In this document: in pieces, positions 1-64,000 of the stretch
Position numbering within the stretch: position 1 is the first letter of the stretch
Layout: each line of letters starts with the position of its first letter
DNA from: Octopus vulgaris
Lineage: Eukaryota
Reading direction: 5' to 3'
Assembly (NCBI GenBank): GCA_951406725.2
Contig: OX597826.1
Location: 17,856,001-17,920,000, forward strand
DNA: 64,000 bases
Position numbers and translations under genes: made by a program
Notes under the pieces: generated by a model
The model's input: only the letters and a program-made list of their open reading frames with translations
The model's database searches: none
Told to the model about the DNA's origin: nothing

Positions 1-345
1 TGAGCTTGTATTTCCCTCATGTTCACTGGTATGTAAATAATGTCATTGTCTTGCAGACTACTGCAAAAGGATGTAAACAAAAGGCTCCTTAAACAATATT
101 ACTTCCAGTTTCCTCCATAAATATGCTTGGGATTTTGTTAGACTGTGAGATTATTACCTCTCTTGGAAATCGGTGGGCTTTTAGCAACAGGATGAGTATC
201 TGGGCACAGAAAACCACTGCCTCAATGTTCTCTTGATCCATGCAAGCATGGAAAAGTGTACATTAAAGCAATGATGATGATGCTGAAAATTTTCTAAATC
301 AAAGGCTTAGTCTTGTCTGTAATGATTGAGCAGAAAATACCTTAA

Positions 346-567
346 CCCTTTAGTGTTCACATTATTCTGCCAAAATTAATGCTTTTTTATCCACATTGTT
401 TTGAACTAATCATGCATTATCTTGTAGCTAGGTGATTTTGATGAGGTCGCTGTTAATTTTTAAGATGATATTGTAGGGTTGGTGTGAGAGACCAGATATG
501 GCTAGTTTGAACATAAAACAGGTAGAATATTTTGGGCCGGATATGGCTGGTTTAAATGCTAAAGGGG
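346..567. mobile_element. piggyBac-like non-autonomous MITE (family A)
   Basis: TTAA target on both sides and CCCTTTAG...CTAAAGGG termini. The same internal sequence recurs at about 2545-2756, 22755-22974, 25870-26065 and 42230-42448. Confidence 0.75.
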
Positions 568-1357
568 TTAAAATGTATTTGTTTATTCAGTTGCTTATAG
601 TGCTTTATTTGTGGTCAGATTCTTGTGAAAATTAGTGATAGTGTGGGAGAAAAACTTTTGATGTAAGCTATCATTTGTGTTAAAAATAAGATGCATGTGT
701 GATTGTTCATTAATCTCATAATAATTAAAAATATTCACTAAAAATGATGATGGTGATTAATGCATTTAGTAATAGACATGGAAATACAAACAGCACAAAC
801 AAAATTTGTTTTTTCCTGAGGTTTAGTAGATTATTCATTATTGCACCTAAAGGTAAGCTGTAACTCTTATTGAAAGCAACATACCCAGGTATGCATGGAT
901 TTTATCATTTGTAGGAACAAAGTTGTTGGCTTCTGTTTATTCCACATATATAAATCACTTTTGTTGGGTGATAGTACTGTTGAAAACTCAATGGAAAGTC
1001 TAGAAAAAATATTCTACAAACTGTTTTATTTCTAGATCATCAGCACCTGTAAGGTGTTCAGGTAATATTTCATTGAAGTGCACTTGATATAAAAAAACAA
1101 AAAAATCAAACAAGTGAAGCATGACCATGCATGGGAAAAAAAAAAAATATATTGCTCTTGTCTGTCATTAATTCATTGATTAAACCATTGTCTAAGTTGT
1201 CTCTTGAAAATGATTAGAAGCTATTTTTTGAAAGCAAGTTTTGATTTAAAAAAAAGAAAAATGAAAAAGAACCCTTCCCCCCAATATGGTAAAATTTCAG
1301 TAATACTGAATTGATGTTCATAACTTACATTTGACGGATATTAGTCCTCATCTTGTT

Positions 1358-1404
1358 AACACAATGTTTCGGCTGATATACCCTCCAAGCCTTCATCAGG
1401 TGTC
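1358..1404 (-). ncRNA. minimal type-I hammerhead ribozyme motif in Penelope pLTR
   Basis: GACAC-CUGAUGA-A-GGCU...AGCC-GAAA-CAUU-GUGUU. Core boxes, stem II and stem I (ACAC/GUGU) are present. Stem III is degenerate. Confidence 0.7.
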
Positions 1405-1461
1405 TTGGAGAAATTTCAAACCTGGGTTCTCATTCCTAAGGTATTTTTCGATGTTGTTATT

Positions 1462-1520
1462 GCTGGAATTGAACTTGGAATCTTGGGGTTAGTAGCTCTT
1501 AACCACTACGCCATATGCCC
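1462..1520 (-). promoter_or_regulatory. tRNA-like Pol III promoter (A and B boxes) between the PLE ORF and the hammerhead
   Basis: A box TGGCGTAGTGG (1513-1503) and B box GTTCAATTCC (1474-1465), with tRNA-like CTACTAACCCCAAGATTCC between them. Confidence 0.6.
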
Positions 1521-2544
1521 ATGGGCAATTATGGAGTGAATTTTAGGGCTTATAAATCTAACATTTTCCTGTCCTTCCTTAATACCAATTCCCATATGCT
1601 ACTAGTGTTCTCTATTATTTTAACTTCATCCCACAGGGGAAGTTGGTCTCCATTTTCCCATACATGATCAGCTATACCCGATTTTTCAATATCTCGTTGT
1701 GTCACAGCTTTGCAATGTTCCTCTACCCTTCTTTTGAGGGGGTGGCATGTTTCGCCTTTGTATAACCTACCACAACTGCATGGGATGGAGTATACGCAGT
1801 GTTTGATCATGTTCTCTTCTATTGGTGGTTTTACTTGAAGGCGATATTTGCGAAGAGTTGTATTACTCTTGAACACTGTCCTGATGTCCTATGGGCCACG
1901 TATCTTTTATATCTTTCCAGAGAGGCCTTTCACATAGAGTAGGCAGACTATGGACAGTTTATTGGTTTCATCCCCTCTTTTCTTCATAATTGGAGTGGAG
2001 AGTATGTTTATTGGGGTAGTTGTTGCTTAACAGATTGTTATTGAGCTTAATCATTTCTTCGTGGTGGGTATCACGATCGCTACAAATATTCTTTGCACGA
2101 TGTTTTAGGCACTGAGCAATCCCTCTCTTTACACTCTATCGATGGTGGGAATTGAAGTTTAGGTATCTTCCAGTGAAGGTTGGCTTGCAGGAATGCCAGC
2201 TGATTGTCTTATTCCTTTTCCATTGTGAACTGTATGGATGGTTTTATTGAGTTCACATGATTTAACAGCACTTGGACATCTTCCTGGTGGGGTATCATAG
2301 CCATAGGGTTGGTTTTAGTGGTGTTGATCCTAAAGCCAAATTCTCAAAGTATTCCATATAAATCCTTACTACTTTCGATGGTACTCCTGTTTCATTATAT
2401 CTTCTTTTGCCCTATTGTATCCAATCTCCATTCACTCATATCTAGGAGCATTATAAAACACAATTGCATTGGCTTCTTGTATGCATCAGTGGGAATGCAA
2501 TAAGTGAAGGGAATGAAAAATGAGAATGTGTGGCTGTGAAGGAA

Positions 2545-2756
2545 CTTTTAGCATTTATATTACTCTATTAAATGTAATGCTTATTCATTCACAGTTTTGA
2601 ATTGATCTTACATTATCTTGTAACTTCGAGATTTTGGTGATTGATTATTTAGTCTTAGAATGACATTGTAGGGTAGGTGTGAGAGGCCAGATTCCGTCAG
2701 TTTGGATATAAAACAGGATATTTGTGCCAGATATGGTTGGTGTAAATGCAAAAGGG
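2545..2756. mobile_element. piggyBac-like MITE family A copy
   Basis: Similar to 346-567; ends AAAGGG-TTAA. Confidence 0.65.
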
Positions 2757-3039
2757 TTAAGGAAACTCACTAATCATGTCGTCCCCTTTAATAATCCAAT
2801 TCTCAACTTACTTTCATTATACCTATACTTGAGTTATCCCCCTTACTCCGTATTTATCACACCAACACAAGTTTTCTGTTATTCAATCAGATCATTTTTC
2901 TGTCCATCTTATTTGTTGTTTGCCCCCAGTTAAAATGGTTAGTAGTTCAAATGTTAACTAATTTTGGTTCTGGCTAACCAAATTGAATATGCTCTGTGTC
3001 CAATACTGAGTGCTTTTTGTTTGTTCATGAGCCAACATT

Positions 3040-4745
3040 ATTATTTAACGTCTGCTTTCAATGCTAAGCATGGGAAGGCTGCAGCAGGCGCCAATCCGAT
3101 CTGGCAAAGTTTCTACAGCTGGATGCCCGTCCTAAAGCCAACCACTCTGAGAGTGTAGTGGGTGCTTTTTACATGCCACAAGCATGAGGGCTAGTCAGGT
3201 GGTACTGGCATTGACCACACTTGAATGATGCTTTTTACGTGCCACTGGCACGGGAGCCAGTCAGGCGGCACTGGCAGTGACCACACTCAAATGGTGCTTT
3301 TTATGTGCCACAAGCATGGGGCCAGTCAGACAGCATTGGCATCGACCACACTCGAATGGTGCTTTTTACATGCCTCCAGCATGGGTGCCAATCAGGCAGT
3401 ACTGTCATCGGCCACAACGATTTCACTTGCCTCAACAGGTCTTTGCAAGTGCAGTTTATTGCCCAATAATTGAAGGGTGCTCTTAAATGGGCTGGTTATG
3501 CTGCACTGGCATAGGCCACGGTTACAGTCTCACTTAGCTTGCCAGGTCTTCTCAAGCACAGCTTATTTCCAAAGGTCTCAGTCACTTGTCTTTGCCTCAG
3601 TGAGGCCCACCGTTTGAAGGTCATGCTTCATCACTTCATCCCAGGTCTTCCTGGGTCTACCTCTTTCACAGGTTCTCTCTACTGCTAGGGTGTGACACTT
3701 TTTCACACAGCGTCCTCATCCATACACAACACATGACCATACCAGCACAGTCATCTCTCTTGCACACCACATCTGATGCTTATGTCCAACTTTTCTCTCA
3801 GGGTGCTTACACTCTATTGTGTATGCACACTGACATTACACATCCAGTGGAGCATACTAGCTTCATTCCTTGCAAGCTTACGCATGTCCTCAGCAGTCAC
3901 AGCCCATGTTTCACTGCCATGTAGCATGGCTGTTCGCTCACAAGCGTCATACAGTCTACCTTTTACTCTGAGTGAGAGGCCATTTGTCATCAGCAGGGGT
4001 AGGGGCTCTCTGAACTTTGCCCAGGTTATTCTTATTCTTTGCAGCTACACTCTCAGAGTATCCATCCCTGCTACTGACTTGGTCACCTAGGTAATGGAAG
4101 CTATCAACTACTTCTAGTTTTCCCCCCTCGAATGTGACGGAAGCTGTTTTCTGCACATTTTCACTATTTATTGCCCCTGAGCATCTGCCACACACAAAAA
4201 CTATCTTCCCAGGTAGCCTTCCTTTGATATTGCTGTACATCTTATGTGACCATAGCTTACACCAGGTTCATCTTATGGAGTTTCTACCTATGCCTTTTCT
4301 ACAGATTGAGCAGGGCCATCTACCTGAAGAGATTTGTGGTTTGTCTGCCTTCCTTCCTTATTAAGACTTTGGTTTTTGCTAAATTGACTCTAAGGCCCTT
4401 TGATTGTAATCCTTGCTTACACACCTGAAACGTCTCTAGTTCTGATAGTGATTCAGCTATTAGAGCAAGGTCATCAGCATAGAGAAGCTCCCAGAGGCAT
4501 CCTGTCTTGAATTCCTGTTATTACCTGGAGGATTATGATAAATAGGAGGGGGCTGAGGATTGATCCTTGGTGGACCCCTACCCCTACACAGAATTCTTCA
4601 CTGTACTCGTCAACCCTCACCTTACTGACAGTATCCCTGTACATGGCTTGTACAACTCTTACTAACCCCTCATCTATCCCTAGTTTCTGCATTGACCACC
4701 AGATAAGGGATTGGGGGACCCTGTCAAAGGCTTTCTCCAAGTCAA
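3040..4745 (-). mobile_element. RTE-clade LINE, 5'-truncated and decayed
   Basis: RT motifs DLEKAFDRVP, GVHQGSILSPLLF, LYADDL and VVDSFHYLG, plus a 3' UTR shared with the other RTE copies. Lies antisense in an NDUFA9 intron. Confidence 0.9.
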
Positions 4746-4863
4746 AGGTATATATTTAAATATTTATATTATTATGTAACACTGTTTACATGTTCTTTTA
4801 TACCATATTTCAGTATAAGAACTCTTGTTTATTTATTCAACACTCTTCTGAATTTTATTACAG

Positions 4864-4930
4864 AGCCAAAGTTTGGGTTTTCTCTTACATGCCCAGTTAC
4901 CCTCTTTTGAACTTTGAGAAGCTTGAGCGG
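4864..4930 (+). CDS. NDUFA9: NADH:ubiquinone oxidoreductase subunit A9 (39 kDa), penultimate coding exon
   Basis: Bounded by ttacAG| and |GTaag. Encodes (R)AKVWVFSYMPSYPLLNFEKLER and joins in phase 0 to the next exon, giving EKLER-EHITD. This matches the NDUFA9 'DKVER(M/E)H(I/V)TD' region. Confidence 0.85.
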
Positions 4931-5291
4931 GTAAGTTTGATATTTTCTTATTCAATTCCATCATTCTGGTGTTAGGCCTTTGTAGTCATCAAAACAGTTT
5001 CAAAGTAACTTCACTCGAATGAATACAGTTTAAATACAGTCCTAAAATAATTACATCATACAATCTACCTTTCATTCTTTACTAACAGATGTAGTAGTTC
5101 TCTGAACTTTGCCCAGCCTATTTTTATTCTAGTGATGTGAACTTATAATTCTTATGATAAGATGTTAATATTGTTTCATTAACTGTTGTTATGACTAGAT
5201 GTCTTTCATAAAAGAATGTTATATATTATATTGTTATGACAGTAGTTTTTGACTAAAAGCAAAATACTGAAAATATTGGTGTATTTTTTAG

Positions 5292-5465
5292 GAGCACATC
5301 ACAGATGTCATTACAGGCTGCCCCACATTAGAGGACCTTGGGGTGAAACTGACTCATATTGAAGAGCGAGCAGTGTTTGAACTGAAGCCTTTCCGAATGT
5401 ATTCTTACTACTATGACCAGATTGGTGAATTTAGTGAACCTCAGCCACCACCAATTGTAGCATAA
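5292..5465 (+). CDS. NDUFA9: NDUFA9 terminal coding exon
   Basis: tttttAG| acceptor. Encodes EHITDVITGCPTLEDLGVKLTHIEERAVFELKPFRMYSYYYDQIGEFSEPQPPPIVA*. The PTLEDLG..LT..E....EL.PFR...YY....GEF..P.PP pattern is the invertebrate NDUFA9 C-terminus. Confidence 0.92.
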   Translation, partial: EHITDVITGCPTLEDLGVKLTHIEERAVFELKPFRMYSYYYDQIGEFSEPQPPPIVA

Positions 5466-5532
5466 GGCAGCACAGTGCTAGCTTATATTCAGTTTGTGGA
5501 AAATTAGATAATTGGAAATTTCTTTATCTGTA

Positions 5533-5538
5533 AATAAA
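5533..5538 (+). terminator. polyadenylation signal of NDUFA9
   Basis: AATAAA about 68 nt after the stop codon, followed by T-rich sequence. Confidence 0.6.
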
Positions 5539-5750
5539 AAGGAAAATAACATTCTTTCGTAAGTTATTTCATTTTACAAATCTATTCTGTGCTGTTGTTG
5601 TTATTATTTAGCTCAGGTCAGCTTTGATCAGAGATTTATTCATTCAATACTGCACAGCTCTGACTTGCAAAAACATAAAAAGAGGATATTACTATAAGTC
5701 TCTTGTTGGCTCTCTACACAGTTGGCAACCAGTGAGTGATTAGATGCACT

Positions 5751-6208
5751 TGTAAAGGGAACTGGTTGCTTCTTTACACTTTTGGGGTGCAACTTGGGTG
5801 CAACACAATTTCCTTTCTTTTTGTTTCTAGAAACTACCAGTCGGTAACAAAAAGCAACTTTAAAAATATATACGATTCTTTGTTCTCTTATTCACAAATG
5901 AAGCACGATGGTAAACTGGTATCCACCTAGTTCAACACAGCAATTCAGCAGCAACAGAACAGGTCAAATCCTAAGCGTCTGGGACAGGAGAATAGGCTGA
6001 TCACATGTTTAAAAATACGTCCTTTCTCTACAATAGCCGTGTCTCAAGTCAACGACGCTATTAAGGAACGCGATAGAATTTCTTCCCCAGTCTCTAGCGC
6101 ATGTGCATGAGGGAACTTTCTTATGCCTTTCCAGAAGGTTCCAACCCCGCACACGCACACTGAAGAATGACGTTGCGTGTGCGCACACTGGAATATGATG
6201 TCACTACA
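5751..6208. mobile_element. solo LTR (probably Ty3/gypsy)
   Basis: 458 bp, begins TGTA and ends TACA. Flanked by an exact 4-bp TSD CACT (5747-5750 and 6209-6212). More CpG-rich than its flanks. Confidence 0.75.
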
Positions 6209-6598
6209 CACTTAATGAGCTGGATATTAAAGAATACTTGATTAACACAGGAGAACAATTCTGAACATAATTTCTGTTGAGTTTGCTTTTTCACTTGATT
6301 TAGACTAAAATTGACTGATTTGCTGGTTTCAAAACTACAGTCCGTTTTCTTCTATCAGGTCAAGTTTTTTGTTTCTGCAGCTTACTCGCTGAAGCACAAT
6401 TGTCTTGTTTGTCCATAGGTAATAGGGCTGGTACCACCAGTATGTAAAAAGCAGCCGGCACACTCTGTAAAGTGTTGGCATTAAGAAGAGCATCCAGCTG
6501 TTGAAATCCTGCCACAGCAGACAATTGGAGTCTGGACAGCTCCTGTCAAACTGTCCAACCCATGATAGCATGGAAAACAGACATTAAATGATGACGAA

Positions 6599-8025
6599 CA
6601 CTGGGGAACGTTTTGAAAACATTTTTAGTTGTGTTGCCTTTTTAAGATTAGTTCTACCTTATCAGGTGGTGCTGGTTTCAGAAATACCATCAGAAAGTTT
6701 CTATCACATCAAGTTTTTTGATAAACAAGAATTCATTTTTTACCAAAAAAATGTCAATTTTGCCACTAAATGCAAAACTGAAATTAAGAAACTAACAGAA
6801 ACCAAATAGTTCTTTTTATTGTTTAACATATATATTACACAAAATGTTTAGGAAATACAAAACCAATCCCAATGTCTTCTGCTATATTTGTGCAGCAAAA
6901 CAAAGTTACAAATTTTATGAAGAAAACTTATCTTTCTTACTTTGGCATAAAATTGGTTGACCAAGACAAAGCTTAGACACTCCATATATTGCACTTTTTC
7001 CTCACCAGGCAAAGCTAGAAATTTTCTGCTGAAGCATTTCAGACACTCACCATTCCAGTATTTCAACACATTAAAATGTGTTGAAACACTGGAATGGTGA
7101 GTGTCTGAAATGTTTAAGCAGAAAATTTCTAGCTTTGCCTGGTGAGGAAAAAGTGATGAGCAAAGAGAAAGATTTCACTAAGACATTGAAATCCTTGAGA
7201 TTAAGCATCAAGTTGGGTGGAATACAAACATGATGGCTGACTACTGGTGGACATTGGGGTTGTTTTTGTATTTTCTTCTCTTGCAACTGGACATATTTTT
7301 GAAATACAAGACATACCACGGGAAAAGTATTTTCAGAATTGTCAACAGTATTAAAGTAAGCAAATGTAGATTTGTGATGGCAAAGAGCATACATGCGATG
7401 AAGTTCTTTGACAATGCTTGACAAGAAGTAACCTTGACCTATGTGACCTCACATTAAGAGTGTATTCAAAATACTGATTCTCATACGAAATGGTTAAGGT
7501 TCAACAAAACATGTCTCACCCAGTAGTCACACTACATCAAGCACAGTGTGGGCATATCTGCAGACAGATGTCACAAATATGAGACATGATGCCAAGGACT
7601 ACAGAAATGTATTGTTTATTAACATCTAATCATATAAAGAACATTTCTGTAATGGTCATGGCATTTAAAACTGGTTAGATTGAAAATAGTGAAAGTTGCT
7701 TGAGTTTTATTTGCCTTTTATTTACTGAAGATACTTAAATCATGACTTTTGTTTTCACTTTTGTAGTTGCATTTGCTTTAAGTGATACTGAAAAGGTATG
7801 TTTTCAAAGTTATATTAAGATCCATACACGGGTCAGCATCTAATGAAACCAAATCTGTCCTTAGAAATGGTGACAATACTAGAAATGTTGGAAAATGGAC
7901 TTTTGAGTTTGTAAAAAATCTTCATGTGATAGAGCAAATTGGATTTCATTTTTGAAATCAGCACCTCAAAATTTAGTAGGAAACATGTCTCCAACACCGG
8001 ACAACAGAAACCTCGTTCCCCAGTG
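6599..8025 (+). mobile_element. Chapaev3 (CMC) internally deleted DNA transposon
   Basis: Perfect 12-bp TIR CACTGGGGAACG...CGTTCCCCAGTG. Internal remnant SDEQRERFH*DIEILEIKHQVGWNTNMMADYWWTL (about 7152-7256) is the Chapaev3 catalytic-E region. Confidence 0.8.
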
Positions 8026-8153
8026 TAATTAGCCATTAAAGGGCAGTTAATTCACAAGAAACGGTCATCTTTTGAAACCACGACTGAAAGAGAAAGGAAG
8101 CATCACACCATTCCATTTTCACAAAATTAAATCTGGATATAATTTTTTTTGGT

Positions 8154-8159
8154 TTTATT
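8154..8159 (-). terminator. polyadenylation signal of DNAI7
   Basis: AATAAA on the - strand about 52 nt after the DNAI7 stop. Confidence 0.5.
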
Positions 8160-8210
8160 GCATCTATAATATTGATCTGTTTAATATTTCAAATCATTAG
8201 CTGGTCAATG

Positions 8211-8348
8211 TTATGAATATGTTAACACTCTTGCTGCAGTAAGCATATGTTCCACACAGTCCCTAAACTCTGGTGATGTTTTCTTCAAACGTTCAACAGC
8301 TTCCTCTGATCCACTTCCCTTGACCATGTGGTAAAAATTGGAGAAATA
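8211..8348 (-). CDS. DNAI7: dynein axonemal intermediate chain 7 (CASC1), terminal exon
   Basis: ttcttAG| acceptor. Encodes YFSNFYHMVKGSGSEEAVERLKKTSPEFRDCVEHMLTAARVLTYS*, matching the CASC1 C-terminus (LYHMVK..SEEA.E.....F...V.HML...R.L.YS). Confidence 0.9.
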   Translation of the reverse strand, partial: YFSNFYHMVKGSGSEEAVERLKKTSPEFRDCVEHMLTAARVLTYS

Positions 8349-9401
8349 CTAAGAATAGAGAAAATAGAAAATAATTTAGAAATTTAGACTTTTCCCAACA
8401 TTGAATAAAAGAAAACAATAAAATTAGTGAACGTTAATTGGGGTGAGAAAAATTTATAAGAAGAATACAAAAAATACTTGTCACGACCGGTCATTCTCAA
8501 TTAGTAACCAACCTTAATTTGAAATAAAATTATCTTTCCACAGATCCAAGTTTTCTACATTTGGCTATTTTGATCATGAAAAGTCTTTTTTTTTTCTTTG
8601 TAAACTGGTTCATTTCAACTTCTGAGGTTAGCAGAAATACAATTATCTTTTGTTTTTTACTTGTTTCAGTCTTTGGACTCCAACCATGTTGGGGCAACTT
8701 CTCAGAGGGTTTTAGTCAAATGAATCAAAGTTACAGAAACATAAACAAACCAACACTGGTTGTCAACCCTCACACACAACAGGCGTCTTTCAGTTTCTGT
8801 CCACTAAATCCACTCACAAAGCTTTGGTCACCTCAGGACTTTGCAGGAGAAACTTGCCCAAGGTACCATGAAGTGGGACTGAAACTGGAACCATGTGGTT
8901 GGGAAGCAGACTTTTTACCAATATCAATATTTTCATGCAGTTTTACGGAGCGTGTACAAATTATCATTCAACATTTTTGGTTTTTTTTAGAAAAACAAAG
9001 AATAGAAAACTCTTGTTAGCTTTTTGATGCTCCATGCATGAAATATTTTAACTTTAACTTTATGTAGAGTAGTTATACTTAACAATGAAGTACAAACTAT
9101 TAACAAACCATAAGATAAAGCTATTACACCAATAGGACAGGATTTAAAATTTATTTCTACTCAGCCCTATCTTTCTGGTGATTATATCAAAAGTTGCTTT
9201 CATTGCCACTGTTTTATATATTCACCCAAACATACTTTTTACATGTTACTTATTTCTTTTTAATGGATCTGATGATTTTCTTATTCAGCTGAAATTGCTA
9301 ATTGGTTTCGATCATTGGTCAGAGCTATTTTGCTTCTGTATCTAACTCCATAAAGAAAGCATACAAATTGCAGTTTTGCAGTTAATAATAATAATAATAA
9401 C

Positions 9402-10830
9402 CATCATCATCATCGTTTAAGGTCTGCTTTCCATGCTAGCATGGATTGGACGATTTTGACTGAGGGCTGGCAAACCAGATGGCTGCACCAGGCTTCAATC
9501 TTGATCTGGCAGTGTTTCTACAGCTGGATGCCCTTCCTAATGCCAACCACTCTGAGAGTGTAGTGGGTGCTTTTATGTGCCACCAGCACGGGGCCGGTCA
9601 GGCGGTACTGGCAACGACCTTGCTCGAATCTTTTACACATGCCACCGGCACAGGTGCCAGGAAGGCGATGCTGGTAAAGATCACACTCGAATGGTGCCTT
9701 TTATGTGCCACTAGCCGCTCTGTCAACGATCACACTCGTATGGTGCTCTTTGTACCCCGCTAGCACGAATGCCAGTCATCGAATTTGATTTTGATTTCAC
9801 TTGCCTCAACAGGTCTTCGCAAGCAGAGTTTTAGTGTTCCAAGAAGGTAAAGGTACGTATAAGTGGGCTGGTTACGCCCCTGGCATAGGCCACAAAGTTA
9901 TGGTCTCATTTGGCTTGCCGGGTCTTCTCAAGCACAGCATATTTCCAAAAGTCTCGGTCACTAGTCATTTCCTTGGTGAAGCCTAAAGTTCAAAGGTCGT
10001 GCTTCACCACTTCATCCCAGGTCTTCCTGGGTCTACCTCTTCCACAGGTTCCCTCAATTGCTAGGGTGTGGCACTTTTTCACACAGCTATCCTCATCCAT
10101 ACGCAACACGACCATACCAGCGCAGTCATCTCTCTTGCACACCACATCTGATGCTTCTTAGGTCCAACTTTTCTCTCAAGGCACTTACACTCTGTCGAGT
10201 ATGCACACTGACATTATACATCCATCGGATCATGCTGGCTTCATTCCTTGTGAGCTTACGCATGTCCTCAGCAGTCACAGCCCATGTTTCACTGCAATGT
10301 AGCATGGCTGTTCACACACATGCATCATACAGTCTACCTTTTACTCTGAGTGAGAGGCTATTTGTCACCAGCAGAGGTAAGAGGTCTCTGAACTTTGCCC
10401 AGGCTATTCTTATTCTAGCAGCTACACTTTCAGCACACCCACCCCAACTACTGACTTGGTCACCTAGGTAACGGAAGCTATCAACTACTTCTAGTTTTTC
10501 TCCCTGGAATGTGGGGGAAGTTGTTCTCTGCTCATTTTCAGTGTTTATTGCACCCGAGCATCCGCCACATACAAAAACTATCTTCCCAGTTAGCCTTCCT
10601 TTGATATTGCTGTACCTCCTATGTGTCCATAGCTTACACTGGGTACATCTTATAAGAGTTTCTACCAACGCCTTTTCTACAGATCAAACAGGGCCAACTA
10701 CCTGAAGGGATTTGTGGTTTGCCTGCCTTACTACTTATTAGGACTTTGGTTTTGGTTAGGTTGACTCTATGGCCCTTCGATTCTAATCCTTGTTTCCACA
10801 CTTGAAACTTCTCCTCTAGTTCTGATCGAT
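9402..10830 (-). mobile_element. RTE-clade LINE, 5'-truncated
   Basis: RT C-terminal half (VNLTKTKVL...VVDSFRYLGDQ...RIRIAWAKFRDLLPLL), 3' UTR and (ATG)n tail. Confidence 0.9.
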
Positions 10831-11154
10831 ACATTTTAATAGTTGTCCAAAATTAGACTTGTCAGGATCAATTTAAGCTGTGTGTTCTGACATGACTGGA
10901 TCTATTTAAAGAGACCTTTTGCTTTTTTTTACCTTGTTTCAGTCATTAGACTGCTTCCATGCTGGAGCACCACCTCAAAGAATTTTTAGTCAAATGAATC
11001 AACCTCAGTACATTCTTGTTTTAAACCTGGTATTAATTCTATCAGTCTTTTGCCAAACAGCTGTTACAGGGATGTAAACATACCAACACTGGTTGTCAAG
11101 TGGTGGAAGACGGATAAATGCTGGCACAAGGACACACACACACACACACACACA

Positions 11155-12693
11155 CACCATGTTTCCTTTTGTTATGCAGGTCAATCATTCCTCAATAAAA
11201 TCAATATCTCTCATCTGATTTTCTTAAAATTTTTAGAGGATTTGTAGGTTTATGTGTCCCATGTCTCATCTAAATCAGTGAACACTTAAAGCAGAAATGA
11301 AGGAAAATACGTTTACATGGTGTTTCCTTTTATTCTGCAAGTTACGATACTGCTTTCCCCCCATGTGATGTGTGATTTTGAAATGGTTTTTCTTAATTTC
11401 AAATACAGGAAATATAGAAATGGGCCAAAGTAAAGATTTAACATCAAAGGAGAAGAAAGAAATTGTGAAACTACTGGGAGAAGGGGATACAACAGCTGTG
11501 ATTTCTAAAACGCTAAATAGGGATTAAAAAAACAGGTACAAAACACTGAGAGAGTAAGAATAAGGAAGAAAATGGGTTTCAAGAACATCACAAATAGAGA
11601 TAAGAGGAAACTGAAAAGAATTACGTGCAAGAAAAGTGGGTTAATCAGTAAAGAAATCTCTGAAGAAGCAGGAACCTCTAACAAAGGAAAAACATTGCAG
11701 AATATTAAAAGGAATAGGCAAAGTCTTAAATTTTGCCAAATTGCCTCGTTTAAAGAAAAGTACACAAAGAAAAAAAGAGTGACGTGGGAAAAAAAGATAT
11801 GTGAAGACAAACTTTAGAAATGTAATTTTTACTTACGAGTGCAGGGCAACATTTGTTGGACCTGATGGATGGGCAAGGGGCTGGGTGTTACATGGGAAAA
11901 GTCAACCAACACGATTAAGAAGAGAGCAAGGTGGTGGAAGAATCATGTTTTGGGCTGGTATAGTTGGAGGAGACATTATAGGTCCATGTAAGGTTGCTGA
12001 TGGAATCGAAATAAATGCTGGAAATTATCGCAAGTTTCTAGATGACAATGTCTTCCATTGGTACAAGTCAACATCATGAGGTTTCAAGTTAAAGGGCATA
12101 TTTATGCATGATAATGCCCCTTCACACTCTGCCAAACTCACTATTAACCATTTAACTAAGAAAGGTTTCAAAGAACGTAAGATAGTGAAATGCCCACCTG
12201 CCCAGTCTCCAGATCTAAACCCAATAAAGAATTTGTGGTCAATTATTAAAAAAGATGTATATTCCAATGGTAAACAATATCCAAACAAGGATTTACATTG
12301 GGAAGCAATAAAAACAGCTGCAAGTAATATTAAAAGAGAAATTGACAAAATCAGTTGATGAGAGAATATTTAAAGTTACAGATGGTAAAGGAGGCGCATA
12401 TAAAGGTGTAAAATATATACATAATTGTTTATAAATATAATTATATGGTGGAAGATTTACATATATATGAATGGTCTGGTTATGTATTGCTCTAGATGTG
12501 AATCACATTACATGTAGTTTATATAATATTTGTTAACTTGCATAATAAAAAGAAACATCCTATAAACGTGGTTTTCTTCAGTTCTGCTTTAAATGTACGC
12601 GAGACATGGAATACATAATCCTAAACATCCTGTAAAAATTTCAAGAAAATCAGACAAGGGGTTTTGATTTTATTGAGGAAAGGAAACATAGTG
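11155..12693 (+). mobile_element. Tc1-like DD37E (TRT-type) transposon, decayed, with long IR/DR-type TIRs
   Basis: Transposase fragments VIFTYECRATFVGPDGW, QGGGRIMFWAG and FMHDNAPSH...SPDLNPIKNLW. Inverted termini of about 160-190 bp (11155-11345 vs 12535-12693). Frameshifts and catalytic substitutions (D>Y, E>K). Confidence 0.85.
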
Positions 12694-13399
12694 TATATAT
12701 AGTATATGTCCATGGATACAATGAACATCCATGGATTATTATTATTACTATTACATGCAATGGGACTTCTTGCCACACAGCCATGTCGGCATCTTGTTCA
12801 ACATGAAGTACTAGGTAGCGAAACTTTGAGGAACATCGTTCAACATGACTCTTGACATGAAATTCAATTCTTTATCTTAACATTCCAAAATTATGCAGGA
12901 GTATATTCAAAATGTATAAATTAAAATGACAAGAATTCACAGCTGGCTGACATAGGTTTATGATGCACAGATAGTGTAGAATAATAGCTATCATATCATT
13001 ACAAATCTGTACTCTTTGAGGCATAGAACAGATTTTGGTTTGGGCATAACACAGTGACATTTTTGCTGCTTGTCAACTGCAAGAAAAAGCCACTGGTTTA
13101 TTTGCTTTTTTTCTTTTTCCCAGTTTGACCATAAAATACTTCAGATCCTTGGCATTCTAGCAAAATTATTTGCCATGATCTGATCCTCTCATGACAACAT
13201 GGAGTGTTTAGTGTTATCATACAGATCAACATCACCATCAAAGTCAAAACTAGTTGAAGCAACAATTCTCTTCTTACTCAACCTCTGTATTGTTCATCCG
13301 ATAAGCTATAGTTGAAAATAAGACTTCTTCACAAACAGAACTAGAATCCAGGTAGTATATTGGTGAACTCTTCAAAGTCTGATTCTCGTTAAAAACATA

Positions 13400-14170
13400 T
13401 GAAAAATGCTATTTGTGAATGATAAAGCTGCATCTAATCATAATGTATTGCACAGTCAACAAATGAGTAACTCTTGGATCTCAGCTTATGAAGATGACAA
13501 CCAGACAGTTAACATCAGCAAGATTCACAACCTGTACCAATCTCCTCCAAGGTCCAACCAAGAAAACATTGGAACAACTATCAACAACAAACTGATAGAA
13601 TAGATCTCCTACTTCTTATATTTTGGTTCTATCTTCAAACGTAACCATAAATAATGTGATCAACTATGGATATATGCAGTCCATACGGTCTACGGAAAGC
13701 TTTATCAAAGAGTTTTCAAGGACTTCAGACTCATAACTGCGACTGACCAGTCCATGTACTGAGCAGTGGTTATCAATACAGTTCGTTATGCTTATGGGAC
13801 ATGGACTCATTATCGATGTCCCATCAAACAGCATGGATGGTTTCATTACTCATAGCTTCACCCACCTCTAGGTATTAACTGGAGCAATAGAAGGCTAATA
13901 CCAATCTTCTAGAATCAGCAGAAAGGACTAGCACCAAGGTCTTGATCATCAAATATCAACAACTGAGGGTCAGGAACATCTTGAAGTGAAACTTCACATT
14001 TTGTAATATCCAACAAAAGGAGTTCAAAATTGTGCCAAGGAACAGAAAACAAGAAATCTCTTTCTTAGCTGCAAATCCTTTGAGCAAGACAAATGATAAG
14101 GAGTACCAAATATATCAAATGAGAAAGAGATGACAAATCGCCATCGGTGAAAAACTCTAATGGTACTGTG
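13400..14170 (+). mobile_element. old RTE-BovB-like LINE fragment
   Basis: Decayed frames LFVNDKA (LFADD-like), YGKLYQRVFKD, AVVINTVRYAYGTWTHYR and LGINWSNRR. Confidence 0.6.
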
Positions 14171-14373
14171 GTGAAAATGTTAGTTATTTTCATTAAATCT
14201 AGTCACAGAGAGGCCATGTTAGAAGCTGAAATGAAAGCAATTAAAGTAAGCAGGATAACTTCTCGGATCAAGAAAGTTTATGATGACAATAATCATTCCA
14301 AAATATCTTAAATGCAACAATATTCAAGAATGAACTAAGACTACAAGTATCCAGTTCTTTTAAATAATCTTAC

Positions 14374-14472
14374 CACGTAGTCTTCCTCTTGTTCCGCTGA
14401 AAATACGTCATCAAATTCATCAAGCTTCAGTTTCATTACATGTGTTTTGGACACTAAATACAACTCCCAATC
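14374..14472 (-). CDS. DNAI7: DNAI7 coding exon
   Basis: atgcAG|...|GTaag, phase 0/0. Encodes DWELYLVSKTHVMKLKLDEFDDVFSAEQEEDYV. Confidence 0.88.
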
Positions 14473-14724
14473 CTGCATAAGACAAAAATGATAAAACTGA
14501 GTTTATGTTTTCAGATCAGAGACGTTTAAAACAACATCTTCACTCAAAAGAGAGATGAACAATTATAGAATTCAAATTATTTGTTTAAAAATGATTCTAG
14601 AGAGCAGCAATATAATAATAGGTGCCTTTTTGCAAACTCAGATGCTACAACATTAAGAAACGCATGACATGAGGTCTCCCCTCAAAAGAAACTGGACATT
14701 TAAAAGTGAGCCAACAAGCTAGCA

Positions 14725-14945
14725 TATTCTTTTCTACTCTAAGCACAAGCCCCAAAAATGTTGGGGAAGGGGCCAATTGATTAGATCAACCCCAGTATGC
14801 AACTAGTACTTGATTTATAGACCCCGAAAGAATGAAAGGCAAAGTCGATCTTGGTGAAATTTGAACTCAGAATGTAAAGACAGACGAAATACTGCTAAGC
14901 ATTTCACCTGGTGTGCTAACGTTTCTGCCAGCTCACCGCCTCAAG
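14725..14945 (-). mobile_element. tRNA-derived SINE family 2 (MetaSINE-like central domain)
   Basis: tRNA-like head plus GCCTTTCATTCTTTCGGGGTCTATAAATCAAGTAC core. Further copies at about 20600-20820(-), 21590-21805(+), 26560-26775(-), 40090-40260(-), 50885-51100(+), 52665-52880(+) and 54705-54922(+). Confidence 0.75.
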
Positions 14946-15388
14946 CTAGCATATTGCGCTCACAATTATAGTGCTACAAATCAATGACCTTGTTCTTTAT
15001 TCTATGTAACAACCTCTCATTAATTGATCTACACATGCTAAAGTGAATGTATAATGACAAAACAATATACTACCATGTGTACTGAACAGATTTGGTATTT
15101 TTCAGCAGCCAGTCATGGAATTTCATTGCAAGCTAACTGGAGAAATGGGAATATATTCTATGACTATCTACTTCCACATCTCAGAGAGTTCACCCTATAA
15201 CAATTATTAGATTTATCAAACCAATTCAGGTACTTGCTTCAAAAACTGGATACATGCCCTCCCTGCTACTATAATGTTTTGCACAGAAATTTAATTTGTA
15301 ATATTAATAATGGTGATGGCGTCATTGATTACTAAAACCATTGAGAAGAAACTGAAAACATTTCATATTGGTTTATAAAGCTACTTAC

Positions 15389-15538
15389 ATCACATACTTC
15401 TTCATCTTCAAGTAATTCAATACCTTGTAAAACTAACTGGTCTCTCTCAGCAGAATAATTCCAACGTGACCATGTAAAAGCCATGCATGATGCTACCAGT
15501 GCCATCTGGTGGTAACAACGTTCTTCATTAACAAAACT
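15389..15538 (-). CDS. DNAI7: DNAI7 coding exon
   Basis: ttacAG|...|GTaagt. Encodes SFVNEERCYHQMALVASCMAFTWSRWNYSAERDQLVLQGIELLEDEEVCD. YxQMAL....AF.WS.WN is the CASC1 C-terminal motif. Confidence 0.92.
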
Positions 15539-16906
15539 CTGTAATTCAAGCATTATAAATATATATACATGTGTGTGTGTGTGTGTGTGCACGCGCATGT
15601 GTGTGTATGTACACACACACACAGTACTCTATATCTAAATAGGATTTTTTTAGTGAACAAAATTGTTAGATGACATAAGACAGAGTTAAAAATGAGGTAT
15701 GGGTGTCATTAAGTAGAGGCAAGGAGACCTAACTGGCAGCACAGGAAGTGGATGAAATATGTAGTTCTGCTCTCATTTAATTACTGCCGTGGAACAATAT
15801 ATTAACTAGAAGAGTGATGGAGGGATGATAAGGAGATGAGATGGTAGAGAAAGCTTGATGGAGACACTTTGGATGCAAGGCTTTTCTTTACCAAAGTGTG
15901 TTGCCGGTCATCTGTCTTATTTGTTCTGAGAGGATCAGTATCTTAGGATCAGCCTTCACTACTTTGTTCCACATCTTCCTGAGTTTCCCTCTTCCACAGG
16001 TTCCATCCACATTAAGCAATCAGTAGTCCTTTATACAGCTCCCCTCATCCATACGCATCACATACCCCCATACCACTACAGTTTTCTCGTTTGCACACAC
16101 TACATCTAATTTCTCTTATTCCCACTTTTTGTCTCAATATATTTATACTCTGTCATTCATGTAGATATTTATATTTAATTAAATTATTTAAAATTACAGC
16201 ATGCAACAATTAAAAAGCTAATACTGTAAATTAATTTTATCTTCATTACAACCTCAAATTACAACCTCAACAAGTGGCCAAAATTAAGAAGTTATTTATG
16301 ACCACGACCATCCTATCAAAGCCAAAATCTTATTCTCAGCCCTTTAATATCTTATCTCTTTATCTCTCACTCTACCTTATAGTCTCAATTCTTTTGTTAT
16401 TATTTTTTTTTTGTTACTTTATTCTTATTTGGCTAATTCTTCAACCCATGCTAGCATGGAAAGCGGATGCTAAACAATGATGATGATGATGATGATATGT
16501 GGTTCTAACTTTATTATCCTTATTTTTACTTTTTTTAATATTTTTGGTTTTATTACTCTTGTCTTTTACTTCCATTGTCTTTTACTTCCAATATTCTTGC
16601 TCTTTATTTCTTATTTTTTATTTTATTTTCTTGTAACTTTTATTTTTTCTCTCTATTTTTCTTTTTTTCTTTTTTTTCTTTCTATCTTATTTCCCTTCCT
16701 ATCTTATACAAGAGAATTGAATATAAACCCATTCCAATCTATTTAGATTTTCGAAATCCAATGAATCTTTATACATTTATACAGTTAGGAACTTATACAA
16801 ATACACTTTTTCAAGGAGATATGATAAACCTATTATAATGGGTAATACTACATGTACTTTTCATATTTTTTATAGTGTGATGTAACTCTTTGTACTAACA
16901 ATGTTA

Positions 16907-16997
16907 GCGGCTGAAGAGAGCTTTAAACCATCTTTTATATCAATTATACACTGATGTAAGAACGGATTGTTTATAAAGCTTGAAACACGTGTACCAC
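16907..16997 (+). ncRNA. type-I hammerhead ribozyme motif
   Basis: GCGG-CUGAAGA-GAGCUUUA...UAAAGCUU-GAAA-C-ACGU-GUA-CCAC. Intact core, 8-bp stem II, palindromic stem III (ACACGUGU) and GUA cleavage triplet. Confidence 0.75.
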
Positions 16998-17060
16998 GAT
17001 ATCCTTTGTGTTCTGTTTTTAATTTTATTTGATATATATATATATATATATTAATAATAA

Positions 17061-19360
17061 CACTGGTCAACAAAGAATTTGTCCTAAAAAAAAAAATACC
17101 TGTATCTTTATATGTTTTTACATGCAGAATTCAAAAATAATGTCAAATTATCTATATCGCCCACAATTTTTTTATTCCACAATATCCTTCTCAGTTCCAT
17201 GTATGTTGGCTTAATTTCAGTTAAGCTGTTGAAATGTGAAGCTAATGGTTCAAGAAATACTCCTAAATTAAATGTTTATGAATTGAATTAACCTAATGAA
17301 ATCATTAATCCAGCTATCTGAGTCAATGAATCACTGAAGCTTGGCAACACTGAGTTGATGAGTCACCGATGCTTTGTCAGTACTGTGCTTGAAGTGTAGG
17401 CGTGTGGTTGTGTACTAAGTTCACATATTCCAGTCACCTTCATAATGCCAAGAAACTGTATAAACATCGCAAACAACTTTTGCTATATTTGCAGTGACTT
17501 AACATTCAAGTTACAAAGACAGTGTTTCATGCCACTGATTAAAAAGTACTATTTGCATTATTCTGATTGCAAAGTGGATGACCAGGATAAAAACTGGGCC
17601 CCTCATGTGTGTTGTGTAACCTGTGTCAGACTTCTCACTGCATAGGCCAAAGGTTCAACCATATGCCTTTTGCCATCCCTTTGATTTGGAGAAAGCCCAA
17701 AGATCATACTTCAGATTGTTACTTCTCCATGATGAATATACACGGTATAACATCGAAATCCAAGCATACTGTAAATTATACCTAATTTACAATCTGCTAT
17801 GAAACCAGTACTTCACAGTCAACACAGTCAGGAAGATCTGAATGATCTTGTGTGGGATTTAAACTTGTCAGAAAAAAAAGCTGAACTTCTATGTTAACAG
17901 GCTCAAATCTTCTCCAGAAAGAGATCAAAGTTAGTTTTTATTGTGCTCACCATTGTGATTCTGCAAATTTTTTCTGACTTGAGGATGGTGTCATGTTTTG
18001 CAATGATGTATATTCTGTTATGGAAGAACGTAACCACAAATATAGCATGAATGAGTAGCGTTTGTTTATTGACTCCTCAAAAGTAAGCTTGAAAACAGTT
18101 TTAATCCACAAAAGAAATAAGTTTCCATCTGTTCCTCTGGCCCGTGCAGCTAACATGACGGAAACATAGAGCATGAAGCTTCTGTTGCAAAAAAACATTA
18201 AATATGAGGAACATACGTGGAATATTTGTGGTGACCCAAAGGTTGTGGCACTTCTACTTGGAATGCAGCTGGGTTACATCAAGTTTTGTTGCTTTCTCTG
18301 TGAGTGGTACAGTCAGGATAGAAAAATCATTATGAAAAGAATGTGTGGCCAAAACGATCTCTGACTTCTGCACAGAAGAATGTCATCAAACCTCCCCTTG
18401 CTGCTTCTGAGAAAATTTACCCACCTCCTTTGCATATTAATCTGGGGTTGATGAAGAGTTTCATCAAAGGTATGGATAGAACTGGCAATGGATTGATGTA
18501 TATGGAAACTAAATCTCCAAGAGTAAGTGACACAAAAATCAAGGACGGTATTTTTGTTGGGCTGCAGATTAGGGAGCTGAAAAGAGACCAAGAGTGTGGT
18601 GAAGAGCTCAATGATATTGTAAAAGTTTCATGGCTGTCAGTTAAGAAAGTTTGCAGTGAGTTTTGGGGGAACGACAGAGGAGTGAACTATTCTGACATTG
18701 TGAAAGAGCTACTGACATCATACAAGACCTTGGGATGCAACATGAGCCTAAAAATCCACTTTTTGAACTCTCACTTGGACTTTTTCACTGTAAATTTTGG
18801 GGCTGTCAGTGACAAGCATGGCGAGAGGTTTCACCAGGACATTCTGAACATGGAAACCCAGTATTAAGGAAAGTGGAAGTCTTCTATATTGGCTGATTAT
18901 TGTTGATCACTAAAAAGGGACGCTCCAGACGCTAAATACATTTGAAAAATCATACGCCTCTACATTTTAAAGCTAAGTTTCCTTGTAATATCATACTGAA
19001 TTTTGAATTCATGAAATACAGTTGTTCAACAATTTACATATGCTATCACAGAAACATTATGACTTACAGAAAAAATTCTAAAAACACACTTGAATTCTGC
19101 AGTTAAAATGTTATTAAGTTCACCTACTTTTGTTTGTGGGACAGAATTTTTCATTAATTCTGTTGATCAATTATAATTGTCAGCCTTATTTCTGTATTAA
19201 TATAGTACATTTATTGTATAATTTAATTATTCTGTCACATAAAAACCATGCCTGATAGAAAAATCCTAAAATTAGATTCGAAATCTGCATTAAAAGTACT
19301 ATAAAGTTCACTTTCTTTAGTTCATGGGACAGCAAAAAGTTTGAATTTCGTTGACCATTG
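17061..19360 (+). mobile_element. Chapaev3 DNA transposon with transposase pseudogene (17445 to about 18960)
   Basis: CACTGGTCAAC 5' end. Motifs FCYICSD...WAPHVCCVTC, WRKPKDHTSDCYF, PPLHINLGLMKSF and MSLKIHFLNSHLDFF...SDKHGERFHQDI. Stops and frameshifts. 3'-TIR-like ends at about 19172 and at 19360. Confidence 0.88.
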
Positions 19361-20876
19361 AAATACTTGAATGGAACGTATAAACATCTGAATGCATTGC
19401 TATGTGTGTTTCCACAGATCACACGTTTCTTAAGATCATAATCCGTATTCCTGGGATGATTACGGTGCACTCCATAGCATTCATGAACCTGCTGTAGCCA
19501 GCATAATAGGATAAGAGCTTTTATATGCATATTCAAAAGGTTTCCTGTAAACGAACTTAAAGGATGTTGAACAATGATGATGATGATATATAATGAACAA
19601 AAATACAGGTAGAGAAAATCACATCTTTAATTCACCATACAAAGCTAACAATTGTTTCTATAGAAAATATCATCTAAATTAATATTCTTAACACAACATT
19701 TTCCAGGTAATCCAGAATTAGTTAAAGAGGAGGGAAGGGCAGTAACTATGACAACCATGACCTTTTTCCGAGGTGACAGAGGAAGAGGCAGAAATAAACA
19801 ACTCAGTGGTTGTTATTGTAGTATTTCAGAATGTTGAATTATTCTCAGAATGGAAACTTAGTCCATATATTTGCAGCTGTGAGCTATTCCAAAGGTACCT
19901 AATAGTTTAGTGGTGCTGCTGCTAAACTTCAGAAAAGGTTTCCATGCGATTTCCATTTCGAATTTCACTCACAAGGTTACAGCTACAGAGACATGCCCAA
20001 ACTACTGCTCTGTAGGATTGAACCTGGAGCCTCTTTAATGCAAAGTGAACATGATCACATGTTTATGCTTTGCCAATTGTACTTATTTTATCAACTCAAG
20101 AGGGATGAAAAGCAAAAGTGGCTCAAATAGAACTTTGAAACTTAGAAAAGTGAAGGCAGGTTATTAAATAACTTGTATTTAATACAGAAATGTATGATAT
20201 ATCCAACTATTTTTTTTTCATTAAGAACACAGATTTTTTTTCTCCATAAGAATGTGTAGAGTCATTTGAAATGATTCTAGTTTCTTTAATTTTGAAAAGA
20301 GGAATGGCAACATGGATTTTGGTGGATTTTGGATGAGATGGAACGACACTCTATGTAAGTGATCTGCAATTTAATTTCTTCCAAAACACTTCCAAGCTAA
20401 CAAGGAAGATTCTACACTTGACCTAGTCAAATCACCCCTTACAAATGGAAGGATTTTCTGGATAGTATAGTTCAAAGTTCATCAGCCTGATCAAAATAGA
20501 CTAGATGATCATGTCTGAAATATTTTAGATTGTAGATATGTTTGATAATCACAGATGACCTGGAGCTAAACAACAACTCATTGTCTTTCTTCATAATTAT
20601 TAAAGAAATGCAGAGAGCTGGAAGAATCATTTGCAAGCCGAGAAAAATGCTGAGCAGTATGTCTGTCTTTAAGTTTTGAGTTGAAATTTTGCTGAGGTTG
20701 ATTTTGCATTTCATCCTTCCAAGATCAATAAAATAAGTACCAGTCAAACACTGGGGGTCAATGTAATCGACTGATCTCCTCCCACAAAATTTCAGGCCTT
20801 GTGACCATAGTAGAAAGGAATATCAAAGAATGTTTTAAAATCGTTAGAAAAGAAGTAAAACTCTTTTTTGAATTAC

Positions 20877-20948
20877 CTTTTCCTGTATACTAACGTAGTT
20901 TGTTGAATCTTCAGCAGGGAATATGGTTACTCCACACACTGTAAGTCT
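20877..20948 (-). CDS. DNAI7: DNAI7 coding exon
   Basis: tttccAG|...|GTaatt. Encodes RLTVCGVTIFPAEDSTNYVSIQEK (G..IFP...S..YV motif). Confidence 0.88.
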
Positions 20949-21849
20949 CTGGAAAAGAAAAATTCTTCATTGAAATCTTAAACAGTAGGTTATTAGTTGA
21001 CCAATTTTAGAGCTGTACAAATCATATATTTCTGTTACATTTGACCTGTCCTCCACAGCAGAAGTATTAGTGCAGCTCTCCTCAATGAAAAGGATTGGCT
21101 TGCAAAATCCCTGTGCCAGTAGCACATAAAAAGCACTTTTAATGGCTGTGGATGCATGTTCTAAGTTGGGTCACTAATTTGTAAGGGCTGTGCAATGTGA
21201 TGTGAGAGGAATGGCTCTTTTGTACAACATCACACAGCTGTTACAATGATGAGAGATTGAATAGTACAAATAAATGTCAGATGGAAAGAGACACAACTGC
21301 ATAAGAATGATTAAGAGATCTATTGATGTGATAACATGTGTCTGTGTATGCGTCATATATACAGAATAATTGACAGGCCATCATGAGAACAAAATGTATG
21401 TGCGTGTATAGGCATAGATGTGTGCATGTGTTAAATACATTTAAGGATGCCAATGAAGAAGGAAACAGTGAAAGACGAGTACTTAGATAAAGAAGTGGGA
21501 ATATATGTATCGAGACAGCAGTATTCTATCATTGTTTTAGGGATAGATAGTCTTCTTTAAAGATATGTATATAATATTACATAAGCATTGGATAGCAAGC
21601 TGGTGGAACTGTTAGCATGCTGGGCAAAATGCCTAGCAGCATTTCATCTGTCTCTGTTCTGAGTTCAAATTCTGCTGAGGGCGACTTTGCTTTTCATCCT
21701 TTTGGGGTCAATAGAATAAGTAACAGCTGAACACTGGGATCAATGTAATCGACTTACTCCCTCCTCCAGAATTGCTGGCCTTGTGCCAAAATTTGAAACC
21801 AATATTACTTAATCCTTTTTGACAAGAAATAATATTACTCATCAACGTG

Positions 21850-22285
21850 TTTGAAAGGAGCAATGTAAAGGAAGCACTATGAAGTATGGGCAAACAAAAT
21901 TTGAATGTGGCACCTTGGCAATGTTCCTCTTCATGTGCCACTCTTCATCCAAGATTTTTATAGCAAAGTACATGACAGCTCTCATTCTCTAGCCACCCTA
22001 CTTTTCTAATAAAGCTCGCACAGATATTTTTTTCATGCTCCTGAAGTTGAAATTCACCATGAGAGGCTGCTAATTTCAGATAATAGAAATGATTGAAGAA
22101 AATATTCTATGACAATTGTGTGCTGCCACTGAAAACACATTCCAGGACACATTTCAAAACTGGAGAAAACATTAGGAATAGTGTATGAACAGTATAAGGG
22201 AAATCATTTGAAGAAAAGAAGCAAAGAGATTCTCTGCTTTTACGATGTTCAGTTTTTATGTTAATTTTAACAGATACACCTCATA
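21850..22285 (+). mobile_element. decayed mariner 3' fragment
   Basis: Degenerate HLGNVPLH (HHDNAPAH-like), PPYFSNKARTDIFFMLLKLK (PYSPDLAPxDF-like) and FQNWRKH*E*C motifs. Confidence 0.6.
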
Positions 22286-22754
22286 GTGGTGTAGAATATA
22301 CAATGGTAGTCTGGGCATCTGTTTTGATACCCAACCTTATCTAATGTGACTGAATATTTTTATAGAGGCTGTGGTAAAGACAAGATAGAGAGTAGTTTTG
22401 TTCAATTCATGTTGTGACAGTCTGAATTCATTAGGATTTATTACACACGGTCAGTTAATGAGCAAATTTTGAGTTTATATCTGTTGGGGTTTCACAGCTT
22501 TAATCAACAATCTCTGTAATCAAGGCCTGCTCAAGCAGGACAGACTAAAGCTATTTAATAACAACTAATATTTGTTGTATCAACCGAAACAGTAAATTGA
22601 CCAATGTTAACTTTAGGCATGAAGCAATGCTCATCAATTAAACAGTTTGATCTGAAGCTCTACTATCAGGTTTGATCAAACCTGAAGATTTAATTATTTC
22701 TAGATTTCACTGAACTAAGAACTAAGCCAGAGTACAAGCAGTCCCAGTGCTTAA

Positions 22755-22974
22755 CCCTTTAGCATTCACATTACTCTGTCAAATGTAATTCTTATTTATC
22801 CATATTATTTTGAATTAATCAGGCATTATTTTGTAGCTTTGAGATTTTAATGATGTGATTGCTTATTTTTAGAATGACATTGTAAGGTTGGTGTGAGAGG
22901 CTGGATCTAGCCAGTTTGAACATAATGTAGGTTGAATATTTTGGCTTGATCTGTCCATTTTAAATGCTAAATGA
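22755..22974. mobile_element. piggyBac-like MITE family A copy
   Basis: TTAA flanks and CCCTTTAGCATT start; similar to 346-567. Confidence 0.7.
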
Positions 22975-23147
22975 TTAAAACAAAAGGGATTTGGCAGTTC
23001 TATTGTGCAATCATGTAACAATGGAACTCTATTAAGAAGCTGTTAAATCACAATAAAATAGGGGTAACTTGTTTTTAGTTCGTCTCAAAAAACAAAAAAA
23101 AAAAAAAAAAAAAAAAAAAACTGGGATATTTGAAATATTTTACCTAC

Positions 23148-23234
23148 TCTAATTAATTCTTTTGGTTTGTACCACTTTTCAAATAGTTGAGAAAGTCCTT
23201 CTTCAGGATGTTTCAGAATACAACACATTCCATC
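23148..23234 (-). CDS. DNAI7: DNAI7 coding exon
   Basis: atgatAG|...|GTaggt, phase 0/0. Encodes DGMCCILKHPEEGLSQLFEKWYKPKELIR. Confidence 0.82.
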
Positions 23235-23887
23235 CTATCATAAGTGGAAAACAACACAAATTACAGCTGAAAACTAATACAGTTCAACAATAACAACAAC
23301 AACAACAACAATAACAACCACCACCACCACCACCGCTGCTGCTGCCTCAGCTGGCACCACCACCACCACCACCACCACCACTACCATCATCACCACCTCC
23401 TCTTCTAATGCATCTAAATATAAATTCTATTGTTAAAGAGTTAATTCTTTGATACCTTGCAGCAGCCCCTACTGGAGTACTGCCCAGTTGTTACGTAGAA
23501 ATATTCTATATACGTGTTGTTGTTTGTTTAATGTTAGAAACGCTCTCGACTCTGTTAGTCATTTCATAGTGTTGTAAACAGTTGTAACTGCAACCGGTCA
23601 TATAGTTTCTATACAATTATTCTACCTACTCAAAGAAAAAAAACAAAACAAAAGAATTACCTCGGTTCCTTACATCATATACAAAAGGAACAGCCACAGC
23701 AAAAATACTGACAACTTTGTAAGGGGGATATTTATAGTTAAAGAAACAGACAAAACCTTTCTAATATTTATTTTACTTATATTTAAGAATAAATAACAAA
23801 GTGAACTGATGCATAGTTTGATCTCAAAATAATGTGTGACAGTCTCCTGTTCCAACAACATGCTATGGTGTTGATATCTTACATAAG

Positions 23888-24290
23888 ATAGGCATAGGCA
23901 TGGCTGTGTGGTAAGAAGTTTGCTTTCCAACCACATGGTTCCTGGTTCACTCCCATTGCATGGCACCTTGGGCAAGTGTCTTCTACTATAGCCTTGCGTC
24001 AACCAAAGCCTTCTGTATGGATTTGGTAGACAGAAACTGAAAGCAACCTGTAATGTGTGTGTTTGTGTGTTTGTTTCTGTGTTTATCTCCCACCACTGCT
24101 TCACAGCCAATGTTGGTGTGTTTATGTCCTTGAAACTTAGCAGTTCAGCAAAAGAGACTGATAGAATAAGTACCAGGTTTAAAAAGAAAAATAGGTACTG
24201 GGGTTGATTAGCTTGACTAAAATTCCTCAAAGTGGTGCCCCAGCATGGCCACAGTCTAATGACTGAAGTAAAAGATAAAAGATAAAGATG
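23888..24290 (+). mobile_element. tRNA-derived SINE family 1 (internal CA/TA microsatellite)
   Basis: A box TGGCTGTGTGG, B box GGTTCACTCCC, CCTTGGGCAAGTG core and (AAAAGAT/AAAAGAGT)n tail. Other copies at about 8650-8920(-), 10925-11155(-), 26838-27883(+, split), 33790-33972(-), 41085-41477(-), 49500-49770(-), 56580-57055(+), 59480-59885(+), 59893-60292(-) and 61952-62358(-). Confidence 0.85.
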
Positions 24291-25047
24291 AAAGAAATGC
24301 AATGTCTCAGAATTATACTGAAGGAGAATTTATATCTTAAGATGTTTAGCTCAAAGTAAAATGAAATGACAACAAACAAGATTTAAAGCCCTGGGTGAAC
24401 TGAATTTGCTGGGAGTTTATATCTACTCTGCAACACTTGTTTTCTCCTGTTTTTTGGTAGTCATTTCTCACTTTAAAAGAAAGCTACAAATGTAGGTAAG
24501 GAGCAAAGTTAGTTGAATCAGCTGCAGTCAGTATCGAAAGGCAGAAAATGAAGTAGTTGTGTGACATGACACAATGGTACTCTACTGGACACTGGTACTG
24601 GAAAACCAACAAAAGGTGTTGTTGAGTAATACCAAACATTGAACAGAGAGGAAGGTGGTGGAGGTCTTGAAGTTTGCTGATGTCTAGGTAAAATGACACT
24701 GAGTGCTTCTCGAGACTTTGGTAGATTGAAATGTTCATTATAATCCATTATGTACTACAGAAGCAGTATTAGATTAAAATAGCTATCTGTGTATCGTACT
24801 TAATGCAAATACGTCACAGGAAGCCATATTAACTGTAGTATTCATTTGGAGACATTATCTCTCATGGACACACTGTTAAGTGAGATAGATATATATGTAG
24901 CAGACGAAAATTGTTATGAAGTGATGATAGATTTTATTTTAGCATCTACTTGCTAAGGAGAATGAACTGCTAACAAAACCCAGAAAGGCAGAAATGTGCA
25001 TCTAGCGTTCTCACCACCATTGTTGGACAATTTTTGCCAGCTTCAGA

Positions 25048-25048
<1 letters not shown>

Positions 25049-25087
<39 letters not shown>

Positions 25088-25860
25088 GTTTAACGTCCGC
25101 TTTCCATGCTAGCATGGGTTGGACGGTTCAACTGGGGTCTGGCAAGCCCGAAGGCTGCACCAGGCCAGTCAGATCTGGCAGTGTTTCTACAGCTGGATGC
25201 CCTTCCTAACGCCAACTACTCCGAGAGTGTAGTGGGTGATTTTATGTGCCACCGACACAGGTGCCAGACGAGGCTGGCAGACGGCCATGCTCGGATGGTG
25301 TATTTTATGTGCCACCGACACAGGTGCCAGACGAGGCTGGCGAACGGCCACGCTCGGATGGTGTTTGTTACATGCCCTCAGCACGGAGGCCAGTCGATGC
25401 GGTACTGGCTACGGTCATGTTCGGATGGTTTTCTTATGTGCCACCGGCACTGGTACCACAAGGATACAAATTCCATTGATGTTCATCTATTTTGATTTGG
25501 TTTGATTTGATTTGATTTGATTTGATTTTCACTTGCCTCAACAGGTCTTCACAAGTGTCACAAGAGGAAGGTATGCACAGGTGGACTGACTACGTCCCAG
25601 GTAGGGGCCACGGGTTATGGATTCACTAGTCTTGCCAGGTCTTCTCACACACAGCATACTTCCATAGGTCTCGGTCTCTAGTCATTTCCATGGTGAGACC
25701 TAACGTCCGAAGGTCGTGCTTCACCACCTCGTCCCAGGTTTTCCTGGGTCTACCTCTTCCACGGGTTCCCTCAACTGTTAGGGATTGGCACTTTCTCACA
25801 CACCTATCTTCATCCATTCTCACCACATGACCATACCAGCGCAATCGTCTCTCTTGCACA
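25049..25860 (-). mobile_element. RTE LINE 3' end
   Basis: ORF end QERRLRWYGHVVRMDEDR...GRGRPRKTW, 3' UTR with internal tandem units, and a long (ATG)n tail. Confidence 0.9.
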
Positions 25861-27004
25861 CGTGTTATTTAACCTTTTAGCATTCAGATTTCTCTATCAA
25901 ATGTAATGCTTATTTATTCACATTGTTTTGAATTAATCATGCATTATCTCATACCTTTAAGATTTCAATGATGTGATTGTTTATTTTGAGAATGACATTG
26001 ATGGGTAGCTGTGAGAGGTGAGGTCTGGCCAGTTTGATCATAAAACAGTCAGAATATTTGGGTTAGCACTGTATGCTAGGAGATACTATCACCTGATGAA
26101 TACAGCAGTTAATTTTTTTTTTTTTTGTGATGTGACTGCATTAAGTATGATTATACAGAGGCAATTTAATACATATTTTATAAACACTGAAAGGAAAAAA
26201 AGATGAAGTTAACACTGTCAAGATTTAAACTCAGAGCATTAAAAAATGAAACTAAAAGCTATGAAGTCAATTAGTCCCACACTCCATTCTATCTTTTCAT
26301 CTGTCACCTTTCTTACTTAAATGTTGATTTTTTATGACAACACATTGTCAGTATTTGTAGATTTCAGTAAAACAGTGTATTATTGGAACTTGTCTTATCA
26401 TCAAGTATAGCTAGCATTATTTTATTCCTTTACTAGTTCCAACTGTTTAATTGGTATATAATATAGATTCATATCAATATATGTTAGCAATATAATTTCC
26501 CAAAACCAGAAGAACAAAAAACAGGCAAGATTTGAACCATTAACTAATATTGTTATAATATTGATTTCAAATTTTGGCGTGAGGCCAGTAATTTTAGGGC
26601 AGTGGGTAAGTCAATTACATTGAACCCAGCACTCAACTGGTACTTATTTTATCAACCCCAAAATAATGAAAGGCAAAGCTGACAGTGGCAGAATTTGAAC
26701 TCAAAACATGAAGATGGACAAAATACTGCTAAGCATTTTAGCCAGTGTGCTAAGGATTCTGGCAGCTCATTGCTTTAAGATTGTAATAATATTGATTGTT
26801 ATCAATTAATTAAGTATCTATTACGAGAGTTCAAATTTAGGCGTGGGAGTGACTGTGTGGTAAGTAGCTTGCTTGTGAACCACACGGTTTTAGGTTTAGT
26901 CCCACTGCATGGCACCTTGGGCAAGTGTCTTCTACTATAGCCTTGGGCCGACCAAAGCCTTGTGAGTGGATTTGGTAGATGGAAACTGAAAGAAGCCTGT
27001 CATA

Positions 27005-27055
<51 letters not shown>

Positions 27056-27185
27056 ATGTGTGAGTGTATATGTTTGCGTGTCTGTGTTTGTACCCCCAAC
27101 ATCGCTTGACAACTGATGCTGGTGTGTTTACGTCCCCGTAACTTAGCAGTTCAGCAAAAGAGACTGATAGAATAAGTACTAGGCT

Positions 27186-27809
27186 GCCAACAAAGCATGC
27201 CGAGTTCTGTTCTTGATTCGACGGTCATTCGGAATGCTCACAGCAGCCATATTTCTACCGCTCTATATCACGCTGGTGAGACCCATATTGGAGTACGGGA
27301 TTCAAGCCTCTTCTCCTTATCTCCTCAACGACACACAGCATCTAGAAAGAGTCCAGAAGCTGGCTACCCGCATGGTTCTTGGTCTCAAGAATTCATCTTA
27401 TGAAGAAAGGCTGAAGACACTCGACCGTTATTCTCTAGAAAAACGACGACGCCGTGGTGATCTCATCCTTGCTCACAACATCATAAGCGGAAAGTGTAAC
27501 CTCTCGAAAGAGCTGTTCTTCACTCCTGCTCCAGAGCGTCGGCTGCGGGGTCATTCCGAAAAGCTCTATCTGCGACGATTTCATCTCAATCGAAGGAGAG
27601 GGGCTTTCTCCGTCCGGCTTGCGGATCCGTGGAATAAGCTGCTGGACGAGATGGTGAAGATGCCGACGACCGCTTGGTTCAAAGTCTCCCTTGACCACAA
27701 GTGGCCTGAACTCTTTACCTGAACACAACCCTGTACATAACTCCATGTCCCCCTACATGGCCTTGCTTTTTGCTTTTTGAGCCAAAGAATTAACTAACTA
27801 ACTAACTAA
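27186..27809 (+). mobile_element. CR1-group LINE 3' fragment inserted in a SINE
   Basis: Open frame LYITLVRPILEYG...LERVQKLATR...YEERLKTL...SLEKRRRRGDLI...LRGHSEKL and a (TAAC)n tail. Confidence 0.9.
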
Positions 27810-27902
27810 ATTTGCTCGACTAAAGGCGGTGCTCCAGCATGGCCACAGTCAAATGACTGAAACAAGTAAAAGAGTAAAAGAGTAATTGTTTTTAAGCCTC
27901 AC

Positions 27903-28069
27903 CTTGATTTCAATAACAATTTCCAATACAGCAGCTGTAATGGTGAAAACTGCCCAGTTGGTAGCCCTTGGCCTTATCTCCCAAGATTGAAATGGCATGT
28001 TAATATAAGAATCTTGTATCAAGGCAAATTTTCCAAATGAATTTGTTTTAAACTGAACACTTTTGGTTT
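27903..28069 (-). CDS. DNAI7: DNAI7 coding exon
   Basis: ttgacAG|...|GTgagg. Encodes (E)TKSVQFKTNSFGKFALIQDSYINMPFQSWEIRPRATNWAVFTITAAVLEIVIEIK. QD..INMP.QSWE.RP is a conserved CASC1 motif. Confidence 0.92.
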
Positions 28070-28213
28070 CTGTCAAAATCATAAAATTAAGATACATCAT
28101 CATCATCGTCATCATCATCACCACCACCACCACCACTGCCACCACCACCACCACTTATTTATAACCAGCTGTGATTTCAAGATAGGGTAACATCCAAATA
28201 CACACACAAACAT

Positions 28214-28269
<56 letters not shown>

Positions 28270-28392
28270 ATTCTTATGCACATATACTCTTGTTCACTTA
28301 AAATTACTACAGAAGGGCTTAATGCTTGATAAGTGCTTTAGCACAAAACTGTTGTTTATACCTTGAGTTATGGCAGTAGTAATATGTGTGCA

Positions 28393-28439
<47 letters not shown>

Positions 28440-28441
<2 letters not shown>

Positions 28442-28820
28442 AATTAATAGTGGAACGCAAAGCAGTCAAACAAAGCTACATGAAGAAGATATCCTTAATG
28501 CAGCAAATTTGCTCCTGGGAAAGCATCAAGAAGTTAAGACTTTACTCTCTGGAATGAAGGCAGGAAAGATATTCTGCAATATAAATCAGAAAGATCCTGG
28601 AAGGACTAGTCAGTGCCTAAAATCCCATCCCCTGCTATCAAAATACAGGGCCAGATACTACAATGGCTTGGGACTCTTCCAAACTAAATTGGATTTCCTA
28701 CTATCAATAGTGCTAGATGAGCCAACTTCATGGCAGGAAGGGGAAATGCAGGCAGCAACATTAAACTCCCTCATTCACCAAATGCCAACTAGTAAAGGAG
28801 GATTAATGAAGATGTAGCAA
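28440..28820 (+). mobile_element. decayed CR1/L2-group LINE 3' fragment
   Basis: Remnants SWESIKKLRLYSLE and FQTKLDFLLSIVLDEP...NSLIHQ. Confidence 0.55.
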
Positions 28821-28965
28821 CACCAGTTGGTGGCACTCCAGTATGGCCACAGCTCTCGAGCTGAAACTAATAAAAGAGTAAAAGATATATGTATGTATGT
28901 ACAGATATGAATCTGTATGTAAGCATAACACTCTCATTGTCTCTCTCTCTCTCTCTCTCTCCCCA

Positions 28966-29018
<53 letters not shown>

Positions 29019-29869
29019 CACACACATATAGAAGAAACTGACTAGTTGGTATAATTCTAAACTATCAGGAAACTGATGAGTAGTTTTATGAATTTGTTCA
29101 ACCTCAGGTAACAATACAATGTGTAACACAATTTTTATCCTTGGGTAACAACTGTTATTTCCTATTTATTTACCCCTATAAAGTATTAAAAATGGCTAAT
29201 ATTTCCTTCAATTACATTTATTCAAACCCTAAAGAATCCCTCTCAACACATGGCTAGGATGCTCCACCGTTCCTGTTCATCATCAGAGATGTACATATTG
29301 TCAGCCACTGAAGGACATGCTCAAGTGGCTAAGATCAAATCTGTGGTAATAAGCAGAATATTCGCTATAATGATATATCTGCTTCAACAACTCAGATCTG
29401 AATCTGTCTGAAATGTAATGGAAAATAGGTCATTTCCAAAACACTGATGCCCAGGTCACAAAAATAAAGTTTGAAGAGAACAGTGGTCATTTCCTTTGAT
29501 TTCTAGAAAGAAGCAAATTGAAAATAACACTTACTGACAAAAAAAAACAAAATAAAAATAAATGAATAAAATTTTGTTGCACATAATTAAACAGACCTAT
29601 GATGAAAGGCATTGCAGCTGTGATCATTCTTCCTTTAGGGGTGTCTAAGACAACATTATCTAATTTATCATTATCAATTTAAATTCAAAAGGGAAAGTTA
29701 GTTGCTATTTCTAGCAGATTAAGTGAGCAGATAAAGGCTACCTGAAGATTTACAGAGCTGAGAAGGAATTTTCATGAAAGAGAATGAGAATAGATAATCT
29801 ATTGTTTGAATATTGGCAACAAAATCACTTTAATGACAACTTATAACTCCTTGATAGGTTGTTAAGCTA

Positions 29870-31162
29870 CAAGGGACGTTCAATAAGTAATGCCTCTGAC
29901 CCATTTGCAGTTGTTTGATCTAGCTGAAATTTTGCATGTGCAATTATTGATATCTCTATAGAGTAAGTGACAAATTACAGCTCTGAACTAATTGTGGTTT
30001 CTGATTTACAGGTGTTTGAACCGAGTCAAGTGTGAAATGGAGCCTGTTGAGTGTCGAGCAGTGATCCGGTTTTTGTATTTGAAAGGACGCACACCACGGG
30101 AGACTTTTGATGAAATGAAAGTAACTTATGGTGATGATGCCCCATCATATGACCTTGTAAAACGCTGGCATCGTGAATTCAAACATGGTCGGAACTCTGT
30201 GGAAACAGCTCCCAGATCTGGTCGCCCCACTTCTGCCATTGATGAGGCATCTGTCCGTCAAGTTGAGGCTGCCATTTTGGAAGATCGACGCATGACTATT
30301 CGCCAAATAGCCCATGAGGTCAAGATTAGTACTGGGTCTGTGGAAACTATCATTCATGCCCATTTGCATATGCAAAAGGTGTCTGCCAGATGGATTCCCA
30401 GGTTGCTCACACCTTTCCAGAAGCAAGAACACGTCGAGTGCTCGAGGGTGAATTTGGAGATGTGCCAAGAAGATGAGTCAAAATTTTTCAAAAGACTGAT
30501 TACACAGGATGAAGCCTGGGTCCATCACGATGATCCAGAGACCAAAGCCCAGTCAATGCAGTGGAAGCACCGTGACTCACCCCCTCCAAAGAAGGCAAGG
30601 ATGCAGCCCTCCGCTGGCAAGGTCATGCTCACAGTCTTCTGGGACCAGGACGGAGTAGTGATGACAGATTTCCTGGCAAAGGGTACCACAATTACAGGAG
30701 CCTATTATGCTTCACTTTTGAGGAAATTAAGAGAAGTTATCAAAATCAAGAGGCGGGGCAAGATCAGCAAAGGCATCCTCCTCCTGCAGGACAACGCTCC
30801 GGTCCACAACTCGCTTGTCGCCAGATCAGAAGCACAGGCGTATGGCTATGAACTCCTCCCCCATCCCCCCTACTTTCCTAACCTTGCACCCTCTGATTTT
30901 CACCTCTTCCTAGTCATGAAGTTGTTTTTGAAAGGAAAGCGTTTTCCAGATGATGCAGCCTTGATTTCTGAAGTCACGTTGAGGTTGGAGGACCAAGCTA
31001 GGTTCTTCTACAAAAACGGTCTCCAGAGCCGCATCAAACGATGGGAGAAATGCGTAACTCTGGGTGGTTCCTATGTAGAAAAAGACTAATAACTGTGCCA
31101 AGTTTCGTTGCTCTACTGCTATGGGAAGTGGGTCAGGGGCATTACTTATTGAACGCCCCTCG
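29870..31162 (+). mobile_element. full-length mariner (DD34D, irritans-like), 1293 bp
   Basis: TA TSD on both sides. TIRs of about 34 bp: CAAGGGACGTTCAATAAGTAATGCCTCTGACCCA / TGGGTCAGGGGCATTACTTATTGAACGCCCCTCG. Confidence 0.95.
30037..31089 (+). CDS. mariner DD34D transposase, 350 aa, uninterrupted ORF
   Basis: N-terminal HTH regions, WIPRLL linker, ITQDEAW, LLQDNAPVH and YFPNLAPSD. 34 residues between the second and third Asp. Confidence 0.93.
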   Translation: MEPVECRAVIRFLYLKGRTPRETFDEMKVTYGDDAPSYDLVKRWHREFKHGRNSVETAPRSGRPTSAIDEASVRQVEAAILEDRRMTIRQIAHEVKISTGSVETIIHAHLHMQKVSARWIPRLLTPFQKQEHVECSRVNLEMCQEDESKFFKRLITQDEAWVHHDDPETKAQSMQWKHRDSPPPKKARMQPSAGKVMLTVFWDQDGVVMTDFLAKGTTITGAYYASLLRKLREVIKIKRRGKISKGILLLQDNAPVHNSLVARSEAQAYGYELLPHPPYFPNLAPSDFHLFLVMKLFLKGKRFPDDAALISEVTLRLEDQARFFYKNGLQSRIKRWEKCVTLGGSYVEKD

Positions 31163-31451
31163 TATTATAGTTTAATTTCCCAAGAACTTTAGAGATGTAT
31201 TTGGTAGCAAAGAAACAAATAGTTGTATAAACTCCCAAAGGTTACAAGACAAAGCTTGTCATAAATTCTGAATCCAAAGCATGAAACATTTATGCCAGAA
31301 ACTCACACAATTATTGAACATCCTGGGATATTAAATTTAAAACATACAGGATGGAAGAAAGCATTGATAACACCTTCACGCATAAAAGTTGAAAGGAAAA
31401 ACTCAAAGAAATTAGCCAAAGTGAAGAAATAGAAGTTGTGATTTATCTTAC

Positions 31452-31558
31452 CATCATTATATTTGTAGTCAGAAATGTCTTTTACACTCCATACTTTCCT
31501 GCTGCTATCCCATTTCACAGGGCGTGGACATTCTGAAAGTACTACATGTGGAGGAATT
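31452..31558 (-). CDS. DNAI7: DNAI7 coding exon
   Basis: aaacAG|...|GTaaga. Encodes (R)IPPHVVLSECPRPVKWDSSRKVWSVKDISDYKYND(E). Phases 2/1 fit both neighbours. Confidence 0.88.
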
Positions 31559-31664
31559 CTGTTTGTATGGAAATAAATGTTTAAATATGCCATTAGTAAA
31601 TAGAGATACATAACTCTTAATGTGTGTATGTATACATACACACACACGTACATACATACATATA

Positions 31665-32287
31665 CAGGGTGTCCCAAAAGTCACTGATGGGTTTCAATTG
31701 TTAATAACTTCCTTAACTTTACAAATAAATGCATGAAATTTTGATACAATATAAAGGACATAATGGAAATTAATTATTTAACCTTTTCCCTCTCTTTTCA
31801 GATTTTATGTGTTCACGGATCCGAGAAATTCATTATGGAAAAATACAGCACTCAGCAATGCATCCAAGTAGTAAAATTGTTCTACCAAAATCAGGGGTCG
31901 ATAATTCAGACCTAGAGAGCATATTCTTGACACTTCCCAGTGAGAGATGAACCAAGTGAGAGATGAACCAAGTGAGAATGTGATTAAAAATTTGATTTGT
32001 CATTTCAAAAAGCAAGGAACAGTAGCTGATCTTCCATGATCTGGGAGGCGTCGCAATGTCAGAAGTGATGAGATATGTGAACAAGTTCGAGAGAGAGAGT
32101 CTACGAAAATCCATGCACGTCGATTTGGAGGTGATCACAACAGTTACAGATTTCACAGACTTCCCTGCAAAGGGTTCTCATCAGCCTTCGCCTTTATCCA
32201 TATAAGGTGCAGTTGGTTTAACAGCTAAAGCCCCAAGACTATGAACAGAGGATCCAATATGCTGTCAAAATCCAGGAGTTGGCAATG
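31665..32287 (+). mobile_element. Tc1/mariner (DD41D/rosa-like) 5' half, decayed
   Basis: TA-CAGGGTGTCCCAAAA terminus. Fragments MEKYSTQQCIQVVKLFYQNQGSIIQT (31835) and [18 protein letters not shown]. Truncated at an AT microsatellite. Confidence 0.7.
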
Positions 32288-32289
32288 TA

Positions 32290-32780
<491 letters not shown>

Positions 32781-33715
32781 TACCTTTTTTCCTCCTCCCT
32801 GATTCCTACCTATTACACTAACCTATCACATACATCTATTTATAGAAATTTGACATCCTTGTATTCTTCCTTTCGCTTTAAATTTTACTACTAAAATTAC
32901 TACTTACTTTGGTATCACATCACCCATAGGTTTTCTCTACCCATCTCTTAATGCAGCCCTATCATATCACCCCTATTCACATATCTCACACTTATTCACT
33001 CCTTACCTTCTCATCTCTTCCTATTCACCTCTCAACGACTCCTCTCCCATCCTCCCCTCACATTATCTTGACCACCAGCTAACACTTCTTTTCTCACTTC
33101 TTTCCCCCTTTTTTCAGTCCTTCCACTCTTTTTTCTTGCTCTCTTTTTATTTTTTTTTGTTTAGAAAAATTTTTTTCTTCTTTTCTCTCTTTTTTCCTCT
33201 CATTTAGTCTTTCTGTTTTCATTTTGACCTATCTCCACATTCTAATCATACGCATCTCCGCCCCACCCATCTATCCACAAATATTACCCATACATTCTCA
33301 AATTTTCATTCACACCACAAAACCCCTTCAAATGAGCAACAAAGAATCCATAGCTCCATACTTTGAAATGACTAAACATGAAATACTATTGGAACTTACA
33401 TACCATGTACAGGAAACGTTTTTTTACCACTTCGATACACCACTTTACTTGAATAAAGTAACTGCAACTACAGTATTTTATATTTTATTTCTACTTTCAT
33501 TCTCTTATTTCCCTCTATATTCCCCATCTCCCTCTTTTTCATAATACTTCCTTATTTCGAACTTAAATATTTACCTCTATTTAACCATCTCACATCGTCT
33601 CTAATAAAGGGATATCCATACTATCCCAGAAACAGCTCTAAGGCTATATCTATATCCCTTTCCTTATAAATGTCCTGGAAACTTCTCACAGTCTTAGCTT
33701 TGTTATTTCATTTTG

Positions 33716-33780
<65 letters not shown>

Positions 33781-34439
33781 TAGATATATATATACACACA
33801 ATAGGCCAATAGGCTTTTTTCAGTTTCCATCCACGAAATCCACTCACAAGGCTTTGGTTGGCTTGAAGCTATAGCAGGAGACCCTTGCCCAAAGTACCAT
33901 GTAGTGGGACTGAATCCAGAACCATGTGGTTGAGAAGAAAACCTCTTTACTATATAGCCACACTTGTGCCTATACGTACATATATAAACATACACATATA
34001 TATAAACATACATATATATATATATAAACTACAGCTGCCACTCAAATTTTAGTCTGGCTTGGTAGCATGTACCATGTTTTTGCTAATAGTTTAACGTGTC
34101 CACTTAGTCATGTGTAGACATAGACACCCTCACATTCCTCCCGCGCTTGACCCAACAGAACATCTGTGATTTGATGATTGGAAGGAGCAAGGACTGCACC
34201 AGCACTCAACTTGTATATTCTTTATCAACCTCAAAAGAATTAAAGGTAAAGTTGACTGTAGATACGAAATTATAAGTGTAAACAACTGAAATAGATGACA
34301 AGTTTTATATGAAGTTTTAGTAACTCTGCCGATTAATCACCAGTAAGGGCAGTCTTGCTATGTACAGAGATACGGTCATCAAGGTGAATGTCAGCAAGAG
34401 TACAAGAGAGAGTGAGAGAGATGGGACCAGCACTTCTTC

Positions 34440-35440
34440 TTTGTACAGCAGTCTTCATTCAAATGCATCACATGTCCAAACCATCGTAGTCTCCTCTCTT
34501 GCAAGCTGCATCTGATTCCACTTATACCCAAATTTTCTCTCAGCACATTAGCACTTTGTCATACATGCATACTGGTGTTGCACAACCATTGGAAAATACT
34601 AACTTCACTTCTCTCTGGTCTATGCATGTTGTCTGCATTCAGGGCCCACATCTCATTACCAAGGAGCATAGCTGTTCATGCACAAGTATCATACAATCTG
34701 CTTTTCATTCTGAGAGAGAGGTCTTCTGTTGCCAATAATAGCTCTCTAAATATCCTCCATCCTATTCTAGCAACAATACTTTCAGAACATCTTTCACCAC
34801 TGATAATTAGGTCACCTAGGTCCATAGAAACCATCTACGAATTCAATGGGGCCTCCAGGGCATTTGAAAGATCTAATTCCTGTGTGCCCTGAATGCTTAT
34901 TGTTCCTGCACTTCTGCAATATATGACAAGTTTTCTTTGTCCCTGTGATTCCATTCTACCTTTTATGTGTCCATAGCTTGCACCTTTCTTAAATATTGAG
35001 TCATTCACCTGATGGAAAGATAGTCTTATTCTGTTTTCTCACTAACAATAATTTTGATCTTCACTAGATTAACTTTAAGGCCATTTGATTCCAGGATTTA
35101 CTTCCATACCAGGAATTTATTCTCCAATTCTGTTACAGATTCTACAAGAAGAGCAAGGTCATCAGTATGAAGTACTTCCCATGGACAGCTAGTTTTAAGC
35201 TGTTATGGCCTGGAGGACTATGATGAAGAGAGAGGATTGAGAATTGAACCCTGGTGAAGCCTTACATGTTCACTAAATTCATCACTGTACTCTTGGCCAA
35301 CTCTCACCTTACTGGTAGCACCACTATACAACTATTCAAGTGGCTAGGCTGTCTCCTACCCCACCAGATATTTTAAACATCTCTGTGGTGATTCCTAGTG
35401 GTCCAGGAGCTTTCCTTGTTTTCGTATCCTTAATTGCCTT
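34440..35440 (-). mobile_element. older RTE-clade LINE fragment
   Basis: Remnants KAPGPLGITTEMFKI, LHQGSILNPLLFIIVLQA and PWEVLHTDDLAL. Confidence 0.75.
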
Positions 35441-35704
35441 AAATCATTTATAAAATAATATAAAATAAATTATTAGTATATATTAGTAACTGCAAAACAA
35501 CTGTAGTTGGATATTGACATCCAATGGTAAAATAAATTTTACTTATCATATACTTCCTCTCTTTATTTATAATTTACACACACACACACAATTAAAAACA
35601 TAATCAACATAGTTTAACGCTAGTGATACAGAGTTAGTTTAAAGTTGTCTAGGACAACAACATTAACAACAGTAACCATTTTATTACTAAGGATACGAAA
35701 TTAC

Positions 35705-35861
35705 CTTAACGTCATACCAATTAGAGGTCTCTCATCCCGTTTCTGTTCAAGACTGGCTTCCTTTTCTTTCCTCAGTTCCCCTTCCTCTCCTGATTCTTTA
35801 GATTCTGTTGGCAGTGGAGGGTCAGCTACATAGTCCATGTAGACCAACTCAGTTGGGACAA
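35705..35861 (-). CDS. DNAI7: DNAI7 coding exon
   Basis: ttttcAG|...|GTaatt, phases 1/2. Encodes (V)VPTELVYMDYVADPPLPTESKESGEEGELRKEKEASLEQKRDERPLIGMTL(R). Confidence 0.85.
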
Positions 35862-36239
35862 CTGAAAATATAGAGGAGCCATAACATTGCAGATTAAAAC
35901 AGTGCTTCAGAAGTGATGAGGGTTTCAATGAAGAAAAGCTAAGGGGTGCTTTGAACCTTATGTAACTTGGTATGCAGGTATGAATGAAAGGAAGAAAGAA
36001 AAGAAAAAAGAAGAAAGGTTGTAGCTGTTGAATGCTTGCAAGAGTCATCTTTGATGGTGTAATACTATGCCACCAGAACAAACAATCAATGTTGCCTAGT
36101 AACACAAATTTAACGAGCAAGACATGGTATGATGTATCATTTGAACATTTATCCCATTGTATTATTTGTACTCAGTTCTATGATATCAAAGTAAAAGTGA
36201 TAACCCGAGATAGTATTAGATTGATTTTCATATCACAAC

Positions 36240-36990
36240 TGATAATAGCAAAAACACCCAATTACCTAAGATAATGAAAAAGAATTACATTGGGTTATGT
36301 TAAGGTGATTTAAAAAACAGGTTATGCAAATCACCTATCTTCTTTCCAGCACATTGATAAAGGTAATGCAACTAGCCACATACGGAATTTGAAGACCAGC
36401 TCCACACCACAAACAATCAATTGGAGAATTGAGTTAAAATCCAAGCCATATGTTAATGGATCTAAGAAATGCAACTTATGTGTAACAGAAAGATCTCACA
36501 TTCTTCTTAGATCCAAGAATTTCAATACATTCCATAATTTCAGATCTGAAATTTTTAGCAGGTGTAGATACATGGGCAAGTTTCTTTTGTCATATCACCC
36601 ACTGTGGATTGAGTTGTTGCTGTCTCACAGACTTTGACATATTTTCTGTTATTTTCTTCTATACCAGATGTATTAATTGTGGCTTCTACAATCAGAGAGG
36701 AAAGGGATTTGAATTTCCTAGCTTTTGTTTCTTCTCATTCCATTTTTTTGCATCAACCTTCTCTACACTTTTCTTTTGTTTTTTCATGTTTTTTTCTTAT
36801 TTTCTCGCTGTCCAGTGTCCTTGCTTTTAAAATATATGTAACACATAAACAAAGCCTGAAAGATTACTTGGAGACACATGGTGCATTTGATAAATATGCT
36901 TAAGTAGAGTATCATAAAAGCATGAAACTATAAGTAGCTCTTTCAGTTATGTATCAAATTGATATCTATCTCCCACTGGATGGAGCACTT
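36240..36990 (+). mobile_element. Penelope-like element 3' remnant (GIY-YIG C-terminus and pLTR)
   Basis: YIGLC...INWRIELKSKPYVNGSKKCNLCVTE...NFRSEIFSRCRYMGKFLL. A related pLTR-like tract lies at about 60560-60840. Confidence 0.75.
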
Positions 36991-37221
36991 TTTTTGTTGA
37001 TTCTATCTAAAATTGTATATAAATATTTATATATACACACACATATATCATCATCATCATCATCATCATCATCATTTAACATCTGTTTTCCATGCAGGCA
37101 TGGATTGGGCAATTTGACTGTAAACTGGTAATCTACACCAGGTTTCAGTCTGATTTGAGAACTGGATGCCCATCCTAATGCCAACTACTCCAACACACAC
37201 ACTCACTCACTCACTCACTCA

Positions 37222-37276
<55 letters not shown>

Positions 37277-37278
<2 letters not shown>

Positions 37279-38040
37279 TATTAATAAGTTTGAAAATGGA
37301 GAGATTCAATGGATATAAATGAATTTATTAATTAATTAACATTGCCTACAATTGTTTCACTTCGCACCCAATTTAAATTACAAAATATATGTAATAATAT
37401 AAGTTTGCATTTTGAGTATCCTGAGTGAAAGATCTTTAGGGCAAAATGGACATTGCAGTTTACATTTTGATCAGTTGAAAAACTCCAGCAGACTAAGCAG
37501 ATGAAAACGTGTTTATTGTGTGTGTGTGTGTGTGCCTGCATTGATATTTTTTATTTAAATACAATAATAATGATAATAATGAATTAACGTATATAAGAAG
37601 AAAAATAAAGGATAAAAATAAAGATTAGTAATAAATAATGAAAATAATGAAATATATTAATAATAAAAAATAAATAGAATAAAAATGAGATGAAAGATTT
37701 TTACAAGACATGGAAGTTCATTGTCCATTTTGGTTTGTGTGTGAGAGTATGTTCATGTGTTTATATGTGTATATATATGTATATATATATATGCATGTTT
37801 ACTGCCTAAGTTAATTTATATGTGTGTATGTGTGTCAGCATAAGGTTATTGAATACAAGTATGGATGTCATAATTTATGCATGAGTGTATGTGCGTTTAC
37901 AGATCCTTACTGCTTAAGTTGTTTCATTAGTGCATAAGTGTGTATGTATATTAGAAAAAGGTTATCAAATATTTCTATAACCAAATATGTATTTATAGGT
38001 ATGGATATTCATAGCCTATTTTAGTTTATGTATGACTGTT

Positions 38041-38102
<62 letters not shown>

Positions 38103-38778
38103 GATGTTTACTGTCTAAGTTGGTTTATGTGTGTGTAAGTGTGTATGTATGTTAGTAACATGTTGTGAAGTCATATCAGTTTGTTAATATACATATATAT
38201 ATATATTCCCTTATATTCTTTTATCTAATTCATGAAAAAATCAATCATAAAAGTAAACATATACACACATAAAGCACACATGTAAACACATGAACATACA
38301 CTCACACATAAGCCAAAATGGGCTGTGGACATCCATATTTTGTAAAACAACGTTTAATCCATTTTTATTTTATTTATGTTTTATTATTAATATAATATTT
38401 CATTATTTTCATTATTTATTATTAATCCTTATTTTTATCCTTTATTTTAATTCTTATATATGCTAATTCATTATTATTATTGTTATTATTATTACTGTAT
38501 TTAAATAAAAGCATTAATGCACACACACACACACACACACACAATAAACACGTTTTCATCTGCATAGTCTGTTAGAGTATTTCAACTGATCAAAATGTAA
38601 ACTCTGTAATGTCCATTTTGCCCTAAAGATCTTCCACCCTGGATACTCAAAATGCAAACTTTTATTTTATATGTTTTGTAATTTAAATTGGGTGTGAAGT
38701 GAAACAATTGTAGGAAATGTTAATTAATAAATTCATTTATATCCATTGAATCTCTTCATTTTCAAACTTATTAATAAT
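37277..38778. repeat. long inverted repeat (about 500-bp arms), foldback-like element
   Basis: 37277 to about 37770 is the imperfect reverse complement of about 38276-38778. The spacer holds three short degenerate direct repeats. Confidence 0.9.
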
Positions 38779-40419
38779 ATTTAATGTTTTATAATATATT
38801 CATAGAAGAAATATTCCTTCAAAATACAATATATTAAACCAGTGTATCTTGGATCTATAAGATCACAAGAGGTTTAAATATCCTCATAGTGAAATATATA
38901 TGTATATATGTATTGTATATATGTATGTATACATGTGTGTGTGTGGGGGGGGGGGTGGAATACATATGCTTATTTGTGAATTTTTTATATCTTAGTCTTG
39001 TCATTCTGAATTGTCCTTCATTCTAGTAAAGTGAAAAGTGTTTGTGGATTCATGATTTATGGCGATTACTTACACTGATATTGTTTGTTCTCCTTCGTAA
39101 ATAATCTTGTCAAGCTTAGATAACACTTTGATATCGGTGTCTAGTTTTGGGAGGCTCTGTGGCATAACAATAACAACAACAACAAAAATAACCATCCACA
39201 AAAAAATAGCCATCCCTATGAGCATGCGTATGTGCATGTGTGTGTGTGTGTGTGTGAGTGTGTGTATGTGTATCTAAATAATTATATATATTCTGTATAA
39301 AGTCATTAGAGGACAGTTGAACAATATATACTCAATACAGAAATATTTCTCATGTATATAAATGCTATCATAGGATAACAGTAGTTACAGATCTGCATAA
39401 ATTTGTAACAGTTGTTATAAATCTAAAACATTATAAAGGTATCTTACAATGTCTACAAAATAATCCTGTAAATATGACCAAACACCAAAACTTAAATCTA
39501 ATCTAACAACGGCAACAACAAAAATAATAATAAAGAAACAGAAAGTACCATTGTTATTTCTTGTCTCAACATCACCAGTGTGCACAGAATACATAGGAAA
39601 ATAAACATTTCACACAACACACACATGCTCTCAGTCTCTCTCTCTCACACACACACACTTGCACACACACACACGCATGAATACACAGACTCTTACTCAC
39701 ACACACAAATACATACACACACATACACGCACACACACTGTTGCAAATAGAGCACAAAATATTTTAAAATCCTGTAGTAACACTAATGCTTTTAAAGACG
39801 TCTTTATGGAATAAACAAGATTTCATCATGAACGCATAATTTGGTAAATTTTCTTACTACCGGAACACAGAATACTTACTATTCTAAATTATATTTCAAT
39901 CAGACCAGACAGATCATTTCACAATGGGAATGTCTAATAAGCAAGCATAAAAACGTGCATTCAATACACAGAAAACACAAAGGACATTTGTAAATTAATA
40001 GGAAATGTCAATAAACTGGAAATGACGGATTTTAAAAGTACATGCTTAAGAACACAGCACATTATCATTCTTTGAGGGTATTCTAGATAGATTGAATACA
40101 TTACCCCCAGTGTTCAACTGGTACTTATTTTATCGACCCTGAAAGGATGGAAGGTAAAGCTAACCTTGACAGCATTTGAACTCAGAACATAAAGAGCTGG
40201 AAGACACACCACTAAGTAGTTTGTCTTATGTGGTAACAATTCTACTGGCTCACCACCCTTAAGGAGCACATTAATATATCAAATATATAAGCACTACCAT
40301 TCTATAAGGCTACAACCACCCAACTACAACACTTTTAGCACTCTCACAAGCCTTCAATGCCCTTAACAGCTCCTGCTTTTCAAATAGTACCGATAACAAA
40401 AGAAGTAGCATAATAACAC

Positions 40420-40698
40420 AACTGGCACTCCATTGGTTACGACAACGAGGGTCCCAGTTAATCTGATCAATGGAACAGCCTGCTCATGAAATTAACATGC
40501 AAGTGGCTATGCACTCCACAGACATGTGTACCCTCAATGTAGTTCTCAAGGAGATTCAGCATGACACAGGTATTTCTCATTTTTGCTGGCTGAGAGGACT
40601 GAAGCAACATGAAATAAAGTGTCTTGCTCAAGGACATAAAACATCACTGGGAATTGAACTCACGGTCTTATGATCATAACCACTGAGCCACACACCAT
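40420..40698 (-). mobile_element. tRNA-derived SINE family 3
   Basis: On the - strand, TGGCTCAGTGG A box, GTTCAATTCCC B box and CCTTGAGCAAGACACTTT core. Confidence 0.6.
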
Positions 40699-42229
40699 CA
40701 CACACAACAACCAGCCTTCCTTTATATCCTAAACAATCATCACAAATATGCACACATCTCTTAACAAGCCAACTACAACAACAATAATTCTGGTTTAAGC
40801 AACCCATGTAAGCCCTCATAATTTTTCTATCTTTTGAAATTTTCAGAAATTTTTTGTGAATTTGTGTTCTACGTCGATATATCAGCAGCTAACACATAAC
40901 TTTGTATTTAAAAAAAATTTTTCAAATTTGCTGTAGACAAAGATAACTACGAAGATTTTATAAGTGTTTCTAGAATATTTATATTAAACCAATAGATAAG
41001 ATTTTCATACGGCATCAACTTAGAACACACAAGTCACAGTCAAGAAAATCCATTCATCAATTTATAAAAGTCTTAAATCTCTCTCTCTTTTTCTCTTTTA
41101 CTTGTTTCAGTCATTTGATTGTGGCCATGCTGGAGCACTGCCTTTAGTCGAAGAAATCGACCCCACAACTTATTCGTTGTAAGCCTAGTACTTATTCTAT
41201 CGGTATCTTTTGCTGAACCACTAAGTTACGGGAACATAAACACACCAGCATCAGTTGTCAAGTGATGTTGGGGGGACAAACACAGACACACAAACATATA
41301 CACACACATACATATATAGATATACATATATATGACGGGCTTCTTTCAGTTTCTGTCTACCAAATCCACTTACAAGACTTTGGTCAGCCCGAGGCTATAG
41401 TAGAAGATGCCACGCAGTGGGACTGAACCCAGAACTATGTGGTTGGTAAGCAAGCTACTTACCACACAGCCACTCTGGATAAAAAAAAAAAGTGCCTTCA
41501 GTATATGAAGCAAATAATCAATAATGGATACTTTTACTTCAAGAATCCTGTCATCAGGTACAAGGCTCCAATGACTTGAAAATAAAACTGGTCAAGGACA
41601 CAGCAATATTACAAGCAAGAATAATGGACTTAACTCAAAAGAACTCAACTACTTAAAACCATGATATTTCAGTAAATGTTATGATTATTACAAAACAGGA
41701 TATCAAACAAGAAATTAATCCACGAGCTGTCTCTCAAAAGCTCATAAGTGTTTTCCATTTTCTGAGGAATAGATTGACATGGTTGCAGAGGATGTACAGC
41801 AAGATGTCATGTCAGAAGATAAAAAAAAACAAAAACAATTTTACTAAGGTGTGCAAATCAAGAAATAAGCTCATCTCTCTTGCATTAACTGTTTCAGCAT
41901 TACTGAGCTGATATCACAAAGTAGAATCATTTAGAGAGTGATTCATTCCAGAAGTTGATATTCCATTAAGCTTTACAGTTACACAAATGACAGTTATATA
42001 TGGTTATGCATAGTCTTTGCTTAGATGTAACACTTTGTCAGAGTTCCATGCCTCATCATTCTTTAACTGGATTTAAATTTAATGGACATTGACAGATTTT
42101 TTTCTTGCTTAAAGAGCCAGTCTGTAACATCACACCATGCTCTAGTTTAATAGAGAATGCCAAACTTATCACTTCCCCAATTCAGATGAAAAGTAGTAGA
42201 AAATATAATCTGAGGCACTTTAACATTAA

Positions 42230-42448
42230 CCCTTAAACATTCAGATTACTGTGTCAAATGTAATTCTTATTTATTTACATCATTTTGAATTAATCTTGCA
42301 TTATCTCATAGCTTTGAGATTTCAATGATGTGGTTGTTTATTTTTAGGATGACATTGTAGGGTAGGTGTGAAAGGTCAGATCTGACTGGTTTGACCATAA
42401 GAAAGGGAAAATATTTGGGCTGGATACAGCCAGCTTAAATGCTAAAGG
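42230..42448. mobile_element. piggyBac-like MITE family A copy
   Basis: TTAA flanks; similar to 346-567. Confidence 0.7.
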
Positions 42449-42475
42449 TTAAAACACACACACACACACACACAA

Positions 42476-42790
42476 TCATCATCATCATCATCATCGTTTA
42501 ACGTCCGTTTTCCATGCTAGCATGGGTTGGACGGTTCAACCAGGGTCTGGGAAGCCAGGAGGCTGCACCAGGCTCCAGTCTGATCTGGCAGTGTTTCTAC
42601 AGCTGGATGGGCTTCCTAACGTCAATCACTCCGTGAGTGTAGTGGGTGCTTTTTACGTGCCAGGCGAGGCTGGCAACGGCCACAATTGGTTGGTGCTTTT
42701 TACGTGCCACCGGCACGGATCGCAACTACAATTTCCATTGATTTTTGATGTTGATGTACTTGACTCAATAGGTCTCCTCAAGCACAGGGT
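42476..42790 (-). mobile_element. RTE 3' UTR fragment
   Basis: Same 3' UTR and (ATG)n tail as the copy at 25049. Confidence 0.8.
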
Positions 42791-44238
42791 CGAAACGGTG
42801 TTTACATATAAATGCATATATATATATGTTTGTAGGTATATATATGCATGCATGTATATATAAAGAGAGGGTTCTATCTGCCCATTCACACTAGCCATAT
42901 CACATAGTAAACACTAGCTGTGGTGCTAAACACAAATTTTCTGGTGCTAATGACGCAACAACCGCATTCCTTACTTTCAATATGGAAGTCGATCACAGTG
43001 TTAATACTAAATGAGGATTAACACTGTGATTGACTTCAATAATCTTTTATTTTCAACATACTATCAGAAAGCAGGCTTCTGCCAGCCTAAATGGTACACT
43101 TACTCAGTGTACTCATTTGTAAATGTATGGGTTTGAATGAAAAAGGAATTCACATATATAAAATGAATACATTTCAATGACAACATAAATGAGTGAAGTA
43201 TTGTTGTGCAAATGAATATATTTGGAAAAGCAGCAGTATAATTTATACCTGTGTGGAAAACATGTTCTCAGCACTAGAAAAATAATGCAAACAAGAAATG
43301 TTGCTGAGAAAAGAAATGAACCTACATAGTGATTAACCTGCTAGAATAGAAATACAGCAGATTGATGTCTTGTTCAACTGAAATGTGTCTTGTACTAAAA
43401 CTAACTAAAATGAGACAATGACCATTTCTTTGCTCTGGCTGGTTCTGTATGAAGAGAGAGAAAAAAAGGAAGTTCTTTTGAAACAGGTTAGCCAAGTATT
43501 TATGGACACAACTTTAGTGGGCCATAAATGGAAAATGACCTAATATAAAGCAACGTGAAATGCAGTAAATCTTAATTTTCACATTTTTCTTCCAGATGTA
43601 TTGGTAAATCACTATGGTAGATTCCAATTTGATATGGGAAATAAAATGGCAGTTGTAGTTGCCAGCCAAAGCAACTGGAAGGTTGCTAGCTTCTTGAATG
43701 TGATTAGGTCCCTTGCGTTCAGAGATGGGAAAGTGCAGAAGGCTTCTTGTCAACCATATTCATCAAAAACCAACATTCTCAGCAATCAGATGTCATAAGA
43801 ACAGTTGAGTTCATTCAGCAGGTTGAGGGTCAGTGACAATGCTAGAAAGTCGATGAGGGCTATCATAGTCCAGTATCAGATATCTGATGCATGAGGACAT
43901 GAGATACAAGTGATAAGGAGAGGGCATCCTGAGTAACTTGACATGCTTCAATTTTGACAAGGAGAATAATCAGAATCAGAAGATGAACAAGAGAAGTGAT
44001 GAGTTGATCTGGACAAGCTCCACAGCTATCATACATGATCCTCTCTGATTTCACAAGAGTCAGCTATACAAAAAAATGTGCTTTCAAAAATTCACAAAGG
44101 CCTTGAATTTAGAAAAATGATCCGTCTATGCTAGTTGACCCATCTGTGCTAATGTGGATGTAAAAGCAGTAAAAAGAAATGCATATAAATTCTTTACTGG
44201 GCTCACTCAGTATGCTTTATAATTTAAACTTCACTGAC

Positions 44239-44382
44239 CTTGAGTAATTGTCCAATTTCCACAGACTTTAGGCTGAGGAGGTAGATGTAACAGACTTATA
44301 GTGAAGATTCCACTAACCACTTGGTAGCTACGCAGGTCAACAACGTCTGGGTCATCATCAAACTCATCAAATTCAGGAGGTG
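44239..44382 (-). CDS. DNAI7: DNAI7 coding exon
   Basis: taactAG|...|GTcagt. Encodes (A)PPEFDEFDDDPDVVDLRSYQVVSGIFTISLLHLPPQPKVCGNWTITQ(V). VDL..Y....G......L.LPPQ.K....W is a CASC1 motif. Confidence 0.9.
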
Positions 44383-45333
44383 CTAGTTAACAAAATAAAT
44401 TTATTTACTAAGTACATGTAAGAGAAACAATGTAGTCTTAATATCAAATTCAGATAGGTAGAGATAGGGGTAGTCAAAGCATACAATTATGCATATAAGG
44501 GGACAATTAAGTAAACTAGCACACATTTATCTTAGAACATAATATGTGTAATGGAGCATGAAGCTCTGCGACCTAGGTTGGTGGGCAGTTTTCATAACTA
44601 TTTTCCCCTCTTTTTTCCCTGTAACATTTTTAGTTTTAGATGTAATATCTCTCAACATTGAAACGATATTTTGTTGATTTCTCTACAAAAACATAATACT
44701 AAAAGTAAGGGAAAAGAAGAATTCCATATTTCAAATTTGCTGTCCTTTCCTGAGATACTGAAAAATAAGTGAAATGAAAAGATTACAAGCAGGAATTGAA
44801 ACTAGATTCTAGCTCAGCCTATCATGATTTTACTCCACTTCTATAGCATATGTTTATAAAAGTACTATCTTTATCACCTTTTGTACAATCTCTTTGAGAA
44901 GATTTTAGTTTAGCATGGCAGGATGATGAAATATCATAAACTTCCTACATTGGAGAACTGCATGTCACTATTTATTAACTATTTCCAGGTAAATGAACTG
45001 AGTCATTAATAGTTATGTTATTGCATAGCACTGGTGGCAAAATATGTGCTGACAACCTCTCAACAATAGACCCAACTGTCTACAATCCTCTTTTGACCAT
45101 TAGACTGTCTTTTGAGGTTCTCTGCTCACCTGAAAATTTATCAGGTATGAATACTTCAAAGAATGCATTTCTGTGTACTGATCTGTAAGTGATGAGTTAT
45201 GAAAACAGTTTCCACGAACCATGAATTTGAAATGTGATCTGTTTGGATAGAGCACCTAAGAAATGAAATTCTTGAACCTATAAGAAAGAACAAATAAGTA
45301 ATGATACTGATGCCACATCTTACTATTGCTTAC

Positions 45334-45460
45334 CTGGAGATTGAGGGAATGGATATTCTGCCACTTCTTCATCTTCAAGTTTCTTCACTTCAACACGCTT
45401 AGGTTCTTCTGGAGCTGGTTCACCAAACAAATTAATGCTTTGTAGAGCAGCACTGATATC
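45334..45460 (-). CDS. DNAI7: DNAI7 coding exon (acidic/Pro-rich linker)
   Basis: cttgtAG|...|GTaagc, phases 0/1. Encodes DISAALQSINLFGEPAPEEPKRVEVKKLEDEEVAEYPFPQSP(A). Confidence 0.8.
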
Positions 45461-45997
45461 CTACAAGACAAACTGTAAACTGTTGGTGATGAACACATCT
45501 GAGAAGATATAATAATCAAGGAATACTTTTTCCAGACTTCAACTTGTTGTTTCTTCAACTCATTATATGGACAATATACACCTATGAGCAGGACCGATTC
45601 CATGAATGCAGGACCTTTTAGGCCACACATTCATGATCCTATTCACTGCACCATTGAAGTTTATTAAAATCTTCTCAATATTTTCAGGATAGATAGAAAC
45701 TCATCATCGTCATCATCATCATTATAATCACCATCATTTAATGTCCTTTTTTCCATGCAGGTGTGGGTTGGATGGTTTGACATGAACAAACAAGCCATAG
45801 GGCTGTACTGAGCCTCAGTGTCTGCTTTGGCATGGTTTCTAAAGCTTTGATGTTCTCCCAAGTACCAACCACTTTGCAGAGTGTACAGGGTACTTGAGGT
45901 CATCAAGTACTCACAAAACAAGGCTCTTGGTATTAAGAGATATGAAAGTATGAGAGAGGTGTTTTGTTGAAGAGATGAATGCATGGCTTCCCTATTT

Positions 45998-45999
<2 letters not shown>

Positions 46000-46069
<70 letters not shown>

Positions 46070-46135
46070 AGAGAGAGAGAGAGAGAGAAAGAGAAAGAGA
46101 GAGAGAGAGAGAGAGAAGAGAAAGAGAGAGAGAGA
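46000..46135. repeat. (GA)n microsatellite
   Basis: Seen directly. Confidence 0.95.
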
Positions 46136-46279
46136 CGTGAGTTCAAGGTACAAGATCAATAAGAGAGAAAACAGGATAGAAGAACAGATGATTAGAGACA
46201 GGGATTGAGTGGGGCATAGTGAATATCAATTTGGGGGAGAGAAAGTGAAGGAAGGAAAATAAGAGTGGGTCAGGGAGGA

Positions 46280-46480
46280 GGAGATAAGGAGAGTAGTAGG
46301 GATACAATGTGAAGTGCAAAGAGGGAGGAGGAAGAGATAAAGGACAATAGGGATACAATGTGAAGTGCAGGGTGGGAGGGGAAATAAGGAAAAGGAGTAG
46401 GAATACAATGGGAAGTGTAGGGGGCGGAAGAGGTGATAAGGGAGAGTAGTAGGGATCCAATGTGAAGTGCAGGGAGATAA
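46280..46480. repeat. purine-rich minisatellite (about 55-bp unit, 4 copies)
   Basis: Recurring AGGGATACAATGTGAAGTGCA core. Confidence 0.75.
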
Positions 46481-46799
46481 ATGGTATCATCTACAGCACC
46501 TTAATGAATCTTCAAATAAAAATTTGTTTTAAAAAATCTAATAAAATGACAATCCCAACAGAAACTATAATCTTTTAAGGATTGGCTGACTCTGTTGAGA
46601 GTAAAGAGTTCTTAGCAGAATGACTTCAATATCGCTAGCAATTTTGTTACATTTTTTGAACTTGACCATTCAGCTGAACACATCAAATAAGCATTCAGGG
46701 ACGGAATTGTTGTACGTAACTGACATTTAAAACATTACCATCAGTTTGATAAGTTAACATACAGCATAACTAAACAAGATACTTAACTATAATTTTAAA

Positions 46800-47600
46800 A
46801 TAGTTACTCCATTCACTTCATTATTAAATGATTAGTGCCTTAAAAGACTTACAACTACAAGTAAAGATGGGATCTGGTGTTCCCAAGGCTCACTGTTTTG
46901 CCTAAACTTTTCTCCAGTACATTAATAAAATGCTGTCATTTACTTCAATTTTAACACCAATCCAAATGATACTATCCTTCACATCTTGACCTTTTGATCA
47001 TAAGTGTCAACCATTTCCAATCTAGATGCCACAAGTCAAACCTGTACAGGCTCCACACTCAAAGACAATATTATTCAATAGCAAAAATGAACAGCAATGG
47101 CACAAAAGAGAAACAATCTTCCACTTAACTCAGTCATACACGACATACAACTGAAATCCTCAGAGTTATTACATATGTGAGAGTTCATAATAATTGAATG
47201 TCTTTCTTGCAAATTTTACTTATATAATATAGCAAAACCCATCCTAAAGACAAGGCTCTCTCTTTGAGAAAATATTACTTCAGCTTCACAGTTACTGATG
47301 CTCTACAAAACTCAAGTGAAAGCCACATTTGGAGTGGCTCTACTGCCACACACAAAAATATCCTGCTTCACATCTTTCAGCAAACGAAAGCCATCCAACT
47401 AATTGATAAACACCAACAGACTCCAGCCTCTGACCAACAGATGTGCTCTCTCCTCATCTATCTCTCAAATGCTGTGTATTCTTGCTGCTGTCCTCAGATG
47501 ACAGCATGCAATGTAGTTGAATACAGAATAGTCAGTAAATATTTACTTTCTTTAGCTTATCAACAACAAAACTCTCTTTTGTGACTGTAAAAGTGAAGGA
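46800..47600 (+). mobile_element. very old LINE RT remnant
   Basis: SGVPQGSL...LF.QYIN motif at about 46873; the rest is highly decayed. Confidence 0.45.
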
Positions 47601-48179
47601 GAGATAGTTTGGTATGGAGATATAGGATAAGTGAAAACCAAACAACTGACACCTCGCAAGGAACTCATCAGAGGAAAAGCAAAGGAGAAATGAGAATATA
47701 CAAACAGATTAGACTAGAGAACATCATCATAATCATCAACATTTAATGTCTGTTTTCCATGCTGGCATGGGTTGGATGGCTTGACAAGAACTGGCAAAGC
47801 CATGGGCTAAACCAGGTTCCATTGTCTGTTTTGGCTTGGTTTTTACAGCTGGATGCTCTTCCTAGCACTAATCACATTACAGAGAATACTGGGTGCTTTT
47901 TTACATGGCACTGGTATGGGCGCTTTTTATGTGGCACCATGGTTTTAGGATATCATAGCGATTAAATAAAATATCTGAAAAGATGGTATGCTAGTGGCAG
48001 TGTAAGGGAAGTATTATTGTGATACTGGTCCTACCCATGCATGCATGGAAGACAGATGTTAAATGATGATGATGAGGAGGAGGAGGATGACAATGATGAT
48101 TCTGGTGATGTTGATGAAAACAATAATGGTGACAGAACTGACTGAACAGTTTTATAAACTTACCCCTGAGATATGCTGT

Positions 48180-48676
48180 GACTGTGAAGACCCGACAAAT
48201 GAAGTGAGTTCATGGCTCGCAGGACGGCCTGCTGTGCTAACCTTGGATCACAGAGTGACCCGCTGTTCTTGAGGAGACCTATTTAGTCAAGTACGTCAAC
48301 ACCAACATCAAAATAAAAATCAAATGGAAATTGTAGTCAAGACGCCTGTGCCAGTGGCACATAAAAAGCTCCGTCCGAATGTGGCAGATGCCAGCGCCCG
48401 CCTGACTGGCATCTGTGTCGGTGACATGTAAAAGCACCAACTGATCATGGCCGTTTGCCAGCCTCCTCTGGCCCCTGTGCTGGTGGCACATAAAAAAAAC
48501 ACCCACTACACTCATGGAATGGTTGGCATTAGGAAGGGCATCCAGCTGTAGAAACACTGCCAAACCAGACTGGAGCCTGGTACAGCCTCCATGGCTTACC
48601 AGACCCCGGTCGAACCGTCTGACCCATGCTAGCATGGAAAACGGACGTTAACCGATGATGATGATTGATGATGATG
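48180..48676 (+). mobile_element. RTE 3' UTR fragment
   Basis: Reverse-orientation copy of the RTE 3' UTR ending in CATGCTAGCATGG...(GAT)n. Confidence 0.8.
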
Positions 48677-49350
48677 TATTTGTTTAAGCATTTGTTAATG
48701 GTTTTCTTTCATTTAATTAGTGAACTCTCTTCATTTCTTTCTGCTCTCAGCTATTCATCCACTCATTCATGGAGATAAACTGCAGTCATTTATTGGTAAA
48801 TTGCCAATGCTGGCAAGTCCTTGGCAATCTGACCAATATAGAAAACTTAGGAGTGACTCAACAGAATTATGTATTCAACATTAGAGCAACAGTCATTCAA
48901 ACTGAAGTCACAACTACTTGCCAATTACATCAAGTATAATTTCACACTAACTGCTATTAAAGGTGATTATTTCTAACCTCAGTAAAATGCATCTTGTGCA
49001 AAGCTAGAACATAATGTCCATGATACAACACAGCTGGTTCTACCAATTGTCTCACTCAAATTATAGTCCCATTCCACTTGCCTTTTTGGCAACTAGCTTT
49101 AATACTTCTGAACTAATAGAAAACATTGTTTATTACATGACAAGGTCAATATTTCTGTAGTAATGATAAAGCCAATTAAAAGTCATTCCTAAAGACACAC
49201 ACACAAAGACACACACACACAAAACAGAAAGTTAATGCTTATGGAATGTGAAGTCAAGATAGAGAGAAATGTAACTGAATGTCCCATGGTTCTTCGTCTA
49301 CTGCTCAACCAATTCTACCAAAATAACTTCAAGAAAGGAGTAAAAATAAC

Positions 49351-49442
49351 CTCAAGGGGATCAGGTGCTGCTTCCTCTTCAGGTGGGGCTTCTGCTACAG
49401 GTTCTTCTTCCGGTTTCTCCTCTTTGGTTTCAACAACAGGTT
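49351..49442 (-). CDS. DNAI7: DNAI7 coding exon (acidic/Pro-rich linker)
   Basis: gttctAG|...|GTtatt (weak donor), phases 1/0. Encodes (E)PVVETKEEKPEEEPVAEAPPEEEAAPDPLE. Confidence 0.75.
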
Positions 49443-49725
49443 CTAGAACAATCAAAGATATTATTTAACAGTTTATGTATTTCCAAGCCCAGTAAGATCT
49501 TTAACTTGTTTCTGTCATTAGACTGCGGCCATGCTGGGGCACTGCCTCGAAGAATGTTTAGTCGAATGAAATCAACCACCCTACTTGTTTCTTTTTTAAA
49601 GCCGGGTACTTAATCTGTTGGCCTCTTTCACCTAACCACGAAACCATGGCAACATAAACACACCACCACCAGTTGTCAAACAGTCGTGGGGGGGGGGGGG
49701 ACAAATACAGACACAAAGACAGACA

Positions 49726-49764
<39 letters not shown>

Positions 49765-50409
49765 ACACACCACAGGCTATCAATACATCTTGGCTTTGTT
49801 CCTTGTATATATATGTGTGTGTGTGTGTGTGTGTATGTATATATATACATATTAGAGGGAAACCACTATGTGGACACCCTTATGCTAGAAATAGATCCGC
49901 TATGGTCTTAGCAGATCTATTTCTAGCATAAGGGTATCCAAATAGTAGTTTTCCTCTAATATGTATATAATACAATTTTACTGAACCTTCAGTTTTTTTT
50001 ATATGCTAGACCACTGGTGTGAAATCGATGTTAATTAAATTAATATCTAATTTCTCACCCTCATTTTAAATATATGTATATATATATATATAAACACTTT
50101 ATTAAAAAGCAGCAAGAAAATCACAAAAGCTGTTACTCAGAGTTTCACATTCCCGTTTGTTGGACAGTTTTGTTTAGAATAGAACAAAATAAGGTTACAT
50201 GCATATATATATATATATATATATGCAGTTGCTTTGATAGATACACATTTGAAAATAGCTTTGTTTCATTGGTCCTTTCAAGTAACGGTCTTTTCAATAA
50301 CTGGTTGCATGAAGTTACAATTGCAGTTTGAAATCATATTATTATAAAAATCGAAGAAAGCTTCAAATCAAAAATAGCTTATGGAGAAGGAAAAAAGACC
50401 TGAATGCCC

Positions 50410-50472
50410 AGATAACCGAAGAGATGGTGGTGTGGATTTCCACCTCGGCATCTGAAACTCAGAGTTTTATCT
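50410..50472 (+). ncRNA. hammerhead-like motif (CCGAAGA core variant)
   Basis: AGAUAA-CCGAAGA-GAUG...CAUC-U-GAAAC-UCAGA-GUU-UUAUCU. 6-bp stem I and stems II and III are present. Confidence 0.6.
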
Positions 50473-51454
50473 TGGCTACCGAATAATTGTCACATATTAT
50501 TTTACAGATAAATTTCCTCTATTTACATAATATTGAGGTCTCTTTCTTTCTTTTGTTATCTTACCGTTTTTACCAATATGTATATATATATATAAATACA
50601 GACATGCATAACAAGCTACCAATACATCTCTTGGTTAGTCCAGGGCTACTATAATAGAAGGCAGTCCTCCAAAGTGATGCACTGTGGTACTGAACCCCAA
50701 ATCTCATGGTTTTGAAGGCAAACCCCTTTACCACTATATCAGATAATAAAATCAGTTGTATGATACTCCATTAGTAAAACTGCTTCATCCCCAGTGAATC
50801 ATAAGGCAGCAATTATCTGCCTGCATCAGGTTTGCATTTGTTGCAGGACTTGCCTTGAATGCTTTCTGGATACATCACACCTAGCAAGGCGGTGAGCTGG
50901 CAGAATCATTAGGACCCCTGGCAAAATGCTTAGTGGCATTTCATCCATCTTTACAGTCTGAGTTCAAATAGTGTTGAGGTTGACTTTGCCTCTTATCCTT
51001 TCAGGATCAATAAAATACAAGTACCAGCTGAGCATTGGGATCAGTCTAATTGACATAACACCTTCCCCCAAATTTCTGGCTTTGAATCAAAATTTGAAAC
51101 CAGTGATGGCAATTTTCTCATACACAATCTGAAACATTGGCAATGTTTGATTTTTTTGATCCTTGCACTTCATAGTTATGGTTGCATAAACTTTGTGATA
51201 CATACACTCACATACACATACCAAAATATACACACTGACTTAATATATTTGTTTGTAAATATGTATAAATGTGTGTTTATCAATATTCATACAAATTCCA
51301 TTTTTTAACTCCCTCTACCTGTTATTTCTATGAGGATGGAGTCTATGTGTATATGATATGTATGTATATTATGTGTGAGCGTGTGTGTGTGTGGGGGGGG
51401 GGGGTGCATGCATGTGTGCATGCATATATGCATTTATATACTACACATAGAGAT

Positions 51455-52385
51455 ATGTCCAAACCACAAATCCCTTCAGGGAGATGACCCTGCTCAGTAT
51501 GCAGAGAAGGTGTGTGTAGAAATTTCCTAAGGTGTACTGTGCAAGCTATGGACACACAAGAGGTACAGCAGAACCAAAGGAAGGTTATCTCAGAAAGTCT
51601 TTTTGTGTGTGGCAGATGCGGAGATACAATAAACACTAGGAATGTACAGAAAATAAAACTTTGCCCTCAAGGATACTTAGAAGTAGTAGCTAGCGACCAG
51701 GTCAGCAGTAGAGGAAGATGCTCTGAGAGCACAGCTGCTAGGATAACACTGAACTGGGCAAAGTTCAGGGAGCTGTTACCTTTGTTGGTTACAAAGGGCC
51801 TCTTCCTCAGAGGGAAAAACAGATTGTATGATCCTTGTATGTAAACAGCCATGCTACATGGCAGTGAAACATGGACTGTGACTGCAGAGGACATGCAAAG
51901 GCTTGAAAGAAAAGAAGCCAGCCTGCTCCATTGGGTGTGCAATGCCAGTGTGCATGGATGACAGAGTGTAAGTGTCTTAAGAGAAAAACTGGGAATAAGA
52001 AGCTTTAGACATAATGTGCAAGAGAGAAGACTGCACTGGTATGGTCATGTGATGTGTATGGATGAGGATGGCTTCATAAAGAAGTGCTGATCTCTAGTGG
52101 AGGGAACATGTGGAAGAGGCAGACCCAGGAAGATGTTGGACGAGATGGTAAAATATGATCTTCAGCTATTGAGTCTCACAGAGGCAAAGACAAGTGATCA
52201 AGAGTTCTGGTGATTTGTTGTGCTTGAGATGACGTGTCCAGCTAAGGGAAACTGTGGTCGTGGCCAGTGCCAGGGACACATGAAAAGCACCTGTTCCAGT
52301 GACACACAAAAGGCATCTGTGCCAGTGACGTGTAAAAGGCACCCATGCCGGTGACATGTAAAAGGCATCTGTGCTGGTGACTTGC
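51455..52385 (+). mobile_element. RTE-clade LINE fragment
   Basis: SKPQIPSGR*PCSVCREG...FVCGRCG...WAKFRELLPLL...RLHWYGHV. Confidence 0.85.
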
Positions 52386-52588
52386 TCATGATTGGAGGTA
52401 CACATGTCATCAGCCACTAAGGGACATGCTCAACTGATTAAGGTCAAACAACAGATAAGGTCAAACAAGAATATCTGAATATTTCAGTGGCACATCTTTT
52501 ACATGAAGACAAAACATGTACATATTAACACTTCCAATCAATTAATATCAAAAGCCATGAGACTCACTGGCTGGTATTGCATCAGAGC

Positions 52589-52590
<2 letters not shown>

Positions 52591-52642
<52 letters not shown>

Positions 52643-52662
52643 TACTACTACTACTACTACTA
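52591..52662. repeat. (TAT)n(TAC)n microsatellite
   Basis: Seen directly. Confidence 0.95.
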
Positions 52663-53032
52663 TCAAAGCAGTGGGCTGGCGGAATCATTAGCATGCCAGG
52701 CAAAATGCCTAACGGCATTTCATCCGTCCTTATGTTCTGAGTTCAAATTCTGTCAAAGTCAACTTTGCCATTCATCCTTTTGGGGTTGATAAAATAAGTA
52801 CGAGTTGAGTGCTGGGATTGACATAGTCATCTCATCCCCTGCCCTGAAATTGCTGGTTTTGTACGTATAGTAGAAAAGATTATTATTATTATTATTATTG
52901 ATATCATTCATTGATTGAATAATTTCAATTAATTTTAGAATGTAACTTCAGTGTGGTGGCCCAATCTAGAAATCACAGCCAAACATCCTGTCTTAAAAAC
53001 AACAATTAACAACATCACAACCTCCTTTATGT

Positions 53033-53320
<288 letters not shown>

Positions 53321-53804
53321 TAATACAAAAGTCGCATTTTTATGTAAATATACTAAAGTAGCAGTTATTAAGATTTTACAATTCATTTCAAAATGAACAA
53401 GATGTTTGCTAGAATAAAAATCACATGATTACAACCTAATGCCTGATTGCCTTGTTCTTATAATTATTATAAAGCGAGTTATATAGATGTTTTGAAACCA
53501 TAGATGCAGTTATGAAGTACAAAATAAAGCTTGGCAGATGTGCATGGAGAAATATGTTCAACTGAATCAGTTTGTCCTAAAGCAGTTGATTCAGTTAGAT
53601 GTATTTCTTTTGAAAACTGTACCAATTTTCCATGAGTTTTCAGCACCTGGTAATGGTTATATCAGAAGGAAAGCAAATGTGTGTAATATCATGATACTTT
53701 ATTAGTGACATTTGTAGAGTGTGTTGATGGTATTGTGTACAGGTGGTGCAATGTGTATTTTAATGAGTTTGGTGACATAAAGCATATACTAGCTTGCAAC
53801 TTAC

Positions 53805-53959
53805 CATCAGATGCCTTCTTATTTGCTTTGTAGGATGTACACTGTTCAGACAAGTGATCATAGGTGGTGTAAAGGAGAGCAACAGCACAGTCAGTCAGGG
53901 CCAACACTTTAGGGATATCAAAACTAAATCCAAATTCTTTAAACTCATATGATTTGATC
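53805..53959 (-). CDS. DNAI7: DNAI7 coding exon (most 5' exon found in the window)
   Basis: tccttAG|...|GTaagt. Encodes (R)IKSYEFKEFGFSFDIPKVLALTDCAVALLYTTYDHLSEQCTSYKANKKASD(E). F.IP..LA..D.AV.LL.T.YDH.S is a CASC1 motif. Confidence 0.9.
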
Positions 53960-55374
53960 CTAAGGAAATATAAAGAAATAACATAGATTTAAGATAACAT
54001 TAAAGATTGGGATGATGAGAAGTAAAAGAATGTCAATATGAAAATGGTGGACAACAAACGTTATGGAAAGCAAATGTACTAATGTATAAGTCATGCAATA
54101 CTGACTACAATTATTTAAATTACTGAAAAATATCAAATCAGAGAAGGTATTTAAATGAGCTTGATGAAACAGTTAAATAGAGAACTGAAATGAAAAGCCA
54201 GCAAATTGTACAATACTAAAAGAGAGTAAGATTTTTCAGTCAAGATATTCTTAGTAAATCCAAAATAATTTTATGGAGAACTGAGTCACAGAAAGACAAC
54301 TGCATGAAAGAATTTCTCAAGGAAATTATGAAAGGAACACCTGTAGAACAATTGTATACTGAAAGAAGACCTTAGCACTTCTGCAAATCAGGACTGGTAA
54401 ATATATTTTCCAAAAGGTAATCAAATAATTTACACTTCTCTTCAATAATGTTATGAATCACTGAATCAAACAGCAAGGTGTTTCATTAAGGATATCCAAT
54501 GCATTCACTAATAAAGTTCCTAAGTAAATAAAAATCCTCAGAATTACAAAGCAACCAATAAGCTGTCTGATAACCATGCAAATTTAGTGAGGATCACATT
54601 TTTATATGAGGCAAACTGGTGACACAGACTCAACAGAACCAAGATATTTATCTACAATAAGCTTTCATTACGACCATGACCCTCACTTCGATATGAGTAA
54701 AGTCTCAAGGCAGCAAGCTGGCAGAGTCATTAGCAGACTGGGCAAAATACTTAGCAGTATTTTTTCTATTATGTTCTGCATCCAAATTCTGCAGAGGTTA
54801 ATTTTGCCTTTTATCTTTTTGGGGTTGATAAAATAAGTACCCGTTGGACACTGGGGAATCGATGTAACTGAGTAGCCCCTTCCCCCATAATTGCTGGCTT
54901 TGTGCCAAAAACTGAAATCAATATGAGGAAAGACTCAGTTATCAAACTTACCACATTAAATTAATACATTCTTCATTATTTATCATCCACATAGATACTA
55001 TTTCCATGTTTCTGCCTAAGTCTGTGGAGAATTTTCTCTTTTGTTCCATTTATCAGGTCTACTTATTTGGGGTTTGATCTCATTTTCATTTCAAGCCTAC
55101 TTCTAATTACCATTTCCTCAGCCCAGATTTTCTTCCCAGCATGCATCACTTATTCTTATACCATTCTTGCTTTTGCTTAAACCAATGCTTCAATAGCTTC
55201 ACTAGAATCTCTTACCCAAGTTTAAATACAACACATTTGACTCATCTAACACAGTTGATTCTTCTTCAGTCACAGATCAGATGAAAATGCTTCATTAGAT
55301 GGCTGATATACATATGAAATCATACATATGTGTGTGTGTGTGTGTGTGCTAGTATATATATATATATATATGTA

Positions 55375-56341
55375 ATGTGACCAAATATGGTCTATTTTCC
55401 AACATAGTCCCCCTTACAGTCCACACACTTCTTCCATTGGTGTTGCAGTGCTTGGATCCCCATTGATGTAAAGGCTTTCATCCTGTTGCTTGAAAAAGTC
55501 ATTGACAGCAGACATGACATCATCATCATCATCACTGCAATACTAGTTCTCAGCCAACTGTTTCTACATGCTGGGGAACTGATGATGGTCAGATGGGGCC
55601 ATATCAAGAGAATAGGGGAGGTGGTCAACCAGTTCAAAGCCAAAGTCATGGACAGTAACCATGGAAGCCAAGGACTTGTGTGCTGAAGCTTTGTTCTGGT
55701 AAAACAAAACCCCTTTTGTCAGTTTTCCTAAGTGTTTGGCATTGAAAGGCTTTCATAACTGCCTCAGTAATTTCGCATAGTTCTCTCCATTGATGGTGTG
55801 GCCCTTTAGAAGATCGTCAGTAAACTCAATGCCTTTTGCATCCTCAAAATTTGAGACCATCACCTTCCCTGCAGATGAAACAAGTTTGTCCTTCTTTGGA
55901 ACAGGTGAGGAGAGATGTTTCCATTGCATGGATTGTCTCTTTGTCTCTGACTCAAAGTGATGAAGCCAACACTCATCCTGGATTCGGAAACATTCAAGGA
56001 AACCAGCTGGAGCTGCCTCAAACACTGTCAAATTTTCCTGTGATGCGATCAGCCAGTGTACTTTTGATCAGGTGTCAGAAGACGTAGCACCTACTGAGCA
56101 GAAACCTTTGTCATACCAAGTTCATTGTGCAGAATATTCTCAACTCTCTCACAGGATATGACAACAGCATTGGTTATTTCATTTACAGTCAGTTGCCTGC
56201 CATCCATCAACATGTGGTGAACACGATCAATGTTTTCCTTCGTGGTGGTAATTTCAGGATGAAGGACCTTAGATCACTTCCAAGACTCTCTAGCATCACT
56301 CCTTTATACTCAGCCTATGAACTTTACAGCCCACTCTCATA
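55375..56341 (-). mobile_element. decayed mariner (irritans-like)
   Basis: Fragments IQDECWLHHFESETKRQSMQWKH...SAGKVMVS and GIQALQHQWKKCVDCKGDYVGK. Left TIR-like TA-TGAGAGTGGGCTGTAAAGTTCATAGGCT. Confidence 0.85.
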
Positions 56342-57059
56342 CATGTGTGTGTATGTGTGTGTGTGTGTACACACACAGATCTGTAATATATAATATATGA
56401 ATTTACATTTATACTCTGAATCAACATATTCTTACAGAATGAAATAAAATTGGTGCAGGTATTGTTGTTGTAGTTTAGCTTCAGATCAACCTTGATCAAG
56501 CATACATTAGAGGAAGACATTCCAACCATGATCATCCTGACTTACTTTTTTCTAAGATTTTAATTTGAATGTAGTGAATAGGAAAAGGCATGCCTGTGTG
56601 GTAAGAAGTTTGCTTCACAACCACATGGTTTCAGGTTCAGTCCCACTGTATGGCACCTTGGACAGGTGTCTTCTACTATAGCCTCAGGCCAACGAAAACC
56701 TTGTGAGACAATTTGATAAATGGAAACTGAAAGAAGTTCACCATGTGTGTGTGTGTGCACGCATGCATGTGTGTGTGTGTGAGTGTGTGTGTGAGAGAGA
56801 GCGTGTGTGTAAGTGTATATGTGACTTTGTATCTTTTTTTGTCCCCTACCACTGCTGGACAACTGGTGTTGCTGTGTTTACATTCCAGTAACTTAGTGGT
56901 TCAGCAAAAAAGACTGACAGAATAAGTACCCAACTTAAAAACAAAAAAAAGTACTGGGGTTGATTTGTTCAAAAATAATTCTTTGAGGCCATACTCCAGC
57001 ATGGCCACAGTCTAATGACTGAAACAAGTAAAAGAAAAACAGGAAAAGATAAAAGATCT

Positions 57060-57963
57060 CATGGCGTGCCAGTGATGTAAGTTTAAATACATAGATTTAC
57101 AGTTGAACTCTGTCTTCTCAGACTAACTGGCATCACCGCCAATCCAGGCACACAACTCTCCAAAGGTGGCCTGCCCACCTGATCTGTGCTCTCCTTAGCA
57201 GTGTAATTGCTTAGCAGATCAGCTCAAGAGAGAACCTCTATGCCTAGGACCTTGTCTTGCCAGGTGATTTTCAGCAGCTTTCTCAGGCAGTTCACGTGGA
57301 AGTGGTTTAGCTTTTTAGAGTGGTATTTGGGAATTCCACTCGCAGGTACACCTTCATCTTTGTGGTCAGCCTAATGCTTCATCTCCCACACTGATCCCTG
57401 TAGCTGCCCAAATGTGAGCTTTCCTCGGTAATGTGTGTATCGTATCAACCTCATTGTCAATGTTCACATCCCTGGAGAGTGTACAAGAGAAAGGAAAACA
57501 AGCAGTCTTGTGACAACCCTTGCGAAATTTCTCTCCTTATTATCACTGGCAAGATATTTGCAAGAGTCCTCCTTAACCAACACACTCAGCACATGGATGG
57601 CTCAGTGTAGCTTCAGTAAGGGCTACGGAATAGTGAACATGATCTTTGCAGCAAACCAACTTCAGAAGTTTTAAGAACAGAGCAGGAACTTATATATGGC
57701 ATTTGTAGACCTAACCAAGTCATGAGGGACTCTGGAAAATCATGGGAAAGTTTGGCTGCTTGGACAAATTAATCAATATGGTGCAACAGTTTTATGACAG
57801 AATGCTCATTCAGGAACTGAACAATAGAGGTCTTTCTGATGCATCCCCCAGCCACAGAGTTAAGCAGGACTATGTCCCCACAGCAATGCTGTTCAGCATG
57901 AAGTTCTCAGCCATACAGTTGGATACCTTCTGCAGAAACAAAGAAACTAGCATCGAGATCAGA
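57060..57963. mobile_element. RTE-BovB-like LINE fragment with internal inversion
   Basis: 57060-57483 on - encodes TLSRDVNIDNEVD...KKLNHFHVNCLRKLLKITWQDKV. 57530-57963 on + encodes GKIFARVLLN...MIFAANQLQ...AFVDLTK...GLWKIMGKFGC...VKQD. Confidence 0.75.
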
Positions 57964-57964
57964 G

Positions 57965-58390
57965 CCATACATGCATACATACATACACACACACACACAC
58001 ACAATCATACATATGTACAATGATACATCATACACATACATACATACATACATACATACATACGTACATACATACATGCATGCATGCATGCATGCATACA
58101 TACATACATGCATACACACACACACACAATCATACATATGTACAATGATACATCATACACATACATACATACATACATACATACATACATACATAAATGC
58201 ATGCATGCATACATACATACATACATGCATACACACACACACAATCATACATATGTACAATGATACATACATACATACATACATACATACATACATACAT
58301 ACATACATACATACATACATACATACATACATACATACATACATACATACATACATACGTACATATATACAAACAAACAAGCAAACAAAC
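57965..58390. repeat. (ATAC)n microsatellite with a triplicated unit of about 120 bp
   Basis: ACAATCATACATATGTACAATGATACA recurs at about 58001, 58126 and 58241. Confidence 0.9.
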
Positions 58391-59328
58391 TTTGTCGAGT
58401 GTTGCATTCATATTTTAGTAAATGTGTAGTCTTTTCCTGTTCTGTGTATTTATCCTTGATGTTGAAATCAAAGAGCCTATCATACGTACATTTTAGTGTG
58501 GTCTGTCATAGTTTGTTACAACTAAATTGATGTATTGATTTGTAGAAAATATATTTCCCTGTCTTGCAAATGAAACAAGAAAAGTCATTTTTGATCTGTT
58601 ATTTCCTATTTTCATTATTTTATATAGAAGTTATGTTTCTCTACAAGAATACAAAGAAATAAAATGTTCAATATTTTAGTATTGTGTGCTTTGAAGTAGA
58701 TTTGGCTGTTAGCTCTAGCATGCCTAGAGACCATGTAGACATTCCCTTCTTAGTTTGTGGATATAGAGGTAGCTCAAGAACAAGCTAAGAATAATTAGAA
58801 CAAACAAAATAAGGCAAAGCCAAAGTAGACCCCTCAACAATATAGACAGTTTCTTGCAGTTAATAATGCATTGTTTGAATGGGAACAGGAGAGCAATATT
58901 TCAGACAGACGTAAACAACTGAAATGTAAACCTAACTTTACAATAAATAACTTTTCAGACTAATCTCAGAATTTATGACTGAAGACAAATATATTGCAAA
59001 GCCACTTATAACGTTGACCACCACTGCTTCTGTGTTTAGCAGTAATTACTGAGTGCTATTTAATAAAAGAGAATAACCTAGGCAAACTAATACCACTGGG
59101 ACCATTTTCAAAAGGCATATTCTTTACATACATACACACAAATGTGCATATATGTGCACACACATACCACACACACGCACGTATGCATGCGGTTGCATAG
59201 TTATCAAGTTTGCTTCTCAAAAGCTAGGTTTCAGGTCAGAATCACAGCATGAAACCTTGAGCAAGTGTCATCTTGTACCTCTGGGCTGACCAAAGCCCTG
59301 TCAGTGGATCTGGTGGACAGAAACTGAA

Positions 59329-59481
<153 letters not shown>

Positions 59482-59645
59482 GGTGCAGAGAGGTTGTGTG
59501 GTAAATATCTTGCTTACTAACCACATGGTTCCGGGTTCAGTCGCATTGCATGGCACCTTGGGCAAGTGTCTTCTAATATAGCCCTAGGCCAACCAAAGGC
59601 TTGTGAGTGGATTTAATAGATGGAAACTGAAAAAAGCCTATTGTG

Positions 59646-59677
<32 letters not shown>

Positions 59678-60312
59678 CATGCCTGTGCTTGTCCCCCCCA
59701 CCCATGCTTGACAACTGATGTTGGTGTGTTTACATCCCCATAACTTAGCAGTTTGGCAAAAGAGACCCAAAGAATAAATACTGGGCTTACAAAGAATAAG
59801 TCCCAGGGTTGATTTCTTCGACTAAAGGCAGTGCTCCAGCATGGCAGCAGTCAAATGACTGAAACAAATAAAAGAATAAAAGAATATATATACTCTTTTT
59901 TTTACTCTTTTTACTTGTTTCAGTCATTTGACTGCGGCCATGCTGGAGCACCGCCTTTAATCGAGCAAATCGACCCCAGGACTTATTCTTTGTAAGCCCA
60001 GTACTTATTCTATCAGTCTCTTTTGCCGAACCGCTAAGTGATGGGGACGTAAACACACCAGCATCGGTTGTCAAACAATGCTTGGGGGACAAACACAGAT
60101 ACACACACATATATATATATACATATATACGACGGGCTTCTTTCAGTTTCCGTCTACCAAATCCACTCACAAGGCATTGGTTGGCCCGGGGCTATAGCAG
60201 AAGACACTTGCCCAAGATGCCACGCAGTGGGACTGAACCCAGAACCATGTGGTTGGCTAGCAAGCTACTTACCACAGCCACTCCTGCGCCTAAATATATA
60301 TATATTATTTAA

Positions 60313-60532
60313 CCCTTTCGTTACTGTATTTATTTTGAGATGCTCTGTGTTTCTTTCAATTACTTTAGATATAACAAAGAATTTAGTAAAATAACTTAGT
60401 TATCATTCAGCTAGTGTTAAGAACATAAACTGTGACTAAGGTTTGGTGGAAAATTTTAATTCAAAACTTATGAAAAGAAGACGTTTGTACTTAGTGCCAG
60501 AGCCGGTTTCAGCCGGGTTGGTAACAAAAGGG
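60313..60532. mobile_element. piggyBac-like MITE (family B)
   Basis: TTAA-CCCTTTCGTTAC...GTAACAAAAGGG-TTAA. Confidence 0.75.
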
Positions 60533-61904
60533 TTAAAGGTTCAGCATAGGGTGAGATTTACATAGTTTGATATTTGAATTCACCCTTTATCTTCTCATTC
60601 GACTTTTTGCATCAACCTTCTCATTTTTTTCTCATGGCTTCTCATGTACCAGTGTCCTGATTTTCAAACAGAACAAACCCTATTATCAGAGCTTAACTAT
60701 TGCTTGGAGACACAAGGTATGTTATAAATACCTGCCTAACTACATGTCTTAATGGCAAGAAAGTAAATGATATTTGTCTCTCGCTGTGTGGAGTACTTTT
60801 TTGTTGATATAACCTTAAATGAACAGTAAACTATACTTTATATACACACACACACACATATATATAAAGGTGGTGCCCCAGCAAGGCCACAGTTAAATGA
60901 CTGAAACATGTAAAAGAATAAATAATAAAAGAATATTTTTATTATATGTCTTTTAACTTTTACTTGATCCAGTCATTTGACTGTGGCCATGCTGGAGCAT
61001 CACCTTGAAGAAGTTTTAGTTGAATGAATTGATCCCAGTATTTGTGTTCTGGTAACCCTGGTACTTATTCTATCAGTCTTTTTTTGCCGAACTGCTAAGT
61101 TACAGGGATGTAAACACACCAACACTTGTTGTCGAGCAGCAGTGGAAGACAAACAGAAACATATACACACACACCACCACCACCACCACCACTACCATCT
61201 TCATCACCATCATCATCATTTAATATCCATGTTCCATAGTGGCATGGGTTAGCTGGTTTGACAGAATCCATTGGATCCAAGGACTGTGTCAAGCTCCAAT
61301 GCTTGGCGTTGTGTCTATTTGTTGGATGCCCTTCTTCATACCAACCACGTTGCAGCTTGTGCTGGGTGCCTTTTTTTCATGCCACTAACACTGTTGAGGT
61401 CACCATGCAACTTACAGGTATACAAACTGTGTGGGAAGTGGGAGGTCAGCTTCATGCAAGAGGAGAAGGAGGTTAAACTGAGAAGAGGAAGTCAGAGCAG
61501 GTTCTTGAAGAGAATTTGCATGGCTACTCATATTTAGTTGAGGGGGAGAGAGAGAGAGAGGGTGGGGAGAAAGAGAGAGAAAGAGAGAGGGGGAGAGGGA
61601 GAGAGAGAGAAAATGATTTATCTGTGTGTGTGTGTATGTGTGTGTTTGAAAGTTTATGGCTCTTTGTCTTGAGATTAGATGATAGTTGTAAATGAGTGTC
61701 ACTGTTATACAAGCAGTGTTCATTCATTTCCAGTATTCTGCTAAAACATGTCTGGCCATGAAACAGGTGAAGGTTGGTGATAGGAAATTGCAAATCTGCC
61801 TCAATAAACTCCATCTGATGCATGCATGCATGAAAAAGTATGTTAAAAATGGGGACCCATGCCTGCATGGAAGGCAGACGTTAAATGATGATGATGATGA
61901 TGAG

Positions 61905-61954
<50 letters not shown>

Positions 61955-62589
61955 TCTTTACTCTTTACTCTTTTACTTGTTTCAGTCATTTGACTGCGGC
62001 CATGCTGGAGCACCGCCTTTAGTTGAGCAAATCGACCCCGGGACTTATTCTTTGTAAGCCTAGTACTTATTCTATCGGTCTCTTTTGCCGAACCGCTAAG
62101 TGACGGAGACGTAAACACACCAGCACCAGTTGTCAAACAATGCTAGGGGGACAAACACAGACACACAAACACACACATATATATACATATATACGACGGG
62201 CTTCTTTCAGTTTCCGTCTACCAAATCCACTCACAAGGCTTTGGTCGGCCCGAGGCTATAGTAGAAGACACTTGCCCAAGACGCCACGCAGTGGGACTGA
62301 ACCTGGAACCATGTGGTTGGTAAGCAAGCTACTTACCACACAGCCACTCCTGCGCCTATATATATATGTATAGAGTGTTTGACAATGGAAATGGATGGAT
62401 GGATGGATAGATGGATAGATGGATGGATGAATGGGTGGGTGGCTATTTAGGTAGGTAGTCCGACGGATAGACAGATAGTTAGAGGGAGAGAGAGAGAAGG
62501 GGTATCCCCACTTCCTATTCATTTATTTATTTATTTAGTCCATTGCAATGGAATGGGTTTAAGGATGGTGACCTCTTCAAAAAAAAATA

Positions 62590-62810
62590 ATAATTCCCTC
62601 TGCCAATGTGCAAGAATCCACAGGCAACATATCCAACAAGAAGAATTAAGCAAGATTCCATTAAGTAAGCATCTGGAAATATGCAGCAACAGAAAAATTC
62701 AAAATTTTTCCCTTTTACAAATGTGCACAGGATGATCCGCAATACTGAAAAGCAACGGAACTACATTTCATCAAAGAATTCTCTCCAAAACGAAAAGTGT
62801 TTGAACGAAA
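62590..62810 (+). mobile_element. Penelope-like GIY-YIG remnant
   Basis: ARIHRQHIQQEELSKIPLSKHLEIC...FKIFPFYKC...KATELHFIKEFSPK. Confidence 0.6.
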
Positions 62811-62922
62811 AGTGGAGACAGTACGTTTTGTAAGTGTTATACTAATGTTCTTTAATGCAAATTCATTAATTTGAAAGAGGCATGATCGAAGTTACACAGT
62901 ATAAACATGGACATGTTCCAAA

Positions 62923-62963
<41 letters not shown>

Positions 62964-63041
62964 CACAGGAACATGAAAGGAACGAAAGCGCTAATAATAA
63001 TAATGAAGAAATAAAAAGATTTTTTTCCAAAATTCTGACAA

Positions 63042-63097
<56 letters not shown>

Positions 63098-63306
63098 GTA
63101 TACAAAGTATGGGGTTTAGTTCACAGGTGATCTAAACGATTAGGTATGCATTAGTAGGGCTCCAAGGTTATAGCTAAGACAGTAGTTATGGAGCCATTGC
63201 AGATTTCCAATGCAGCGGAGATATAACTGTTAAAGAGGACAAATGTTAAGGCAAGGCAAACATCGTAAGTCATATACATTATTATTATTATTGGAAAAAA
63301 TTCAAA

Positions 63307-63362
63307 GTCTTATAGCTGTTTCTGGGACACCCCAGAGTATGGGATATTCTGTCATCAGAGAC
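63307..63362 (-). ncRNA. hammerhead motif in a PLE pLTR-like remnant
   Basis: GUCU-CUGAUGA-...-GAAAC-AGCU-AUA-AGAC. Stem I GUCU/AGAC is intact and stem II is decayed. A sister copy lies at 33597-33644(+). Confidence 0.65.
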
Positions 63363-64000
63363 AAATAGGGAAAATGAGAATGGTATATATTAATGAGATG
63401 ATGACATAGAGGAAGGAAGTAAAGGAATAAGATGGAGAGAGAGAAGAAAAAAGAAGCATAAAAGTTCATAGTTCAACTTTCCGATGTTGTAGAAAGAAGT
63501 GCATAAGTCCTTAGGTGCAATCCTGTGTAGAGCCATGTGGGTTAAAATCCTGATATTGTAAACATCCAGAGAAAAAAGACCTGAACATATCAACGTTCAA
63601 CAACAGAATTTGGATGGGTGATCATGGTCTGAATCCTTTATTACCGAGAGCTTCTTCTCCTACAGATTTGGTGGTCATGTCATGTTGGCTTTGTTTCTAT
63701 GAGTGAGTTTCCTTCCAATTGCCAACCCTTTTACCAAGTGTACAGGGTGCATTTTATCATGGTACGAACATTAGAGAACTAGAATATTCCTCAGTGAGTC
63801 ATAACTAAAGGAACATCACAAGAACTGCATAAATTAAGCACATTGAACATTTTGGAACAATAACTGTGTGTTGACAAGAGCCCTCTCTAGAGTCTACTTT
63901 GTCAGCTGACATGTCTTTCAGTACCTTCATCAAGATGAAAATGTAGTTATTCTCACTATTTCATTGTTAAATGCATGGAATTAGGAAGATACACAGCCCC

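Follow-up and report, generated by a model that had tools for sequence, protein, structure and literature searches.

Autonomous retrotransposons are generally taken to be transcribed by Pol II, R2 being co-transcribed with the rDNA. Promoters derived from small RNAs are regarded as restricted to short, non-coding passenger elements. Among Penelope-like elements (PLEs), Penelope of Drosophila virilis has a 75-bp intron and carries a TATA-less, LINE-like promoter and its start within the pseudo-LTR (pLTR), so that each copy's 3′ UTR is also the 5′ UTR of the following one (Schostak et al. 2008, PMC2377424), and Poseidon of Anolis carolinensis (PAc; Frangieh et al. 2024, PMC11167929) has two internal start sites for reverse transcription. 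For the TRIMp3 elements it has been argued that autonomous partners must use Pol II, and Penelope does not appear in the main text of that paper (Kojima 2024, PMC10886601). We describe an octopus locus, analysed within a window of 64,000 nucleotides, whose best explanation, which we hold to be somewhat more probable than its competitors taken together, is the pLTR of an autonomous Penelope/Poseidon element in which a tRNA-Arg-derived head is a likely internal Pol III promoter, with RNA starting six bases before the tRNA 5′ end. In a protein-making element this would be an unusual arrangement.

The copy in the window lies on the minus strand at 1308..2385 and, as judged by family alignment, comprises RT thumb, GIY-YIG endonuclease and pLTR sequences; it is truncated at its 5′ end near 2385 and internally deleted. 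It is identical to the family majority at 1024 of 1105 aligned bases (92.7%) and has several deletions, including a net 84-nt in-frame loss from the open C-terminal frame with its GIY-YIG motif (CVYSIPCSCGRLYKGET; 1550..1888, from the ORF list and family comparison), which closes with the family stop codon TAA at 1552-1550. Further along this strand, 1526 is the G that we call G(-6), the predicted transcription start according to junctions and copy ends, 13 nt before the A box. The tRNA-Arg(ACG)-derived head, recognised by tRNA comparison and profile, runs from 1520 (1462..1520), with the A box TGGCGTAGTGG at 1503..1513 and the B box GTTCAATTCC, decayed at a CpG, at 1465..1474, both placed by sequence and family alignment. 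The head is 74 nt long in the family; here it has a 6-nt deletion and has lost its 3′ end. Then come a remnant of an (AAT/AAC)n tract (1451..1461), the length of which is highly variable among aligned copies, and the ATG (1431..1433) with which the 835-aa ORF of the next unit begins (MRTQVRNFPKTPDEG...), assigned from the family ORF and from homology to the protein P0005. A putative second B-box-like stretch occupies codons 3-7 of this ORF (1413..1425).

Within the coding region, motif and family alignment identify a minimal type I hammerhead (1358..1404), in which the 5′ strand of stem I (1404-1400) is followed by the core CTGATGA (1399-1393), an extra A and stem II, and then by GAAA (1370-1367) and the 3′ strand of stem I (1362-1358); the predicted cut lies between 1363 and 1362. 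The remaining stretch, 1308..1357, is the 3′ end of the insertion, which in the alignment of copy ends falls at the proximal one of the family's two end clusters and which we infer to be the reverse-transcription start, about 122-129 nt into the ORF. A preliminary description had placed the ORF stop, the tRNA-like segment, both boxes and the hammerhead at these positions on the minus strand, and all of them are there. It had also attributed the short A-B distance of 28 nt to a loss, and this proved correct: the distance is 34 nt in the family majority, and the 6-nt deletion spans the junction of the D-stem 3′ and anticodon-stem 5′ strands. CpG-type changes have altered the B box (TTCGA to TTCAA) and stem III (ACGU to ACAU), and because of these the copy is probably a dead element. 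A motif scan found one hammerhead motif only, and one A/B-plus-hammerhead pair only, in the 64 kb; 60 dinucleotide shuffles gave 0 hammerheads and 0.05 A/B pairs per window.

Other repeats were seen in the window. At 3074-4755 on the minus strand is a decayed LINE (RT match, E 1.7e-9) with a repetitive 3′ tail, which we take to be RTE-like, and its relatives occupy 9385-10826, 25058-25861 and 51460-52273. Two copies of a short inverted-end (MITE-like) element, present at other loci as well, lie at 341-568 and 2547-2760, and a near-perfect palindrome of about 110 nt at 7019-7128, probably a MITE, attracts spurious matches to miRNA families. A repeat of about 400 nt has many copies, several of them forming inverted pairs and giving weak tRNA-profile matches (23888-24288, 26835-27194, 41081-41477, 56578-57042, 59466-60305 and 61945-62372).

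A 261-nt query returned 4,194 candidates from the 2.8-Gb genome, 40 of which were scored. Exact occurrences numbered 2,166 for a 33-nt hammerhead core and 693 for a 36-nt tRNA-like core, with 0 for the reversed control of each, and 2,213 for a motif of the 3′ part. The family majority unit, derived from 19 and 30 long copies, is 2,662 nt long and has a single 835-aa ORF with RT and GIY-YIG. The RVT_1 domain was detected with E 5e-10, and GIY-YIG, which had no Pfam match in the release searched, was recognised by motif. Homologs of the ORF are PLE-type proteins, the closest being P0001-P0006 (52-67% identity), and include Anolis P0042 (37% identity over 805 aa); domain order and this identity point to Penelope/Poseidon as the probable assignment, the Anolis protein being the one named clade reference in a homolog tree that held no Neptune, Nematis or Naiad sequences. 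When the Anolis protein was used to search the genome, all 30 fetched matches belonged to this same family.

The order of the unit can be read directly from the copies: the stop codon is followed by a 21-nt spacer, a short leader, the 74-nt head, (AAT)n, the ATG, the hammerhead, situated 30-70 nt inside the coding frame, and the tail. In copies that hold the ORF N-terminus the pLTR runs directly into the ORF, and the tail-to-ORF junction is present in 119 copies. Because pLTR, ATG and hammerhead-coding ORF follow one another in this order, the tRNA-like head is the 5′ end, or 5′ UTR, of the next unit and not a 3′ add-on. The earlier view of it as a 3′-terminal feature has to be reversed, and the hammerhead lies inside the ORF. 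The peptide encoded by the hammerhead (TPDDG...PKRCV) is also found in P0005, whose homology to the N-terminus of the ORF begins at residue 11; this was one protein out of 120, many of which are N-terminally incomplete. Two of 93 tail-to-ORF copies (L389 and L390) extend upstream into the ORF end, which constitutes a partial tandem of the pLTR. The 3′ ends of 76 copies form two clusters about 30 nt apart, at unit positions 255-262 and 287-294; by analogy with the Anolis element, these would be the traces left in the genome by a pair of internal start sites for reverse transcription. An optional tail of 30-40 bp is characteristic of Penelope/Poseidon elements, and the two clusters agree with it. 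Inverted 5′-truncated neighbours are frequent, head-to-head copies being common.

The head was compared with 73 host tRNA genes of 11 isoacceptor types, Ile and Asn not among them. The best match among these types was Arg-ACG (52 of 77 columns, collinear from base 1, z 8.5), in agreement with the tRNA-Arg-like identity first proposed. tRNA-Ile was also considered as the source of the head; two patterns for tRNA-Ile genes found none. A profile of 8 host tRNAs gave E 6e-8 on the family unit and E 0.033 on the window copy. ARAGORN reported no tRNA in the window and none on the family majority down to threshold 80, and Rfam recognised neither tRNA nor hammerhead in window positions 1-8000 or in 8 copies; head and ribozyme are therefore identified by motif and by comparison within the family. 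The family head does not fold into a cloverleaf, and its boxes are kept while the stems have decayed, as in SINE heads.

The head is a family feature and not a SINE insertion peculiar to one copy, since all 30 tRNA-anchored copies examined run on into the family (AAT)n tract. The hammerhead region follows in 26 of these 30 (two partly, two after >800 nt), and 4 of the 30 reach upstream toward the ORF. At 80 control Penelope loci, none of 20 hammerhead motifs had A/B boxes within 300 nt upstream. Conservation among copies was 0.957 and 0.965 for the A and B boxes versus 0.949 for the rest of the head; this is no excess and fits neutral decay, and it consequently lends no support to a promoter. 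In the family majority, the second B-box-like stretch in codons 3-7 matches the T arm of host tRNA-Arg(ACG) exactly over 11 nt, a closer match than that of the head's own B box; it may represent an earlier duplication or an additional TFIIIC site. The tRNA-like matches at control loci L290, L312 and L340 were rejected as unrelated; they lie in flanks upstream of truncated ORFs that have their own T-runs. Elsewhere in the genome, a tandem array of tRNA-Arg(ACG/TCG) genes with a spacing of about 206 nt was noted at G000:C2:211887000-211907200 (L371). Another tRNA-like A/B unit in the window, at 40645-40691 on the minus strand (profile E 1e-4), is probably a decayed SINE head unrelated to the family.

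The start of the RNA was sought in the ends of the copies, which were sampled as 76 hammerhead-anchored copies at 70 loci, taken from contig C1 in positional order with three regions chosen for double matches. Of these, 34 reach head position +8, and 23 of the 34 end between -8 and +8, the remaining 11 continuing upstream toward or into the ORF. The 5′-end hazard at the head is 0.07 per nt versus 0.001-0.007 elsewhere (P 3e-15 to 2e-9). Tail-anchored copies, at loci partly shared with the hammerhead-anchored sample, end at the head in 5 of 11 cases, and so do 4 of 6 copies that continue into the 5′ part of the ORF (from 93 copies). The agreement of these two samples argues that long and short templates share a 5′ end; the samples are small and come mostly from one contig. 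Same-orientation template-jump junctions, in which a 5′ piece of the ORF is joined to the head (two ORF-end copies with small deletions were excluded), fall at G(-6) in 8 of 10 cases and at C(-5) in 2, 9 of the 10 being independent. None of the 10 has an extra G or any upstream sequence past -7. G(-6) is preceded by T and is located 13 nt upstream of the A box, and a start about 13 nt before the A box is the usual geometry of type 2 Pol III genes. The TATA-like TTTATAAG at window positions 1550-1556 on the minus strand, made up of the last ORF codons and the stop, lies about 25-30 nt upstream of the start and is supplied in tandem arrangements only. Compound insertions, consisting of a piece that ends 180-420 nt into the ORF and a pLTR that starts at the RNA 5′ end, were frequent, which suggests frequent template jumps once the RNA 5′ end is reached; their joints often hold 1-6 extra A's (L215, L385, L426, L431, L433, L443 and others).

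The sense strand of the unit is poor in Pol III terminators. T4 and TVTTT are the shortest of these (PMC8466645); the 2,662-nt unit has no T4 run against 4.8 expected from composition, and one T4 or TVTTT motif against 12.3 expected from 48 T-matched controls. G4 runs are absent as well. The absence of T4 has P=0.024 by shuffling the unit's own codons, 0.002 by a neutral third-position model, 0.087 and 0.22 by Markov models of order 1 and 2, and about 0.02 empirically against the spread of control Penelope ORFs. TT is itself depleted (O/E 0.79, matched by 2 of 80 controls), and once this is allowed for the absence is only moderately significant, suggestive without being proof. The 80 control Penelope ORFs, from 58 families, have a T4 O/E of 1.49; two of them are without T4, as is none of the 38 that measure at least 1,600 nt. 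Nearly T4-free controls are L284 (1 in 2,346 nt) and L295 (none in 1,419 nt, and no TVTTT either). Fragments of other LINEs from the same genome, a small control of two sets of 7-9 fragments, gave O/E values of 1.0-1.7; non-family Penelope controls from this genome were not found among the 30 matches fetched with the Anolis protein, nor in viral contigs. Thirty aged copies of the family contain 0.52 T4 per kb, compared with 0.51 in the simulated decay of a T4-free parent. The one terminator-like motif is a TCTTT located 230 nt into the ORF and retained in 63 of 76 copies; in mammalian cells roughly half of Pol III transcripts terminate at TCTTT (PMC8466645). Jump junctions at the TCTTT are weakly enriched (6 versus 2.5 expected, P=0.04), and a neighbouring interval has 8; we rejected the motif as a mapped RNA 3′ end on account of this weak and nonspecific enrichment.

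In the family majority both the A and the B box are intact, and so is the hammerhead core with the palindromic ACGU. Core and palindrome are kept together in 47 of 141 copies. In the window copy the change to ACAU has destroyed the stem III palindrome, and the predicted energy of the dimer helix rises from -3.5 to +2.8 kcal/mol; this variant is predicted to be inactive. The minimum-energy fold of a single hammerhead region differs from the ribozyme fold, and the hammerhead would cut only as a dimer; activity of the family ribozyme is itself predicted from its motif. Short self-cleaved RNAs had been envisaged in the preliminary description. Of the two samples examined for 5′ ends at the cut site, one had 9 among 51 copies (P=0.024) and the other 1 among 30, together 10 against 6.1 expected (combined P=0.09), at most a weak enrichment. 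The hammerhead is probably unnecessary for insertion. RNA-seq from an organism coded B (three raw-read runs and one contig set) was compared with locus L193. Depth was about 400-2,000 on the pLTR versus 0-19 per direction on the ORF, it was equal in both mate directions, there were no common starts or ends, and 87-89% of the reads that aligned continued into unrelated sequence. The signal is read-through of embedded copies, and these data are therefore uninformative on the polymerase.

The scheme that we prefer would proceed as follows. The RNA would have the order head, (AAT)n, ATG, hammerhead, ORF and next pLTR, with a Pol III-type internal promoter in the head setting its start at G(-6). 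The element protein would begin reverse transcription inside the ORF, at two points about 125 and 155 nt from its start. Starting on the first (5′) pLTR, it would generate the abundant 'solo' copies of 260-290 nt that stop at the RNA 5′ end, and starting on the second pLTR it would generate copies that carry ORF sequence, the window copy among them; once at the RNA 5′ end, it would often jump or invert. The original proposal that a promoter has been built into the pLTR holds insofar as the head is family-wide and copies begin there, and its use by Pol III is a prediction from sequence. More tentatively, and with clearly less confidence than in this outline, we suggest that the captured tRNA-Arg promoter drives an uncapped RNA of about 3 kb through an ORF purged of terminators except for the one half-efficient TCTTT, giving both a short template and an mRNA translated without a cap. 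Against the preferred scheme, an uncapped Pol III RNA of this length would need to be translated, the hammerhead would cut downstream of the ATG, and TTTATAAG near -30 fits Pol II too.

The last of these points also speaks for a Pol II element with a fossil SINE head, in which the tRNA sequence was captured, Pol II makes the RNA as in other Penelope elements from a start that happens to coincide with the head, and T-runs are scarce through base composition; we regard this as improbable, though the most probable of the alternatives. Drosophila Penelope offers the precedent of an internal TATA-less, LINE-like pLTR promoter (PMC2377424), translation would be unproblematic, and the TT depletion is equalled in 2 of 80 controls. 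However, a Pol II start would have to fall by coincidence within 6 nt of the tRNA 5′ end and 13 nt before the A box, and the single terminator-like motif where 12.3 are expected would have to be accounted for. The jump junctions, which are without an extra G, also argue against capped templates. An extra G is left by capped RNAs in the case of L1, and to our knowledge it is not known for Penelope. A term search of the accessible text of PMC4381410 returned no mention of a cap-derived extra G. The same copy ends and junctions that support the preferred scheme would equally suit a division of labour, which we consider unlikely, with Pol III making the template RNAs (short and possibly long ones) and the protein coming from Pol II transcripts that either read through from host transcription or start at this very position. 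This would sidestep the translation of an uncapped RNA, and the lone TCTTT, half-efficient as a terminator (PMC8466645), could yield the short template, of about 365 nt. Yet junctions are enriched only weakly at this motif, and the scarcity of terminators spans the whole ORF, suggesting full-length passage of Pol III.

The short copies bear on a further possibility, an extension of the preliminary description, that the tRNA-headed units are a self-propagating SINE or retrozyme family which the Penelope mobilises and which produces self-cleaved or circular RNAs. At the head there are about two short copies for every ORF-linked one, both boxes survive in 23 of 76 solo copies, and there are precedents in SM-alpha (PMC6765202) and in animal retrozymes (PMC7229834; bioRxiv 10.64898/2026.07.22.740005). 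Nevertheless, the 76 solo copies group with the 60 ORF-linked copies in a single star phylogeny, with mean distances of 0.099 and 0.119 within the groups and 0.109, which is their mean, between them. No supported solo-only clade was found among these copies and no position was diagnostic; two of many had p<0.05, both being transitions commoner in ORF-linked copies, and one common non-CpG head variant is shared by the two groups. Copies are single or head-to-head, head-to-tail arrangements being rare (direct repeats at L079, L146 and L384). Short copies end at the Penelope tail and are without the ORF stretch downstream of the reverse-transcription starts, which Anolis Poseidon needs as template (PMC11167929). 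Instead of constituting a SINE family, the short copies are probably dead ends, and we give the self-propagating family very little credence. We give still less to a purely mechanical origin of the 5′-end pile-up, by fold-back of a palindrome or an RNase P-like cut of a tRNA mimic with no promoter role. A TGCCC-NN-GGGCA palindrome with 5-bp arms does span -7 to +5, blurring inverted junctions, and palindromic inversions make up 19 of 149 head junctions. But non-palindromic and same-orientation junctions end there too, with 3-6 leader bases upstream of G1 that favour a start site over an RNase P cut, and the head has no cloverleaf fold.

If the preferred scheme, with Pol III starting at the head, is correct, the element would provide a natural long coding Pol III transcript and raise the question of cap-independent translation. 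Even with Pol II, the copies in the genome locate the start of a PLE RNA at single-nucleotide resolution. They would also account for thousands of tRNA-headed repeats that look like SINEs, as by-products of reverse transcription begun internally, a point that matters for repeat annotation.

A tRNA-headed Penelope was not found in the literature searched; Repbase, Dfam, SINEBase and Ohshima and Okada 1994 were outside the scope of the search and may already contain the family or its short copies. Its ribozyme is an ordinary member of the minimal type I hammerheads (PMC4209133), with which it shares the extra base between 9 and 10.1, the G10.1-C11.1 pair and the palindromic 15.2-16.2. Poseidon of Anolis (PMC11167929) resembles the octopus unit in its single RT+GIY-YIG ORF, a hammerhead overlapping the ORF start, two end points about 30 nt apart, partial tandems and inverted 5′ copies; the accessible part of that paper mentions no tRNA head or Pol III promoter, whereas the octopus unit has the head and few terminators. 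Like Penelope of D. virilis (PMC2377424), the octopus family appears to have promoter and start inside the pLTR, but its start falls together with A/B boxes, and its 5′ UTR, of about 130 nt, shows no evident intron. The schistosome SM-alpha and Sj-alpha repeats (PMC6765202, PMC2770079) likewise have a tRNA-derived Pol III-type promoter followed by a hammerhead; they are non-coding tandem repeats, whereas the octopus hammerhead lies in a coding frame and the short copies have no lineage of their own. Animal non-LTR retrozymes (PMC7229834; bioRxiv 10.64898/2026.07.22.740005) are also short hammerhead repeats related to the pLTRs of PLEs, but they are defined by head-to-tail arrays and circular RNAs, and the octopus copies are arranged otherwise. 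Finally, Cassandra, Helenus and Ajax of the TRIMp3 group (PMC10886601) carry a small-RNA-derived Pol III promoter in the terminal repeat. These are short non-autonomous LTR elements; in contrast, the octopus head belongs to an autonomous, ORF-bearing PLE.
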